Of a DNA stretch of 64,000 nt, positions 1-64,000 are shown one piece after another. A program made the translations under genes and the position numbers. Position 1 is the first letter of the stretch; the number at the start of each line of letters is the position of its first letter. The notes under the pieces are model-generated. The model was not told the DNA's origin, did not search any database, and saw nothing but the letters and a program-made list of their open reading frames with translations. The stretch lies in the IMG/VR virus record IMGVR_UViG_2894708747_000001, one strand, 5' to 3'. Source of the DNA: a virus. Its lineage: Duplodnaviria > Caudoviricetes.

Positions 1-2
1 AT

Positions 3-2552
3 GTAGGAGATAATGTTAATCAAGGTCAGGCTATAGGTAAAGCAGGTAATACAGGTAATGTATGGTTTAGTGGTCATAAGGTTACAGGTAGTTACAATGA
101 TCCAAATTCTGAGCGGGCGCGGGGGCTAGGTTCACACTTACATTTTGAAATATGTTTACCTAACGGTAAAGGTGATATTTATGCTGTAGACCCTGTTCCT
201 TATTTAAATGGTAGCAAGAAATTATCTTTATCTTCAGGTAATACTGGTGATGGTGTAACTGTAGGGGAGACTTATACAGGTTTACCTGGGGAAGTACGGT
301 TGGATGAACAGTTTGTAAAACGGGATTGGTACACTGATCCCCGTTACAATTTAGATGCTAATTTCCAAATTTATTCATCATATGACGGAGAGGTACAAAG
401 GTTTGTCTTTGATCCTAATACGGTTTCGGAAGATGTTACGGTAGGTTTTAATATTGAGGTGGATATGCAGAGAGCAGGGTTTATGGATTTAAGTTATATG
501 GCTTCTTTGTCTGAGGGGGATCAGCTTAGAGTTTATGAAAATGGTAATTTAGTGCGGCGGGTGACGGAGTTTAGTGGGGTTGAAGAAGAGTTAAAGGGTA
601 TTGCTGTTCCCCAAGGGAAGAATATAATTAGAATTGAAGTTTTTTGGAAACGGGGTTCGCGGTTGCAAACTTTAGCTTTAAAACATATTCTTATTCAAGA
701 ATTAATTGTGCAAGCTCTAGCTAGAGGTGATAAAACAATAGATAATTTTGATCCGACGAGGGATTTGCCAGGGTCTTCTGTGGCTACTGGTTATTGGGAT
801 GTTATGACTATAGATAGTTTTGTGTTTAATGAGCAACCAGAAAAAGTAAGTTTGCAGGTAGGTCAATTTGTATATATGGATACTTTAACTTTGGATAATG
901 TTCAGAGTATTGAAATAGATAGTCAGTTTGATATGGAGGCGGCGGAGGCGCAAATAACGATTTCTAACCCTGATGGTTATTACAGTCCTGATTATAACCC
1001 TTATTTATTTCCTGAGTTATATAAGGATTCGCCGTTCTCATATTGGACTAATGGTGGTTTTCATGTTGGGGTTTTAAGTGAAAATACCCCGATTCGGATT
1101 TATTTAGGTTATGGTATGAATTTAATGCGGGTGTTTACAGGATTAATTGATCGGGTAGACATGACTGCTGATGGGAATATGACAATATATTGTCGTGATA
1201 GGTATAAAAAGATAATGGACAAAGTGCTAACGGAGACTAAGCAATATCCTCGTGAGATTGACCCCGCTAATCCGCTAACTAATGCCTCTTGGCGCGATCA
1301 GATTATTGCCGCCGCTAAAAAACATGCGGCGGCGGTTGGCGTCGATTATAAATTCTTATTAGCTATCGCACAACAAGAAACTGCGATGGGTACACAAGGA
1401 TGGGGGCGGCCTGAGCAGGGAGGTTATGTTCTTGGCTATGGGTGTTATAGTTCTTCTTACGCTGATCCAGCTTATGCAGGAATTGAAAAGCAGATGTATT
1501 ATGGAGCCAAACGTATGGTAGATGCTTTGCGGAGTCGAGGTTTTCAGGTAGATTCCTGGGATGATGTAGAATATTTTCGTTTAGGGGGAGATTTGGGAAC
1601 AGGATATACCTGGACTTCAGATGAGAATTGGACTAATAATGTTTGGAGTATTTATAATGAAATAAAAGCTAATCCATCCCAGTGGGATACTAATTATACA
1701 GAAAGTGCTTCGGGTACAGATGATAGCCAGAAAACGGCTTGGCTAAAATCGGCTGTAGTGCAAGATTTAGTAGCCCATGCAGGGATGTTTGGTTGGCGGG
1801 CTACTGATGAGGATAGGCAGTATCCTGATGCAATTATTGAAGAGACTTATTTAATAGAGGTAGATCAAAAACATGGGTATGTTGTAAAGGCGGGGTCAAG
1901 TGAAGGAGAATTTATTACGGTGCCTATTTCTTCTATACCCACCCCCCAGGGCTGGTTAAATCCCTTTGTAGAAGCCTATGGGAAAAAATTTGAGGCTTAT
2001 CGTTACAAAGTATCGGATTGTATTAATGAAGTAATTGGGGATCTTAATTATCGTTCTTATTGTGATCGTTACGGCACCTATCGCTTAGAACAGCTAAGAT
2101 TGGATAAGCCTGTTGTGGCTGAATTTACCGAAAACGAGAATTTACTTACTATCGCAAAGACTGTGGATTTTTCGCGAGCACGTAGCCATTTAGTTATTAT
2201 TGATGCTGATGGTCGCGCGGAAAATTTTATTGATAAGGAGATTTTATTGGAGTTAAAAGGAGAGTTGCGGACTGCGGTAATTAGCGTGGGGTGGGCAAAA
2301 TCTTCGGAAGCGAAAAAACAAGTAGCATTACGGGCCTTTTTTGACATGAAGCGGTTGTGCCGTACTTTACAGGTATCTATAGTTGGAAATCCAGCCTTAG
2401 ATATTTTAGATCGTATATTAGTAGTGGATAAACATACTACTACTCGTTCAGTCTATACTATTAAAGGTATTAGGACTAGTTTTTCTAAGGATACAGGTTA
2501 TATTCAAATTATTGATTTAATGTGGTCTGCCGCTGATGGGACGGTGGTATAA
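3..2552 (+). CDS. Tail-associated lysin/baseplate hub-like protein, 5'-truncated (M23 peptidase end + lysozyme-like insert + hub region)
   Basis: Frame is open from nt 3, upstream of the listed 300 start, and reads VGDNVNQGQAIGKAGNTG...HLHFEI...VDPVPYL (M23 HxH motif); internal AAAKKH..GVDYKFLLAIAQQET lysozyme-like segment; IYLGYG..RVFTGLIDRV and GNPALDILD hub-like motifs. Confidence 0.8.
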   Translation, partial: VGDNVNQGQAIGKAGNTGNVWFSGHKVTGSYNDPNSERARGLGSHLHFEICLPNGKGDIYAVDPVPYLNGSKKLSLSSGNTGDGVTVGETYTGLPGEVRLDEQFVKRDWYTDPRYNLDANFQIYSSYDGEVQRFVFDPNTVSEDVTVGFNIEVDMQRAGFMDLSYMASLSEGDQLRVYENGNLVRRVTEFSGVEEELKGIAVPQGKNIIRIEVFWKRGSRLQTLALKHILIQELIVQALARGDKTIDNFDPTRDLPGSSVATGYWDVMTIDSFVFNEQPEKVSLQVGQFVYMDTLTLDNVQSIEIDSQFDMEAAEAQITISNPDGYYSPDYNPYLFPELYKDSPFSYWTNGGFHVGVLSENTPIRIYLGYGMNLMRVFTGLIDRVDMTADGNMTIYCRDRYKKIMDKVLTETKQYPREIDPANPLTNASWRDQIIAAAKKHAAAVGVDYKFLLAIAQQETAMGTQGWGRPEQGGYVLGYGCYSSSYADPAYAGIEKQMYYGAKRMVDALRSRGFQVDSWDDVEYFRLGGDLGTGYTWTSDENWTNNVWSIYNEIKANPSQWDTNYTESASGTDDSQKTAWLKSAVVQDLVAHAGMFGWRATDEDRQYPDAIIEETYLIEVDQKHGYVVKAGSSEGEFITVPISSIPTPQGWLNPFVEAYGKKFEAYRYKVSDCINEVIGDLNYRSYCDRYGTYRLEQLRLDKPVVAEFTENENLLTIAKTVDFSRARSHLVIIDADGRAENFIDKEILLELKGELRTAVISVGWAKSSEAKKQVALRAFFDMKRLCRTLQVSIVGNPALDILDRILVVDKHTTTRSVYTIKGIRTSFSKDTGYIQIIDLMWSAADGTVV

Positions 2553-2959
2553 TGGCGGGCGTAACCCATGATTATTTGATTTATCCTATACTGGAATTAA
2601 TCCACAATGAAATTAGGAAAATAAATTCTAGTGAAGATAGTGTGGGTGACATTGCGGCTATTACTTTACATCGTGACCATCCTGCAGATCAAGATAAGGT
2701 TACAGCGGTTGACTTTGTTTATGATGATGGACGTACGACTAGTGTTTATCTTCAATATGGTTCAGAGGATGCTTCAACCTATCCCGTGGGAATAACTCCC
2801 GATAGCTTAGACTATACTTATTACTTAATGTGGCGATTGACGGGGGTTATCCTTTCTAATTTTGATCCTTCAGGAAACCTTTTGAGTAGGTATCGGATAG
2901 GTTTGCTTTATGATGCGAAAGGTTTATTGGTAGGAACTGAAGTGAATCGATTAGGGTAG
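2552..2959 (+). CDS. Hypothetical virion/baseplate protein
   Basis: 135 aa, TAATG-coupled to the upstream gene in the tail operon. Confidence 0.6.
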   Translation: MAGVTHDYLIYPILELIHNEIRKINSSEDSVGDIAAITLHRDHPADQDKVTAVDFVYDDGRTTSVYLQYGSEDASTYPVGITPDSLDYTYYLMWRLTGVILSNFDPSGNLLSRYRIGLLYDAKGLLVGTEVNRLG

Positions 2960-2971
2960 GGGGGTGACAGC

Positions 2972-3379
2972 ATGTTTCAGGTTACTTATCCTGTTGGTGG
3001 AGTAATTGATAAAGTAAGGGAACTTCCTTACCCTCATTTTTCTAAGTTAACTATTCCTTATATACGAGGGCGGCGGTTGGATATTCCTGAAGCGACAGGG
3101 GTATATTCGGATACCTATTCTTTACCTTTTAAAACGGAGTTTTTATCTATTGCTATAGCTTGTAGTCAGTATTGTGTTGATGATTATTGGGAGTTGACCA
3201 TTGGGCAGGATAAAATCTGTGAGACTATTTATACTAAGGAATTACCAGAGAGTGTAAGTATGGGTAATAGTTTTGGGATTGTGTTTCCTATAGCGGCTAA
3301 TACACCGTTGAAGTTTGATTTTTATAATAATAGTGGTAAGGCGAAGCAGGTTTGGTATAATATAAAGTTTTTACGGTAA
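2972..3379 (+). CDS. Hypothetical virion protein
   Basis: 135 aa, GGGGTG RBS, tail operon. Confidence 0.6.
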   Translation: MFQVTYPVGGVIDKVRELPYPHFSKLTIPYIRGRRLDIPEATGVYSDTYSLPFKTEFLSIAIACSQYCVDDYWELTIGQDKICETIYTKELPESVSMGNSFGIVFPIAANTPLKFDFYNNSGKAKQVWYNIKFLR

Positions 3380-3393
3380 GGGGGGCGGTATAG

Positions 3394-5181
3394 TTGCCAG
3401 CAGATCAAGTGGCTTGGGTAGAAGGGGCGGCAGAGGCGGAGAATATTATTACTGCTTTAGTGGATAGCATCGTTAGTGCTACTATACCTTATGAAATAAA
3501 TAAATGGCAGAAGGTTTTTAGTAGTGATGCGTATATATGGGTAACGTATAATGAAAATTTTAGAGATAATATACAAGGTATATATAAACATACTGATGGG
3601 AATTTATATCCCGTATATAAGGTGGGTACAATAAATACTATTAGTAGTAATAATTTAGAATTATGCGATACAGATGGCTATGTGTGGGAAGTAAATTCAA
3701 ATAATGAAAGGACTGGTAAAAAGTTTCAGGTAAAAGCTGTTACTTATGTGGATGCGAATGGGGTTTCTCACACTTTACAGGTAACGGGACTGTTGTTAGT
3801 AAATGTACTTGATTCTACGGAACCGACGGTGGGGGCTAGGTGTTATATTGTTGAGCAGGTACGGCAGGAATTGGATGGAAGTTATAAAGCTGATCCAGAA
3901 TGGAATGAATTTAAGATTGTGGCAGAAATGCCTTCTGATTGGAATTATTTACTAACGAGAGATCGGGTACTTTTGTATAATTATTATGGTTCGTATACTT
4001 ATTTATATAAACCTCCTGTTTATAGATTTACTGAGAGATATTATACTGCGGATATAAATATTAGTGATAAGGTAGAAGTTTTAAAAATTACTCCTGATCC
4101 ACCTACAGGATTAACAGCTAAGAATTTTTATGTAATGTTTAAACATCCTATTGGGCAATATAATTATTTTGATGTTTTATATGGAGAGGGTTTTTTAGGC
4201 ACGCCTAGTAGCGGCGATCCAACTTTAACTTATAAAGATATTTGTGATGTGACGACAGTAGGAAAAGGGAAAACTCCCGTAATTATAGATCAGAAAAAAG
4301 CCGAGGCTATGTATAAGCAGTGGAATGATCCTCAACAAGAAAAGGTTTTTGTGCCGCCTTCTTTTTCCTGGGAGGTGCGATATGGAAGGGAAGTAGTAAG
4401 TCCTCCTGCTCACTATTTTTATGGTTGTAATACTAGTGTGTCAGGGATCGGTTTAGTGTCAAGACGACCAGAGTATCAAGTTAATTATTATCTTTCTATA
4501 AATAATAGAAGAATAGCTATGATAATTGAAGGCGACCCTGTGCCTGATAGAGAGGGATATTACAGAAGTTTTGGTTATATCGGGCCTATAATTTCTTTTA
4601 GTAGTAATGATTACACCAATAACTTTGCCGTTACGGTAGGGATGGGGGAATTAAATAAAGACAAGACAGGGTTTGTTTTACAGGACATTGATCAAAATAA
4701 TAATCCTTTATATACACAATATGGGGATTATGCTTCTAATGGTATGTATTCAGTATCTATGTTAAGTACAAAAAGTGGTAGTACGTTATTTCAAGCATTT
4801 TATCCATCTTTTAACACTCCATTACCAAATTATCATGGCGGTTCAATTCCTTCTGGCTTGTATAATCTATTGATAGCGGAAGATTTTTTACAGGCTTCTA
4901 GGTGGACAGGAAAATTTCATGCGAGCCCAATTTATTTATATCATCAATATGAAGGGTATAGAGGGTATTTGGATGGTGTTTTAGCAATTAGTCCTTACAA
5001 TCTTACTCATTTAGATGAACTAGAGTTTGATACAGGAGAACCTAAAGATCCTGCTAATCCAGAAGTTGGGAATTGGATAGAGGTTTATAAGTTTGTGCGG
5101 TTGTTAAGTCCTATTAATTTTATGTTGCGATCAGCAAATCCCAATGATATGATGCTTGCAATTTTAAAAGAGGTCAGGTAG
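3394..5181 (+). CDS. Virion structural protein, long paralog of 5196..6275
   Basis: Shares NNRIAM..DP, QASRWTGK.H.SPIY..H.YEGYRG.LDG and LKEVR blocks with the next ORF. Confidence 0.7.
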   Translation: MPADQVAWVEGAAEAENIITALVDSIVSATIPYEINKWQKVFSSDAYIWVTYNENFRDNIQGIYKHTDGNLYPVYKVGTINTISSNNLELCDTDGYVWEVNSNNERTGKKFQVKAVTYVDANGVSHTLQVTGLLLVNVLDSTEPTVGARCYIVEQVRQELDGSYKADPEWNEFKIVAEMPSDWNYLLTRDRVLLYNYYGSYTYLYKPPVYRFTERYYTADINISDKVEVLKITPDPPTGLTAKNFYVMFKHPIGQYNYFDVLYGEGFLGTPSSGDPTLTYKDICDVTTVGKGKTPVIIDQKKAEAMYKQWNDPQQEKVFVPPSFSWEVRYGREVVSPPAHYFYGCNTSVSGIGLVSRRPEYQVNYYLSINNRRIAMIIEGDPVPDREGYYRSFGYIGPIISFSSNDYTNNFAVTVGMGELNKDKTGFVLQDIDQNNNPLYTQYGDYASNGMYSVSMLSTKSGSTLFQAFYPSFNTPLPNYHGGSIPSGLYNLLIAEDFLQASRWTGKFHASPIYLYHQYEGYRGYLDGVLAISPYNLTHLDELEFDTGEPKDPANPEVGNWIEVYKFVRLLSPINFMLRSANPNDMMLAILKEVR

Positions 5182-5195
5182 GGAGGTAATAATTT

Positions 5196-6275
5196 ATGGC
5201 AGATTTTAAATATGTAGAAACAATTACAAAGTCCCAGGATTTACTTAACACTATTAAAGAAATTTTAACTTTTACTAGTTACCCTTTTGACGCTATGCAC
5301 GGAGAAACAGAGGTAGCTAATACTTGGATTATAAAAGAAGAAATTACTGATGTAGCAACAGGTAAAATAAAAGAATTAACAGTACAAGGAAAGACAGCTA
5401 TTGGTTCAACTACTGTAAGAAATAAAGATTTTTATGTAAGATTTAAGTTAAATGGTTTTAGTGATGTAAGTAAACATAGTTCAATGACTGTTCAACTTTT
5501 AGATGAGTTTAATCCTACTAATAATAGTTATGGTGTTAACGGCTATCCTGTGCTTTATGAGTGGGCGCAAGAGAATTATTCTAATTCAGATCGGGATTTT
5601 AATTCTCCAGTATATTTATACGCAACTATAAGTAATAATAGGATTGCTATGGTTCTAGTAGCTGATCCTGCTATTAATTTTAATGATTATCGAAAATCAT
5701 TCCTTTATATTGGGGCAATTCAACCATTTAAGTTCAATGAGGATGATGTAGATGGTAATATTTTGTTGACGGCGGGGGCGTATAGAAAAGAGCCTAGTTA
5801 TACTGAAATAGCTATTAATAATCCTGATTATTATTTTGGTGAGTTTACAGCTACGGGCAATAATAATTTCCAAATGTTAAAAACAAAAACAGGTATTTTA
5901 TTTCAAAAGCATTATCCTGCTTTTATCACTCAGGCCCCTCCCCCTGGAAGTGCTTATGTTGATTCTCAAGTAGGGGATACTGGCGTAAAATTAGAATCAC
6001 AAGGATTTCAAGCCTCTCGGTGGACAGGTAAGTATCATATGAGCCCGATTTATGTATACCATCCTTATGAAGGGTATCGCGGTCAATTAGATGGATGTGT
6101 GGCCGTTACTAAACATAATATTCTTCATCTGGATGAGTTAGTGGTAGATGTAGAAGGGAAGCCGTGGACACAGGAAGTATATCGTTTTTATGATATAAAT
6201 ACTGAGCAATGTTTTACAAAACATTCAGCGAATATAAATATGGGGTTGGCGGTATTAAAAGAAGTACGGTATTAA
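5196..6275 (+). CDS. Virion structural protein, short paralog of 3394..5181
   Basis: Same shared motifs; GGAGG RBS. Confidence 0.7.
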   Translation: MADFKYVETITKSQDLLNTIKEILTFTSYPFDAMHGETEVANTWIIKEEITDVATGKIKELTVQGKTAIGSTTVRNKDFYVRFKLNGFSDVSKHSSMTVQLLDEFNPTNNSYGVNGYPVLYEWAQENYSNSDRDFNSPVYLYATISNNRIAMVLVADPAINFNDYRKSFLYIGAIQPFKFNEDDVDGNILLTAGAYRKEPSYTEIAINNPDYYFGEFTATGNNNFQMLKTKTGILFQKHYPAFITQAPPPGSAYVDSQVGDTGVKLESQGFQASRWTGKYHMSPIYVYHPYEGYRGQLDGCVAVTKHNILHLDELVVDVEGKPWTQEVYRFYDINTEQCFTKHSANINMGLAVLKEVRY

Positions 6276-6295
6276 GTGCTTGCGTAAGGTGGTGG

Positions 6296-6330
6296 GGAAT
6301 TTCAGGTATCAATTCTGAAATTCCTTTTTT
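6296..6330 (+). terminator. Rho-independent terminator
   Basis: GGAATTTCAG/CTGAAATTCC 10-bp stem followed by T6. Confidence 0.8.
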
Positions 6331-6338
6331 GTTGTGGG

Positions 6339-8372
6339 GTGAGAGAGTTGTCACTTATGACTATTTCTAATGTATATAACTGTAGAGTGTTAGATTTAAA
6401 TCAATGTCGAGAGACTTTTTCAGTTGTCGTAGCTATTTATAATAATTTCCATCAAGATAGTTATTATTTTAAATATATACCTTATAGCAGATATAGTAGT
6501 ATTGTGATGATGGATTATCTTTTGGGGAGGAAGGAAATTGTTGATGGTTCATTAATGGCGGAAGTTGCGGCGGTATTAAAAACTGATCTTCCTGGACAAG
6601 AAATAGTGTTAATAACAGGAGATAAGCAGGATATAATCTCAGAGATTACTTTGATAGATGTTGGTTATAAAGAAAGTCAGTCTACTAGTGAGGTATTAGA
6701 AGGGTGGGGAGTTAGAGAACCTTTATCGGTTGGTGAGGTAAAAAAGAATTTTTTAACTGGTTATGTAGAGGAAGAGAGTGCTATAAGCAATGATTTTGTA
6801 ACTGGATTGCTTATAATTCATAAGCATCCTTTAACTATTGATAGGGATTTTCTTTCTTATTATCGTTATGATAGTCACGATTTAATAATAAATTTTAAGT
6901 CTGTGGAGGGGCAATCTCTTAAACGAGATTTAATTGTAACTAGGGATCTTATTTCTTTTGATAGAAAAATAATGCGTGATTTAAACCTAACTAATGACGT
7001 AAAGTCGAGGCGATTTACCTTAAAGGAAATTGTTCCTAGTTTTTTCATTTCAGGGGGACGTGAAAAAGATAAGAATTTATTTATTGTCGATACGGTCAAC
7101 GGTGAGCGGTGGTTAATAAATGGTAAGATAATACCTGTAGAGTTTTTAAAGGGTGGGAGACAGGACGGAGGCCATTTTTTATATGTGCCTGACCATCTTT
7201 TAGGTGGTTTTTTATATCGCATGGCTGTCCTTTTAGAAGGAGTATTGGGTACTAAAAGTAGTTTTAATGGGATAGTGGAGGCAGGTTGGAAGGAAGGCAT
7301 ATCTGGGGGAAAAGGAGTGTTTGCTGATATTAAAGCTCTTTTAGGTAAGAAGGAAGATGAATATGGAGCAACCCTTTTATACGAACAGGAATTTAGTATT
7401 TTAGATAGGGTAAGATTAGGGTTTGTGGAAGAGGTTATGAAAAAATTGGCGGAGGTAGATAATCAAAAAGCGGCTGTTTCTTTGGTGGATTTGTTGTTGA
7501 CGGAACGTATATGGCAAGGATTGGCAGAAGGGGATTTTGATATTATCACAGCAATTCTAGAAAAAGGAAGAAAGGCTCTTATAAATAAAGAGGTTATAAC
7601 AGGAGTTTCAGAGGAAAGGTATGCTAAGACAAATATAATTATTCCTGTAGCTTTAAGACAGGAGCTACCGTCAATTATTTACAGTTCTACAGTGGCAGAA
7701 AAAGATCCTTTGCCTCTAATAGAAGAAAAAGGGTTAATAGCTCTCAAAAAGCCAGGGGAGGCTTCTGAAATTAAACTAGGGTTAGGACAAGGCCTAGTTT
7801 ATGATTATACTAATGATATAGTTGATTTAGGAATGAATCCTGAATTTTGGGTAGGCGGGTTTGGTGTACCTGAAGAGTATAATCCGCTTGATCCTTTAAA
7901 TCCTTATTATCCGTGGGCTGATGAAGTTTTTCGCATTGATCAAGGTATTTGGCAACCTGTGGAGGCGGAAGGATGGGAATATGATCCTACTACTAGAGGT
8001 TTTATTAATAGCTCGCAGATAGAAAGATGTGGATTAGTGTATAGGGATATAAATAGTGATGGTTATATTTTCTGGACTAGTTTTAAAGTAACGGGTTCAG
8101 GAGATGATGGTGTAGGAATTATTTTTAATTACGTTGATGAAAATAATTATTATAAATTTATTATTAATGGTGGAGATGCAGATTATAGCCTGAGTATGGC
8201 GAAACCGATGCAGTTGTATAAAGTAATAAGTGGGGTTACGGTGCCCGTTGGGTCGCCGATGGAACCCTTCCCTTGGATAAGGGATAGATGGTATACAATT
8301 AAAGTGATCGTAAATGATAATCGTATTAGTCTTTATGTAAATAATAAACTAGAGTATGATTTTGTAGAGTAG
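6339..8372 (+). CDS. Virion protein with degenerate repeats and a C-terminal concanavalin/LamG-like domain
   Basis: C-terminal DDGVGIIFNYVDENNYYKF...WYTIKVIV...ISLYVNNK; start may be 6357. Confidence 0.6.
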   Translation: MRELSLMTISNVYNCRVLDLNQCRETFSVVVAIYNNFHQDSYYFKYIPYSRYSSIVMMDYLLGRKEIVDGSLMAEVAAVLKTDLPGQEIVLITGDKQDIISEITLIDVGYKESQSTSEVLEGWGVREPLSVGEVKKNFLTGYVEEESAISNDFVTGLLIIHKHPLTIDRDFLSYYRYDSHDLIINFKSVEGQSLKRDLIVTRDLISFDRKIMRDLNLTNDVKSRRFTLKEIVPSFFISGGREKDKNLFIVDTVNGERWLINGKIIPVEFLKGGRQDGGHFLYVPDHLLGGFLYRMAVLLEGVLGTKSSFNGIVEAGWKEGISGGKGVFADIKALLGKKEDEYGATLLYEQEFSILDRVRLGFVEEVMKKLAEVDNQKAAVSLVDLLLTERIWQGLAEGDFDIITAILEKGRKALINKEVITGVSEERYAKTNIIIPVALRQELPSIIYSSTVAEKDPLPLIEEKGLIALKKPGEASEIKLGLGQGLVYDYTNDIVDLGMNPEFWVGGFGVPEEYNPLDPLNPYYPWADEVFRIDQGIWQPVEAEGWEYDPTTRGFINSSQIERCGLVYRDINSDGYIFWTSFKVTGSGDDGVGIIFNYVDENNYYKFIINGGDADYSLSMAKPMQLYKVISGVTVPVGSPMEPFPWIRDRWYTIKVIVNDNRISLYVNNKLEYDFVE

Positions 8373-8384
8373 GGGGTAATTTAG

Positions 8385-11300
8385 GTGTCTAAAACCTTTG
8401 GTATCCTTACAGAAGGACAAAAAGATGTAATGTTTGCCAATATGGGAGCGGCTTTAATTAATAATGATGCAATAAATAATCCTGGTAATCCTGTTGGCCC
8501 TAATTTTCCAAGGGCTATAGGACGTTTGCCTGGGTATCAGAATCCCATTTTAGGTGATCCTGGGCGGGGGCGTATTGGACGTTGGCAGTTTGTTAAGTAT
8601 GATTCTTTACAGAATGTTATTGATCAGGTTATAGAGCATTATGTAGAAAATAAGGATTGGTATAGTAGGGTGCGGTGTCGTGAGGCATTGTGGAATATGT
8701 ATCGTCGCTTAGAGTGGTGGGTGCGGCAACAGGTAGATCCAAGTAAAAATGATTATCAACGAGCTTTGCTTTATATAAAAGATTGTATAGCCAAGATCCT
8801 TGATCCTGGAGAAATGGAGTTAAAGGAAGTATTTGAGGAGTATTTTAATGATCAAAATAATATATCTTCTCAAGTAGTGACTTCTCCTGGGTGGGAGTGG
8901 GAAGATTTATGGACTACTTATAATGGGGGTTCTGGAGACGGTGTAATGATAGTTCGTAATAAAGAGGGGGCTTATACTTTAGATGTTACAGGTATTTCTC
9001 TCCCTCGTGGGGGAAAGGTATTATTTGAATATGGTGGTGCATTTAAGGGTAATGATAAGATAGAGTTAATTGTAAACGGTAAAAGTATGTGGACAGGCAA
9101 CACTTCTACTCGTACAGCCAGGGGTATTGATGTGGAAGTAGAGCTTCCTCCTAATACCAGTGAGCTAAAGTGGGTTTATACTTGCGGTTTTTCTTTAGAG
9201 GAACATTTTGGCTGGGTAGATAGTATTAGGATATTTTCTAATGAGTACGCTTATGGGGCTGATTTTAGCACCGAATTAGATGCGGGGCTTACTTATAGTG
9301 ACGGTTGGTATGATGATAAGGGCGCGGCCACGGTTACAGTGGCCCCCTCCACTACGGAAACTATTACTAAATCTTTTGCTTTTTTGAGTAAGGGTTATGT
9401 TATTTTCAGCTTCGCGGCTAGTTTAGGGGCGGGAGGGAGAATTTATCTAAAAATAGATGGCGATGAGGTTTGGTCTTATAGTCAAACAGGAGGTAGTGAT
9501 TTAAGTTTTAGGGATGTGCGAATTAATGTAGCTCCAGGATTTCATGATTTTGAGTGGGGGGTAGTAGGGGGGTCAGTTCCGAGTACAGTCAGAATAAAAA
9601 ATATTGAAATGGTGGAGTTAGTAAGTAATGAGGAAATAACAAAAATGACTCCTTACTGTCCTGCGCCTTATTTTCATTATTTTGATGCTGATTATTTTAA
9701 TCATTTTGATGGAAGCATTATTGAGCGGCCTACTTTTGATATGCGGACTTTACCGCTCTCAAATGATTTCCCTGCATTTTTTAGGTGGGTATCTTCTACA
9801 GAAGATCAAGAATGGGTAGTAGTTCATTCGGTAGGGGCTAATGAGCAAGCAGGTACAGAAAATATTTTAAAATTAGATTTAGGGATATTATCTTTTGGTA
9901 ATTCTTCTAAGATCACTTTTAATTGGCGTTTTAAACAGAGGGGTTTTATTCGGTTTAAGTATTTAGCTAGTGTGGATAAAGGTAATGGTTTGGTTTTCTT
10001 TATTAATGGTGAACAAGTGGGGGGCGAGTGGAGCCAGAGTAACGATTGGCAAGAAGTTAGTTTTAATGTATATCCTGGACAAACTTATAAATTTGATTGG
10101 TTGGTACGCAAGCAGTCGGCTAAGGATTGGGGTTATAATGCTGTTTATATAAAGGATATTGAGTGTGTGGAGACTATTAGAACGGCAGATCCTCCTACTC
10201 CGCCAGATTTTGATACTTTAGGAACGAAGGCATTAGAGGATGGACGTTATGAGTGGGTGACTTACTCGAAACAATCGGTGGTAAGAAGTAGGATGGGGGG
10301 TGATCAGCCTCTTGAAGAAGCTAGGGTCAGAAAGCTAGTATTTAATTTAGATAATGAATGTGATGGGGAGATTTCTTATTCTTACAAGTTGGATACAGAA
10401 ACACCTTTTCCTGAGCATACACAGGAAAACATCTTTTCAGATAACTTTCAGACACCGAATCAGCACGGAGAAAGTGTTCATGGTAGTTCAGTTGATGCTC
10501 AATATGATTCTAATTGGGTTTTAAATGGAGAGGAGTCGACTGCAACTGCGGATGGGGCAAAGATTGTTTATAAGATAAAGGTTGCTCCTGAAGCAACATT
10601 AGATTTACATGGTATATTTGAACTTGAACCACCAGATCGGGTTATTGATCATTATGAGGAACAGTTAGTTCCTGTCGCTTTTTCTGGTAGCAGTCGTTGG
10701 GTGGCAGACGGTAGCTGTTACACGATTAATAATATTACAGCAGGGATTTGGAGCATGTCTACTTCAGTTAATATGCCTAATGATGGCTATTTTGAATTTG
10801 ATTTTAGTCACGATTTGCGGCCTACGGAAAAGTTTCGGGTGGTTGTAAATGGGATAGTTGTTTTGGATTCTAAGGGTTTAAGGGCAGGAGATCATATTCG
10901 TATTAACCTTAAAGCAGGTAATAATCAAATTGAATTTAAGATTATTGATTCTTATACAGAACAGCCACTCCATGAAGATTATAGCGTTACTTATAATTAT
11001 GGTAATTATAGTAGTGGGGAACCTCAGCATTTTGTAACTCAGTTGGGAAATAAAGTGGAATTAACTCGTTATTGGGATGTGGGGGACGGAAGAGCTTATA
11101 CAAATCGTGATGGAGATTATATTATATATAATATTTCTCTTAATCCTGGTGCTAAATTCAGTTTGCATGAAAACGCTATTTTCCATACGGCTCCAGTGTA
11201 TGAGGGGGAAGGTAGAGAAATCTTTAGAGAAGATTTTAATATTAGGGGAGGAGTACATTCTCCAGCTATAAGTTTTAGCGGTCATTGGGAATGGGTAGAT

Positions 11301-13691
11301 TTATGGGCCGAAGAATTTTTAGGTGGGCCTGATCCTAATGTTGTGCATGATGGTGTATTTAGAGTACGAAATGCGGATGGTACAACTAATACAGTTTATT
11401 TGAGCATTAATTTGGCGGCACCTGGAAGTATATCGTTTGAGTATGGAGCAAATCTGGGTGATTATGAAACCTTTCAGCTTTGGGATGGAGATGTTTTAAT
11501 TTGGAGCGGTGATTCTACTTCGGATAGTCACGTCACTGTTCCATTAGGCCCTGGATACCATTCTTTACGGTGGGTATACCAAGATTTAGGAGGTACGACT
11601 TATACAAAACCTCCAACTGAAGAAAATCCAGGTTCTTCTAATTTACCTGCTAAAGAAGAATGGTGGTCGGCAGGAAATCAAGTTCATCCTATAAATTATA
11701 GCTATAAGTTTAAAGAAATTTATACGCCAAGAAAAACTTATTTAAATTGGTGGGCTGGAGATGATTCACAGATATTTTATTGGAATGGTCAAGCAGTTTC
11801 ACAGGGGACAGATATTGATGGGGCGACTATAACGCGAGATATAACTACTCCTGAATATGCATCGGTTACGTTAACTGAGAGATTGAAAATTTATCCAGGG
11901 AGTAAATCTTACTATAATGAAGCAAGGTGGGAAGATGTTCCTATTACTGGAAGAGGAAATATTCTTTTATTAGCTAATGAGGGAACAACTTCGACAGGAT
12001 GTCGGCCTGCTTTTGCATCTATCTCAATTATCGGTAAAACTGAAATTCGTTTCTCTTATAATACCTTCTTAACTTATTATGATGCGGGAGTAGGGAATTT
12101 TAATTCTCGTTATCATAGTGGGCCACGTGGAGCTTTTTGTTTTTATATTATACCTTTTGATGCTATTAAACCTATAGATTTGGATTGGTTTGATACTGAT
12201 AAGTTTTATCAATATAGACGATTTATTGTTTATGACAACAGAACAAATTACTCTTATCGTACCGCTTTAGAAGGAGATGGTATATATTATCTAGTATGGG
12301 TTGTAGTAGATTTGTGGGAAGATACCAATTATGTTTATGCTAATAACGCACTATGGTATTATGGAGCCCGAATATTATCACTACAAAAGAAGGTTAATGG
12401 TTATTATGTAGAGGGATATGATGATACTTATGTAGAATTTAAAGTGGTAGATGTAGCTAAAAATGTAGTGTTAAGTCAGAAAAATTTTTCGTGGGCAGAA
12501 GGTTATATACCTGTTAGTTATACTATTGCTCCTGGTGTAGCTGTTAGAATTTATTATACTTTACGAAAAGGGAAAGGTACAGAAGGGGGTATTAATGGAA
12601 CAGGTGGAGCTTTTACATTATCGCAAGGAAGTTTTGCTGAGTATTGGGGTTCATATGGTCGAGATGTAAATGATAATTATTACAGTATTTCTCCTTACAA
12701 TGAAATTCCTGATCCTCCACCACCGATACAGGTGGGAATAAGTTCAGATGATTCATGGGTTTGGTTAGATGCTATTCGAGTGGTTGAATCTGATAGTAGT
12801 TATACCGATGCTCGTTTAGATGTTATAGTGAAAGATGATGATACAGGTGCCATAATAACGAATCATAGTTATGATGCTAATGATGCTTTAAAGCAGAGTA
12901 TCGCAGAAGAAATAGTTAATAATTCAAATAGCAAAAAGACTTATACATTAATAATGCGTTTTCGTGGCGATGGTGGAGTTTATTTAAATAAAGGTGGCTT
13001 TACTATTACTGAAACAAAACCCGTGCCACCTAGTTATGCTAAATTTTGCAATGTAAAAGTGGTGCAAAGAGTTCCTATTTGGATGGGTGGCCCTGATGGA
13101 AGTAAGTTGCATGTAACTATCTATGATGAAGCGACCAATGCTGTGGTAGATAGTTGGACAACTGATTATAATGGAATATCGGATTATCCTTCTAGGTATT
13201 CTAATTTTACTCTTTCGCCATACTCTAATTATAGAGTGGAAGTAGTAACTGAACAACATGGTACAGTTAGTTCAGTGACAGGAAAAAAGTATTTAACTAC
13301 TTTCTATGTTCATGAATTTAAAGCAATAGAAAACTGGACTCATGTACCGAATACGTTTAGTTCAAAATTAGAATTTTATATTGATGGGATTTTGAAAGCA
13401 GTTCATGAACAATCAGGAGGTTACTATACGGTTTCTTTTCCTGTAACGAAAGGTAAGCATGAATTTAAATGGGTGTTTGTAGGGGGTAGTTCAGAAAGAA
13501 ATTGGGATTATGCCCAACTAGATTGGATAAGATTGACGAATTGGATATGTGATCGTGTTTATTTGGTGCCTTATTGTGAGCCTGGGGGTGGCGATAAGTG
13601 TATTGAAGCGTTAATAAGATGTTTGCTTAGTGTAGTTCAAAACAGGCCCCAGGGTTGTGTAGTTGGAAAGCGAATATGGTTGTTCACATAG
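8385..13691 (+). CDS. Large virion adhesin/fibre protein with about 10 beta-sandwich modules, several apparently nested
   Basis: Recurring G.I.F.Y / L.F.I(D/N)G / V.PG.H.F.W / W(V/L)D.IR motifs; tail-operon context. Confidence 0.75.
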   Translation: MSKTFGILTEGQKDVMFANMGAALINNDAINNPGNPVGPNFPRAIGRLPGYQNPILGDPGRGRIGRWQFVKYDSLQNVIDQVIEHYVENKDWYSRVRCREALWNMYRRLEWWVRQQVDPSKNDYQRALLYIKDCIAKILDPGEMELKEVFEEYFNDQNNISSQVVTSPGWEWEDLWTTYNGGSGDGVMIVRNKEGAYTLDVTGISLPRGGKVLFEYGGAFKGNDKIELIVNGKSMWTGNTSTRTARGIDVEVELPPNTSELKWVYTCGFSLEEHFGWVDSIRIFSNEYAYGADFSTELDAGLTYSDGWYDDKGAATVTVAPSTTETITKSFAFLSKGYVIFSFAASLGAGGRIYLKIDGDEVWSYSQTGGSDLSFRDVRINVAPGFHDFEWGVVGGSVPSTVRIKNIEMVELVSNEEITKMTPYCPAPYFHYFDADYFNHFDGSIIERPTFDMRTLPLSNDFPAFFRWVSSTEDQEWVVVHSVGANEQAGTENILKLDLGILSFGNSSKITFNWRFKQRGFIRFKYLASVDKGNGLVFFINGEQVGGEWSQSNDWQEVSFNVYPGQTYKFDWLVRKQSAKDWGYNAVYIKDIECVETIRTADPPTPPDFDTLGTKALEDGRYEWVTYSKQSVVRSRMGGDQPLEEARVRKLVFNLDNECDGEISYSYKLDTETPFPEHTQENIFSDNFQTPNQHGESVHGSSVDAQYDSNWVLNGEESTATADGAKIVYKIKVAPEATLDLHGIFELEPPDRVIDHYEEQLVPVAFSGSSRWVADGSCYTINNITAGIWSMSTSVNMPNDGYFEFDFSHDLRPTEKFRVVVNGIVVLDSKGLRAGDHIRINLKAGNNQIEFKIIDSYTEQPLHEDYSVTYNYGNYSSGEPQHFVTQLGNKVELTRYWDVGDGRAYTNRDGDYIIYNISLNPGAKFSLHENAIFHTAPVYEGEGREIFREDFNIRGGVHSPAISFSGHWEWVDLWAEEFLGGPDPNVVHDGVFRVRNADGTTNTVYLSINLAAPGSISFEYGANLGDYETFQLWDGDVLIWSGDSTSDSHVTVPLGPGYHSLRWVYQDLGGTTYTKPPTEENPGSSNLPAKEEWWSAGNQVHPINYSYKFKEIYTPRKTYLNWWAGDDSQIFYWNGQAVSQGTDIDGATITRDITTPEYASVTLTERLKIYPGSKSYYNEARWEDVPITGRGNILLLANEGTTSTGCRPAFASISIIGKTEIRFSYNTFLTYYDAGVGNFNSRYHSGPRGAFCFYIIPFDAIKPIDLDWFDTDKFYQYRRFIVYDNRTNYSYRTALEGDGIYYLVWVVVDLWEDTNYVYANNALWYYGARILSLQKKVNGYYVEGYDDTYVEFKVVDVAKNVVLSQKNFSWAEGYIPVSYTIAPGVAVRIYYTLRKGKGTEGGINGTGGAFTLSQGSFAEYWGSYGRDVNDNYYSISPYNEIPDPPPPIQVGISSDDSWVWLDAIRVVESDSSYTDARLDVIVKDDDTGAIITNHSYDANDALKQSIAEEIVNNSNSKKTYTLIMRFRGDGGVYLNKGGFTITETKPVPPSYAKFCNVKVVQRVPIWMGGPDGSKLHVTIYDEATNAVVDSWTTDYNGISDYPSRYSNFTLSPYSNYRVEVVTEQHGTVSSVTGKKYLTTFYVHEFKAIENWTHVPNTFSSKLEFYIDGILKAVHEQSGGYYTVSFPVTKGKHEFKWVFVGGSSERNWDYAQLDWIRLTNWICDRVYLVPYCEPGGGDKCIEALIRCLLSVVQNRPQGCVVGKRIWLFT

Positions 13692-13704
13692 GGTGGTGAG
13701 CTAA

Positions 13705-14841
13705 GTGGCATTGATGGTTTTAAAGCAAAAAGGATTAATTTATGAGGATGATTTTACTAATACATCTTTAGATGCTAGTTGGGAGGTAAATCCTAATGAT
13801 TTAAGTCGTTATTCTTTAACAGAGGTTGGGGGGTCGCTCCGATTAAAGCATGGGGTTGACCCCGTATATTTATTTTTTACTCCTTTAACTAACATACCTC
13901 AATTTGTTTTTGATATGAAGAATATTTATAACCCTACTATTGACGGTGATGTGGGTGGATTAGTGGTGTATGCCGATACTATGGATTATATTTCTTTAGA
14001 AGAATATTATGATGCTGTTTTAGGGGTAACTAAAACTTATCCTTGGTTACGTTTGGTAAGAGAATATAATATTTATCAGGCTTATTGGTCTGAAGATGGG
14101 TATATCTGGAATTTTATTGGTACCCAGCAAATTGATAGAGAAGCACCTAAAATTGGTTGTTTTTTAAGGGGGACTGAGGGTGAACCTTTAGATATTGATT
14201 ATATCCGTATATGTTCTAGTATTTATTTTACGGTTTCTGATCTTGTGGAGGGAACGCGGGTAGATTTATTAGATACGAACAATAATATTCTCGAAACTAG
14301 AGTTTGTCCAAAAGGTAGTACCAGAGTAGTTTTTAATTTAGTTAAATACGGAATCCCTTTTCCTTGTAAGTTTCAAATTACTACTGCTAATGGGGATATT
14401 TTTATTGATGATACGGTTTATACAGTGTGGGGTGGGGATGAGTATGCGTTTAAGCCATCTCCTTTAGATCTCTATTATATAAATGCTCAAGGTATGGAGG
14501 TTAAGATAGATCCTGGTTTAGAAGAGTTTTTAGGGTATCTTAATTCAGGTGGTTATCTTTACAAAGATATAAAAATGTTGGCAAAAAATAGTATGATGCA
14601 CGGTGAAGTAAGTAATATTACTGTAAAAGTTATTAGTTATAAAGATCCTGATGATTATCTTTTAGTCCAAGTAGCAAATGATGTAAATGGGATTCCTGAT
14701 CAGTTTGGGGAACAAATAAATCTTCCTAATATAGGGGCAGGGGGAACGGCTATTTTTTGGTTACGTGTTAATAGACCGTCTGATGAGACAGGCTCAGAGA
14801 TTTATTTTGGTTTGGATGTAGGTTCTGCTTATAGTTATTAG
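13705..14841 (+). CDS. Virion protein with an N-terminal concanavalin-like (beta-xylosidase C-terminal-like) domain
   Basis: YEDDF..LDASW and WLRLVRE.NIYQAYWSEDG..W motifs. Confidence 0.6.
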   Translation: MALMVLKQKGLIYEDDFTNTSLDASWEVNPNDLSRYSLTEVGGSLRLKHGVDPVYLFFTPLTNIPQFVFDMKNIYNPTIDGDVGGLVVYADTMDYISLEEYYDAVLGVTKTYPWLRLVREYNIYQAYWSEDGYIWNFIGTQQIDREAPKIGCFLRGTEGEPLDIDYIRICSSIYFTVSDLVEGTRVDLLDTNNNILETRVCPKGSTRVVFNLVKYGIPFPCKFQITTANGDIFIDDTVYTVWGGDEYAFKPSPLDLYYINAQGMEVKIDPGLEEFLGYLNSGGYLYKDIKMLAKNSMMHGEVSNITVKVISYKDPDDYLLVQVANDVNGIPDQFGEQINLPNIGAGGTAIFWLRVNRPSDETGSEIYFGLDVGSAYSY

Positions 14842-14855
14842 AGAGGTGTTGTAAC

Positions 14856-15728
14856 ATGAGTTGGGCAACTTATGAGGTATCAGAGAAAGAATTTAAAGAT
14901 TTAGTAGAATACGGGATACCCATTAAAGTACCAGTGGATGTTTTAGAGGCTAATTGTGGTGTAGAGGTACGAACTATTAGGGGAGGTTTTATAAACGCGA
15001 TTTATGATGCGAATTTAGGAGCTATAAGAAAATTAAATAGTTATAACCCCATTTATAAGGAAATACCTAACAGGGAATTAATGTTATATAATGATTATCT
15101 TCAAAATGAGAAGATAACAACGATTGTAGTAGACGGCTTTTTTGGAACAGGGAAAACGGCTACAGTATGTTCACATCTTGTTCCTGGTCTATTGGCTGAG
15201 TTGGAGGGTGGTAAAGGTATTCCTGTTGCTTATCTAACAAAACCTCACGAAAGCCTGGGCCGCACTTATGGACACTTACCTGGAAATTTAGCAGAAAAGT
15301 CTAAAGAAGAGTTTACGTCTTTTTTTCAGTATTTTGAGCGGTTTGGGCACCCCTTTTTAGTAGAAAGACTAACAGGAGAAGATGGTTCTGGTTGTAGATT
15401 ACTGAATATTATGGTATTTGAATATTTGCGGGGGCGGGATATAGATAGAGGTTGGATTATTCTTGATGAGGCACAAAATACAGATCGTAAAGAAATGGTT
15501 TCTTTTATTAGTCGGGTGGGAGATGGCGCAAAGTTGATAATTCTTGGAGATTCTACCGCTACGCAAATTGATAAACGAAATAATGACAGTGAAAATAATG
15601 GATTAAGTTTTGCTAAAGAGATTTTTAGAGGTAAAAAATATGCAGGAATAGTGACTTTACAAAGTACGAAACATATTTTACGGGGTCAGCGAGTAAGAGA
15701 TGTTTATTTAGCTCTTCGCAATAGTTAG
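14856..15728 (+). CDS. phoH: PhoH-family ATPase
   Basis: GFFGTGKT, GHLPG.L.EK, EYLRGR, IILDEAQN, SRVG..AKLIILGD..QID. Confidence 0.9.
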   Translation: MSWATYEVSEKEFKDLVEYGIPIKVPVDVLEANCGVEVRTIRGGFINAIYDANLGAIRKLNSYNPIYKEIPNRELMLYNDYLQNEKITTIVVDGFFGTGKTATVCSHLVPGLLAELEGGKGIPVAYLTKPHESLGRTYGHLPGNLAEKSKEEFTSFFQYFERFGHPFLVERLTGEDGSGCRLLNIMVFEYLRGRDIDRGWIILDEAQNTDRKEMVSFISRVGDGAKLIILGDSTATQIDKRNNDSENNGLSFAKEIFRGKKYAGIVTLQSTKHILRGQRVRDVYLALRNS

Positions 15729-15736
15729 GGGGATGA

Positions 15737-16696
15737 GTGATGGCAGTTAGATTTAGTCGTCAGGGGACTAATACAAATATACAAGATCATAATGAGTTAC
15801 TAAATCGAGGGATTAGAACTCATGAGGAAATAGACCAGTATCTAGCGGAAATAGATGCGGCTAGGGGAAGTTATGCTTCTTTAAAAGAAAGGCTGGATTT
15901 TATTGAAGGTGCTGTATACCCTGTAATACAACATATCATCGTTGATGAAACTTATTTGTCTCAAAACGATGGGTTAACTATAACGATTAACCCTCCATAT
16001 ATTGTGGGTAAAAATTATTTAGATGTCTTTTATAATGGTCAGTTTTTACGAGCTGGCGGCGGGTATGAGGAAGTCGATAACTTTACTATTAAATTAAATT
16101 TAGGTGTAGGAGATGCTGGCCAGCCGATAACCTTGGCCGTGGGGGATGAAATAGTTATTAGGAATTGGGCCAGTAGTTATCCTGCGACAGGGGGTATGGG
16201 GGTTTATGAAAACCTTAAATTATTAAGTTTGGAAGATGAAATTGAAAAGGCCCGCCAATATCAATCTGCTGATATTAGTTACACATCATTAGATGAACGG
16301 TTGGATTACTTGCAAGCTAAAGCAGAAGCTAGTAATGAAAGGGTTATTGTTTTTGTTATTCCTGGTAGGATTTCAGCAGGGGAGCAAAAGGTGGAAATAA
16401 GATTTCCTTTTAATGGGGTAATAACAGGAGTGACTGCTTCTTGTCGGGTGCCAGGGAGCACTCCTTCAACTATTCAGGTAGAGAAAATATCAGAAGCAGA
16501 TTATGATAATAATCTCAATAGTTGGGTAAATATATTGTCGCAGGCTTTAACTTTACCTTCTGGTAAGAAGATTAGTAGTTATGATTATGTAATAGGAATA
16601 AACCAAGTGACGCAGGGTGATTATTTTCGTTTGAATATAATAGAGGTAGGAAACGGTATTGAAGATTTGACTGTAGAAATAATTATTAACTGTTAA
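15737..16696 (+). CDS. Virion/baseplate-associated protein
   Basis: Repeated EI..AR....SL.ERLD motif; LDVFYNGQFL...YEEV small beta domain. Confidence 0.6.
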   Translation: MMAVRFSRQGTNTNIQDHNELLNRGIRTHEEIDQYLAEIDAARGSYASLKERLDFIEGAVYPVIQHIIVDETYLSQNDGLTITINPPYIVGKNYLDVFYNGQFLRAGGGYEEVDNFTIKLNLGVGDAGQPITLAVGDEIVIRNWASSYPATGGMGVYENLKLLSLEDEIEKARQYQSADISYTSLDERLDYLQAKAEASNERVIVFVIPGRISAGEQKVEIRFPFNGVITGVTASCRVPGSTPSTIQVEKISEADYDNNLNSWVNILSQALTLPSGKKISSYDYVIGINQVTQGDYFRLNIIEVGNGIEDLTVEIIINC

Positions 16697-16745
16697 TAAG
16701 TGTCTATACTAGTGTTGTATAAATTAGGAAGGGAAGGTGAAAATA

Positions 16746-17972
16746 ATGGCTGGTACTCAAGGTATTGCAACTATTCGCGGCGAGCAAATTCGGGCTAAAA
16801 CTTTACGAGATAGCCATTTTGATGAGAACTTTAAGATCAATGAGAACAAGATAGATATTCAGTGGTTAAATCATAAAGAAATCCTAGAAGCCACAAAGGT
16901 TGATGTATTTGTTCAGATTAATAATAAGGATGTTTCTAATTTAAGTGAGATTGATCTTACGCTTGATATTGGTTCGCGCCCCATAGCTACCGATCTTCAG
17001 ACAGAGGGTGTTGTATTAGATCAGAAAGTTGTAATTAGGAAAGCAGGGACGGAAGATACAGCTATTCTTGATGCTGATGGTGATCGTGTCTACGGTCGTT
17101 TGGAGTATGATGCGGTTAATAATAAATTTATTTTGAAATTCTATAGTATGGTTGGAGGTACGGAAACGGCCTTCACCATGCCCGCTAATACTAGCATTGA
17201 CTTGAAGTATGTTTTACGGACTAACCTTTCCATAATTCCCGTCGATGCTATCTTGAACGGTGGGTCAGGGTTTATAGAAGGTGCTACCGATGCTAAGGCT
17301 TATATGAATCTTCAACAGTTAATGAAGGATCTTTATGGGCCTAGCGGGACTTTAGATAATGACGGTAATGCGAACTTGGTAAAGTCGGTAGTACAGCAGA
17401 TTGCTGATGAAGTTACCGCCCGCCAGGAAGCTGATCAGGCTATTAGGGATGATCTTGCGGCTACAACGGGGGCAGGTATGGTTGGGGTTATTACTGATCC
17501 CAATTATACTGGATTGAATGTTCAGCAAGTATTGTCTGATTTAGCTTCTCGGATTAAGGGTATAGAGACAGGTAGTAGTACAGAAGTAATAGATACCCAT
17601 ACTAGGGATGCTAATTCGGCTAATGGTTATTTTGTTGCAAAAACTGTGTCCTCTTTAGAGGAGCGGTTGGTAGATATTGAAACTGTAGCCGATGCCCAAT
17701 TTAAAGATAATGCTACACGGTTGATGAAACTGGAAACTGAAGATGATCGTTATGCTTATGAGGCTACGGGTGGGGAAATGAGTGTAAACTTACCTAGCGG
17801 TAAAAAAGCTAAACCCAATACTTTGTTTATGTCTTTAAATGGTGCTTTGCAGGCTCCTGGTATTAACTATGAAGAAATTAAAGATGTTGATCAAAATATT
17901 ATAGGAGTGAATTTTGCGCCTCAGACATTAAATGCTGGCGATGTAGTAATGATGTGGTGGAAAAACGTTTAA
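16746..17972 (+). CDS. Virion structural protein
   Basis: AGGTGA RBS favours ATG 16746; coiled region, SLEERL motif and C-terminal LNGALQ.PG.NYEE domain. Confidence 0.6.
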   Translation: MAGTQGIATIRGEQIRAKTLRDSHFDENFKINENKIDIQWLNHKEILEATKVDVFVQINNKDVSNLSEIDLTLDIGSRPIATDLQTEGVVLDQKVVIRKAGTEDTAILDADGDRVYGRLEYDAVNNKFILKFYSMVGGTETAFTMPANTSIDLKYVLRTNLSIIPVDAILNGGSGFIEGATDAKAYMNLQQLMKDLYGPSGTLDNDGNANLVKSVVQQIADEVTARQEADQAIRDDLAATTGAGMVGVITDPNYTGLNVQQVLSDLASRIKGIETGSSTEVIDTHTRDANSANGYFVAKTVSSLEERLVDIETVADAQFKDNATRLMKLETEDDRYAYEATGGEMSVNLPSGKKAKPNTLFMSLNGALQAPGINYEEIKDVDQNIIGVNFAPQTLNAGDVVMMWWKNV

Positions 17973-17985
17973 AATTGTTTTTGAT

Positions 17986-18011
17986 GGCCCCCTAAAGAGG
18001 GGGCTTATTTT
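17986..18011 (+). terminator. Rho-independent terminator
   Basis: GCCCCCT-AAAG-AGGGGGC followed by TTATTTT. Confidence 0.75.
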
Positions 18012-18061
18012 CTTTAGTCTATACTAATCCTAGATCTTAATCCTAGGAAGGAGTGTTATTA

Positions 18062-18580
18062 ATGCCATCACCGATTGTTTCTTGGTATAGCCGTGATAAT
18101 ACTACGCAAATTACCAAGTGGGATATAGGGACTGTGGATGCAGGCTCTATTTCTGCTGATTTTGGAGTTTTAATCTGGAATAATCGCGGAGGTACTACAG
18201 ATGTTTCAGATATGCAGGATTGTACTATTACTACTAAAGATAGTCTGGGCGGAAATTCGGGTGAGTTAGTTGTTAATAAGTGGATAGAGGTAAAAGTAGA
18301 CACCTTAAACGAAACTACATTTACTCCTATAGGAGGAAATACGACTCATCCTATTAGAACTACAGGCAGTACCACTAATGCTGATGGTACTTTTACGCCT
18401 GGGGTAGCCCCCCATATTAGTGATACTGGTAGTGTAGATATTTTAGGGGTTAAAAATGATGGTACAAAAACTAATGCGGCTGGCAATTTTGTAGAGGTTA
18501 CACTTCATGCTAATGTACCTTCGACCGCTAGTGCAGGGGTAGTTAATTTCTTAACTCGTGTAGCGTATAAGTATGTGTAA
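18062..18580 (+). CDS. Virion structural protein
   Basis: AAGGAG RBS; Thr/Gly-rich beta protein beginning MPSPIVSW. Confidence 0.6.
   Translation: MPSPIVSWYSRDNTTQITKWDIGTVDAGSISADFGVLIWNNRGGTTDVSDMQDCTITTKDSLGGNSGELVVNKWIEVKVDTLNETTFTPIGGNTTHPIRTTGSTTNADGTFTPGVAPHISDTGSVDILGVKNDGTKTNAAGNFVEVTLHANVPSTASAGVVNFLTRVAYKYV
18542..18569 (+). promoter_or_regulatory. Putative phage promoter GTTAA-N17-CGTATA for the methyltransferase
   Basis: Matches the recurring motif; lies inside the 3' end of the upstream gene, about 45 nt before ATG 18614. Confidence 0.55.
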
Positions 18581-18613
18581 TATAAATACTCCAATACAAT
18601 GGGGGTAATATAA

Positions 18614-19042
18614 ATGGGAATAAATAAAGGACTTTTTTCTTCGGCTTCAGATGAATGGGAAACTCCTCAAGAACTTTTTGATCAGCTTAATGAGGAGTTT
18701 CATTTTGATCTTGATCCCTGTGCCACCCCCCAAAATGCTAAATGTGCCCAATTTTTTACTAAGAAGGAAAATGGATTAAAGCAGGATTGGTTTGGAACTG
18801 TTTTTATGAATCCCCCTTATGGGCGTGAAATTAAGCAATGGGTACAGAAGGCGTATGAAGAAGCGGAGAAGGGGTGTACTGTGGTGTGTCTATTACCAGC
18901 CAGGACGGATACATCTTGGTTTCACGATTATTGTTTAAAAGGAGAGATCCGCTTTCTTCGGGGACGGTTGAAGTTTGGTAGTGCAAAAAATAGCGCACCT
19001 TTTCCTAGTATGATTGTAATTTTTAGGAAGAAAGCGGCTTAG
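18614..19042 (+). CDS. Phage DNA N6-adenine methyltransferase (Dam-like family)
   Basis: DEWETP, FDLDPCA, FMNPPY, LPARTDT.WF, RGRLKF, APFPS. Confidence 0.9.
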   Translation: MGINKGLFSSASDEWETPQELFDQLNEEFHFDLDPCATPQNAKCAQFFTKKENGLKQDWFGTVFMNPPYGREIKQWVQKAYEEAEKGCTVVCLLPARTDTSWFHDYCLKGEIRFLRGRLKFGSAKNSAPFPSMIVIFRKKAA

Positions 19043-19059
19043 GAATGTCGCTTTCTTTT
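19030..19059 (+). terminator. Rho-independent terminator
   Basis: GAAAGCGGC/GTCGCTTTC stem followed by TTTT. Confidence 0.65.
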
Positions 19060-19081
19060 CATTCTCTGAGGGGGTTTTAGG

Positions 19082-19678
19082 ATGAGTATTTTTAATGGGC
19101 GGCGGGTTAGTCCTGTTAGTCAGGATTTTATTTGGGTAGCAGAGTATGCAGACGGTAGTAATATCGCAGAATTTGATTTACTAACCCGAAAGGAAAATAG
19201 TTTTTATAGTATTCAGCGTGATAAATTAATTCGTTTTGGTTTAATTGGACATGGTATGGGATTATATTATGAAGTGCCTGGAGGAATTTTTAAGTTAAAT
19301 GGTCGTATGATCGAATTAATTTATAAAACGAAGGTAAGAGAATATTATTTAACAGGCCACTCCAAAATGTATAATGATATTATTACTTACAAGGATGCGG
19401 AAGCGGTTTTGAAGTTAGACGGAACGACACAAAGTAATATTACACAATTTAATTTTGGTTATAAGCAAGAATTGGAGTTTGAGGATGGGCTAAAATTTAA
19501 TTTGCGGGTGTTATGTAAAATTCCTTATAACCGACCTGTTTATATGAATATCAGGTTGGTAGCTAATAAAGAGATATGTGGTTTTTTACACATTAAAAGA
19601 AACGGTTTGGTGTGTGACGTATTTGAAGCCCCCCTTCGTAAGGGAGTAGGTGGCGAATTAAATTGGGTAGTAAGGTAA
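19082..19678 (+). CDS. Hypothetical phage protein
   Basis: 198 aa with GAGGGG RBS. Confidence 0.6.
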   Translation: MSIFNGRRVSPVSQDFIWVAEYADGSNIAEFDLLTRKENSFYSIQRDKLIRFGLIGHGMGLYYEVPGGIFKLNGRMIELIYKTKVREYYLTGHSKMYNDIITYKDAEAVLKLDGTTQSNITQFNFGYKQELEFEDGLKFNLRVLCKIPYNRPVYMNIRLVANKEICGFLHIKRNGLVCDVFEAPLRKGVGGELNWVVR

Positions 19679-19725
19679 ATTGCGAGGGGATGGGGCGGGG
19701 TTCCAATACAATGGAAGTGATATAA

Positions 19726-21474
19726 ATGGACAATTTACAAAGTAGAATTATTCTTTTGGCCCGTAATAGGATGATGGGGCGGGCGATTTTAGAGAAACTG
19801 CGAGAATTTGATTTATCTTCCACCATTAGACTTAGAATAAATAATGACTTACAGGGTAAAATTGGGATAAATCCTCATAGTAGAATGGTGGGTGTGGCTG
19901 AAGTTATTCAGCCGCCTACTACAAAAGAAATTTTTGCCCCTGTAGCTGATGCTTTTATTCGTGATGGTGTTCCGAAGCTAAACTATGGTGTTGAAGAAGA
20001 TATATTTATAGGTCGAAGTGGTGGGGGGGAAGTTTTTCGTTCTTTTATCAGATTTGATATAAGCACTTTACCTCCAGGCCAGATAATTAAGAGAGCAGAA
20101 CTGGTTTTATATCCTGCTTCTACTAATTATACTAATGAATTAGGTCTTTATGAAATTGGTAGTTCATGGAATGAATACTCAGTAACGTGGGATAATCAGC
20201 CTAGTAACTTGGATTTAGTTGGTGTTTTTAATAGTGGAATTAATGAAACTATTACGGTTGATGTTACTGATATAGTCACATCCTGGTATAAACAAACTAA
20301 AGTAAATAATGGTTTGCTTATTAAAGCCTTAGATGAAACTAATGCTGTTATTGCTCGTTATTATGCAAGGGAAAGTTATCTTCCGCCTCAGTTAGTTGTT
20401 TATTATTACAATCCAAGTATACAGATGAGCGTGGGGCGGGGTAATTTAGCTGGTACTATTATTGTTAAAAAGGAAGAAAGTAATGATTTAATAAGCGAAA
20501 TACAGGTTAAGAGTTATTGGGGTAAAAGTGAACTACCTGCTAAGTTAAATGTGTCTGATCCAACTTCTTTGGATTGCACTATTAGAGTTAATAAACCTAA
20601 TCTTATATCGTCAATTAATGTAATTTATACTACTAAAGATAACCTGGAATCAACTGTCAAAGTTGCTTTAAAATCTGCTGTAGATTGTCTCGCTTTTATA
20701 GCTGTTTCGAGAGATTTTATATCGGGTAATATTAATGTGCCTCACCACAATGACTTAATGGCGGCAATTACAGTTCGGAGTGGTGCAGTGAGTGATTTAT
20801 TAGGCTGGGCGGGGATAAGTAGATCTGTTCTAAATGGTATTATTGAAGTACCGAATAGAAATGATCTTCACAGTACAGTAGTGGTATACAATCTAACGGG
20901 GTATAATACGCCTAGTCAAATTTGGGTTCCTTTAAGATATAACATTCCTGCTCGATTAGAAGTTATAGGGGCCAGTAAATTACTAAGTAGTATAATTGTT
21001 GTTTCAGGATTTATAGCTTCTACTATTACTGTTATTAGAAAAGAAAGTAGTGATCTAGCTGGCCAGGTTACTGTTAGGTATGCCTCATATGAAGAGACTG
21101 TTTCAAGTTTGAGTGTACGACATAGTAGTTATGATGATGTTTCTTCTAGTTTGGTAGTATATATTGTTGGTGAAAAAGATTTATTAGGAGTATTATCTGT
21201 TAGAGGTACTTCTAATCTAGAGAGTTTTATAATTATAAAACAGGAATCTTACAAAGATTTAATAGGTTATGTTCAACCTATTTACCATAATGACGTTGAA
21301 TCTGAAGTTGTTGTCAAGCAATTAGCTTCTACAGATTTGGATAGTATTCTTTTAAGTAGAAGGGCTGATGGTCGTGAGCTTCCTGGGGTTATCTTATCAC
21401 GAGTAAAATTTGCTAATGATTTACAAGCAGAAATTTATGTTTTTCGCTTTGGAGCTTACGCCTTTATAATGTAA
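19726..21474 (+). CDS. DNRLRE/CBM96-like domain protein with a long array of short beta repeats
   Basis: ADAFIR...NYG...RSFIRFDIS...WNE.SVTWDNQP...NNGLLIK...PQLVV, then repeated DL.S.I.V units. Confidence 0.7.
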   Translation: MDNLQSRIILLARNRMMGRAILEKLREFDLSSTIRLRINNDLQGKIGINPHSRMVGVAEVIQPPTTKEIFAPVADAFIRDGVPKLNYGVEEDIFIGRSGGGEVFRSFIRFDISTLPPGQIIKRAELVLYPASTNYTNELGLYEIGSSWNEYSVTWDNQPSNLDLVGVFNSGINETITVDVTDIVTSWYKQTKVNNGLLIKALDETNAVIARYYARESYLPPQLVVYYYNPSIQMSVGRGNLAGTIIVKKEESNDLISEIQVKSYWGKSELPAKLNVSDPTSLDCTIRVNKPNLISSINVIYTTKDNLESTVKVALKSAVDCLAFIAVSRDFISGNINVPHHNDLMAAITVRSGAVSDLLGWAGISRSVLNGIIEVPNRNDLHSTVVVYNLTGYNTPSQIWVPLRYNIPARLEVIGASKLLSSIIVVSGFIASTITVIRKESSDLAGQVTVRYASYEETVSSLSVRHSSYDDVSSSLVVYIVGEKDLLGVLSVRGTSNLESFIIIKQESYKDLIGYVQPIYHNDVESEVVVKQLASTDLDSILLSRRADGRELPGVILSRVKFANDLQAEIYVFRFGAYAFIM

Positions 21475-21498
21475 GGGGTAGTTTAACTACCCCTTACA
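21470..21498. repeat. 29-bp palindrome between convergent genes (terminator or recombination site)
   Basis: TGTAAGGGGTAGTT-T-AACTACCCCTTACA; the stop codons of both genes lie in the arms. Confidence 0.7.
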
Positions 21499-22060
21499 CT
21501 TCTCTGATTTCTAAATTAATGCGGTATTGAATCCCACTTTCATCTAGAGCGGCACTTAATTTCATAAGTTTGTCAATTAGGTTCTTACCTTCATATTCTC
21601 CCCGAAGAATTAAGATAAACTTATCTGATGGTTCTGTTTCACTGGTATCGGGTTGATAGATTTCTAATTGATGAGCTTTTTTATAGGTAGTTTTTCTACG
21701 GGTGCTTCCTACAGGCAGATTAAGTTCACGTACTATATTATAAAATTTTCCTTTAGATATGCCCCATATTTTAATTATTTCTTCAGCACTTTTCTCTTCC
21801 CGCCATTTTTGTAGGACTTCGGCTTGTTTTTCTCGGTTTAGTTGTTGAAATTCATCAAAAGAAAGTATTTCATCATACATAGAGTAAATTCGCACCTCAC
21901 TCGGTTGAGTATATTTTTGGGCTTCTTCACCTTGTAATAATTCAAAAGGCATGTAAATGCGACCAGTTTTTCCTGTACGAGAGGCTCGACCGTGAACACC
22001 TGTAGCGGCTCGTTTTTGTTCACGTTGTTCTTCTTTCAGTAATTTTTCTATTTCATTCAT
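21494..22060 (-). CDS. Hypothetical protein, probable HTH DNA-binding
   Basis: SAEEIIKIWGISKGKFYNIVRELNL helix-turn-helix-like segment. Confidence 0.55.
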   Translation of the reverse strand: MNEIEKLLKEEQREQKRAATGVHGRASRTGKTGRIYMPFELLQGEEAQKYTQPSEVRIYSMYDEILSFDEFQQLNREKQAEVLQKWREEKSAEEIIKIWGISKGKFYNIVRELNLPVGSTRRKTTYKKAHQLEIYQPDTSETEPSDKFILILRGEYEGKNLIDKLMKLSAALDESGIQYRINLEIREV

Positions 22061-22904
22061 TAGACACCTTCTCCCTAGCGTGTGGGTGGAAGCGGAGATA
22101 TTCTAGTCGATTTCGGGTATTACTAACTTTAGTATATAAATTAGTGGTATTGGGGCTGGCGTGACCAGCTAAGTCTTGAATGACTTTTAATTCAGCGCCC
22201 GCTTTGTATAAGTGACTACAAAACGAGTGACGAAATTTGTGGGGGGTGATGTTTTCTTGTTTTATTTTTTGTGCCCACTTTTTTACTATGTCATTGACTT
22301 GACGGGTGGATAGGTGGTTATTTTTACGGCCTGGAAAAAGCCATTTACTATTGTGAGTTTGTATAAGTTCTTTGATAAGCATTAAGATTTTAGGATAGAG
22401 AGGAATAATTCGTTCCTTATTACCTTTACCAATCACTCTAAGACTACCTTCTTGAAGGTCTATATCACTAATTTTAATATTGACGAGTTCTTCTCTTCTT
22501 ATTCCTGTAGCATACAAAATTTCCATGATAGTTCTATCTCTTAGGTTGTCTGGAGCATTAATAAGTTTTTCTATTGTTTGTTCGTCTATAGGATGGGGCA
22601 GTCGTTGTTCTGTTTTTGCTGTTTCTATGAGGGCGGCAGGGTTTTGGTCTATAATACCTTTACGAAGCATTACATTAAAAAAGGTTTTAATCGCGGATAA
22701 TTTTCTATTAGCGGTGGCGACTGAGACTCCTTTCATATGTAGATTCACGAGAAAAGCTGAAATGTCGTCGGGAACAATTTTTTCAGGTGTTTTGTTTATA
22801 AATCGGAAAAACTGTTGAATATCAGAGAGATATGCACTAACTGTGTTATGAGAAAAGTTTTTTTCTATTTCAAGGTAAAGTTGAAATTTCTCTAGGTAGT
22901 TCAA
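22053..22904 (-). CDS. XerC/XerD-like tyrosine recombinase
   Basis: N-terminal S.NT..AY.SD domain; catalytic residues in TGIRREEL, GKGNKER, HKFRHS, GH and TNLY. Confidence 0.93.
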   Translation of the reverse strand: MNYLEKFQLYLEIEKNFSHNTVSAYLSDIQQFFRFINKTPEKIVPDDISAFLVNLHMKGVSVATANRKLSAIKTFFNVMLRKGIIDQNPAALIETAKTEQRLPHPIDEQTIEKLINAPDNLRDRTIMEILYATGIRREELVNIKISDIDLQEGSLRVIGKGNKERIIPLYPKILMLIKELIQTHNSKWLFPGRKNNHLSTRQVNDIVKKWAQKIKQENITPHKFRHSFCSHLYKAGAELKVIQDLAGHASPNTTNLYTKVSNTRNRLEYLRFHPHAREKVSNE

Positions 22905-22924
22905 ATGACATCCCTCCTTCTGTA

Positions 22925-22953
22925 ATTGTAAAGCCTGGTTTAACCTATGTCAA
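22925..22953 (-). promoter_or_regulatory. SigA-type promoter for the recombinase
   Basis: TTGACA-N17-TACAAT on the minus strand, upstream of an AAGGAGG RBS. Confidence 0.7.
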
Positions 22954-22973
22954 TAGAAATTTTGCAGGTGGTA

Positions 22974-23001
22974 CTTAATTTTCAAGAAGAAGGTTCGTAT
23001 A
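22974..23001 (+). promoter_or_regulatory. Putative phage promoter CTTAA-N17-CGTATA (replication operon)
   Basis: Recurring motif, 22 nt before ATG 23024. Confidence 0.7.
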
Positions 23002-23023
23002 AAATTCATAGGGGGTTAGTTTT

Positions 23024-24073
23024 ATGGACTTGTTTGATGTTCGATTTGCGTCTACGGAAAAAGAGTTTATTTATAATTTCGGTGTTAATCGTGGTCATTC
23101 TCTTTCTTATGCTAAGGTAAACAGGTGTTTGTTTTTATCGGATGCCGCGAAACAGTTGTACCATAGTTTATGTGACTATGCTTATGGTGAAAGAAAAGAC
23201 TGCTACCCTAGTCAGGCCCTTTTACGATTGGGGTTGGGGTGGAGTAAACAAACTCTTAGTAATCACTTAAAAGAGTTAGAAAAAATGGGTTTTATTACTA
23301 TAGAAAAAGAAGGGTTTGGAAAACCAGCTAAGTATAACCTGCAAGAACTTCATAAAATACCTGCTTTATATCATTCGGAAATTATTTACTCTATTCGTCC
23401 CACTAGTACAGAGGAACTGGAAAAGTTTTATACGGCGGTGGTGGAGTATAAAAAATCAGATCTTTGTAGAGAAATTATGGATTCGGCTAATCCGCTGGCT
23501 TATATGGAACAAATAAAATTGTGGTTTAAAACTTTTTTGGGGTTAGATAATACAAGTAATTCCTCTGAAGAAGAAAAAGTAGAAGAAGTGAAGGATAAAT
23601 CCTCTAAAAGTAATAAAGTGAAGTTAACAACACCTAAAGTTTTTAAAGTTGATCCATTAATCCAAGAAGAAAATCTTATAATCTCTAAAAAGAAACGGCG
23701 GAGATTGAGCTATAAAGAAATTGATGTGGAAGATTGGAATACTAATCATTTTGTGGCTTATTTTGAGGATCTTTATTGGGAAAAGTATCATGCTCCTTAT
23801 ATAACCACTAAAGCTGATCGGGGGGCGATGAAACGGCTTTTAAATAGTGGTAAAAGTAAAGCGATGCTTAAACAACATATTGAGAATTTCATTTCTCTTG
23901 ATTTCTTTGAGGCTCCGACAATAACTAGTTTCAGTTCCAGTTATGTGCAGGCTGTTTTGGATACTTATTTAAGTACAAGAAGATTGCCTACATTTAAGCG
24001 AAAGAGTAATCATGGCGGGAAGATTAATGAAGAATGGGCGCGGGGTTTGGATGAATTAATGGATAGTGATTAG
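23024..24073 (+). CDS. Replication initiator-like protein (N-terminal winged HTH)
   Basis: LSDAAKQLY..L...CYPSQ..L...LGWSKQTL..HLKELEKMGFI; directly upstream of the loader and helicase. Confidence 0.75.
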   Translation: MDLFDVRFASTEKEFIYNFGVNRGHSLSYAKVNRCLFLSDAAKQLYHSLCDYAYGERKDCYPSQALLRLGLGWSKQTLSNHLKELEKMGFITIEKEGFGKPAKYNLQELHKIPALYHSEIIYSIRPTSTEELEKFYTAVVEYKKSDLCREIMDSANPLAYMEQIKLWFKTFLGLDNTSNSSEEEKVEEVKDKSSKSNKVKLTTPKVFKVDPLIQEENLIISKKKRRRLSYKEIDVEDWNTNHFVAYFEDLYWEKYHAPYITTKADRGAMKRLLNSGKSKAMLKQHIENFISLDFFEAPTITSFSSSYVQAVLDTYLSTRRLPTFKRKSNHGGKINEEWARGLDELMDSD

Positions 24074-24081
24074 GGGGGTTA

Positions 24082-24792
24082 ATGATGCCGCCTTATACAG
24101 AATGTGAGAATTGTGTTGCGACAGGTTTTTGTAAAGCTTATTCGGGGGAAGTGGTTTTAACTAATAAAAAAAACTGGTGTAGTGCCCGTTTTAGGCTTTA
24201 TAAGGCTTTAAAGTTAGCACAAATACCGATTGAGTATTGGCGTGCTAATCTTACCAACTATATTTTAGATAAAGATAACGAGAAGGTTTACCAAAAGATA
24301 AAACCTAAATTGGGTAATATTGTGGAAGAAGTTAAGCGAGGATTTAATTTATTTTTCTATAGCGATAAATTCGGGACGGGAAAGACTTACCATGCGGCCA
24401 TGTTTCTTAACCACTATATTTACAAGGTGTGCTTAACTAGGGAGTTCGATTTTGAAACCCCACCTGCTTTATTTGTAGTTTATCCAGACTTAATGGATAA
24501 ATTGCGGATGTATAAGGATGAGATGCAGGATTACTTGACGTGGGTAAAAGAGGTTCCCTTAGTGCTTTTTGATGATATTGGAGCTGGAACAATGACTGAT
24601 TTTACTCGTGAACAGACTTATTTGATCTTGAATCATCGCTTTAATAATCGACTATCCACCATTATTACTTCTAATCTATCCCTTTCAAAATTGGGTCAAG
24701 ATACTGCCTTGGGTGAACGAAACGTGTCAAGATTAACGGCGCATTTTCAGGGGATTGTGGTCAGCGGGGAGGATAGGAGGAGGAAAAGATGA
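24082..24792 (+). CDS. DnaC/IstB-like helicase loader ATPase
   Basis: N-terminal Cys cluster, GTGKT, LFDDIG, R......TIITSN, R.VSRL, DRR. Confidence 0.85.
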   Translation: MMPPYTECENCVATGFCKAYSGEVVLTNKKNWCSARFRLYKALKLAQIPIEYWRANLTNYILDKDNEKVYQKIKPKLGNIVEEVKRGFNLFFYSDKFGTGKTYHAAMFLNHYIYKVCLTREFDFETPPALFVVYPDLMDKLRMYKDEMQDYLTWVKEVPLVLFDDIGAGTMTDFTREQTYLILNHRFNNRLSTIITSNLSLSKLGQDTALGERNVSRLTAHFQGIVVSGEDRRRKR

Positions 24793-26042
24793 TTGAGGAA
24801 TTACAAGTTATAAATTACTGGTTGCAATCTAAAGAACCAGGCTATTTGTATAAACAGGGTTTAGATCATTCCTACTTTTTTGCTACCAGTGATATAGTAG
24901 CTTGGATTGAGCAATTTATAACTCGTACAGGTGTCCTCCCCTCTTTGGAAACCGTAGCGGCGGAGTTTGAGGAATTTAAGATTCTAAGTGACTTAGATCC
25001 TATAGACTATCTTGTAAATGTATTGAAGGAGCAGAAGGCTTATACCGAATATCGTCCTTTATTGACGAAAAATGCCCAATTGGTTAGTGAAGGCCGTACT
25101 ATTGATGCCATGTGGCAGATGGTGGCTGAGGTTAATTCCTTATTAAAAAAATATACGGGTAAAATAACTCGGTACGATTGGGTTAGGGATGCTTTAGAAC
25201 GTTATGACAAGTATATGGAGAAGCACGGCCAGCAAGGACTAAATGGTTTAACGACAGGAATTAAACAATTAGATGAATATACAGGGGGTTGGCGGAGTGA
25301 TGATTTAATTCTTTTAGTGGGAAGAACAAATGAGGGTAAGTCTTTTGTAGGAACTTATTTTGCTTATGTGGTTTGGAGAAGTTTACTGTCTACTGATATA
25401 ACTAATCCTGTAATTTACATTACGACAGAAATGCCTGAATTAGAAATAGCTTATCGGTTAGATACTTTACGAGCTCATTTTTCTAATCGGGGGTTGAATG
25501 AGGGAAAGCTACCTGATCCCCAACTCTATAAGGAATATCTGGAGGAACTTAGGAAAAACAAGAATGGGTTTTTGATTTTAAGTGAAGAAGCTAATGGGGG
25601 AAAACCATTTACCCCTGCTGATATAAGAGTCATTATTGAAGCGGAGAAGCCAGCTTTTATGGTGATTGATCAATTGTATGACTTAAGTGATGGTATAGGA
25701 GAGCGGGATATTCGGAAACGCATTGTTAATGTAACTAATCAGATTAGGGATGTAAACCTTTATACCCAAACACCGATGATGCTCATTGCCCAGGCGGGGC
25801 GTGCATCGGCTATTGAAGGTAAAAAAGATCCTAATGCTACACCTGAATTATTTCAGGTGCAGGAAAGTGATAATCCTGCTCAGAAGGCTACTAGAGTATT
25901 AACCCTTAGAATGATAAATGACGTATTTAAAATCTCTTTAAAGAAGAATAGGGGAGGGATACGGAATGTAGACGTTTATATGCGAGTCGACCTGGATACA
26001 GGTATATGGGAAGAGATTGATCCTGAAGAGACAGTTTTTTAG
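24789..26042 (+). CDS. dnaB: DnaB-like replicative helicase
   Basis: TTGI..LD..TGG, GRTNEGKS, TEM, VIDQL, AQ.GR, KNR.G. Confidence 0.88.
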   Translation: MIEELQVINYWLQSKEPGYLYKQGLDHSYFFATSDIVAWIEQFITRTGVLPSLETVAAEFEEFKILSDLDPIDYLVNVLKEQKAYTEYRPLLTKNAQLVSEGRTIDAMWQMVAEVNSLLKKYTGKITRYDWVRDALERYDKYMEKHGQQGLNGLTTGIKQLDEYTGGWRSDDLILLVGRTNEGKSFVGTYFAYVVWRSLLSTDITNPVIYITTEMPELEIAYRLDTLRAHFSNRGLNEGKLPDPQLYKEYLEELRKNKNGFLILSEEANGGKPFTPADIRVIIEAEKPAFMVIDQLYDLSDGIGERDIRKRIVNVTNQIRDVNLYTQTPMMLIAQAGRASAIEGKKDPNATPELFQVQESDNPAQKATRVLTLRMINDVFKISLKKNRGGIRNVDVYMRVDLDTGIWEEIDPEETVF

Positions 26043-26055
26043 GAGGAATACATAT

Positions 26056-26307
26056 ATGGGTGTAAATTTTGATGGGGGATTGTCGAGGGTATTTGAGTGG
26101 ATAGATCATAATCCATGTTGTGTAAATGAAGAAACAGGTGAAAAAATCCCTCTTAATGCAGAAGAAACAGTACGGGCCTACCAGGAAGAATTTCGCAAAA
26201 TCATCGGTAAAGATACGAGTTTATCTTTTCGTGACTTAAATGGTAAGGCTGTAGTGGTTGATTTTAAAAAACTTGCGGCTTTAACCCTAGCAGGGGAGGC
26301 TGTATAG
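26056..26307 (+). CDS. Hypothetical protein
   Basis: AGGAGG RBS favours ATG 26056. Confidence 0.6.
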   Translation: MGVNFDGGLSRVFEWIDHNPCCVNEETGEKIPLNAEETVRAYQEEFRKIIGKDTSLSFRDLNGKAVVVDFKKLAALTLAGEAV

Positions 26308-26502
26308 GTGTATAGGCTTGTTTATGCCTTTGATGTGGGAGATGTACGTGAATTAGTGTTTGAGGCTGAAGATTTAGTTTCGGCGTTAACGGCTTCGATT
26401 GATTACTTTATTAAGATGTATGGTGAGGGCTCCATGTCTCAATTAATATTATTTAGTGTCTTTAATGAGTTATTGGTAGGGGAGAGGGAAGTTGAACATT
26501 AA
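26308..26502 (+). CDS. Hypothetical protein
   Basis: 64 aa, GGAGG RBS. Confidence 0.5.
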   Translation: MYRLVYAFDVGDVRELVFEAEDLVSALTASIDYFIKMYGEGSMSQLILFSVFNELLVGEREVEH

Positions 26503-26734
26503 TTGCCAGCGATGCGATTATCGGCCTGGGTGTCATAAAAAGATTATCATTAGTGCTGATCGTCAGTATCTAGCTAAAGAGCAAGACCAGTTTAACATGA
26601 AGTGTATTAATATTGTCCAGGATGTATGCCGTGATTGTTTGCGGTTTCAGGCTCATCAATGTGCCGCCTGGAAAGTGTTGAATGGAGTAGATCAGGAAAT
26701 AAAATTAATTAAATGTCCTAAAAAAGTAATTTAG
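26492..26734 (+). CDS. Small Cys-rich protein
   Basis: CQRC...C and CRDC...C motifs. Confidence 0.55.
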   Translation: MNINCQRCDYRPGCHKKIIISADRQYLAKEQDQFNMKCINIVQDVCRDCLRFQAHQCAAWKVLNGVDQEIKLIKCPKKVI

Positions 26735-26744
26735 GGGGATCAAA

Positions 26745-27743
26745 ATGGATATATTAAAGAACATTAAAGTTCCAACAGGGAATATACTAATCGTCCAAGG
26801 AGAGAAAGGACAATTAGAGTGTTTATCTTTAGGTGATTATGGCAAAGATGTGAATTTGAAGGCTGATTTTTTGGGGCTTACACGGGAAATTGAAAAAGTG
26901 AAGCATCAAAAGTTGTTACCTTTAACTGAGAAGTGGGTAATCACTATTAGTACACAATATGGGTGTTCGATGAATTGTCTCTTCTGTGATGTGCCCAAAG
27001 TAGGTAAGGGGATAAATGCTACTTATGAAGATTTAAAAGGACAAATTATAGCTGGTTTATCTTTACATCCTGAAGTTACTTGTACTAAAAGGCTAAATGT
27101 TCATTATGCTAGAATGGGAGAACCGACTTGGAACAAGAATGTGTTAACTTTTACTAGAAATATGCGTAAAGAACTGTGTCCGTATATTGGAAGAAGTTTA
27201 ATTCATCCTGTTGTGTCTACTATGTTGCCCAAAAACAATAAAAACCTCATGGAATTTCTTGCGAACTGGATGGAAATTAAAAACTATGATTTTCGTGGAA
27301 ACGCAGGGTTACAATTTTCTATTAATTCTACTTCAGATCAAGAACGGGCATATATGTTTAATAATAATTCTTTAACCTTAGATGCTATTTCTGAGATAGG
27401 CAAAGACCTAGATTTTCCCAGGGGAAGAAAAATAACCTTGAATTTTGCTGTAGCTGAATATGAAATAAATGCAGAGAAGTTAAGAGATCTATTTAGTCCT
27501 AAAAAGTTCTTAGTTAAATTAACTCCAATGCACAAAACTAAAAACGCTTTAGAACGTGGTATCAAAACAAAAGGTGATTATACTACTTACTATCCATATC
27601 AGAAGATAGAAGAAGAACTTAAAAAAGTTGGTTTTGATGTTTTAGTATTTATAGCCAGTGAGTATGAAGATCTAGGACGGATAACCTGTGGTAATGCCAT
27701 ATTAAGTGGGACATTACCTGATTGTCCTTATGAAATAATATAA
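26745..27743 (+). CDS. RlmN/Cfr-like radical SAM protein
   Basis: STQYGCSMNCLFC (CX3CX2C), MGEP, C-terminal ITCGN corresponding to AACGQ. Confidence 0.8.
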   Translation: MDILKNIKVPTGNILIVQGEKGQLECLSLGDYGKDVNLKADFLGLTREIEKVKHQKLLPLTEKWVITISTQYGCSMNCLFCDVPKVGKGINATYEDLKGQIIAGLSLHPEVTCTKRLNVHYARMGEPTWNKNVLTFTRNMRKELCPYIGRSLIHPVVSTMLPKNNKNLMEFLANWMEIKNYDFRGNAGLQFSINSTSDQERAYMFNNNSLTLDAISEIGKDLDFPRGRKITLNFAVAEYEINAEKLRDLFSPKKFLVKLTPMHKTKNALERGIKTKGDYTTYYPYQKIEEELKKVGFDVLVFIASEYEDLGRITCGNAILSGTLPDCPYEII

Positions 27744-27763
27744 AATTAGGGGGAGAAGTTGGA

Positions 27764-28027
27764 TTGAAGGTTTATCAATATAAAGCAACTGCCGCTACTA
27801 ATTTTTCTCTTTTTAGTGATCCTAATGATATTATTGATGAGATGATGTTGGAAAATGAGTATGGTTTGGAAGTCAATGAAACTCTTATAGATATTCCTAA
27901 AGCTATCGAGGAAATAAAATCTCTAGAGGTAGGAGGCGTGTGGAGGCACCAGCTTTGTATAGTAAAATGTATAGAAATGGCTGAAGAGGATTATTATAAG
28001 TCGCCACAAAGAGGTGGTTTGAAGTGA
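27764..28027 (+). CDS. Hypothetical protein
   Basis: 87 aa, GGGGGAG RBS. Confidence 0.5.
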   Translation: MKVYQYKATAATNFSLFSDPNDIIDEMMLENEYGLEVNETLIDIPKAIEEIKSLEVGGVWRHQLCIVKCIEMAEEDYYKSPQRGGLK

Positions 28028-28242
28028 GTTTAGATCGTTTTGCTTATGGCCCACCTGATCCTCAAAATGAGAAACCTATTGGATATTGTGATGCTTGTGG
28101 TGGCGAAATTTATAGGGGTGAGCAGGTATATGTGTCGCAAATGGGGGTATGTCATAGCACTATAAGTTGTTTGTCCGTCTTGCTTGATGTTTATTTAATG
28201 GATGCAGAGGATTGTTTTATGGAGGGAGTCTCATTATGGTGA
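28024..28242 (+). CDS. Small zinc-finger protein
   Basis: DPQ..PIGYCDACGGEIY.GE...CH...C. Confidence 0.6.
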   Translation: MSLDRFAYGPPDPQNEKPIGYCDACGGEIYRGEQVYVSQMGVCHSTISCLSVLLDVYLMDAEDCFMEGVSLW

Positions 28243-28391
28243 ATATAAAGCTGTTTCGTGATGGAGATATGTGGTGTGCTTTATTGGGGGAAGATTTGAT
28301 GGAGGGGGTAGTTGGTTTTGGAAAAACTGCTTTGAAAGCACTAAAGGCTTTAGTGCAGGCAATAGAACTAACAGGGGTGGAGATAGAGTAA
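28236..28391 (+). CDS. Small hypothetical protein not in the ORF track (51 aa)
   Basis: GGAGG RBS; MVNIKLFRDGDMWCALLGEDLMEGVVGFGKTALKAL...; its TAA overlaps the thyX ATG. Confidence 0.65.
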   Translation: MVNIKLFRDGDMWCALLGEDLMEGVVGFGKTALKALKALVQAIELTGVEIE

Positions 28392-29260
28392 TGGCGATAC
28401 GATTTGAATTTAATGGTGTAAGATATAATAATGTGGTAGACTTATCAAAAGCATTACCTCCAATGACTTCAGTTTTAATAGGTTGGTATGATGGTGCTGA
28501 AATTCTTTGTGCTAATGCCGCTGGCCTTTGCTATGATACTAAAATAGAGTATGATTTTGATGGAGAGAATTATTTTTTACATGGGCGAGGGGTAAAAATA
28601 CTTAAACATTGTATTGAATCTAAGCATAATACGGTGTTGGAGCATGGCACGGCAACCTTTTTGAAAAAAGTTCCTATTTTTGTAGCGCGGCAGGATTTAC
28701 GAGCGCGGATAGCATCTTTTGATGAACGAAGTTTACGGTTTTGTAGGGCCGATGATGGTAGTTTAGAATATTATATTCCTGATTATTTGTCGGAAAAACG
28801 GATCAAGCAATTATATGCACGGAATGAGATGGATAAAGCGCATTTTCTTGAGCAGATGAGAAATGACTGGATTAGCTGGCATGAGAAAGCTAAAGAAATG
28901 TATTCTCATTATGCTGATAGTGAGCTACTGGAGATGCTGGACAGGGAAAGAGTTAGAGAAACGGTACGTGCCCTCCTTCCTTTAGGAATTAGTACGGTTT
29001 ATCTAGACACTCGTAATTTATGGTCGTGGATACATCATGCTGAAAAACGCCTTTGTTTGCGGGCGCAAAAAGAAATACGGGAAATACGACAGCAGGAAAT
29101 TAATCAGTTAAAGGAAGTGTTTCCGTCTATTTTTAAGTATGTAGATAAGCCTTGTTTTACACGAGGGGGGTGTCAGGAGGCTATTCCTTGTGGGAAAATA
29201 AAGTTAGATAGTAATAAGCAGGCTATAACTTCTTCCATAGAAGTGAATGAAAATAGTTAA
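28391..29260 (+). CDS. thyX: Flavin-dependent thymidylate synthase ThyX
   Basis: H.TVLEH, RQ..RARIASF.E.S.R, RE..RALLP, R.C..AQ.EIR; start revised to 28391. Confidence 0.82.
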   Translation: MAIRFEFNGVRYNNVVDLSKALPPMTSVLIGWYDGAEILCANAAGLCYDTKIEYDFDGENYFLHGRGVKILKHCIESKHNTVLEHGTATFLKKVPIFVARQDLRARIASFDERSLRFCRADDGSLEYYIPDYLSEKRIKQLYARNEMDKAHFLEQMRNDWISWHEKAKEMYSHYADSELLEMLDRERVRETVRALLPLGISTVYLDTRNLWSWIHHAEKRLCLRAQKEIREIRQQEINQLKEVFPSIFKYVDKPCFTRGGCQEAIPCGKIKLDSNKQAITSSIEVNENS

Positions 29261-29303
29261 TAATAATAAATTTTTTGATAGTAATTTAGCCGATAATTTG
29301 TTC

Positions 29304-29331
29304 TTGACTTTACTAAAAAAGATGGTAGACT
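29304..29331 (+). promoter_or_regulatory. SigA-type promoter for primase and sigma gene
   Basis: TTGACT-N16-TAGACT with TGn extension, in intergenic DNA. Confidence 0.5.
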
Positions 29332-29351
29332 TTTAGTTAGGTGGGATATTT

Positions 29352-30389
29352 TTGGATCTGTTGGCTAGTTTACCAATCGACATAGAAGAGTTATTGTCAA
29401 ATTTAAGGGATTACTGGTTAGCGAATCCTCAGTTTAATTATAACCCCAAGGCGTTGACTGGATTGAAGGAAAGTGGCGATAATATAATGTTTTGTTGTCC
29501 TTTCCATCCAGAAAATAGACCTTCCTGCGGTATTAAAGTTTCTTACCCGTATGTTTGGAACTGTTTCAGTTGCGGCAGTTCAGGTAATTTGCCACAACTA
29601 GTAGCGCACGTATTGAACTTTCCTTCTGAGTTTCAAGGTATGCAGTTTCTTGTAAAAAATTATTTTGTAACTTCTATGCATGAACGCCCTCCTTTGGACA
29701 TAGAGTCTATATTAGACGGAAAAGAACTAGATAAAAAAAGTTCAATACCTGAAGAAGTAGTTTTTAAGTATGCCCAAAATAATCATCCTTATATGCTGAG
29801 GCGGGGTTTTAATACCAGGACTTTACGAAAATATGAAATAGGTTTTGATCCTGAAACGAATACTATTACTTTTCCTGTCCGTACTTCCAAGGGTGTAGTA
29901 CGTTTTATTAAACGACGTTCTGTAGAAGGTAAAACTTTTTTAAATGCTAAAGGGGTTTACAAGAAAGATATTATTTATGGCTTATATTATCTTCTCCAAG
30001 CTCCAAAATCTATTCAGGAGATATACTTAACTGAATCGGAGACTGATACCTTAGCTTGTTATCAGGCTAAATTGCCAGCAGGTGCGGTCATGGGGCGCAT
30101 TTTATTTGAAGAACAAGTAAAGGAGTTGATGAAAGCTGGTATCAGGGTAGTGAATTTATTTTTTGATAACGATGCACCAGGACTGGAGGCCATTAAGCAG
30201 GCTTATTCGTTAATAACGAAAATGTCACCCATTAGGTGTAAGGTAGTAGTTTATCCTGGTGGCTGGATTTACAACACAAATAAAGTTCTTTATAAAGATG
30301 CTAATGAACTTTTATTAGCAGGAAAAATAAAAGAGATAAAAACTGTGCCCTATGAAGCCTTGCAATATAATCAGGGAGGAAAGTTATGA
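29352..30389 (+). CDS. dnaG: DNA primase (CHC2 zinc finger + Toprim)
   Basis: CPFH.E..PS...WNCFSCG; TESETD; FFDND..G; KDANE. Confidence 0.9.
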   Translation: MDLLASLPIDIEELLSNLRDYWLANPQFNYNPKALTGLKESGDNIMFCCPFHPENRPSCGIKVSYPYVWNCFSCGSSGNLPQLVAHVLNFPSEFQGMQFLVKNYFVTSMHERPPLDIESILDGKELDKKSSIPEEVVFKYAQNNHPYMLRRGFNTRTLRKYEIGFDPETNTITFPVRTSKGVVRFIKRRSVEGKTFLNAKGVYKKDIIYGLYYLLQAPKSIQEIYLTESETDTLACYQAKLPAGAVMGRILFEEQVKELMKAGIRVVNLFFDNDAPGLEAIKQAYSLITKMSPIRCKVVVYPGGWIYNTNKVLYKDANELLLAGKIKEIKTVPYEALQYNQGGKL

Positions 30390-30937
30390 ACGTTAACGTG
30401 GCGTATAATAAAAAGTCTTCGCTTGATGAGTACCTTCTTAGGGCCAAGAGGGTAACGGAAGCAAAAGTGCGCGGGATTAATTTTGCAGGTATGGAAACAG
30501 ACGATGTTATTCAGGAAGTTTTGTTAAAAGTTTACAGTAAGATGGCTGATTATGATAGTTCTAGGGCATCTATTCAAACGTTTATTGAAGCTATTATTAA
30601 TAGCACTATTAAAGATTTATTCCGTAAAGCGGCTAGAGCTTCTAATTTAGCAGTTGTAAATGCTTTACAATTAGTAGAAGATACATCAGATGTTGAAGAT
30701 GAAGTGTTAGCTTCAGTAGCTACTGTTGGTTATGAAGAAGAAGGTTATGATTATACAAACAGTTTTTATGACCTTATGAATAATACGGGATTAACAGAAC
30801 GGGAAAAGGAAATTATAGAGTTAAGGTTAAAGGGTTATAGTTTTAGTGAGATAGCTAGAGCGTTGAAAGTTTCTTCGCCGCGTATTAACCAGATGTGGAA
30901 AAAAATAATTATTAAATGTGAGAAATTATATAAATGA
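30386..30937 (+). CDS. Phage sigma-70 factor, ECF-like (regions 2 and 4)
   Basis: DDVIQEV.LK...YD..RAS..TF; LTEREKEIIEL...GYSFSEIA..L. Confidence 0.85.
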   Translation: MNVNVAYNKKSSLDEYLLRAKRVTEAKVRGINFAGMETDDVIQEVLLKVYSKMADYDSSRASIQTFIEAIINSTIKDLFRKAARASNLAVVNALQLVEDTSDVEDEVLASVATVGYEEEGYDYTNSFYDLMNNTGLTEREKEIIELRLKGYSFSEIARALKVSSPRINQMWKKIIIKCEKLYK

Positions 30938-30945
30938 GGGGTATG

Positions 30946-30980
30946 GAGAGGCTTAAAAATAAGCCTCTCTTTTTCGTATA
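30946..30980 (+). promoter_or_regulatory. Terminator overlapped by a CTTAA-N18-CGTATA promoter
   Basis: GAGAGGCTT/AAGCCTCTC + T-tract; CTTAA at 30952-56, CGTATA at 30975-80. Confidence 0.7.
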
Positions 30981-31022
30981 TGTACTTTGTCAGGGAAAAG
31001 AAATTTTAAGAAAGGAGTTTTG

Positions 31023-31595
31023 ATGATGGCAGGCGTAATGAAGGGTTTAGATGCCGTAAGGGAAGCTATGACAAAGGGGGTGGAGTTGCTTAAATTGAAA
31101 AGCGGGGAAAGTAAAATTATTCGTATTCTTACCCCTGCTGATGAGATTATTTCCGTATACGAGCATACGGAGCAGTTTAATGGCTCTTGGCGTACTGTTA
31201 CTTGCTTAGGTAAAAATGAGTGTCCGTTATGTCAAGCTGATAGGAGGCCATCTTATAAGGTTTATCTGGCGGTATTAGACCGTAGTGATGATAAGGTAAA
31301 ACTTTTCAAGGCTTCTAAGAAAGTAGCAATGCAGTTATTGGGTCTTATTGAAGAGTATGGGGATCTTACTTCCAGGGACTATAAAATTTACAGGCAGGGC
31401 GAAAAATTGGATACGACCTATCAGTTTTTCCCGCGTGATCCTTCCCCTATTGATCTGTCTAAATATGAAATCCCAAATTATGAGGAAATGGTTCAACCCC
31501 TTACTAAGGAGCAAATTTTGGAATTAATGAATGGAAGTACAAATCTGGTAGAAGAAGATAGTGGAGATGCGGATGATGAGGATTATCCATTTTAA
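31023..31595 (+). CDS. Single-stranded DNA-binding protein (gp32-like)
   Basis: H...TC.....CPLC zinc site, DYKI.R.G...TTY.F.P, acidic tail ending DADDEDYPF. Confidence 0.75.
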   Translation: MMAGVMKGLDAVREAMTKGVELLKLKSGESKIIRILTPADEIISVYEHTEQFNGSWRTVTCLGKNECPLCQADRRPSYKVYLAVLDRSDDKVKLFKASKKVAMQLLGLIEEYGDLTSRDYKIYRQGEKLDTTYQFFPRDPSPIDLSKYEIPNYEEMVQPLTKEQILELMNGSTNLVEEDSGDADDEDYPF

Positions 31596-31600
31596 AGAGT

Positions 31601-31624
31601 GAGCCCCTAAAGGGGGCTCTTTTT
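31601..31624 (+). terminator. Rho-independent terminator
   Basis: GAGCCCC/GGGGCTC stem followed by T5. Confidence 0.7.
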
Positions 31625-31636
31625 GGAGGTGAGAAA

Positions 31637-32884
31637 ATGAGTCCTAATGAAGAGATTGAGAAGGCCTTAGAGATAAGAGATGAGAAAATGGAGAAAAAAA
31701 GAAAGCGGACGGCGAAAAAAGAGAAGGCGAAACCTGTAAAGAAGTTAACGAAAAAAGAACAGCAGATAAGAGAAATAGCTAATAACACTGTTCTTCCAGA
31801 TCATTATTTTACGATTTGGACAGAAGTTGATCTGCGAAAAATGGTAGGTTGGCTAAATGAGCAGGAGATTATAGCTGTAGATACAGAGACAATGGGTACT
31901 AATCCTTTTATTGATGAAATTGTGGGGATTTCTCTTTACGCTCCCCACCAGGGGTTTTATATTCCTCTTAAACACATAGAGGATATAAGAGATGCGCCAG
32001 TAGAAGAAGGCCAACAGGTGGGGGTGGATTATGTACGGTGTCTTCCTAAAAATGTGGTGACAGCGGCATTGAAGCCGTTATTGGAGGATAAAAGTAAAAA
32101 GTTTGTTCTTCACAATTGTAAATTTGACCAGCACATTCTTAGAAATTGGATGGGAATTAATCTCACGCCTTATTTTGATACTATGATTGCCCAGGCTTTG
32201 TTAGATGAAAACCAAAGTAAAAAGTTAAAAGATATGGCTACCTACTATTTAAAAATTCCCGCTGATCGTTTCAGCACTCTTTTTGGCAATGTAACTTTTG
32301 ATAAAGTGCCGATAAAAATTAATCCCCACACTAGGACAGGTAATTTAGCTACTTATTATGCGGTAAAGGATACCGAACTTACTTATAAAATGTATGAATT
32401 TCAAATTAAAAACCTTAACCGTCCAAACCTAGAGCAAATAAAAAAGTTGTTTTTTGAAGTAGAAATGCCTTTCTCGCAAATAGTTTTAGAGGCCGAGCGG
32501 CGGGGAGTGCGGATGGATACGGAATACTTGGAAAACGTAGTTGCTAAGCAGTTATATGCTGAATTAGAAGAGTTAAGGCAGAAGATATGGCATTATACAG
32601 GGGAAATAAACCTCAAATCTCCTGCCCAATTAGCAGTAGCTCTTTATGATAGGCTTAAGCTCCCCAGGGTAAATACAAAGAAACCTAATTCAACAGATAA
32701 GAAAACCCTAAAGATGTTGAAGAAGGAACATGAAGTTATATCGCTGATTTTAGATTTTCGTAGTAAAGCCAAGTTGGTTGATGCTTTTGCAGATAAATTA
32801 CCTAAAGCAGTTATTAACGGGCGAGTGCATACCTCATTTAATACAGTAGGGGCTCGTTCAGGTAGAATGTCAAGTAGTAACCCT
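31637..32884 (+). CDS. polA: Family A DNA polymerase, exon 1 (3'-5' exonuclease and thumb)
   Basis: AVDTET, HN.KFD, DTM, YAVKD, SGRMSSSNP; 416 codons up to the splice site. Confidence 0.92.
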
Positions 32885-34121
32885 AAACGAGATTGGGGCT
32901 TTGTGGCGTGAGCCACATTGAAAAATCGGGTTAATTCGGTGAAGCCCTAACGTAAAGTCGAGGGTAATACCGAGCCAAGCTAAGGATAGCCATTAGAAGT
33001 CCTTAGAAGGCGTAGAGACTAGGTGGTGCGTAGGCTAACAATAATCCACCCACGAAAGCCCGACACCTATCAAGCCAACCTAATTTCGCAGGAATAGAAA
33101 CATTATTCCTGCGAGGTGTTAAAGAATGGATGAGGAAGTTTTATACAAATTATATATAGAAGAACGGAAATCGAGAAGAACTGTAGCTAAGGAGTTAGGA
33201 GTTTCTGAAGGAACAGTAAAACATTATCTTGAGAAATATGGTTTTTCAAAGAAAAAATTAGGGGTAAAACCTAAGTATGATGTTGAACATAAAGGGGTGA
33301 CAAGATTATTAGCAAATAGAGATTGGTTATATGAAGAGTATTTAGTTAAAAGAAAAAGTGCCCAACAAATAGCAGATGAGTTAGGAGTAAAATATGGAAG
33401 AGTTGATCGATGGATTGCTAAACATGGTTTTTATGGTAAAAAGACATACCTAAACTCTTGTGACGAAACTAAGTTTAATTATAAAAATCCCATATTCTGT
33501 TATTATGCTGGGTATGTTGCAACAGATGGTTATGTGGATAAAAATACACCAAGAGTATCTATTCGTTCAAACGATGTGTGTGCTAAGGGTTTGTTTGAGA
33601 ATTTGGCTAACTATTTTAAGTTCACAGGAGAGGTTAGACAGTATGGTAAGAGTTACGATTTAACAATATCGTCTCCTAAATTAATCCAGGAATTATATAA
33701 TCATTTTAAAATAACTCCAGCAAAAACTAAAACCCTGGAATTTCCCGATAGTTTTTATAACGAAGTTTGTGAGCGAATGTTTTGTAGGGGATTAGTTGAT
33801 GGAGATGGTAATATAAAAAATAATGGGGATTTTAGATTTTATTGTGGTTCTGAAGCATTTATAGATAGATTTATTGATTTTTTAAATAAAAAGTTTAATT
33901 GGTGTATAAACAAGACCTATGTAAGAAAAATATATCCTGGTTTTACCCTTACAAAAAGTAAAGCTAAACTGTTCCTTAATTGGTGTTATTGTGGTTATAA
34001 TTCCTTTCTCCTTAGTAGAAAGTATGAAAAATTTCTTTTGGTATGTGCTTGATAGGTGAAGATATAGTCCGACACCCCCCGAAAGGGGGGAGGTGGTTTA
34101 AACGGCCACCGTAACAGATTG
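32885..34121 (+). ncRNA. Group I intron in the DNA polymerase gene
   Basis: 5' exon ends in U and pairs with the guide GGGG (P1); AGATT pairs with 3' exon AATCT (P10); GTAGAGACTA and AAGATATAGTCC core elements; P8 CACCTATCAAGC/GCTTGATAGGTG; ends in G; splicing restores SSSNP-NLQQIP in frame. Confidence 0.93.
33126..34052 (+). CDS. Intron-encoded double-motif LAGLIDADG homing endonuclease with two N-terminal HTH-like repeats
   Basis: YYAGYVATDGYV and FCRGLVDGDGNI; LY.LY....KS...A.ELGV occurs twice; located in the P8 loop. Confidence 0.88.
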   Translation: MDEEVLYKLYIEERKSRRTVAKELGVSEGTVKHYLEKYGFSKKKLGVKPKYDVEHKGVTRLLANRDWLYEEYLVKRKSAQQIADELGVKYGRVDRWIAKHGFYGKKTYLNSCDETKFNYKNPIFCYYAGYVATDGYVDKNTPRVSIRSNDVCAKGLFENLANYFKFTGEVRQYGKSYDLTISSPKLIQELYNHFKITPAKTKTLEFPDSFYNEVCERMFCRGLVDGDGNIKNNGDFRFYCGSEAFIDRFIDFLNKKFNWCINKTYVRKIYPGFTLTKSKAKLFLNWCYCGYNSFLLSRKYEKFLLVCA

Positions 34122-35120
34122 AATCTACAACAAATCCCCGCTAAAGTCGGGGGATTGATCCGAAATGCCTTTATTGCTGATGAGGGACGGTTGTTAGCTA
34201 GTATTGATTTTAGCCAGCAGGAATTGCGAGTATTAGCTCACGTTTCACGGGATAAAGTGTTGCTTGATGCTTATAAAAATGGCCGTGATATTCATAGTAC
34301 GACTGCTGTCAGCATTTGGAATCGTAAACATCCTGATGATCCAGTGACTTATGATGATTTTGAATATCGGCGAAAAATGACCGAGCTATTTCAGGATGCT
34401 GATGGAAATTTAGTAGATGAAAAGTTTAGCGTAGAACACATTCAAGAATTGTTGGCGGCGGGAAAGATAAGAACTGATGACCCAAAAATCCTTAGAAAAG
34501 ATGCTGAGTTAGGGATACAGTATGAGAAAGTCAGGAAAGATTCAAAGATGGTCAACTTTGGGATCATATATGGTATCTCAGAAAAAGGGTTGGCTGATAA
34601 CCTGGAGATTACTGAAGAAGAAGCTAAGGAATATATAAAGAGTTATTTTGAGGCTTATCCTGGAGTGAAGAAGTGGATAGAAGAAAAACATAAAGAAATT
34701 TTAAAGCAGAAATATACTACAACTCTTTTAGGGCGTAAGCGTCGAGTTTATCCTGAAATTAATTCGGGCGATAGTTGGAAAATACAACGTGGTTTAAGAC
34801 AGGGTGTTAATAGCATTATTCAAGGTAGTTCTGCTGATATGGTAAAACTGGCGAGTATTAAACTACAACCTTTACTTAAAGAGCTTGATGCTCATATTGT
34901 TTTATGGATACACGATGAAATCGTATTTGATGTACCTGAAAATATTGGGATGGAGAATTTACAACGAATAGCTGATATTATGTGTAACGCTCTACCTTTG
35001 GACTGTGGCATGAAATCTGATATTGAGGTGGGGCGTAAGTGGGGACAAAAGCTATCAGAAGATGATATTAGACATTTATTTGAGGAAGATGAAGAGACAG
35101 ATGAGGAGGAAGAAGAATAA
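34122..35120 (+). CDS. polA: Family A DNA polymerase, exon 2 (palm and fingers)
   Basis: NLQQIP, DFSQQELR, K.VNFGIIYG, NSIIQGSSAD, IHDE; spliced product 748 aa. Confidence 0.92.
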   Translation, partial: NLQQIPAKVGGLIRNAFIADEGRLLASIDFSQQELRVLAHVSRDKVLLDAYKNGRDIHSTTAVSIWNRKHPDDPVTYDDFEYRRKMTELFQDADGNLVDEKFSVEHIQELLAAGKIRTDDPKILRKDAELGIQYEKVRKDSKMVNFGIIYGISEKGLADNLEITEEEAKEYIKSYFEAYPGVKKWIEEKHKEILKQKYTTTLLGRKRRVYPEINSGDSWKIQRGLRQGVNSIIQGSSADMVKLASIKLQPLLKELDAHIVLWIHDEIVFDVPENIGMENLQRIADIMCNALPLDCGMKSDIEVGRKWGQKLSEDDIRHLFEEDEETDEEEEE

Positions 35121-35932
35121 TGGGTTTAGCAAGTTTAGCTAGAAAAGTTAAACAAGAAATGAAAGAACAAAATAAATCTTATGAAGAACGTTTTTTAGAG
35201 ACTGTAGATCAGTTTATTGTTCAATCCCGTGGAGGAGAAAAACATTCTTTATTAGCTTTTCATCCTTCTTCTTTCTATAAATGTGGGCGGGCTGTTTATT
35301 ATGAATTGAAAGGGTTTCCCAAGAAGGAAAAGATATATGCACGCAGTCAACGTATTCTAGAAGTCGGCACCGCCCTCCATGAATGGGTACAAAGAAAAGT
35401 TTTTATGCAGATGGATTTACTCCCTGATGCTCCTATTAAACTTATTCCTGTTAAAGAGTTACCTCCTTATGGGAAGGAGGGTATAGAGTTTATTACTGAT
35501 CATGCCGCCCCCGATATGGAGATAAAGTTTATAGATAGTAGATGGACGTTAAAGTTTCCTATTTCGGGGATGGTGGATGGAGCATTACATTTTATGGATA
35601 GAGATTTTATTTTTGAATTTAAGACCATTAATCCTAATGACTTTGAGTATTTAAATGCACCCCTTAAAGAACATTTAAAGCAAGGTGCTTTATATTGTTT
35701 ATGCTTAAATTTACCAGTGATGTTTGTTTACTTTTGTAAAGGCACTCAAAACTGGAAGGCTTTTTTCCAGGAATATAATAATGACCAAATAAATTGGGTT
35801 AAGAACAGGTTAAGCGAGATTGAAAATTGTGTTTTAAGTTCTAGTCTTCCACCGCCTGAAAAGAATAGTCGCGCTTGTAGTTTTTGTGGTTATAAATCTT
35901 ATTGTGATAAAGAAATTGCTGTTGCCGCTTAA
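35120..35932 (+). CDS. Cas4-like PD-(D/E)XK exonuclease
   Basis: PS....C.R..YY, GT.LHE, G.VDG...EFKT, Q..LY, CSFCGYKSYC. Confidence 0.8.
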   Translation: MGLASLARKVKQEMKEQNKSYEERFLETVDQFIVQSRGGEKHSLLAFHPSSFYKCGRAVYYELKGFPKKEKIYARSQRILEVGTALHEWVQRKVFMQMDLLPDAPIKLIPVKELPPYGKEGIEFITDHAAPDMEIKFIDSRWTLKFPISGMVDGALHFMDRDFIFEFKTINPNDFEYLNAPLKEHLKQGALYCLCLNLPVMFVYFCKGTQNWKAFFQEYNNDQINWVKNRLSEIENCVLSSSLPPPEKNSRACSFCGYKSYCDKEIAVAA

Positions 35933-35956
35933 ATATGACCCTACTTACTTCGTATA
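35928..35956 (+). promoter_or_regulatory. Putative phage promoter CTTAA-N18-CGTATA
   Basis: Exact motif upstream of 36010. Confidence 0.7.
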
Positions 35957-36009
35957 AGTTAAGTGAGGAAGGGCTTAAAGCTCTCAAAATACAAAAGGGG
36001 GAATCATAA

Positions 36010-36288
36010 ATGCAAAAAGCAAACACAGTAATGGAGAATGTGTTGGAATTGGTTAAAGTTTTCCCGCATGTAGTTGAAAACTACAATAGTCTAGTAAGCT
36101 ATTATTGGGAAGTATTTGATGGAATAACAACTTTAGATGATTGTGTTAAGGCGACACCAGCGGAAAGTATTACTCGTAATTTTAGACGATTGGTTGCTAA
36201 TGGTATGATACAACTACCTCAGCATATCCAAGAAATACGGAAAGAAAAAGAAAGAGAATATCGGAGCGAATTTGCGGCTTTGGTGTAG
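36010..36288 (+). CDS. Hypothetical protein
   Basis: 92 aa, AAGGGGG RBS. Confidence 0.55.
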   Translation: MQKANTVMENVLELVKVFPHVVENYNSLVSYYWEVFDGITTLDDCVKATPAESITRNFRRLVANGMIQLPQHIQEIRKEKEREYRSEFAALV

Positions 36289-36290
36289 AC

Positions 36291-36638
36291 ATGACAGATA
36301 AACTTTGGAAGAAATTTGAAAGGTGGGTGGGGGCCTCTATTTTTGATGGGGCTAAAAGAAATCCAGGATCGGGAGCTACCAATCGTCAGGATGATGGTAC
36401 AGAACGTCCTGGTGATGTTATCCACCCACTCTATCAAATTGAGTGTAAGGTTTATAAGTCGATAGCAATTTTCCGTTGGTGGGACAAATTGAAAAAAGAA
36501 GCTGAAGCTCTAAAGAAGATACCTGTTTTAGTGATGCGGGAAAAAGGAGACGCCCAAGATACTTTAGTTGCGATACACTGGACTTTTTTTAAGGAACTGA
36601 AGGCGGCTTGGGAAAAACAGCAGGGGGTGAAATCATGA
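36291..36638 (+). CDS. Holliday junction resolvase-like PD-(D/E)XK nuclease
   Basis: WKKFER.V, SGA, GDV, IECK, EA....KIPVLV. Confidence 0.7.
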   Translation: MTDKLWKKFERWVGASIFDGAKRNPGSGATNRQDDGTERPGDVIHPLYQIECKVYKSIAIFRWWDKLKKEAEALKKIPVLVMREKGDAQDTLVAIHWTFFKELKAAWEKQQGVKS

Positions 36639-36856
36639 AAATAAAGTTAACTAGGTTGGTTAGTGCTATAGCCTTATTAGTTGTTTTAAACACTTCAGTA
36701 TTATTTTTTCACGACTGGACTCCTGTACTAGCTTTAGTATTAACGTTACCTATTCTTTTACCTCTCGATTTACCGTACAAAATTCGTTTTGTGGACATTT
36801 ACTTATTATATTTAGTGAGTATGATTTATACTACGTTGGTATTTCAAGGGAGGTAG
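36635..36856 (+). CDS. Small membrane protein
   Basis: Three hydrophobic stretches; ATGA overlap with the previous gene. Confidence 0.55.
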   Translation: MKIKLTRLVSAIALLVVLNTSVLFFHDWTPVLALVLTLPILLPLDLPYKIRFVDIYLLYLVSMIYTTLVFQGR

Positions 36857-36858
36857 TT

Positions 36859-37404
36859 ATGGATAGAGCAGATATTGAACAAGGTATTCATGAAATGCTC
36901 TCTATCAAAGAGACTACTAAAAATAAGTTAAAGAAAGCTGGTTTGTTTATCCCTACCCGCCCCGATACAGTGGTACATGGGGTAGACCTCTATAGTGAAT
37001 GGGAGGCTTTAAAACGGCGATATGGAGGCATAGCCAATATTCCTCATGAAGAATTGGGAGAGTATTTAGATCGCTGGACAGCCATGATTTCATACACTCG
37101 TTGGGTGGAGGCGGTGGCTGATTTAGAACAAGCCACCGCCCGTGAAATACGAGATACTATTAGAAAGCAGTTATATACCCTCCAGGAAGGGGGGCGGGAG
37201 ATAAGAGATGCAATGGTTTACACTGAACCTCTTTATCAAGAATGGGAAAGAAAATATACAGAGGCTTTAGCTTTGTATATTCAGGTTAAGGCATTACGAG
37301 AAGGATATGAGCAGAGGGCTACGGCTATTTCTCGTGAAATAACTCGACGTGGAACTGATATGCTGGATGTTCGTAGATCAATAAATCGAGGCCAGGTTAG
37401 TTAG
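36859..37404 (+). CDS. Helical protein, possible UvsY-like recombination mediator
   Basis: Long amphipathic helices ending AISREITRR, upstream of recA; function inferred from context. Confidence 0.45.
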   Translation: MDRADIEQGIHEMLSIKETTKNKLKKAGLFIPTRPDTVVHGVDLYSEWEALKRRYGGIANIPHEELGEYLDRWTAMISYTRWVEAVADLEQATAREIRDTIRKQLYTLQEGGREIRDAMVYTEPLYQEWERKYTEALALYIQVKALREGYEQRATAISREITRRGTDMLDVRRSINRGQVS

Positions 37405-37416
37405 GAGGAAATAAAG

Positions 37417-37596
37417 GTGCCTGATTTCTTAGTTCGAGAGTTATTGATTATTATATTTAGTTTTTATGCTTTCACAATGTTGGCGACAGTTGTAGTGTTT
37501 TTAGGCATTTGGTGGGCAAAAAAGAAATTAAACTTATGGATAACACCACCTGGATTACCAAATCAAATTAAAAGGGGAGATGATAATTATGGTTAA
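37417..37596 (+). CDS. Small membrane protein not in the ORF track (59 aa)
   Basis: AGGAGG RBS, GTG start, one long hydrophobic segment then WWAKKK. Confidence 0.55.
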   Translation: MPDFLVRELLIIIFSFYAFTMLATVVVFLGIWWAKKKLNLWITPPGLPNQIKRGDDNYG

Positions 37597-37768
37597 TAAT
37601 GAGTTGTTTGAGCAGGCTAAAAAGGATATAGAAGAAATAATAACTAGTGGTAAATATAGTCTTGAAGAGGTATTAGCGTATTTATATTACAAACAAGTTC
37701 TAATTGACCGTTTCTTTACGGTACTTATGGAGGTAGTCGAAGATGGAAATGATACCTCCTCAGACTAA
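37580..37768 (+). CDS. Hypothetical protein
   Basis: 62 aa within the operon. Confidence 0.5.
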   Translation: MIIMVNNELFEQAKKDIEEIITSGKYSLEEVLAYLYYKQVLIDRFFTVLMEVVEDGNDTSSD

Positions 37769-37928
37769 TTTTGAGGAATTTGTGGAGAAAGAATTTATAA
37801 AGTTTCTTCAGGAACATAACCTTGAAAGTGGTAGTATTTCTGACGGACGAGGACGAAAGGCTTCTGTAAAACGAGATAAATATGGTTTCTTTTCAGTTAA
37901 ATATACAACCGTCAAGGAGAATTTATGA
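37743..37928 (+). CDS. Hypothetical protein
   Basis: 61 aa, GGAGGT RBS. Confidence 0.5.
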   Translation: MEMIPPQTNFEEFVEKEFIKFLQEHNLESGSISDGRGRKASVKRDKYGFFSVKYTTVKENL

Positions 37929-38989
37929 TGGATAATCTTAATATTTTACTGGCGAGTATAAGAAAAGAATTTGGGCCACAAGCAATCTTTCTTTTAGGAG
38001 AAAATGAGAGGTTTACTGATATTAAAGTACGTTCTTCAGGGTCGATTATGTTAGATTTAGCCCTTGGGGGTGGCTATCCGCACGGGCGGTTAGTAGAATT
38101 TAGTGGGCCTCCAAAATCAGGAAAAACTACTTTGCTTAATATAGCTATAGCCGAGGCCCAACAAGCGGAACCTGATAAGTATTGTGCTGTAATTGATTTG
38201 GAGTATGCTTTTAATCCTGAATGGGCCGCCACCCTGGGGGTAAATTTAAATAAACTCTTTTTCAGTCAGCCTGATACTTATGCAGAGAAAGTATTTGCTT
38301 TAATTGAATATCTCCTGAAAACAGGGGAGTTTAGTATTATAGGGTTAGATAGTGTGGCAGGATTAATCCCTAAAAGTGAGTTTGAAGAGCATGATTGGGA
38401 TAAAGAAGGGCGGGTAGGAGGAGCCTCTAAAGTTAATTCAATGGCTGTTAGGCGGCTAGTTAATTCAGGACTTTTGGCGGCTTCAGGAACAACACTTATT
38501 TTTATTAATCAAATACGAGATAAAATAGGGAGCTTTTCTCCTTATGGTACCCCCACTACGACAGTAGGGGGCCACGCCCTGCAACATGCTTATACTCAAC
38601 AGCTTAGTGTGTCGATAGGACAGTATTTTACGAAAGGGTCAGGGGCGGCGAAAGAATATTTAGGTCAACAAATAGCTGTAAAAATTAATAAGAATAAAAT
38701 TGCACCTCCCTTTCGTACTGCGATTTTAGATATATATTATGAGCATGGTTTGGATAAATTAATGGAATTAGTTAATGTAGCTAAAGAATTGAATGTTTTA
38801 TTTGGTACTTCTTGGTTAAAGTTTATTGATCCCCGTACAGGTGAAGTATTTACCGATAAAGATGGTAATGATATTAAATTCCAAGGAGTGGCAAAAGCGC
38901 GAGAAGCCTTGGTTAATGATTTAGAACAAAACAATGGAGAACTTTATATGAAAATATATAATCTTGTTCAAGAGATAATTAGGGGATGA
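37925..38989 (+). CDS. recA: RecA-family recombinase
   Basis: SGS..LDLALGGG.P.GR.VE..GP..SGKTT, DLE, SQPD, DSVA, FINQIR, GG.AL, KNK.APPF. Confidence 0.95.
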   Translation: MMDNLNILLASIRKEFGPQAIFLLGENERFTDIKVRSSGSIMLDLALGGGYPHGRLVEFSGPPKSGKTTLLNIAIAEAQQAEPDKYCAVIDLEYAFNPEWAATLGVNLNKLFFSQPDTYAEKVFALIEYLLKTGEFSIIGLDSVAGLIPKSEFEEHDWDKEGRVGGASKVNSMAVRRLVNSGLLAASGTTLIFINQIRDKIGSFSPYGTPTTTVGGHALQHAYTQQLSVSIGQYFTKGSGAAKEYLGQQIAVKINKNKIAPPFRTAILDIYYEHGLDKLMELVNVAKELNVLFGTSWLKFIDPRTGEVFTDKDGNDIKFQGVAKAREALVNDLEQNNGELYMKIYNLVQEIIRG

Positions 38990-38993
38990 GTTT

Positions 38994-39224
38994 ATGGATT
39001 GGACGGTAACAGGGGTAGCTACCGCTATATGCTTGGCGGTGGTAGCTATTGTTTTAGGTTGGTTTGAATATGATAAAGCTAAGGTGCATAAGTTGGCCTT
39101 GGAAAGGCGATTGGATTGGATGTTGCAGGATAATAGAGATGATTTGATAAATACTGTGGCACTTTTGTTGGCGCAAAAGATTTGGGAACAAGCACAAAAG
39201 GAGATTAAAAATAATGGCTACTGA
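38994..39224 (+). CDS. Small membrane-anchored protein
   Basis: N-terminal hydrophobic helix. Confidence 0.5.
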   Translation: MDWTVTGVATAICLAVVAIVLGWFEYDKAKVHKLALERRLDWMLQDNRDDLINTVALLLAQKIWEQAQKEIKNNGY

Positions 39225-39561
39225 AAGACAGCGTAAATCTAAAATACAAGAGAGAAGGATTACTAAAAGCCTTGCGGAATTGGGCCAGGAAGCGAAGCGG
39301 CAGGTAGCTTCAGGAGCTTTATGGTTTGCTAAAAGCGATGTGGTATCAGAAATATTCCAGGTGGAGTGTAAAACAAAAATTAAACCTTCTAAATCCATTA
39401 CTCTCCAGAAAGTTTGGTTTGATAAAATATATAAAGAGGCGTTACAGGCAGGTAAAATACCTGCCGTTGTTATCTCTTTTGGTGATGGAGAGGATTATTT
39501 CTGTATAAGGGCAAAAGATTTGTATTCTCTCTTAGCAAAGGAGGCACCTACGAATGGTTAA
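39214..39561 (+). CDS. Second Holliday junction resolvase-like nuclease
   Basis: QE.RI, ASGA, SDV, VECKT, EA...GKIPAVVI. Confidence 0.7.
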   Translation: MATERQRKSKIQERRITKSLAELGQEAKRQVASGALWFAKSDVVSEIFQVECKTKIKPSKSITLQKVWFDKIYKEALQAGKIPAVVISFGDGEDYFCIRAKDLYSLLAKEAPTNG

Positions 39562-39907
39562 TTTTCCTTTTGGAATACTGGTTATGGGTTTAGGTAAACC
39601 TACCCCGCCTGAAGGTATGGTTTTTTATAATTATGATGATGAATTTGATGTTGGTTTGACGGTAAAAGAGAAAATGATGTTGTTTGGATCTGTATTAAAA
39701 AATACAGGTGTAGTGCTTGTTAATTTACAAAAAGTGGATCTGTCTATAGAAGAAATCCTGATTTTGCAGATGGCCTATACTAATAATATCCCCATCCTGG
39801 GGGTGGGGGAGCATCCCTCTAATAAATTTTTAGAGGAAATAGTGACTAGAAAGTTTAAAACTTATGAGGAGACTATTGAACATATAATAACGCATTATAT
39901 ATTGTAG
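39554..39907 (+). CDS. Hypothetical protein, weak resemblance to nucleoside 2-deoxyribosyltransferase fold
   Basis: VLVNL...MAY.NNIPILG pattern; catalytic Glu not evident. Confidence 0.35.
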   Translation: MVNFPFGILVMGLGKPTPPEGMVFYNYDDEFDVGLTVKEKMMLFGSVLKNTGVVLVNLQKVDLSIEEILILQMAYTNNIPILGVGEHPSNKFLEEIVTRKFKTYEETIEHIITHYIL

Positions 39908-39916
39908 GTGAGGTTT

Positions 39917-40360
39917 ATGGGAGTACCTGTTATAGTGGGTGGGTTTAATGAGTTGTCTACTATTGATACTGATGGCATTGCCTTCAGTATTTTTTTCCAG
40001 GGGTGTCGGCGGCGATGCCCTGGGTGCCATAATCCCGAACTCCAGCCTTTTGAAGGAGGGCAACAATTAAATACGGAAGATATAATTACCAAGATTACTA
40101 AACACTTGGATTGGTATGATGCTGTATGTTTTTTAGGTGGAGAGCCCCTAGAACAGCCTGAAGCATTAACAGACCTTTTAGATAAGTCAAAAGACTTGGG
40201 ATTAGAACGCTGGTTATACACGGGTTATGAAGTTAAAGATATTCCAGCAAAGATATATAATCTTTGTTCTGTTATTGTGGCGGGAGAATTTAGACAGGAT
40301 TTATTTACAGGTGGTTTTCCTGCCTCATTGAATCAAATGGTTATAGACAGGAGGGTTTAG
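39917..40360 (+). CDS. nrdG: Anaerobic RNR activating enzyme NrdG
   Basis: FQGCRRRCPGCHN, LGGEP, LYTGY; adjacent to nrdD. Confidence 0.9.
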   Translation: MGVPVIVGGFNELSTIDTDGIAFSIFFQGCRRRCPGCHNPELQPFEGGQQLNTEDIITKITKHLDWYDAVCFLGGEPLEQPEALTDLLDKSKDLGLERWLYTGYEVKDIPAKIYNLCSVIVAGEFRQDLFTGGFPASLNQMVIDRRV

Positions 40361-40362
40361 AA

Positions 40363-42255
40363 ATGCAGTTCAATATTACTTTTGAGGAGGAGTTTGATAA
40401 ACTTTACGAGAGCTTTGTTAATGATCCAAAGGGAAAAGAGTATCTAAAATTAGATGGTATCGCTCCAGAAAAAATTGACGTGGGGGCAATGAGTAAGGCT
40501 TATTTTACTTCTAGGCTGGCAGATGCTTCTATAGATACTAATGCTAATGCTAACGAAGAAATAAGTGCTAATAATTATCAGGCTGAGATTACAAAAGGAT
40601 TGTTAAAGTTAGATGGCTATTATCTGTTATGGAAATACATGAAAAAACGGTTTGGTTTAGAGAGAGCAAATGAGGCTATTAAGGCTATTTGGGAAGGGAA
40701 ACTTTATTTTCATGATGCCAGCGGCCCAGGTATACAGATTCCTTATTGTGTTGCTTATAGCACTACCCCTATTATGTTGGAAGGGCGGCCTTATGGACAG
40801 CTTCATAGTTTACCACCAAAGCGTTCAGATAGCTTCTTGGCTCAAGTCACAGAAACTACAATGGATATGAGTCAAGATTTTGTAGGAGCTGTAGTTCCTT
40901 CAGATTTTATAGTTAATTTATGTTATTACTTGAAAAAAGAAGGAATTAATCCTGATTTGGAGGCGGATGCAGATTATATTGTTAATTTGTGGCAGAAATT
41001 CGTTCATGTAATGAATAACAAGTTTAGAACTGCGGGGCAATCACCTTTTACAAATATTTCTATTTTTGATCGTCCTAATCTGGAGAAGATTTTTGGTGAA
41101 ACCGTATATCCTGACGGGTCTAAAGTAGATATAGAATATGTTATGAAGGTACAGAAATTAATTGCGAAGTTTTTTTCAGAAGGTGATCCTGCCACGGGAT
41201 TGCCATATCGTTTTCCAGTAATGACGGCAAATATCAGTATAGATGAAAAGCGTAAACCTCTTGATGAAGACTTTTTAAATTTTATTGCTGAAACTAACAT
41301 CAAAATGGGTGTTTATAATATATATGCTAACGAAGGAACAAAGATTGCGACTTGTTGTCGTCTTATAAATAACACTTCTCGTATGACTTACAGGGCCGAT
41401 TCTTTCGGCAATGGTGGGTTGAACATTGGTAGCCATCGTGTTGTTACTATTAATTTCCCACGTATTGCTCAGGAAGCTAAAAACAAAGACCATTTCTTTG
41501 AGCTTTTAGAGGAACGGGTAAAATTAGCACGGGATCTATTGATAGTTCATAGAGAAGAAATTCTAAAACGGCGTATTGACGCTGGCTTTAATAAATTCTT
41601 TAAACCTCTTAATTGGTTAAGTTTGAATATGTTCTTTTCGACTTTTGGGATTCACGGCCTCTATGAAATGTGTTATTTCATGGGTGTGCCGATGGAAAGT
41701 GAAGAAGGTCAACAGTTTGTGGAAGATATTTTATTGAAATTAGAGGATTATGCTAACCAATTTAGCAAAGAGTGTGGGTACAGTTTTAATGTTGAAGAAG
41801 TTCCTGCTGAATCCGCCGCCGTTACCCTGGCGAAGAAAGATAAAGTCGCTGGATTAGTAGAACAACCCTTTGAGTTGTATTCTAATCAATATCTACCTCT
41901 TATTGCTGACGTTGATCCAATAGAACGGATTAAACTATCGGGCAGATTTATGAATCTAGTGTCGGGTGGGGGAATAGTTCACCTGAATATCCAGGAACGC
42001 ATTAAATCTCCTGCTATTATGAAAAAGTTAATTAAACTAGCCTTACAAGCTAAAGTTCCTCACTTTGCGATCAATTACGGTTATGGTATCTGCGAGAATG
42101 GTCACACTTCAGTTGTGGGAACTGGAAAGACCTGTCCCATCTGTGGGGGGCCGATTAAAGATTGGATGACTAGAATTATAGGGTATTTTACTCGTATTTC
42201 TAGTTGGAATGATGTAAGAAAGAATTACGAGTATCCAAGACGAAAATTTAAATAG
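40363..42255 (+). CDS. nrdD: Class III ribonucleotide reductase NrdD without ATP cone
   Basis: YFHD, PYC, QSPFTN, FPV.T, CCRL, TINFPR, PAES, C..GH..CP.CG, RIIGY. Confidence 0.93.
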   Translation: MQFNITFEEEFDKLYESFVNDPKGKEYLKLDGIAPEKIDVGAMSKAYFTSRLADASIDTNANANEEISANNYQAEITKGLLKLDGYYLLWKYMKKRFGLERANEAIKAIWEGKLYFHDASGPGIQIPYCVAYSTTPIMLEGRPYGQLHSLPPKRSDSFLAQVTETTMDMSQDFVGAVVPSDFIVNLCYYLKKEGINPDLEADADYIVNLWQKFVHVMNNKFRTAGQSPFTNISIFDRPNLEKIFGETVYPDGSKVDIEYVMKVQKLIAKFFSEGDPATGLPYRFPVMTANISIDEKRKPLDEDFLNFIAETNIKMGVYNIYANEGTKIATCCRLINNTSRMTYRADSFGNGGLNIGSHRVVTINFPRIAQEAKNKDHFFELLEERVKLARDLLIVHREEILKRRIDAGFNKFFKPLNWLSLNMFFSTFGIHGLYEMCYFMGVPMESEEGQQFVEDILLKLEDYANQFSKECGYSFNVEEVPAESAAVTLAKKDKVAGLVEQPFELYSNQYLPLIADVDPIERIKLSGRFMNLVSGGGIVHLNIQERIKSPAIMKKLIKLALQAKVPHFAINYGYGICENGHTSVVGTGKTCPICGGPIKDWMTRIIGYFTRISSWNDVRKNYEYPRRKFK

Positions 42256-42294
42256 GGGGGCGGGCGACCCTCCTTTATTTATAGGGGTGAGATT

Positions 42295-42495
42295 ATGGAT
42301 AGACAGCTTTTAGAGTTGATTTATGCCCGCATAAATGATCTAGAGTGCCGCTGTAATCCAATTGAAGAATCTAAATTGTTTACCCTTTATCGTTTGGCAG
42401 ATCGGGTATTAAGTGGAGGCCAGTTAACAGAGGCAGAGATAAAAGCGTATAAACTCAATAAGTATAAGAATGGACTTAAAAATCAAGATAGGTAG
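42295..42495 (+). CDS. Hypothetical protein
   Basis: 66 aa, GGGGTG RBS. Confidence 0.5.
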   Translation: MDRQLLELIYARINDLECRCNPIEESKLFTLYRLADRVLSGGQLTEAEIKAYKLNKYKNGLKNQDR

Positions 42496-42503
42496 TTCGT
42501 ATA
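42423..42503 (+). promoter_or_regulatory. Tandem putative promoters GTTAA-N18-CGTATA (42423-42451) and CTTAA-N18-CGTATA (42475-42503)
   Basis: Two motif copies upstream of 42527. Confidence 0.65.
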
Positions 42504-42526
42504 TGTATTATGTAAGGGGGTGTTGA

Positions 42527-42910
42527 TTGATGGAATTAGTTAAAAAGAAAGATGATAAGCTGACGGAAGAATTAGTAGCTAGTTTAGTAGGAAAGTTTGT
42601 ATATGTTCCTACCAACATTTTTGATGTTTCAAATGGAGATGTTTTGGAACAGGAAAATATTTGGTTTGCGGGCCAAGTGGGAGGTTACAGTAAAGTAGTT
42701 TTACAGTATGAATATAATACGCAGAGGTTTGCTGAAACTCCTCATGAAGAATTAAACTTACTTTTAACAGATGGAATGGGTTATGCTCTTTCTAACACCA
42801 ATTGTGAAATGTATGTGATAACTGAAGATGAGTTTATGGAACTTTTAGCTGAACATCATGCTCGCCAAATAGTAAACTCTAAATTATATCTCCCTGGTAG
42901 GGATTTTTAA
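42527..42910 (+). CDS. Hypothetical protein
   Basis: 127 aa with RBS. Confidence 0.55.
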   Translation: MMELVKKKDDKLTEELVASLVGKFVYVPTNIFDVSNGDVLEQENIWFAGQVGGYSKVVLQYEYNTQRFAETPHEELNLLLTDGMGYALSNTNCEMYVITEDEFMELLAEHHARQIVNSKLYLPGRDF

Positions 42911-42983
42911 TGGAATTGTGGTTAAGTATGAACCCGTTACATTTACAGATTGGTATGGAGAAACATTTTTAAGGGGGATAATT

Positions 42984-43199
42984 ATGAAAATAAATATTAA
43001 TTACGATACTAATGATCTAAAACGTTTAGTTCTTAATGATTTAAAGTTAAAACTTCCTGGGGTAAATTTTAAGGAAACAGATATTGAAATACTAGTAAAA
43101 ACCAAACAAAACTATAGAGCAGAGTGGGAGAATGGAGATTTTAAGGCTTTTGTTAACTTTGATTCTTTTAGGGGAGATTTAAATGGATTCTCTGCTTAA
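42984..43199 (+). CDS. Hypothetical protein
   Basis: AAGGGGG RBS favours ATG 42984. Confidence 0.5.
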   Translation: MKININYDTNDLKRLVLNDLKLKLPGVNFKETDIEILVKTKQNYRAEWENGDFKAFVNFDSFRGDLNGFSA

Positions 43200-43701
43200 A
43201 GAGATTTTAGATACCAAGAAATTATTTTTAACAGCTAAGATGAACTATAGGCGGTTTGATAAAACAATACCCGCCCTCTATCGAGATAATATTGGCAATG
43301 CTGGCTATGATTTATTTGCACGAGAAGAGGTAACTCTTCAGCCAGGGGAGTATAAACGCATCCCTCTTAATGTAGCAACAGAAATTCCTATCGGGGCGGT
43401 GGGCCTCTTGTTTCAGCGGTCAAGTCTCTTTCACCGTTTAGGACTACGGCTGACTAATGGTGTGGGAGTAATTGATGCTTCTTATCGCGGTGATGGCGAT
43501 GAATGGCAAGCTGAGTTTCAAAATGTAACGGACGAACCTGTAACGGTTCGTAAAGGAGATAAAATTTGTCAAGCAGTATTTGTACCTATTCTCCACATGG
43601 AACTTATAGAAAAAGACAGTTTAGGTAATGAAGATCGGGGTGGTTTTGGAAGTACCTTTCATAATGCTTTTGAGGGAGGGGGAGATAATGCAAGAAAGTG
43701 A
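43183..43701 (+). CDS. dut: Trimeric dUTPase
   Basis: AGYDL, RSS, GVIDASYRG, KICQ, RGGFGST. Confidence 0.93.
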   Translation: MDSLLKEILDTKKLFLTAKMNYRRFDKTIPALYRDNIGNAGYDLFAREEVTLQPGEYKRIPLNVATEIPIGAVGLLFQRSSLFHRLGLRLTNGVGVIDASYRGDGDEWQAEFQNVTDEPVTVRKGDKICQAVFVPILHMELIEKDSLGNEDRGGFGSTFHNAFEGGGDNARK

Positions 43702-43876
43702 TTTATTAAATCAAAAGCTTAAAGAGAAACCTCCTAAAAAGGGATTATTATTTTGTCCTTATTGCCAGACCTGGAGTGCTTTAAAGACAAGTAATGAAGG
43801 TTATAAAGTGTTGGAGTGTTGTGGTATCTCTATCAAAGATTTTTATGTTAGGAGGTTAAACCATCTTTGGAGATAA
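43688..43876 (+). CDS. Small zinc-ribbon protein
   Basis: FCPYC...CCGIS..DFYV; start revised to 43688. Confidence 0.55.
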   Translation: MQESDLLNQKLKEKPPKKGLLFCPYCQTWSALKTSNEGYKVLECCGISIKDFYVRRLNHLWR

Positions 43877-44022
43877 AGAAAGTTAAATTAAAAAAGCACG
43901 GTAAAATCTACAGTCTTCTTATGTTTAATTCCGAGCTTATAAAACATGGGTGGGATGTTGGTTCGTTTATTAACGGTTTTCAAATAGTAGCTATTTTACC
44001 TTATTCAAATAAAGGAGTTTAG
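43867..44022 (+). CDS. Small hypothetical protein not in the ORF track (51 aa)
   Basis: AGGAGG RBS, TTG start, fills the gap before tmk. Confidence 0.45.
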   Translation: MEIKKVKLKKHGKIYSLLMFNSELIKHGWDVGSFINGFQIVAILPYSNKGV

Positions 44023-44027
44023 GTAGT

Positions 44028-44651
44028 ATGAAGATAATCGCTTTTGAGGGTATAGATGCTTCAGGAAAAGCTACTCAGGCTGAAATGCTGGCCACCGCTC
44101 TTCAGGGGCGGGGGTATAGGGTAATGGTTCAATCTTTTCCTTGTTACGAAAGTCCTATAGGACAACTTCTCAAAAAATGGCTTCGAGGCGAGATAGGATT
44201 AGCTCCCCAGGCTGTCCACATGCTTTTTGAAGCAGATAGATATGATTTTTGGGCTAAAAAACCTGTTCTAGAATTAGAAGAATATGATTTTATCATTTTT
44301 GACCGCTATACTCTCTCTAACCTGGTTTTTGGAATAGTTAATGGATTGTATTATAGTTGGTTGGAGGCAATGCAGAATGATCTACCAAAACCTGATTTAA
44401 CTTTTATTCTAGATCTGCCTGTAGAACTTTCTTTTAAACGCAAGAAAAATAGGGATAGATTTGAAAAGGACGAAGAACTGCTCCAGCGAGTACAGGATAC
44501 TTACATTAAAATAGGTAACTATTTAGTGGATAGATGTAATGATTTAGTACGAATTGTTAATGCGGATAATCCTCCTGAGTTAATCCACCAGGAAATCATT
44601 TCTTATGTAGAATTAGTTTTCTTGACTGAAGGGGTAGATAACAATTCGTAA
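44028..44651 (+). CDS. tmk: Thymidylate kinase
   Basis: FEGIDASGK.TQ, LF.ADR, DRY..S, PDLTF.LD. Confidence 0.92.
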   Translation: MKIIAFEGIDASGKATQAEMLATALQGRGYRVMVQSFPCYESPIGQLLKKWLRGEIGLAPQAVHMLFEADRYDFWAKKPVLELEEYDFIIFDRYTLSNLVFGIVNGLYYSWLEAMQNDLPKPDLTFILDLPVELSFKRKKNRDRFEKDEELLQRVQDTYIKIGNYLVDRCNDLVRIVNADNPPELIHQEIISYVELVFLTEGVDNNS

Positions 44652-44652
44652 G

Positions 44653-45219
44653 TTGATTTTATTGCTAGTAATTCTTTTCTATTTAATATATCCTGCTCGT
44701 ATAAGTGAAGATATAGTGGTGCGTTCCCCGCCACCGTCCGTAAAAATAAGCAGTCGTCATGAAATATCCTTAGAACAAAAACTAGCACAACTTATGTTTG
44801 AATATAATACTACTTTAAGTATGGAAACAGCGAGGCAGTATTCAAGAATAGTTTGCAAAGAAGCAGGCATCCATCAAATAGATCCTATTTGGATATTAGC
44901 CATAATGTGGCAGGAAAGCCGTTTTGATACTAGAGTGCAATCGGAGGCGGGAGCTAGGGGGTTAATGCAGATACTCCCTAGTACAGCTAGGGAATATGGA
45001 GTAAAACCTGATCAGTTATATACTCCTGAAATAAATATCCAGTTAGGCATAAAATATCTTGCCTACTTACAGAAACAATTTAATGGTAATTTATTTCTGG
45101 CGACGACAGCCTATAATCAGGGGATTGGAAATGTTAAAAGAGGAGAATACAATACTGTCTATACGAAAAAAGTTCAAAGACACTATGAACAAATGAAAAA
45201 GTCTATTTCTAGTAGGTGA
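44653..45219 (+). CDS. Lytic transglycosylase (SLT) with N-terminal anchor
   Basis: AIM.QESRF, GARGLMQI.P.TA, NI.LG..YL, AYN.G. Confidence 0.9.
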   Translation: MILLLVILFYLIYPARISEDIVVRSPPPSVKISSRHEISLEQKLAQLMFEYNTTLSMETARQYSRIVCKEAGIHQIDPIWILAIMWQESRFDTRVQSEAGARGLMQILPSTAREYGVKPDQLYTPEINIQLGIKYLAYLQKQFNGNLFLATTAYNQGIGNVKRGEYNTVYTKKVQRHYEQMKKSISSR

Positions 45220-45298
45220 AGACGTTAGAAAAAATTATGAACTGTAATATACTCATGTTGTACCTATTTAAATTTTAACTATTAAGGAGGAATTATTT

Positions 45299-45586
45299 AT
45301 GCAGGTTTTCAAGAAAGATTTGGCGGCAATTTATGCAGAAATAGCAGGCATTACTAAAGTGGAAGCAGATAGACGAATTACTACGATACTGGAACTGATT
45401 AGTTCTTATTTAGAAGAAGGTTATGATGTTAAGCTGAGTAATTTCTTTAATTTCTTTGTAAAAGAGCGGGCGGCAAAGGAGGGTATTAATCCGATTACTA
45501 AAGAACCTATGACCATCCCCGCCACCAGGACTGTTCACGTTAAAATGACTAAATCTCTTAAAGAACGTATTCAGGGTAAAAGGTAA
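45299..45586 (+). CDS. HU/IHF-like DNA-binding protein
   Basis: V.L.NF.NF.VKERAA..G.NP.T.E.M.IPA. Confidence 0.88.
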   Translation: MQVFKKDLAAIYAEIAGITKVEADRRITTILELISSYLEEGYDVKLSNFFNFFVKERAAKEGINPITKEPMTIPATRTVHVKMTKSLKERIQGKR

Positions 45587-45631
45587 TTTGGTGGGGGTTA
45601 GACCCCCACCTCGCTTTTGAGGGGGTATTTT

Positions 45632-46447
45632 ATGAAGTTGCCGAAACATATACAGGAAAACTTAAAACGTAATAAACATTATTACGATATGACAGGGCCT
45701 AATATTGAACGATGTAAAGTAGATCCCGATTATTTGGGTGAAGCTATTTTAGTTAATGAAAACCTTATTTGGTACAGCGTTCATAAATATATTGGCAATC
45801 CTGATACTATTGTAAAAAATAACTGCATAGAAAAGGATGATATTCTCCAGTTAGGAAGAATGGGTTTTATAAAAGCTATTAAGGCCTTTGACACTAAACG
45901 GGGGATAAAGTTTTCCTCTTTTGCTGTTACAGCTATAGTGAGAGAAATAAGATGTTTTTTACGTGATTCTGGTAGCATCATCCGCCCCACCCGCACGGCC
46001 AATGAATTAATAAATAAAATCCGTAAGATAGAAAATGAGTTTGGTTACTTACCTTCTGTAGAAGAGTTAGAGGTTTTATTAGGAGAAGATAAAGAAAAGA
46101 TAAATAAGGCTCTTCAAGTAGGCAGAACAGTAAAATATCTTGATGAAGAGGTGGCCGCGGGCGGGGAGCAATCATCATTAACCTTATTAGACCTTATAGA
46201 TTCAAATTCTGATTTAGAAGATGATATTTTAGATAAGGTTTATGTAGATTCAGTTTTGGATAAGTTAAGTGATAAACTAACAGAAAAAGAAATGAATGTA
46301 TTACGTTTGAGGTTAGCTGGTTATTCTCAAACGCAGACCGCCGCCAAAGAACATATATCTCAAATGAGAGTTAGCAGAATAATGAAAAAAGTTGCTTTAT
46401 TAATCAAGGAACATCCTGATTTGAAAACCCTTTTAAGTAGTGCTTAG
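45632..46447 (+). CDS. SigF/SigG/SigB-like sigma factor
   Basis: N.NLI, DDILQLG..G.IKA...FD..RG.KFSSFA...I..EI..FLRD, LTEKE, SQ...A....ISQM.VSR. Confidence 0.9.
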   Translation: MKLPKHIQENLKRNKHYYDMTGPNIERCKVDPDYLGEAILVNENLIWYSVHKYIGNPDTIVKNNCIEKDDILQLGRMGFIKAIKAFDTKRGIKFSSFAVTAIVREIRCFLRDSGSIIRPTRTANELINKIRKIENEFGYLPSVEELEVLLGEDKEKINKALQVGRTVKYLDEEVAAGGEQSSLTLLDLIDSNSDLEDDILDKVYVDSVLDKLSDKLTEKEMNVLRLRLAGYSQTQTAAKEHISQMRVSRIMKKVALLIKEHPDLKTLLSSA

Positions 46448-46491
46448 GCACTACTTTTAGTCTATTCTAAACTAAAAGGAGAGTGGGTTAT

Positions 46492-47601
46492 ATGGGTGTT
46501 CCTGCGACTAGTGGACAATTGAGGACTAGTTTATTTGATATGCAAATTGGTGATTATATTGCTTGTCGTTATACAGCTACAACAAGTGGTGCAGTAGGTA
46601 CTTTTCGTGAATTAGGAACTTGTATTGCTTCTGAAATTCCTGTTACAGGAAGTGCTACTCCTGATGGGTTATTTTATTTTATTAAAGTAGATAAGGGATT
46701 ACTTATTGCCGATAGGGTAGTTCAACATAGTATTAGTTGGAATACATTAAATAATGGAGATTTTATAAAAGGAAAACTATGGTTATTTAATACAGCCAAA
46801 GCAAGTCTTCCTGCGGGGACGACTCTTGTTTCAGGTACAAGTGTGATAGCAGTTACAGATGGTATAATTAGACATAGTAGTAATAATTTTTATGTAGATA
46901 ATCAAAATCTATTTTTTTCTTCGGGAGAAACAGCAGTTATTTTAGAAATGGTAGAGGAGGTAATTATAAATCAGCTTTTTGTGAATCCTGCTGTTGGTTA
47001 CAGCTCCGCCGTAGGGGAATTTAACATGCTAAAGGATTTTGAGTTATATGTTAGCAATGATAAAATTAATTGGACATTAATTTTTTCTGGTTCTTGTCCA
47101 AGTTCACCATTAGGTGGCCCTTTTATTTATTCTATTACGTCTCAGATACCTTATAAATACTATAAATTAAAAGGTTTATCCACTTATTATTCAGGAATAG
47201 GGCTTGGTGAAGTTGCAATTAATCCACATTATATATCTTATCGTTCCCTCTCTAGTGGTTGTGCTTATGCTGATGCTAACGGTAATTCTGCCACTACTGA
47301 CCAAGGATATGGTGGATGGCCTACTAATAATGAGTGGGATAAATATATAGTAAACAGTAATTTAGGAGGCAAAATAATTCCTGGTGATAATAATGTCTGG
47401 CATTGGAGTAATCTTTATACTTGGGTACAAGATACTCCAATTACAACAATCGGAGCTTCTTCTAACAGAATATACAGGGGTAAGGATAGTGTAAATAAGC
47501 TACTTCAAATAGCAAGCAGTACAGCTAATACTACAATCGGTTTTCGGCCTGTTTTAGAGTATTTAGAATTAGGATCAAAAGCTACTACGATGTGGTACTA
47601 A
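46492..47601 (+). CDS. Receptor-binding-like protein: C-type-lectin-like domain interrupted by a discoidin-like insert
   Basis: LIADR..Q.SISW.TLN...NEWD...GFRPVL; insert with KDFELYVSND..NWT...YKYYKL. Confidence 0.6.
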   Translation: MGVPATSGQLRTSLFDMQIGDYIACRYTATTSGAVGTFRELGTCIASEIPVTGSATPDGLFYFIKVDKGLLIADRVVQHSISWNTLNNGDFIKGKLWLFNTAKASLPAGTTLVSGTSVIAVTDGIIRHSSNNFYVDNQNLFFSSGETAVILEMVEEVIINQLFVNPAVGYSSAVGEFNMLKDFELYVSNDKINWTLIFSGSCPSSPLGGPFIYSITSQIPYKYYKLKGLSTYYSGIGLGEVAINPHYISYRSLSSGCAYADANGNSATTDQGYGGWPTNNEWDKYIVNSNLGGKIIPGDNNVWHWSNLYTWVQDTPITTIGASSNRIYRGKDSVNKLLQIASSTANTTIGFRPVLEYLELGSKATTMWY

Positions 47602-47653
47602 ATAACTTTTAACTCTCCCGCCTCCCACGGGTGGGGGTAAGAGGTGGTATTAA

Positions 47654-49330
47654 ATGGCTGTAGTTGGACAACAATTAACTGCCCCCGAATCGGGATGGAA
47701 ACGATATGACGATAAAAACCCATGTTTCAAATATCAAGGACAATGGGCTGATTATGTATATTCTTCTCATTATCAAGGTTCACATAAAGCTACATCTATA
47801 CAAAATGATAAAGTATCTTTTAAATTTTACGGAACTAAATTAAGAATAATTGGTTATCGTTCATCTGAGTATTCAACGAGTATTGAAATTAAGATAGATG
47901 GCATTGCTTATATTTACTCACAACAAGGTGCTTCACAATTTCAAACAATTCTCTTTGAGGCAACAGGTTTAATGCTTGATCAACATTTAGTTGAAATCAA
48001 AAAACTAGATGCTTCTGGAACAAATGCTTATATAGGTCTTGATGCAATAGATATAGACTCTACAGGCCGTCTCCTTCATCCAGATGAAGTCACTAGTATT
48101 TATGATCTTAGTGTAGGCAAACGTATTCGCTGTCATTATACAGCAGGTTCTAATCAGTTTGGTACTTTTTCTGATTTAGGAAAAGAAACTAGTGATTTTA
48201 TACCCTCTGCTTCCACGGCTACCCCCAACGGGGATTTTTATTGGATATGTGTAGGATATGATTATTTAGAGCGATTAAAATTAGTTGCAGATAGAAATAT
48301 TCAAATTGGAATATCTTGGGATACACTAAATGCGGCGGGAATAGTAACTGGAAAAGAAATATATTTTACAGAAGTACCTTCTGCTAAATTTAATATTCGT
48401 TTACTTACTGGTGGAATATCTTCTACAGATAAAGATAATGAGTGGGATAAGATTATAGTAGAAAGTAATTTAGGAGGTACTATAACTCCTGGAGACAATA
48501 ATGTATGGAATTGGAATGGTGTTTGGAGTTTAACTTCAACTACTCGAACTGAAATAGGTGCTACTGCTAGAGTAGTACGAGGTCAGGCATTTGTAGCTAA
48601 CTATAGTCACGTTTATACTCCTGACACAAGCTCTACATCTGGCCCCGTGGGATTTCGACCTGTTCTTCTTTCTTCTCTTCCTTCCTTTGAGATAGAAAGT
48701 AAAGAATTAATACCTTCTACTGTTTGGTATACTGATACAGGAACGATAACTTTATCAGCTTCTATTACTCATCTAAATAATATACAGATTCAATATAGGA
48801 TTTTGGTAAATAATAATCAGGTTTATCCTACTGAAGGGTACACTTCTCTTCAGCCCACTCCCACCACCATAGTGGTGACATTTGATAAAACACTATTAAC
48901 AGAAAGAGAAAATTTAATAGAATTACAAGTACAAGATGAATACGGTAATAAAACATCCTGGGATTATACAATTATTAAAGAGAATATAGATACCGTTACT
49001 GCTGAACGTAGATTTGAGTTTCCTGGAGAATGGAATCAGGAAGATAACAGTAAAATAAGCATCGAGTTGGGCGGGGGGCTAAAATTAGTAGAAGGGGTTT
49101 TAAATCAAGATTACTATGTTACTACCACTAATTTAAATCACATAATAACTTTGGGGAGATCTAATATTATTAATGTAGTAGTGGATGGTAGTGATGATAT
49201 AATTGAGAACGTAAATTTTATTGAGGATATGACTACTCCTACCCCCCTGGGGGCGGGATATGTGAGTGAATATGATTTAAGGTTAAATCGGTTTACTGAT
49301 ATAAATACAATCGCAGTTATAATAAAGTAA
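47654..49330 (+). CDS. Tail fibre/adhesin: carbohydrate-binding-like N-terminus, C-type-lectin-like domain, Ig-like domain
   Basis: F.FYGTKLRIIG...LDAIDI; ADRNIQ..ISWDTLN..RLLTGG..NEWD..GFRPVL; YRILVN..QVYP. Confidence 0.6.
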   Translation: MAVVGQQLTAPESGWKRYDDKNPCFKYQGQWADYVYSSHYQGSHKATSIQNDKVSFKFYGTKLRIIGYRSSEYSTSIEIKIDGIAYIYSQQGASQFQTILFEATGLMLDQHLVEIKKLDASGTNAYIGLDAIDIDSTGRLLHPDEVTSIYDLSVGKRIRCHYTAGSNQFGTFSDLGKETSDFIPSASTATPNGDFYWICVGYDYLERLKLVADRNIQIGISWDTLNAAGIVTGKEIYFTEVPSAKFNIRLLTGGISSTDKDNEWDKIIVESNLGGTITPGDNNVWNWNGVWSLTSTTRTEIGATARVVRGQAFVANYSHVYTPDTSSTSGPVGFRPVLLSSLPSFEIESKELIPSTVWYTDTGTITLSASITHLNNIQIQYRILVNNNQVYPTEGYTSLQPTPTTIVVTFDKTLLTERENLIELQVQDEYGNKTSWDYTIIKENIDTVTAERRFEFPGEWNQEDNSKISIELGGGLKLVEGVLNQDYYVTTTNLNHIITLGRSNIINVVVDGSDDIIENVNFIEDMTTPTPLGAGYVSEYDLRLNRFTDINTIAVIIK

Positions 49331-49395
49331 AGACATAAATGCATCAGAAAAATATAAGTCTATTTAAGGGATTAAGTAAGTAGAGGTGATATAAG

Positions 49396-51360
49396 ATGGC
49401 TATTAAAACAGTTATATTTAAAGGACTTACAGCTATTGGATATGCTTATACTGCTATGGGTGGTATTCGCTTTTATGATGGAGCAGGAAAGATGATTACA
49501 TTAGGGTCTATCATATCTGAATCAATAACTGAGGGTGAATTTACAAATGCAGTGGTGACCGCCACAAATTCTTATAATAATTCTTACACCCCTGTAGATG
49601 CTTTTAATACTAATATCTCTCAAACACAAAACTATCCTGATGGATATTGGCTATCTTCTTATGATAATCAGGCCCTTACCATTGAATTTAAAACGGCTGT
49701 AACAGGTATAAGTAAAATTGAATTTAATGTAACACCAGATACTTTTTATACAGATAGGGCAGTAGATAACCCATTTACGATTGAAATATATAACGAAAAC
49801 AAAATGTTGATTAAATCATATTCTGTTATACCAAATACATCGGGTCGTAATAATATTAATAAATTAAATACACCTGAATTAATATGGAAGTATCTCTTTA
49901 AAGATGGAGTAGATATAAAGAAATATGATTCCTTAACTTCTTCTTGGGTTATCGTTGGCCCCGCTCCCGCTACCGAATCTATGTTTATAACAGATGGTAT
50001 GGATAACTTAAATTCTATAGTTACCCCCGATTCTTCAGGAATAAAACCTATATTTCATTTAAATAATCCCATACTATTAGTGTATTCACAAACAGTACAA
50101 CAATTAAAATCAAACCTAAATATTGTAGCAGAAAAGCGTACTAGATTTTTAGTATCTAAAGATGGATGCCTAACCTGGTATGCTTTCAAAGATGGGATTT
50201 GGAAACAAGTAGCCCTAACTGATATAAATGACAAAGGTATGTCTAAAACAGAACTTCAAGCTATTACTTCTGATCAGTGGAAACAATGGTTTACTAGGGG
50301 TACTTTAGATTTTGCTGTTTCTTTAAAAACAACTAATCCTTACAGCTCCCCCACCCTCAATAAGATTACTGTTAATTTCCCTGTTAATCAAGCTCCCCTC
50401 ATTCAGAATCCTTCATTAACTCCCGACACAATCCATAATGAGTGGGTGGAGCTAAGGGCTACAGTGGAGGACTTGGAGGGAGATCAGTTCCAGTATCAGG
50501 TATGGATTAATGGTTCTCAGGTATATCCCACCACAGCAGGGGAGTGGTCGCCGCTTTTAAATTCAGGAGAAAGTATATTCAAAGCCTATAACTATCCTTA
50601 CTTTAGGGTTGGAACAAATGTTGTAAAACTGATAGTGCGGGATAAAAGAGGTTTAACTAGAGAATGGTCAAGCAATGTAACAGTAACGAATATTAATCCT
50701 ACGATAACAATATCCCACGGCAATTTCTCTTTAGTAGGAACTATTGGTGATGATAATAGCGATAGTGTAGCATATAGGATACTAATTAATGGTAGACAAG
50801 TTTTTCCAACTGAAGGTAATAATATAATTGACGGAATACTTTATAGCGATTTTGCGCCTTCCCCCCGTCAGATTAAATACGAGTGGGGAAGTAATGATGT
50901 TCGTTTTGGGGTTCCTAACACCTTCACAATAGAAGTAATAGATAACTTTAAAGGTAAGGGATTGGCAGAGTTTCAAGTAGTAGGAACTTACAAAGGTATT
51001 CTATTTATGGATGAACAGGGTAACTTTTATTCTACAGACAAAGGAGAAATTCTAAAATATCTAGATTTTGGTACTTTAATAGCAGGACAAGAAACTGAAC
51101 CTAAATTAGTTTATTTAAAGAATCAGAACGGTTTCGATGTGGAAAATGTAGAATTAAAAGTAACCGATAATCTACCTCCTGGTGTTAATGTTTATATTAG
51201 TAAGTCTAATCAACCTTTTGAGTATAATATGGTTATTAATCACTCAGGCGTTCTACAAGACGAAGAAACTATACCTTTTTATGTTAAGTTAGTAACCGAT
51301 AAAATGGCTGAAGCAGGTGTTTCTTTTGAAATTACAACTAAAGCCTCACCTGTAACTTAA
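49396..51360 (+). CDS. Tail/virion protein with Ig-like domains
   Basis: NQAP.I...D.EGD...Y.V.ING.QVYP repeated; C-terminal LDFGTL.AGQ. Confidence 0.6.
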   Translation: MAIKTVIFKGLTAIGYAYTAMGGIRFYDGAGKMITLGSIISESITEGEFTNAVVTATNSYNNSYTPVDAFNTNISQTQNYPDGYWLSSYDNQALTIEFKTAVTGISKIEFNVTPDTFYTDRAVDNPFTIEIYNENKMLIKSYSVIPNTSGRNNINKLNTPELIWKYLFKDGVDIKKYDSLTSSWVIVGPAPATESMFITDGMDNLNSIVTPDSSGIKPIFHLNNPILLVYSQTVQQLKSNLNIVAEKRTRFLVSKDGCLTWYAFKDGIWKQVALTDINDKGMSKTELQAITSDQWKQWFTRGTLDFAVSLKTTNPYSSPTLNKITVNFPVNQAPLIQNPSLTPDTIHNEWVELRATVEDLEGDQFQYQVWINGSQVYPTTAGEWSPLLNSGESIFKAYNYPYFRVGTNVVKLIVRDKRGLTREWSSNVTVTNINPTITISHGNFSLVGTIGDDNSDSVAYRILINGRQVFPTEGNNIIDGILYSDFAPSPRQIKYEWGSNDVRFGVPNTFTIEVIDNFKGKGLAEFQVVGTYKGILFMDEQGNFYSTDKGEILKYLDFGTLIAGQETEPKLVYLKNQNGFDVENVELKVTDNLPPGVNVYISKSNQPFEYNMVINHSGVLQDEETIPFYVKLVTDKMAEAGVSFEITTKASPVT

Positions 51361-51435
51361 AGCTAATCTTTGTTCTACACTAAGGGGAGGAAGAAATGTA
51401 GTGAAGGGGGAGGGAGAGCCGCAAGCGGCCAAAAT

Positions 51436-52074
51436 ATGATGGACTTAACACAAATTCTTAATGAAGTTATTTTGTATTTACATGACGCCACCACCAGAGT
51501 AAAACCTGTTTTTGTTATTCTAGTATCTTTTTTAAATTATATTTTATTCCCTGATGCCGCCTATATACCTGCGGCGGCGGCCCTAGGCGGGGCTATGTTA
51601 TTAGATATTATCACGAAATACTATGCTTTAAGTGTTAAGAGTAATGGAATAAAAAACGCTATTAAAAATAAAGAAATTTCTTCAGAAACATTATGGGCAG
51701 GGTCGCGGCGTAAGATAATCAGCTATTTAGTTGTAATGGTTCTTTGTGGATTGAGTGTTAGAGTAACTATGTTGGTTACTGTAGCCGTATTTCTATCCAC
51801 TATTGCTTATTCCATAATGTTTCTTCGTGAGTCTCAAAGTGTCATTGAGAATCTAATAGACGCAGGACATACAGATTTAGAGTGGTTGTTATTCTGGCTA
51901 AGGAAAAAAGAAGAAACTGTGTTAGATAACAAAACTCAGGTTACAGCTCCTATTGAACAAGTAATTATAGAAAAAGCTAATAATATTACTCCCGCCCCCA
52001 CACAAAGAGGAACCAGCACTCCTACTGAGGGTGGGGATGTTAAAGGAGATGCTGACTGGGATGCCAGGATATAG
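51436..52074 (+). CDS. Holin (toxin-secretion/phage-lysis type)
   Basis: Several transmembrane segments, LDIIT, K.I.S, E..S.IENL; directly upstream of the endolysin. Confidence 0.75.
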   Translation: MMDLTQILNEVILYLHDATTRVKPVFVILVSFLNYILFPDAAYIPAAAALGGAMLLDIITKYYALSVKSNGIKNAIKNKEISSETLWAGSRRKIISYLVVMVLCGLSVRVTMLVTVAVFLSTIAYSIMFLRESQSVIENLIDAGHTDLEWLLFWLRKKEETVLDNKTQVTAPIEQVIIEKANNITPAPTQRGTSTPTEGGDVKGDADWDARI

Positions 52075-52807
52075 TGTGATACAACGATGGTTAACTCCAA
52101 ACAGATATAGTCGTCCTCAAAGGCCGATTATCAAAATCAAAGGAATTGTAATCCATTGGGTGGCTGTTCCTAATGGACGAGCAGAGGGGGTTTATAATTT
52201 CTTTGAAAACCGAAAGTATGGAAAAAATGATTTTGGTTCGGCGCATGAAGTTATTGATTTAGATGGTTCTATTATTCAAATGATACCACCAAATGAAATG
52301 GCCTATGCAGTAGGAGCTTACAAATATACTCAAAAGGCTTTAAATGAACTAAGCAGCTACCCGAATGATTGCACTTATTCAATTGAATGTTGTCATGTTG
52401 ATTGGGATGGCACAATGACAGCAACTACTTATAATACTTTGGTAACTAGGTGTGTAGACCTCTGTACTCAGTGGGGTTTAGATCCTCTGCGTAATTTGTG
52501 GCTACATTATGAAATTACAGGTAAAGATTGCCATAGGTGGTTTGTTAATCACCCTGATGAGTGGGCTAAATTTAAACAACTTGTTGCTGATCATAAGAAT
52601 AATAAAGTAGAGGAGATGGTTACAGTGGCGATTGAAGAATGGCAGAAAGAAATTGGTATTAAAGCGGTGCAAGAATTAGCCAGCAATGAAAATAGACTTA
52701 TTAGCAATCCCGAAGAATGGATTGCAAGGATTGCTGAAAATACTCCTAACTGGCTTTTCTTTGAAATGCTTCGACGATTAAATGCTAAAATTAATAAAAT
52801 TAAATAG
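52037..52807 (+). CDS. Endolysin, N-acetylmuramoyl-L-alanine amidase (Amidase_2)
   Basis: GIVIHW, SAH.VI..DG.I.Q..P..E.A, SIECC, HY.ITGK.C; start uncertain (52037-52061). Confidence 0.9.
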   Translation: MLKEMLTGMPGYSVIQRWLTPNRYSRPQRPIIKIKGIVIHWVAVPNGRAEGVYNFFENRKYGKNDFGSAHEVIDLDGSIIQMIPPNEMAYAVGAYKYTQKALNELSSYPNDCTYSIECCHVDWDGTMTATTYNTLVTRCVDLCTQWGLDPLRNLWLHYEITGKDCHRWFVNHPDEWAKFKQLVADHKNNKVEEMVTVAIEEWQKEIGIKAVQELASNENRLISNPEEWIARIAENTPNWLFFEMLRRLNAKINKIK

Positions 52808-52818
52808 GAGGAATAAAT

Positions 52819-53067
52819 ATGATTGATTGGAAACGCAAATTATCAAGTCGTAAATTTTGGGCTTTATTAGCTGGTCTGGCTACTTCGATTTTGGTACTTA
52901 CTAACGCTAATAATGACACTATCACAAAAGTAGTGGCCGTTATTACAGCAACAGGATCGGTAGTAGGTTATATGTTTTCAGAAGCCTATGTAGATGGTAA
53001 GGCAGTTGATGAAGCTAATAACAACCCCACCGCTGTGGTAAATATTAATTCAGAGAAACCCCTGTAA
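52819..53067 (+). CDS. Small holin-like protein
   Basis: WKRKLSSRKFW plus two transmembrane segments and EAYVD. Confidence 0.75.
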   Translation: MIDWKRKLSSRKFWALLAGLATSILVLTNANNDTITKVVAVITATGSVVGYMFSEAYVDGKAVDEANNNPTAVVNINSEKPL

Positions 53068-53082
53068 AGGGGTTTTATTTTT
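53056..53082 (+). terminator. Rho-independent terminator ending the lysis block
   Basis: AAACCCCT/AGGGGTTT followed by a T-tract. Confidence 0.75.
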
Positions 53083-53108
53083 CTGATAATTACGTCTATC
53101 CTTTGTAG

Positions 53109-53137
53109 CTTAAAAGAAGGTGGGGCGGGGGCGTATA
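53109..53137 (+). promoter_or_regulatory. Putative phage promoter CTTAA-N18-CGTATA
   Basis: Exact motif 24 nt before ATG 53162. Confidence 0.7.
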
Positions 53138-53161
53138 TGTTTTATGAAAGGGGGATCAACA

Positions 53162-53581
53162 ATGTCAATGAAAAATTTAGCGGATAGCATTTTTCAAGAG
53201 ACAGTACCAGAACTAAACAAAGAATTACTACAAGAATATTATGAACGTAGCCAGCGTCAAAAGGAAGATAAAAAATGGCTAGAAAAGTATAAACCCATCA
53301 TTATTCAATCTCTACAAAATGCAGGTAAGAATAAATTGGAGCAAGAAGGTTTTAGAGTTTCTATTACAATTCCTAATACATCTCATTTTGATATGGAAAA
53401 AGTATTAGTTTTTCTTAAAGAAAAGCAGTTGGGATGTTTAAAGGAGGTTGTAGATGAAGAAGCATTAACCCAAGCTATAGAGGAGGGGGTTATAGATTTA
53501 GAAGAATTAAAAGCGGTGGCCTGGATAGAGGATAAAGGGACTCCCCGTCTTACAATAAAGAAGGTATCTTCAGATGATTAA
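53162..53581 (+). CDS. Hypothetical phage protein
   Basis: AAAGGGGG RBS favours ATG 53162. Confidence 0.55.
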   Translation: MSMKNLADSIFQETVPELNKELLQEYYERSQRQKEDKKWLEKYKPIIIQSLQNAGKNKLEQEGFRVSITIPNTSHFDMEKVLVFLKEKQLGCLKEVVDEEALTQAIEEGVIDLEELKAVAWIEDKGTPRLTIKKVSSDD

Positions 53582-53867
53582 AGTTGGAGATCCTGTACTT
53601 ATTAATCCCCGCCACTCATTAAAGTTTAGTAGGAAGATTGGATTTGTAGAGGTAATTTTATTAGATACACTGCTTAATATTGGTGTTTCTTTTGATGATA
53701 CAAGACAACTTTATTATTTCTCTGCTGATGAGCTTATAACAATGGAAGAACTTGATATGTGGAATAGACTAGGGCCAGTCTATTGCCGTTATTGCGGTAA
53801 AGATATTACAGGACAATTTAGCTTTCTCTGTGAAGATTGTGAGTATCCAATTTATAAGGAGGAATAA
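53574..53867 (+). CDS. Small beta-barrel plus zinc-finger protein
   Basis: IKVGDPV; CRYC...CEDC. Confidence 0.55.
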   Translation: MIKVGDPVLINPRHSLKFSRKIGFVEVILLDTLLNIGVSFDDTRQLYYFSADELITMEELDMWNRLGPVYCRYCGKDITGQFSFLCEDCEYPIYKEE

Positions 53868-53870
53868 TTT

Positions 53871-54167
53871 ATGGATAGTCTTGAAAAAGCACTAGAGGTT
53901 GTTAGGAAATTAGCAGATGAAAACGAAGATTTACGGGCGGAAATTACACATCTTAAACAAAAAATAGGAGATTTAATTCAAGAAAAGAAACAGTTAGAAA
54001 CTGAACATGATACTGTTTTAATAGCTTTACTGGCTATAATTGAACAATGTGGGGGAGAAGTGCAAATAACAGAAGAAGAAATTAAAGACATTGGAGATAA
54101 AATTGAGGTAATACTTAATCCAGAAAAATCCTCTGTTACATTAAAGGCCATTAAGGATGAAGAATAA
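53871..54167 (+). CDS. Coiled-coil hypothetical protein
   Basis: Heptad-rich N-terminal half; AAGGAGG RBS. Confidence 0.55.
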   Translation: MDSLEKALEVVRKLADENEDLRAEITHLKQKIGDLIQEKKQLETEHDTVLIALLAIIEQCGGEVQITEEEIKDIGDKIEVILNPEKSSVTLKAIKDEE

Positions 54168-54466
54168 TGTTACCGCTAGAAGATAAAAGATTTATCTTGT
54201 ACGCTAACGAAGGTCAGATGTTTGATGTTCTAGTTATGCCTGTAGAAGAAGCAGAAAGAATACTACAAGAGTTCAAGGATACTGGTTCATTTTCTTATTT
54301 TGATCCGTGGAGTGGAAAAACTTTAACTAAAACCCCCACCACCCTGCTTCTTACGGAAGTTCTGACGGGGGTGGTAGTTAATAAAGAAAGTATTAATTAT
54401 TACCAAAAACCTAATTGGATTACTGTAAAATTACAGGAAATCCGCCCCCGTGATTGTGGGGGTTGA
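54167..54466 (+). CDS. Hypothetical protein
   Basis: 99 aa, TAATG coupling. Confidence 0.5.
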   Translation: MLPLEDKRFILYANEGQMFDVLVMPVEEAERILQEFKDTGSFSYFDPWSGKTLTKTPTTLLLTEVLTGVVVNKESINYYQKPNWITVKLQEIRPRDCGG

Positions 54467-54508
54467 CATTAATTAAACCTTGCTGGTCAGCAAGAAGGAG
54501 GATAAATA

Positions 54509-54727
54509 ATGAAAATTAAGGAAATATATGTGGAAGCTACATTTACAAAGAATCTCGGCAACTATCAGAGCTTTAAACCTACTGCTGGTATTACGTTGAT
54601 ACCTGAAGATGGGGAAAGTTACCGAGAGATTTATAAAAAAGGATGGGATATTGTTGGGGAACAACTTGAAGAACAATTGAAGCTCTTTAATGAAGAACAA
54701 AAACATGGAGTAAAGAAGGGGCTGTAA
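54509..54727 (+). CDS. Hypothetical phage protein
   Basis: AAGGAGG RBS; T.NLGNYQS motif. Confidence 0.6.
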   Translation: MKIKEIYVEATFTKNLGNYQSFKPTAGITLIPEDGESYREIYKKGWDIVGEQLEEQLKLFNEEQKHGVKKGL

Positions 54728-54731
54728 GACA

Positions 54732-55808
54732 ATGAGTAGTTTAATTGTAGAAGTGGTGAGGGTCAATACCCTCACCAAACATCCTAATGCCGATACTTTA
54801 TGGATTGCTCAAATTAAAGGCTGGAATTGTATTGTTAAAGAAGGTCAATTTAAAGTGGGGGATCTGGCTATTTATATACCTATTGATGCCGTTCTTCCTG
54901 AAAAGATGATTGAGGAGTATAAGTTAGATTATTTAAAGAACGGGGGACGGGTAAAGACAATTAAATTAAGAGGTTGTATATCCCAAGGCCTCTTGCTCCC
55001 CGTGCCTCCCAACAAACACTGGGTAGAAGGACAAAATGTAGCGGAAGAACTAGGAATTACAAAATGGGAACCGCCTACACCTACTTATGTTTATTATAGT
55101 AATTTTAAGGGATCAAAACGAAATCCCAATCCTAACTTTAAAAAGTATACTGATATTGAAAACATAAATAATTATCCTGAAATCTTTAAGCCTGGAGAGC
55201 TGGTAGTTATAACCGAAAAAATCCACGGAACTAATTTTAGGGTTGGTAATGTTCCTATTGAAGAAAACAATTGGTGGGCAAGAATAAAGGCTTGGTTTGG
55301 CGGCGGGTATGAATTTGTGGTAGGATCTCGAAATGTTCAATTATCTAGTTGTAGTTTATGGAATAAGAAAAAAGTTTGGTACAGTGAAGATGTATATACT
55401 AAGATAGCTAAACGTTATAATCTGAATCAAATTTTACCAAAAGATCACATTCTCTTTGGTGAAATCTACGGGAAGGGAATACAAGATTTAACGTATGGAT
55501 TAGAAAATATTGACGTGGTATTTTTTGACTTAATGGTAAACGGTAAATATGTGGACTACTATGATTTTGTTTCGTTCTGTTCTCGTTTTAACTTACCTAC
55601 AGTCCCCCTTATTTATATTGGCGAGTATATGCCTTCATTACTGACTCTATATACTTGTGGAAATTCACTTTTATATCCTTCGCAAATGAGGGAGGGGGCG
55701 GTAATCAAACCTTTAAAAGAAACAATTGATCCTAGAATTGGCCGTAAAATACTTAAATCAATAAACCCTGAATACTTACTCCGAAAAGGAGCTACAGAAT
55801 ATCATTAA
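54732..55808 (+). CDS. ATP-dependent RNA ligase (DRB0094/Rnl5-like, N-terminal OB fold)
   Basis: HPNAD.L..., SQGLL; TEKIHGTN, GSRN, FGEIYG..IQ, FFD, REG.VIK, LK.IN..YL. Confidence 0.88.
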   Translation: MSSLIVEVVRVNTLTKHPNADTLWIAQIKGWNCIVKEGQFKVGDLAIYIPIDAVLPEKMIEEYKLDYLKNGGRVKTIKLRGCISQGLLLPVPPNKHWVEGQNVAEELGITKWEPPTPTYVYYSNFKGSKRNPNPNFKKYTDIENINNYPEIFKPGELVVITEKIHGTNFRVGNVPIEENNWWARIKAWFGGGYEFVVGSRNVQLSSCSLWNKKKVWYSEDVYTKIAKRYNLNQILPKDHILFGEIYGKGIQDLTYGLENIDVVFFDLMVNGKYVDYYDFVSFCSRFNLPTVPLIYIGEYMPSLLTLYTCGNSLLYPSQMREGAVIKPLKETIDPRIGRKILKSINPEYLLRKGATEYH

Positions 55809-55834
55809 AGGAGAGGAATTAACCTCTCCTTTTT
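55807..55834. terminator. Terminator at the convergence of rightward and leftward transcription
   Basis: AAAGGAGAGG/CCTCTCCTTT stem. Confidence 0.75.
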
Positions 55835-55965
55835 GTATTAATTAGCAAGTAATATTTACATACACCATCTTTTTTAGGTTTAGGTTTAAACAATCCTTGT
55901 TTGCATTTACCGCTAATCTGGTCTAGATTTTGGCATATAGGACATTCAGTGTACCACCACCTCAT
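55819..55965 (-). CDS. Small Cys-rich protein not in the ORF track (48 aa)
   Basis: GGAGGG RBS; MRWWYTECPICQNL...KCK...VCKYY. Confidence 0.5.
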   Translation of the reverse strand: MRWWYTECPICQNLDQISGKCKQGLFKPKPKKDGVCKYYLLINTKRRG

Positions 55966-56159
55966 ATCTAAACCCTCCAATAATGTGCGATTTAGTCCTT
56001 CTCTTCATTATCTAATCTTAACGCTCTTCTTGCCCCTTCATAAGACAGTTTGAAGAGATTCCCTGGTGCTTTCAAATATTGCTCTGCGCTTTTAACTCTA
56101 TCTTCTGGGCTATAATTAAAATAGCCTCGCTCTAGAAGAATTTTTTGGAATGTGTTGCT

Positions 56160-56459
56160 TTATAATTTAATTCTAAGATACCCATCTTCAAACATCCACC
56201 AGTATTGTTCCTTAAGCAACTTTCTTCCTTGTTCAACATGCTTCAGAAATCTTTCTCTCACATCCTGGCCGTCACATTTTTCGCATACTAGAAAGTTAAT
56301 TGTCTTTCCTCCGCCGTAGACCCAACGCCAGATGTCTCCTGGCCTAAATTTGTGGCCACAGAGGTAACACCTAAAACGCTGTCCCTTCTCAACACCACCC
56401 CACATTCCATTACAGTCTTTTTCTGTTACTATCCTAGGCTTCTGATCCGTAAAGCTCAT
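56160..56459 (-). CDS. Zinc-finger hypothetical protein
   Basis: AAGGAGG RBS favours MSFTDQKP; CYLC...CEKC. Confidence 0.6.
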   Translation of the reverse strand: MSFTDQKPRIVTEKDCNGMWGGVEKGQRFRCYLCGHKFRPGDIWRWVYGGGKTINFLVCEKCDGQDVRERFLKHVEQGRKLLKEQYWWMFEDGYLRIKL

Positions 56460-56500
56460 ATTCTCTTGTTTCCTCCTTTTGCGTATCATAAACATATTAC

Positions 56501-56671
56501 TTATTTTCCATCTTCCTCTAGAAAAAGCCCATCCTCATCGAGATCGGTGGCACAAACAGCACATATATATTGGTTTCCCACTAGTCTTGTTACTGGGCCA
56601 TAGGTTATATAATTATCTGGAGTACCGTGACCAGGCACTATCTGCCGACCTCAACACTCACAAACCATCAT
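56501..56671 (-). CDS. Zinc-finger mini-gene with an in-frame TGA (selenocysteine candidate or nonsense pseudogene)
   Basis: GGGAG RBS; MMVCEC*GRQIVPGHG...ICAVCATDLDEDGLFLEEDGK; TGA at 56651-56653. Confidence 0.6.
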
Positions 56672-56710
56672 GCTACATCTCCCTCTCGCTTTTTCGTTTG
56701 TTATGCGTAT

Positions 56711-56968
56711 TTACCTAAAAAGCTCATTATAAAGCTCATTATATGCTTTTTCGTAGTGTTGAGGATTACCATCTCTTTTGACCCATTCATCATAGCAAGC
56801 ATCTACCTGCCAATGGAAATCAGACCGTGGATTGTTATTTGCATACGCTGATAGCCATATTTTATCTTTGGTTTCTTTAAACAATTCTTCTTTCGTCATT
56901 TGGGCTAGTTTTTCTAGATACAATGATTTAGGTTTTCCATAATTGTCATTCCCGCTATATTTGTCCAT
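56711..56968 (-). CDS. Hypothetical protein
   Basis: 85 aa, AAGGAG RBS. Confidence 0.6.
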   Translation of the reverse strand: MDKYSGNDNYGKPKSLYLEKLAQMTKEELFKETKDKIWLSAYANNNPRSDFHWQVDACYDEWVKRDGNPQHYEKAYNELYNELFR

Positions 56969-57005
56969 TTCTTTTCTCTCCTTCGCATTATCTTTGGAAT
57001 GTATA

Positions 57006-57152
57006 TCATTCTATGAAGTCACGCATAGCCTTTGATCTTAAACGCCGTAATAACTGATCAGATTTATAATGATTTGCACAAGAGCCTGGCCGAAAAAGTT
57101 TACACGTTTTCCATAAATAACATCTACCTAAACAAACTATAGGGCCTGACAT
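57006..57152 (-). CDS. Small Cys-rich protein not in the ORF track (48 aa)
   Basis: AAGGAGGTGA RBS; MSGPIVCLGRCYLWKTCKLFRPGSC; flanked by 23-bp direct repeats. Confidence 0.55.
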   Translation of the reverse strand: MSGPIVCLGRCYLWKTCKLFRPGSCANHYKSDQLLRRLRSKAMRDFIE

Positions 57153-57191
57153 ATTTCTCTCACCTCCTTCGTATTTTCTTTGGAATACGAA

Positions 57192-57374
57192 TTACTTAGT
57201 CTCTATTTCAAAGTTAATCTCTCTATATTCCATTAAATTATTGACAAGTATTTCCATACAAATTAACACACATTTTTCGCATATATCTGCCTTGGGGCTT
57301 GTTATCATCATTTTTACTTGCTCCTCAGATCTACCGCAAAAACTACAGCTTTTCACAGATAATACCTCCTTCAC
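57192..57374 (-). CDS. ClpX C4-type zinc-finger protein
   Basis: CSFCGRS...V..MI......ICEKCV.IC; start may be 57356. Confidence 0.75.
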   Translation of the reverse strand: MKEVLSVKSCSFCGRSEEQVKMMITSPKADICEKCVLICMEILVNNLMEYREINFEIETK

Positions 57375-57451
57375 ATTTTAAATTTATGTTCACGAAAATC
57401 ATAAGCACTATAAAATTTGCCGCCACATTTGAGACATTCTCAAGATACTAT
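57371..57451 (-). pseudogene. Decayed zinc-ribbon mini-gene
   Basis: GGAGGT RBS followed by ATA rather than ATG, then VS*ECLKCGGKFYSAYD; no second CxxC. Confidence 0.4.
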
Positions 57452-57478
57452 TGTTATTATTACCTCCCTCATATTGTT

Positions 57479-57512
57479 AGTAAGGGTACAAGATTTTTAT
57501 TGTACCCTTACT
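57479..57512. repeat. Perfect 13-8-13 inverted repeat
   Basis: AGTAAGGGTACAA-GATTTTTA-TTGTACCCTTACT. Confidence 0.75.
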
Positions 57513-57528
57513 GCTTTAAAAATATATT

Positions 57529-58452
57529 TTAAGCGGCCAATAACTCAAAGGCTTTATCAATTAGAGGATGACCGTCAATGGTCTTAGCAAACAACCGTTC
57601 CTTATAAGTTGTGGTTTTACGAAGAGGTTCTGCGTGAGTTGCAAAGTCACTAACTGCATTTATTAAGGCCCATCTTGTTCCCCTATAAAGCTGAAGATCA
57701 GGGGCTTGATCATATCGACGCCATAAATCTTCACGAAGTTTAATGATATTATCTTTTTGACGCGGCTTAACTTCGTGAGGGAAGGGAAGAAGTTCATTTA
57801 TAAAATCTTCTACCTCACTATCACTAATGGATAAATTAACAAGTCTTTCTGCTTCCTCAGTTAAGGAATCAAGATAAGCATAAGCAAGTCCTAATGTTCT
57901 TTGAGCTTCCGCAAGTTTGTTTTGCATGTTGCCCATATGGATTGTTGTCCACATCCTCTTGGCAGAGGATAAAGCTAAGTTTAATGTATTCTGGCAAACT
58001 ATCCGTACAGGAGTTATAGCAACTTTAACTGCTCCCTTGCCATCGTGAGAATTAGTAAAAACTAAGAAAGGTTCAATTCTATCATTTAAGATAGTAATTC
58101 GTTCCAATCTTGCCAGCATCCAAACTCTCTTACCACCAGCTAAACTTCCAGCAGTTTCATATCGCACTCCTTCCCCTAAAAGAGCATCAGTAAAAGCAAA
58201 GGCTTCCACATTCTGAACTACTTTGTATTGATCACTAACTATTCCAAGCACCTGTTGATCTGTCGATCTAACGTTAGCAACATAACCCTCTACGGGATTT
58301 CCATTAACATAAACGGGCACTTGTTCTACTCTCCAATCCAGCCCCGCCAATTCCAGAGCTTTTTTAGAATCGGGAGCTTCTTCAATAACAATACCCAAAC
58401 CGTGCCAGGGCACTTCTCTAACTGAAAACATTGAATCTACATTTGCAGGCAT
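57529..58452 (-). CDS. DUF932 (phage/plasmid-like) protein
   Basis: MFSVRE.PWHGLG, Y.VVQN.EAF.F, ETAGSL.GG, NSHDG, TPVR.VC.NTL, W.L.NAVS. Confidence 0.88.
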   Translation of the reverse strand: MPANVDSMFSVREVPWHGLGIVIEEAPDSKKALELAGLDWRVEQVPVYVNGNPVEGYVANVRSTDQQVLGIVSDQYKVVQNVEAFAFTDALLGEGVRYETAGSLAGGKRVWMLARLERITILNDRIEPFLVFTNSHDGKGAVKVAITPVRIVCQNTLNLALSSAKRMWTTIHMGNMQNKLAEAQRTLGLAYAYLDSLTEEAERLVNLSISDSEVEDFINELLPFPHEVKPRQKDNIIKLREDLWRRYDQAPDLQLYRGTRWALINAVSDFATHAEPLRKTTTYKERLFAKTIDGHPLIDKAFELLAA

Positions 58453-58470
58453 AATAAAATCCCCCTTTAT

Positions 58471-60300
58471 TTAAATCATACTTTCTATAAACTCTTTAGC
58501 TCGCATAGCTTCATTTCTATTTTTAGTTTTCAAAAGAAAATCAGACATTGCTTTCTTTTTTTGAATCACCTCCATAACGTGTTCATCAATAGTATCCTGA
58601 CAGACTAAATAATAAACAGTAACGGCATTTTTTTGCCCTATACGGTGGGCGCGGGAGAAGGCTTGTTCTACATAGTCATACGACCATTCACAATCTAAAA
58701 AGATTACATAGGTGGCGGCAGTGAGAGTTAAACCTTCTCTACACGCTGGAGTACAACCAATAAACAATTTACATGAACTATCATTCTGAAACTTATCTAC
58801 CTGTTTCTGACGATCAGAAGTCATTATGTCTTTCAACAACTCCTCCTGTTTTTCAGGAGGAAAAGTATGATAATCAGGATACATTTCTAAAAGAAGTTTA
58901 AGTGCCGTCTGCTTAGTTTTACCATTAGCGTTCACATCACCATGAATAACAGCAGGATTATATCTTTTATATCGTTCTGTAAGAAGATGAACCATAGGTA
59001 AAAATCTAGAGAAAACAATAGCTTTTTGGCCGTTGTTATCAATAATATCCTCCAAGAGTTCATCTAGGGCCTCCAATTTAGCACTCTTACTTTCAGCAGG
59101 GGCACCAATAAGAGTAGGGGAGTCAGTAATCTGCTGGAGCCGCAACAATTTTGTTAAAGCAGACGGTATTTTAGTGAGAGAAGTGTCTTTTAAAATCTCT
59201 AGGATTTCATTTTTAACTCCATTATATAGGAGTTTCTGTTGGGGACTCATTTCTACTGTAATAGTTTTAAATACAATATCTGGAAGCTCCTTTAATTTAT
59301 CCTTCTTTAACCTGCGAAGCATATTGTTTTGAATTAGTTTCCGTAACTCCTTGATATTTTTATAACCCACAATTTCTTTATTGTTGTAGCCTCCAAAAAT
59401 AGCGTACCGTTTTCGGAAGGCCCACCAGTTTTGCTTGATTTTTCCACCCCACTTCAAATAGTTGTAAGCCTCTAATGGACTATTGGGGAGGGGGGTAGCA
59501 GTAAGAACATAACGATATTTAAAAGGAATAGAGAAAATAACAGAACCAATTTTACTTTGAGGGTTCTTAACTTTATGGGCTTCGTCTAATACACAGAAAT
59601 CCAAACCAACCATTTTATGGAGTAAAAGTAAATCATTATAATCCATACGAAATGTTTCGTAGGATATAATAGCAAATGTCCAATCTTGATTATAACGAAG
59701 TTCGTTATAAATAGAATTGCGTTGCTGTTGGTTGCCTGCGATTACAACAGCTTTTTGGTAGGTGTGTTTATGAATTTCTTTTAACCAAGTATAAAGCAAG
59801 GTAGCTTTACAAATAATTATCCCACGTTGGAGCATACCTAATTTTTTCTTAGCTTCTATTGCCGTAATTACCTGAAAGGTTTTCCCCAATCCTGGGTCGT
59901 CACCTAAGATAAGAAACGGTCGCTGGACTAATAAATTAAATCCCTTGACTTGAAATTCACCCCAGGGAGGGATTTTAAATCCCGTTGCCCCCACAATATT
60001 TTTATTTTCATCATATTCTACACTGTATCCTGGTACAATAGGCTGATCGGGAATAGTATTTTCATCTATTCCCCCCACTTCTCGATAATTGCCATCTTCA
60101 TCTTTCCAAATGATCAAAAAATCTTCCATTTTTTCTTCAAAGTCTTTACGGTACTGGTAGGGAACCGCCCACAGTTTACTGCGGGGGTTATACAGAACTC
60201 CACGCACTTTCTTCATTTCTTCTTCAATTTGAGGGTTAGGGTGAAAGGAAACTTTAATCCAATCCCTATCTTTGACCCTCACCTTTTCGGCAAGGATCAT
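58471..60300 (-). CDS. SNF2-family helicase/ATPase
   Basis: DDPGLGKT, SYE, DEAH.VKN, LTATP, LRR.K, EGLTL, QA.SRAHRIGQ. Confidence 0.92.
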   Translation of the reverse strand: MILAEKVRVKDRDWIKVSFHPNPQIEEEMKKVRGVLYNPRSKLWAVPYQYRKDFEEKMEDFLIIWKDEDGNYREVGGIDENTIPDQPIVPGYSVEYDENKNIVGATGFKIPPWGEFQVKGFNLLVQRPFLILGDDPGLGKTFQVITAIEAKKKLGMLQRGIIICKATLLYTWLKEIHKHTYQKAVVIAGNQQQRNSIYNELRYNQDWTFAIISYETFRMDYNDLLLLHKMVGLDFCVLDEAHKVKNPQSKIGSVIFSIPFKYRYVLTATPLPNSPLEAYNYLKWGGKIKQNWWAFRKRYAIFGGYNNKEIVGYKNIKELRKLIQNNMLRRLKKDKLKELPDIVFKTITVEMSPQQKLLYNGVKNEILEILKDTSLTKIPSALTKLLRLQQITDSPTLIGAPAESKSAKLEALDELLEDIIDNNGQKAIVFSRFLPMVHLLTERYKRYNPAVIHGDVNANGKTKQTALKLLLEMYPDYHTFPPEKQEELLKDIMTSDRQKQVDKFQNDSSCKLFIGCTPACREGLTLTAATYVIFLDCEWSYDYVEQAFSRAHRIGQKNAVTVYYLVCQDTIDEHVMEVIQKKKAMSDFLLKTKNRNEAMRAKEFIESMI

Positions 60301-60934
60301 TTATACCACCTTCCTGTTTTAATTTTTGGTAGCGTCGGTGTAAAGTAGACTTCGGTACCTGCATTATTTTAGCAATCTCATAAAAAGATTTTCCTTCTAC
60401 ATCTTTTAAGTACAATAGAAGATTATCGTCTATTTTTTCTATCTGAAAACCTAACTGTTGAACATAACTTTCTATGTCTAAACCCTTTAAGGAAGCACGA
60501 TAGAAAAGTTTAAGATAGAGAGAACGATCTAATTTAACTTTACCGTTTTCATTACGAGAAGCTAGAGTTGCCACCAATTCTTCTTCTGACATGGTGTTAT
60601 TATAAATAACATTGAACCCCAATTTTCTTAGGTGTTCATAAGGTTTTCCTTCCTGGGAAAGATATTTATAAGCGGCAGGGTGAGCGGTTCGTAAATCCGT
60701 CAAATTAACCGTATCGCCATAGTAGTATTGGAGGTAGTAACGAATAGTTTCTGGATTACACCAGGAAACTAAATCGTCTATTATTTCTATCCCATTTCGT
60801 TTCAAAGTGTCTCGCACTACAGCAAGATTACTAAGCACCACTTTAAATAAATAATAATTTTGTTGTTTAAGGTGGCGGAGGGAAACTATTCCGTTACGAG
60901 CATATTTAAGTAATAATTTAGCAGTATGTTTCAT
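60266..60934 (-). CDS. Hypothetical protein with a C-terminal HTH
   Basis: GKSFYEIAKIMQVPKSTLHRRY; ATGA overlap favours start 60934. Confidence 0.6.
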   Translation of the reverse strand: MKHTAKLLLKYARNGIVSLRHLKQQNYYLFKVVLSNLAVVRDTLKRNGIEIIDDLVSWCNPETIRYYLQYYYGDTVNLTDLRTAHPAAYKYLSQEGKPYEHLRKLGFNVIYNNTMSEEELVATLASRNENGKVKLDRSLYLKLFYRASLKGLDIESYVQQLGFQIEKIDDNLLLYLKDVEGKSFYEIAKIMQVPKSTLHRRYQKLKQEGGINDPCRKGEGQR

Positions 60935-61158
60935 TCCAGGACATGGGATAAGTCCAATGATGCATACTCTCGCGCCACCATCTGTAAACCCTGTAACATA
61001 GGCAGTTCCCACAATATTTTTTTAGAATCCAAACCAACCAGTTCAATCATACTTTCCAGATCTCTTTTGTCCTGTTCACTGATAGTTTTCGCTTGCATTA
61101 AACCAATAAAAACATCCATGATTGCAATTAAGGCCGCCGCTTTTTCTTTTGTTTTCAC
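60931..61158 (-). CDS. Hypothetical protein
   Basis: GGGGG RBS favours GTG 61158. Confidence 0.5.
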   Translation of the reverse strand: MKTKEKAAALIAIMDVFIGLMQAKTISEQDKRDLESMIELVGLDSKKILWELPMLQGLQMVAREYASLDLSHVLE

Positions 61159-61159
61159 G

Positions 61160-61408
61160 TTAAAACCCCCTGATGTAGTCAATAGTTTTCGCATCTACAT
61201 AACGGCTTGCTTTAGTTAAAGCCCGTAAGATACCTTCTTTATTTCCCATAAAAATAACGTTTAAAATGGGCCTTATATCTTCCAGAGAAATGTAACCGTC
61301 TTTTGCCATAGCCAGTAAAGTTAAAACAATTTCAGGTGCTTCCACTGTTCCTTTAAAATATTTCTCTTGTAGTTCTTTACCAATGACCTGGATGCGATTG
61401 TCGTCCAC
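61160..61408 (-). CDS. Hypothetical protein
   Basis: AAGGAGG RBS; first gene after a SigA-type promoter. Confidence 0.6.
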   Translation of the reverse strand: MDDNRIQVIGKELQEKYFKGTVEAPEIVLTLLAMAKDGYISLEDIRPILNVIFMGNKEGILRALTKASRYVDAKTIDYIRGF

Positions 61409-61445
61409 TATTAATCCTCCTTACGACAATCTATGCTATAAGTTA

Positions 61446-61473
61446 ATTATAGCAGTTTTTTACTCCAGGTCAA
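61446..61473 (-). promoter_or_regulatory. SigA-type promoter
   Basis: TTGACC-N16-TATAAT with TGn extension. Confidence 0.65.
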
Positions 61474-61483
61474 TGGTTTATAT

Positions 61484-62821
61484 TTAGTATCCCAAAAGCC
61501 TTAGTATAGCATCTTCATATCCCTCCAGAAATCTGGTAGTAAGATCACCTGCGTCAGTTAACCAGTGATTAGTTTCATGTAGTAAAACTCTAGCTAATTT
61601 GCGTTCTGAGCTGAAAGCACTTTTAGCAAGGAAAATAGTTTTCTTTTCCTTATCCCAAACCCCCTCCGCATAACTGACAACATTTTCGTCGGTAAGATAT
61701 TCTACAACAACTATTTTAGGAAAATCCTTAATTGAGCGTAGTCCTAAAGCATGTTTTAGACGCATTTTCACGGACTTTAACATGGAGGCTTCACGTTCAT
61801 TTAAATGGGCGCGTTCATGTTTGACTTCTAGTTTAATAACTTCTTCCGCTGATTTAAACCCTAAATATCTTAATTCTGAGTACCAAGGGCGGGGGAGGCA
61901 AATAAGGGTATACCCTCTATATTCCGCTTCTCGATCAATGTGGTGATTATTAGAGGGAATAACTAACCTGTTACCCCTCGTCTTGTGAGCTTTAGCGATA
62001 ATTTTTAACCACAACTCACTTTGTTTATCATCTGTAAGGTCATTATAAAATCCATACATAATATCATGATAAGTTTGCCCTTCCAGGGCTAGGTCTACAT
62101 ACTTTTTAATGAAAGCAGGCCCTTGGCGGAAGATTAAACGCCTAATACGAGAATATGCCTTATCTACGTTAACTTGAGAACGATCTCGGTTTATTAAACT
62201 TCTATCTTTAAGGTTGTAGGCAAAATAGAGATTTAAAGGATTGGTATTATCTTCCTGCTCAATTCGCACCCCGTTTATCCACAATTCATGAAAACGATTG
62301 GGAATAATAGTTTCTTCGCGTATATATTTTTCATTGATACCTGTTAAAACGGCAAAGGAATTGATGGCGTTAGAAAACTCTTCCTCAGTACACTCTATCG
62401 TGACGAGTGTCCCTTTAATTCGCTCATTGGGTTCCACATAAATATTAAGTACCTCAGTATTGTGGGGAGTAGATTCAATTTTTCCGTAAAAACTAAATCC
62501 TACTGTATCAATACGGTGAAATCTTTTCTCCCGCGCCATCACCAGAAGAAAAAGTTTCCAACCTTCGCCAAAGTTACCAATCCCATCTTCATCATCTTTT
62601 TGTTCAGATTCTCCTATATAGAGGTGACGTTTCTTTAAACCTATGTAGTCATCTTGCATTAATCCCATGCCAGTACCTTCATCATATTTGAGGACGGGTT
62701 TAGAACCGCTTTTAATGGCACCATAGGCTATATTTTGAGCGGCTTCTTTGATAGCCTGAGTTACAGTCCAGTAACTTACATAATTAGGAGTTAACCCTGT
62801 TGGGATAACCTCTGTAGCCAT
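61484..62821 (-). CDS. GHKL ATPase fused to an HExxH metallopeptidase-like domain
   Basis: AIKE..QN, D...G, GES.., IGNFGEG.K, GT.V; C-terminal G......IFL....VLLHETNH. Confidence 0.75.
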   Translation of the reverse strand: MATEVIPTGLTPNYVSYWTVTQAIKEAAQNIAYGAIKSGSKPVLKYDEGTGMGLMQDDYIGLKKRHLYIGESEQKDDEDGIGNFGEGWKLFLLVMAREKRFHRIDTVGFSFYGKIESTPHNTEVLNIYVEPNERIKGTLVTIECTEEEFSNAINSFAVLTGINEKYIREETIIPNRFHELWINGVRIEQEDNTNPLNLYFAYNLKDRSLINRDRSQVNVDKAYSRIRRLIFRQGPAFIKKYVDLALEGQTYHDIMYGFYNDLTDDKQSELWLKIIAKAHKTRGNRLVIPSNNHHIDREAEYRGYTLICLPRPWYSELRYLGFKSAEEVIKLEVKHERAHLNEREASMLKSVKMRLKHALGLRSIKDFPKIVVVEYLTDENVVSYAEGVWDKEKKTIFLAKSAFSSERKLARVLLHETNHWLTDAGDLTTRFLEGYEDAILRLLGY

Positions 62822-62893
62822 AAGATTATCTCCTTTCTAGGAGGTGGGGGAAGAGTAGCCTCCCCGATAATATTAAATCATTGACATTTATTA

Positions 62894-62922
62894 TATACGT
62901 CACAGCCACCCTGATTCTTAAT
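62894..62922 (-). promoter_or_regulatory. Putative phage promoter ATTAA-N18-CGTATA
   Basis: Minus-strand match upstream of the GHKL gene. Confidence 0.55.
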
Positions 62923-63097
62923 CCCCTGAAATAGTAGTCCCCTCTTCAAGGAGGGTGGGGCAGTCTTTTATAAGACGATAAAGAGTAAATTCATCTAATT
63001 CACCTTCACAGGAATTATAATTGGGACATTGCTCACAAAACTCTACAGAAGGAGCTTTACCTGTTTTTTCGTAAATGTAAACAGCACAGTTAGACAT
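62918..63097 (-). CDS. Small Cys-rich protein
   Basis: GGAGGT RBS favours MSNCAV; CEQCP....C. Confidence 0.5.
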   Translation of the reverse strand: MSNCAVYIYEKTGKAPSVEFCEQCPNYNSCEGELDEFTLYRLIKDCPTLLEEGTTISGD

Positions 63098-63135
63098 GAT
63101 ACTAACCTCCAACACTGAAATTTTTAAACTCACTT

Positions 63136-63240
63136 TTACACATACTGTAATACAATATAAGTTATTAGACAGCCTAAAATAAAACTACTAAACCAAGTTA
63201 ATAAAAATCCAAAGAATTTTCCTCTATAGAGGAAGCGCAT
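63136..63240 (-). CDS. 34-aa hydrophobic peptide not in the ORF track
   Basis: GGAGGT RBS; MRFLYRGKFFGFLLTWFSSFILGCLITYIVLQYV. Confidence 0.5.
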   Translation of the reverse strand: MRFLYRGKFFGFLLTWFSSFILGCLITYIVLQYV

Positions 63241-63318
63241 ATAAATACCTCCATTATATAATGGCGATGGGGGGAGAGGCTAATTAAAATCTTACAATTA
63301 GCAGACGCAATTAAGCAT

Positions 63319-63459
63319 TTATCTTATTTTCTTTAGGGGTTTTTCTTTTATTTTTGATGGGTAATAATCCCTGCACCCTCCATTATAAAAATAAACCACA
63401 GGTAAAGAACATTTTTCTCTTACTTTGTCATAATTTTTACAGTCTTGTTGATTGCACAC
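63319..63459 (-). CDS. Small Cys-rich protein
   Basis: GGAGG RBS favours GTG 63459; CNQQDC...C...C. Confidence 0.45.
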   Translation of the reverse strand: MCNQQDCKNYDKVREKCSLPVVYFYNGGCRDYYPSKIKEKPLKKIR

Positions 63460-63781
63460 CCTCACTTCCTCCTCTAATAGATAATAAAAAGGAAATAGGG
63501 AACTATAAAACTTATTAGTTTTATAGTTCCCCAAGTCCTTTATCAATATTAACTAAATTTTTCTCATTAAAGGTATTTTTGTCTTAACAAAACAAAGCTG
63601 TTAAAGCAAGAAATACGATCCAACCTAGCAGGATTTTGCGAATGGATAGCGAAATAATAGTTTTAGTACCGCGTATGTATTATTACAATATCATTGGTTT
63701 ATTGTAATGAAAGTACGCGGCTTAGACAGGTTAGAGGAGAATTATCTAGGATTTTCAAGGGTTCGGAGAGGGCGAGACTGG

Positions 63782-63842
63782 GCGTACGTTTGAGGGGCGT
63801 ATGGGTACACCCGTGCGGGTTCAAGTCCCGCTCGCCGCACCA
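63782..63842 (+). tRNA. 3' fragment of tRNA-Leu(GAG), att core (attR or attP)
   Basis: Anticodon arm TACGT-TTGAGGG-GCGTA, long variable arm, T-arm GCGGG-TTCAAGT-CCCGC, TCGCCGC-A-CCA; no D-arm or 5' acceptor strand upstream. Confidence 0.85.
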
Positions 63843-63844
63843 GG

Positions 63845-63878
63845 ATAAAACGTGGGTTAAAGCCCACGTTTTATTTTT
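63845..63878 (+). terminator. Rho-independent terminator after the tRNA fragment
   Basis: ATAAAACGTGGG/CCCACGTTTTAT 12-bp stem followed by TTTT. Confidence 0.85.
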
Positions 63879-64000
63879 GTGCGCCCGGCATGGGCGTTAA
63901 CTTGGTGGTGAAAGTCCACTGCAGGCGAGGCAGCACGAGTCTGCTAGCCAAAGGCAAGGGTGCCCATCGCGAGGTGGGATCCGGAGGAAGCCGGAGGCAA
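63879..64000 (+). mobile_element. Group IIC intron, 5' end (truncated by the window)
   Basis: Starts GTGCGCCCGGCATGGG immediately after a terminator; GTGAAAGTCC, GCAAGGGTG, GCGA loop and GGAAGC match the domain I layout I recall for Oceanobacillus iheyensis-type IIC introns. Confidence 0.88.

Follow-up and report, generated by a model that had tools for sequence, protein, structure and literature searches.

Analysis of the window, a stretch of 64,000 nucleotides from a virus of the class Caudoviricetes, shows that one of its genes (8385..13691, plus strand, GTG start) encodes a protein of 1768 amino acids in which nested domain insertion is real: four independent lines, among them profile comparison, paired loss of segments and central variability, agree on the nesting. 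We consider it likely that the product is a tail-tip accessory protein with CBM-like beta-sandwiches nested six deep, which would form a doubly connected arm anchored at its base and bind a cell-wall polymer with the core at its tip. The folds are familiar throughout, yet the protein (P0001) matches no Pfam family at E <= 0.01 and no PHROG family. Searches with the whole protein against 50,697 phage records (tblastn, megablast) returned no match, thus no characterised phage among them carries it; 52 relatives were found elsewhere.

The proposed layout begins with a conserved N-terminal domain (aa 1-145, 8385..8819; all parts are on the plus strand), which has an HMM match in all full-length relatives and probably serves for virion attachment. 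It is followed by three contiguous type-A jelly rolls in tandem, namely module 1 (aa 146-288, 8820..9248), module 2 (aa 289-415, 9249..9629) and, beyond a conserved linker with a CPAPY motif (aa 416-454, 9630..9746), the highly conserved module 3 (aa 455-600, 9747..10184). The remainder reads D4[D5[D6[D7[D8[D9[core]]]]]] plus a Cys-rich tail, i.e. six CBM-like beta-sandwiches, each interrupted by the next one. The outgoing arm comprises the N-part of D4 (type A, split mid-domain, aa 610-676, 10212..10412), the N-half of D5 (type B, aa 677-752, 10413..10640), the N-part of D6 (type A, all except the last strand, aa 753-860, 10641..10964), the N-half of D7 (type B, aa 861-940, 10965..11204), the N-part of D8 (type A, a copy of module 1 without the last strand, aa 941-1078, 11205..11618) and the N-half of D9 (type B, aa 1090-1176, 11652..11912). 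It leads to an unbroken central core, an aromatic-rich, hypervariable beta-sandwich (aa ~1177-1342, 11913..12410). The returning arm comprises the C-half of D9 (aa 1343-1425, 12411..12659), the last strand of D8 with its lead-in (WVWLDAIRVVE; aa 1445-1472, 12717..12800), the C-half of D7 (aa 1473-1548, 12801..13028), the last strand of D6 (aa 1549-1570, 13029..13094), the C-half of D5 (aa 1571-1656, 13095..13352) and the C-part of D4 (aa 1657-1722, 13353..13550), followed by the conserved Cys-rich C-terminal tail (aa 1723-1768, 13551..13688). Two module types alternate: type A (D4, D6, D8), kin to modules 1-3 and opened just before the last strand in D6 and D8 and mid-domain in D4, and type B (D5, D7, D9), opened every time at the same mid-domain loop. 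The polypeptide would travel out to the core and then back, contributing strands of both arms to every host domain; this would unite the two most conserved ends (the N-terminal domain with module 3, and the C-terminal tail) at the base and leave the middle of the sequence outermost. Domain boundaries were taken from segment HMMs and DSSP strands of AF2 models, which place the last strand of D8 at 1458-1469, that of D6 at 1551-1567, the two parts of D9 at ~1097-1177 and ~1341-1421, and the core at ~1184-1336; an earlier, sequence-only reading of the same DNA had drawn the D4-D9 boundaries within a few residues of these.

The protein was compared with itself by windowed self-BLAST, with the query stretch masked, and by profile-profile comparison of sub-alignments. 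Both bear out the proposal of three contiguous copies of one module (module 1 to module 2, E 8.5e-14; module 2 to module 3, E 1.2e-8; module 1 to module 3, E 8e-5). D8, described earlier as a close copy of module 1, is indeed one (31% identity, E 7e-12 in BLAST): in hhalign, positions 2-127 of module 1 match the N-part of D8 (D8N, E 1.6e-41), and positions 126-142 match its distant last strand (D8C, E 3e-9). A contiguous module 1 thus corresponds to D8N plus a remote D8C, which argues against a beads-on-a-string organisation, in which the halves would be small independent beta domains and the reverse order of closing would be an impression created by repeats and over-read models. D4C resembles the C-terminal half of module 1 (E 4.7e-10), as well as those of module 2 and D8N, and BLAST aligns 352-425 with 1661-1731. 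Among the type-B segments, N-halves match N-halves (D5N and D7N, E 1.1e-9; D7N and D9N, E 4e-7) and C-halves match C-halves (D9C and D7C, E 7.6e-11; D9C and D5C, E 1.7e-6; D7C and D5C, E 6.3e-6; all by hhalign), with no pairing of an N-half with a C-half among the best 45 sub-alignment pairs. By these profiles, D5, D7 and D9 are copies of a single module type with a common split site; they alternate with the other type, as had been suggested. An HMM of module 3 by itself detected only module 2 and weak partial matches. A strict end-of-module motif occurs at 3 sites (aa 404, 589 and 1554) against 0.28 expected; it misses the ends of module 1, D4 and D8, so the hit at aa 1554 counts as weak support for D6C.

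The same topology emerges from two AF2 models, both built on the same alignment of 42-45 sequences. The first (aa 610-1768; mean pLDDT 79.9, pTM 0.44) is a monomer consisting of beta-sandwich domains and one C-terminal helix (model 1127-1143) within the Cys-rich tail, whose very end has low pLDDT; the second (aa 1090-1425) has pLDDT 84.9, rising to 97-98 in the D9 halves. Topology was read from VIA-align ranges, each of which gives the first and last aligned residue only. At rmsd 2.5-3.5 A, solved chains that are single beta-sandwiches can be aligned from the start of a domain on the outgoing arm to its end on the returning arm, with more aligned residues than either arm alone holds, for D4, D5, D6 and D8 in the first model and for D9 in the second. 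The earlier expectation that folding would yield sandwiches spanning both arms is borne out for these five domains, which are discontinuous in the models and, with D7, make up six host levels around the core in a recursive A1-B1-C-B2-A2 pattern. For D8, the DSSP strand at model 849-860 closes 38 of the 50 listed VIA ranges, and for D9, 49 of the 50 listed rows span ~8..~332 of the second model, with 112-144 residues aligned. D4, D5 and D6 are represented by one row each among the 50 listed, since D8 fills the lists; this speaks for independent beads, and the superposition of solved single domains across both arms speaks against them. The D5 row is 8jp4_A (range 69..1044), and the D6 range (148..951) ends within the DSSP strand at model 942-958. 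There is no row for D7 among those listed, hence the claim that D4-D9 close in reverse order stands on the models for the other five levels and on paired loss and homology for D7. At pTM 0.44 the domains may be arranged as a rod or as a clump, and we infer the stalk shape rather than read it from the model. Foldseek searches with the large model listed beta proteins of several domains, namely reelin, C5 and Cry toxins, at TM <= 0.15, which is uninformative on topology.

The relatives display the same order and lose its parts in pairs. The order of 17 segments is identical, in one frame, at 22 of 26 genome loci and 15 of 18 IMG/VR loci, and this recurrence makes the nested order more than chance. 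The prediction that homologs would lose N- and C-side segments jointly is confirmed in three ways: P0043 and P0044 have lost both aa ~956-1089 and 1445-1472 (D8N and D8C); P0040 lacks both D7N and D7C, with a Gly-rich linker in place of the former; and P0066 (799 aa) matches aa 1-688 and then passes straight to 1658-1768 (E 5e-112 and 2e-28), i.e. its D4 is contiguous and everything between D4N and D4C is absent. Truncated hits (P0041, P0045-P0052, P0056, P0058, P0059, P0065), taken to be fragments or frameshifted copies, were excluded from this argument. Modules 1 and 2 are jointly absent from 38 of 44 aligned relatives. In three divergent full-length relatives the segment HMMs missed D6C (P0054, P0057, P0062), D8C (P0057, P0062) and D4N with D5C (P0062); all three have unassigned sequence of roughly the length required where the missed segments are expected. 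These natural variants are compatible with growth by serial insertion, and may record either gain or loss of levels.

A further group of relatives, at first sight, favours beads on a string: in P0060, P0061, P0063, P0064 and others a polypeptide has C-side halves and lacks the N-side ones. At L026 (= L042), L043 and L046, however, the missing N-halves are encoded by the ORF immediately upstream. These three distinct loci, viral or prophage, have the gene as two adjacent ORFs, with the cut exactly at the D8/D9 junction. The first ORF stops directly after the D8-type penultimate strand (...GGGS*, ...GGDS*, ...DTNS*), and the second contains the core and the C-halves, with D9N above threshold in L026/L042 only. 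In L026, where the two ORFs lie at 9986-13363 and 13364-16474, the stop and the following start abut (TAAATG), and the second ORF has a motif resembling the D8 last strand downstream of D9C. With the gene cut at this point, pairing of the half-domains would need to take place in trans; these loci may represent a sub-family in which two genes share an arm divided at its tip and their products restore the split domains. The two-gene split at the D8/D9 junction is an observation that the present analysis adds. Together with the three kinds of paired loss, these loci leave beads on a string largely refuted and, in our estimate, highly improbable.

Column entropy, computed without P0041, P0045 and P0046, reaches its maximum in the core (2.70), with minima at the N-terminus (1.00), module 3 (0.99) and the C-terminal tail (0.75), so that variation peaks at the centre, as had been anticipated. 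The core is also, as claimed, an unbroken aromatic-rich domain (F+W+Y 20.5% vs 14.1% for the whole protein). In some relatives cell-wall-binding-type domains are found here or nearby: P0044 has PG_binding_1 (E 6.7e-25) inserted within the core region, P0061 has LysM (E 3e-17) ahead of D9N, and P0067 carries PG_binding_1 in an N-extension. In the mechanism we propose, the base of the protein would be anchored in the baseplate, the nested sandwiches would make up an arm, doubly connected and varied in length by whole "dolls", and the hypervariable core, probably the distal binding tip, would bind a host cell-wall polymer at adsorption. The out-and-back chain of the sequence-only reading is supported, and its rod-like stalk, direction of insertion and receptor-binding tip are elements that we infer, as it did.

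Nesting could be real without the protein being a receptor-binding adhesin: its role might be that of a scaffold or a structural arm in the baseplate, or of an accessory tether to the cell wall, with specificity residing in a neighbour such as the 378-aa protein encoded downstream (13705-14841). That neighbour has a ConA-like domain (GH43_C2, E 1.6e-6), belongs to a conserved PHROG and is syntenic in L026. The domains of the 1768-aa protein have a beta-jelly-roll fold over most of their length and match no curated CBM sequence family, and CBM-like folds are so widespread that the fold by itself is no proof of function. Scaffolds, on the other hand, are mostly conserved. The concentration of variability at the predicted structural tip and the placement of PG_binding_1 or LysM there in relatives make such roles unlikely, though they are the most serious of the competing explanations. 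Under the adhesin reading, the protein might even exemplify a second way to build a host-recognition arm, namely a single-chain hairpin of nested sandwiches in place of a trimeric fibre, with reach tuned by whole levels, a freely exchanged tip, and tip-cut halves that zip in trans to complete ~5 split beta-sandwiches, including a single last strand donated to a jelly roll; we put this forward tentatively, the chances being somewhat against it.

The gene neighbourhood bears on whether the product belongs to a virion at all. Upstream lie a major head protein, a 2246-aa ORF and then ORFs of 203, 464 and 849 aa; the gene follows the ORFs in the TMP, Dit and Tal positions and is the fifth ORF past the one in the Tal position. 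Neighbouring genes match "virion structural" and "tail" PHROGs, the gene order is shared with the Anaerovirgula locus L026, and Phage_sheath_1 was not found in the genome. The carrier would accordingly be a siphovirus-like phage or prophage, and the product a tail-tip accessory protein. Most relatives reside in chromosomes or plasmids of Paenibacillus and Brevibacillus, and sequenced phage isolates yielded no match, as would be the case for a surface or cell-wall protein of the bacterial host or for non-virion prophage cargo. Against such an origin, the gene always lies within a conserved tail-gene block, viral contigs in IMG/VR, 36-204 kb long, carry 18 of the loci, and reading the sequence by eye we saw neither a signal peptide nor an anchor motif; we regard it as very improbable.

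Domain insertion is common, and deep recursion is rare. The sequence-only reading knew of no phage adhesin described with nesting of this depth, and in the literature we found no report of it in a phage tail protein; among proteins in general it has a precedent. According to PMC13114784, the Si3 insertion of the cyanobacterial RNA polymerase beta' subunit (RpoC2; AFDB A2C6T1) is built recursively as A1-B1-C-B2-A2 to six levels, so that the depth is not unprecedented; the main text of that paper does not mention phages. Both proteins have small beta-rich domains inserted recursively, six deep, in a chain that runs out and back. Si3 consists of sandwich-barrel hybrid motifs of one kind in the trigger loop of an enzyme, whereas the phage protein has two alternating CBM-like jelly-roll kinds round a distinct variable core, is encoded in a tail-gene block, and has relatives in which single levels are missing or the gene is divided at the tip. 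Jelly rolls of CBM, MAM or Eph type make up the structural neighbours listed, with no RNA polymerase chain among the 50 rows listed per search. The one published six-level case is an RNA polymerase insertion; here a family of phage tail proteins without annotation reaches equal depth and supplies natural experiments: relatives that lack one level (in two versions), a relative that lacks them all, and loci where the chain is divided between two genes at its tip. With these variants one can test how discontinuous beta-sandwiches fold, whether split halves are able to assemble in trans, and how the adhesion devices of phages that infect Gram-positive bacteria come to differ in reach and specificity. 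For annotators and developers of domain predictors, the result is also a warning that such proteins defeat a linear parsing of domains.

Other comparisons concern the modules themselves. The "evolved" Dit and Tal proteins of Gram-positive siphophages carry inserted CBMs, regarded as binders of host wall glycans (PMC7533335, PMC8540738, PMC9692632). Here, too, CBM-type modules are set into loops of a tail-tip protein; unlike there, host and guest are all CBM-like, six deep and encoded by a separate gene, for which no PHROG or Pfam family of Dit or Tal type gave a match. Insertions in evolved Dit and Tal are not known to go beyond one level, and the domain that hosts them is that of Dit or Tal itself. 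The solved jelly rolls that align include CBM61 (2xom), CBM16 (2zew), CBM22 (4xuo), a porphyran-binding CBM (8xmz), MAM (7uaf, 5l73) and Eph ligand-binding domains, at 4-18% identity in the listed rows; the domains described here differ from them in being discontinuous and in belonging to no sequence family. The family profile found one chance-level hit among PDB sequences (E 0.47). Feature matches to CBM_4_9 clusters in the ESM Atlas (0.82-0.83, below 0.9) are a lead only. For the model of D9 with the core, Foldseek listed birnavirus VP2 and P23-77 VP17 at TM <= 0.24, together with uncharacterised phage proteins in BFVD.

Windowed self-BLAST and profile-profile comparison of sub-alignments taken from the 45-sequence family alignment define two types of modules in the 1768-aa protein: type A comprises the contiguous modules 1, 2 and 3 together with the split domains D4, D6 and D8, and type B comprises D5, D7 and D9. 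Each split domain has an outgoing (N) and a returning (C) part that enclose the next one, down to a central core (aa ~1177-1342). In the profile-profile comparison, module 1 aligns with D8N over its positions 2-127 (E 1.6e-41) and with D8C, ~380 residues downstream, over positions 126-142 (E 3e-9, probability 96%). D6N resembles D8N (E 1.8e-15) and module 1 (E 2.4e-14), and D4C resembles the C-terminal half of module 1 (E 4.7e-10), module 2 (E 1.5e-6) and D8N (E 1.5e-10). The type-B N-halves are alike among themselves, as are the type-B C-halves, and the best 45 pairs include no match of an N-half to a C-half. Judged from these profile matches of the split parts to contiguous modules and to each other, the break in D6 and D8 falls just ahead of the final strand; D4 is opened in mid-domain, and D5, D7 and D9 share a single mid-domain opening site.

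The AlphaFold2 model of aa 610-1768 (numbered here from 1 = aa 610) was compared with solved chains. For D8, 38 of the 50 matches listed in a wide search run from model residues ~327-352 to ~857-865 (100-142 aligned, rmsd 2.3-4.3 A), e.g. 2xom_A, a 145-aa family 61 carbohydrate-binding module (CBM61; model 334..860, score 12.6, rmsd 2.5, 126 aligned). A second search paired D8 with the meprin MAM domain 7uaf_D (335..861, score 14.2, rmsd 2.7, 136 aligned). The 38 matches of the wide search end in the strand WVWLDAIRVVE (aa ~1458-1468; DSSP strand at model 849-860), which argues that in the predicted fold the last strand of D8 is supplied by the returning arm. D4 matches 6yf6_B (21..1109, score 9.5, rmsd 2.5, 100 aligned) and D5 matches 8jp4_A (69..1044, score 9.6, rmsd 3.4, 136 aligned), in both cases with more residues aligned than the outgoing segment contains; the range of D6 (6tfj_A, 148..951, score 9.9, rmsd 2.6, 105 aligned) terminates inside a long strand at 942-958. 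D7 has no match among those listed; its neighbors in the nest, D6 outside it and D8 inside it, are both closed, and each of its halves is homologous to its D5 and D9 counterparts. When aa 1090-1425 were modeled alone (pLDDT 84.9, both D9 halves 97-98), 49 of the 50 listed matches were single CBM-type domains spanning ~8..~332 of this second model (112-144 aligned), e.g. for D9 the 137-aa 8xmz_B (8..332, score 10.7, rmsd 3.1, 124 aligned). The remaining one, the surface glycan-binding protein 7kwc_AAA (score 8.0, rmsd 3.2, 112 aligned), is confined to 95..247, i.e. to the contiguous core. A "stalk" shape is a hypothesis, since how the domains are oriented towards one another is uncertain (pTM 0.44). 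The best Foldseek PDB matches of the second model (m2c21ac13af2d) are the capsid proteins VP2 of birnaviruses and VP17 of phage P23-77. In birnavirus VP2 a projection-domain jelly roll is inserted into the shell-domain jelly roll; as the TM-scores are only 0.14-0.24, the likeness is probably no more than shared topology.

Natural variants lack both parts of a level together. Relatives P0043 and P0044 jointly lack query residues 956-1089 and 1445-1472 (D8N and D8C), and P0040 has a Gly-rich linker in place of D7N and also lacks 1476-1540 (D7C); segment HMMs bear out both losses. In the 799-aa relative P0066 the HMMs detect, in order, the N-terminal domain, modules 1 and 2, the linker, module 3, D4N (633-680), D4C (687-753) and the C-tail. 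By BLASTP its residues 5-692 correspond to query 1-688 and residues 688-799 to query 1658-1768; P0066 is thus the same protein with D4 unbroken and nothing inside. The edges of the insert delimited by D5 open with a similar short motif, FSDNF (aa 684-688, nt ~10434) and FSSKL (aa 1658-1662, nt ~13356), and the P0066 junction has a single FSSRF; the likeness may be a trace of an insertion or deletion event, or chance. Modules 1 and 2 are absent from 38 of the 44 aligned relatives and are therefore optional tandem beads.

In another group of relatives the gene is divided in two, with the cut at the hairpin's structural tip. At loci L026 (identical to L042), L043 and L046, ORF1 extends from the N-terminal domain through D4N (D5N) to D8N and ends directly after the D8-type penultimate strand, and ORF2 supplies the core together with the C-halves and the C-tail; in L046 the locus ends within ORF2, after D5C. 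D9N exceeds the HMM threshold in ORF2 of L026/L042 only. In L026 the ORF1 stop adjoins the ORF2 start (TAAATG), and ORF2 has a D8-last-strand-like motif 3' of D9C. Eight cluster representatives (P0060, P0061, P0063, P0064, P0068, P0070, P0071 and P0072) start before the D9/core region and possess only the C-side halves. If these proteins are functional, we infer that the split half-domains must be completed in trans. In part of this sub-family (P0063, P0064, P0068, P0071, P0072 and L026 ORF2, L026:13364-16474) the conserved C-tail itself is broken: HMM hits to its first ~30 and its last 12-18 residues are separated by 150-300 aa of repeated ~75-aa modules (with a weak MucBP match in P0068, E 4.6e-4), thus the final KIWLFT strand may close yet another element.

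The published analysis of recursive domain insertion (PMC13114784) covers 48,551 insertion events; its most extreme case is the six-level nested Si3 region of Prochlorococcus RpoC2, and phages go unmentioned in the main text. CBM insertions have been described for the Dit and Tal proteins of siphophages with Gram-positive hosts (PMC7533335, PMC8540738 and PMC9692632), and our literature search returned no report of deep nesting in a phage tail protein. Recursive domain insertion is thus known in principle; here it involves jelly rolls of CBM-like type, occurs in a tail protein of a phage, and comes with natural level-loss and split-gene variants.

The protein matches no Pfam or PHROG family and nothing in 50,697 phage records. 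A collection of 5.8 billion proteins yielded 52 relatives, mostly "hypothetical proteins" of 1490-1570 aa from Paenibacillus and Brevibacillus, and 1.84 billion cluster representatives gave only 50 matches at E <= 1e-3. All 17 segments occur in order and in a single frame at 22 of the 26 loci in species-representative genomes (the others being two frameshifted, one split and one at a contig end), and equally at 15 of the 18 loci in IMG/VR viral contigs (36-204 kb), the remaining three being split. In two Paenibacillus loci (L016:9989-14685 and L020:9953-14655) the gene is spread over two overlapping frames, either because it is frameshifted or a pseudogene, or perhaps through an error in sequencing. 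The 2888-aa P0054 has a ~1250-aa N-terminal extension ahead of the conserved N-domain, followed by the complete nested series.

Column entropy is low towards the ends (N-domain 1.00, module 3 0.99, C-tail 0.75) and climbs to 2.70 in the core, with 15% identity to the query there; the core is also rich in aromatic residues. P0044 has two PG_binding_1 stretches (E 6.7e-25) in its core region, inside an insertion of ~110 aa, the split form P0061 has a LysM domain (E 3e-17) ahead of D9N, again at the tip, and P0067 has PG_binding_1 in its N-extension. On these grounds the putative function of the tip would be binding of a cell-wall polymer, with the conserved ends presumably docking to the baseplate.

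The gene is a single 1768-codon ORF (window 8385-13691, +) within a row of genes on the same strand. The contig that includes the window measures 103,282 bp and belongs to an assembly of 3.06 Mb in 10 contigs. Upstream of the window, the same contig (L028) encodes a major head protein (phrog_1005, E 2e-95), an unusually long 2246-aa ORF in the tape-measure position (L028:9003-15743, G000:C4), and then ORFs of 203 and 464 aa. The window starts with an 849-aa ORF matching phrog_36429 and the phrog_1887 "tail protein", whose Anaerovirgula homolog has a peptidase of the M23 type. Between it and the 1768-aa gene come two ORFs of 135 aa each, a pair matching "virion structural protein" PHROGs (phrog_11431 and others) and a 677-aa ORF without a match to known families. 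The tail block is immediately followed by a PhoH-like ATPase (14856-15728, +; PF02562, E 1.6e-24). The L026 neighborhood is syntenic with the window, and Phage_sheath_1 has no match anywhere in the genome. By their position, ORFs upstream of the gene correspond to Dit and Tal. We take the arrangement to be that of a siphovirus-like phage, or of an extrachromosomal prophage, whose tail-tip (adhesion-device) block includes the gene. The downstream neighbor, also kept beside the big gene in L026, is a 378-aa ConA-like protein (13705-14841, +; N-terminal domain GH43_C2, E 1.6e-6; phrog_7317), possibly a second binding protein.
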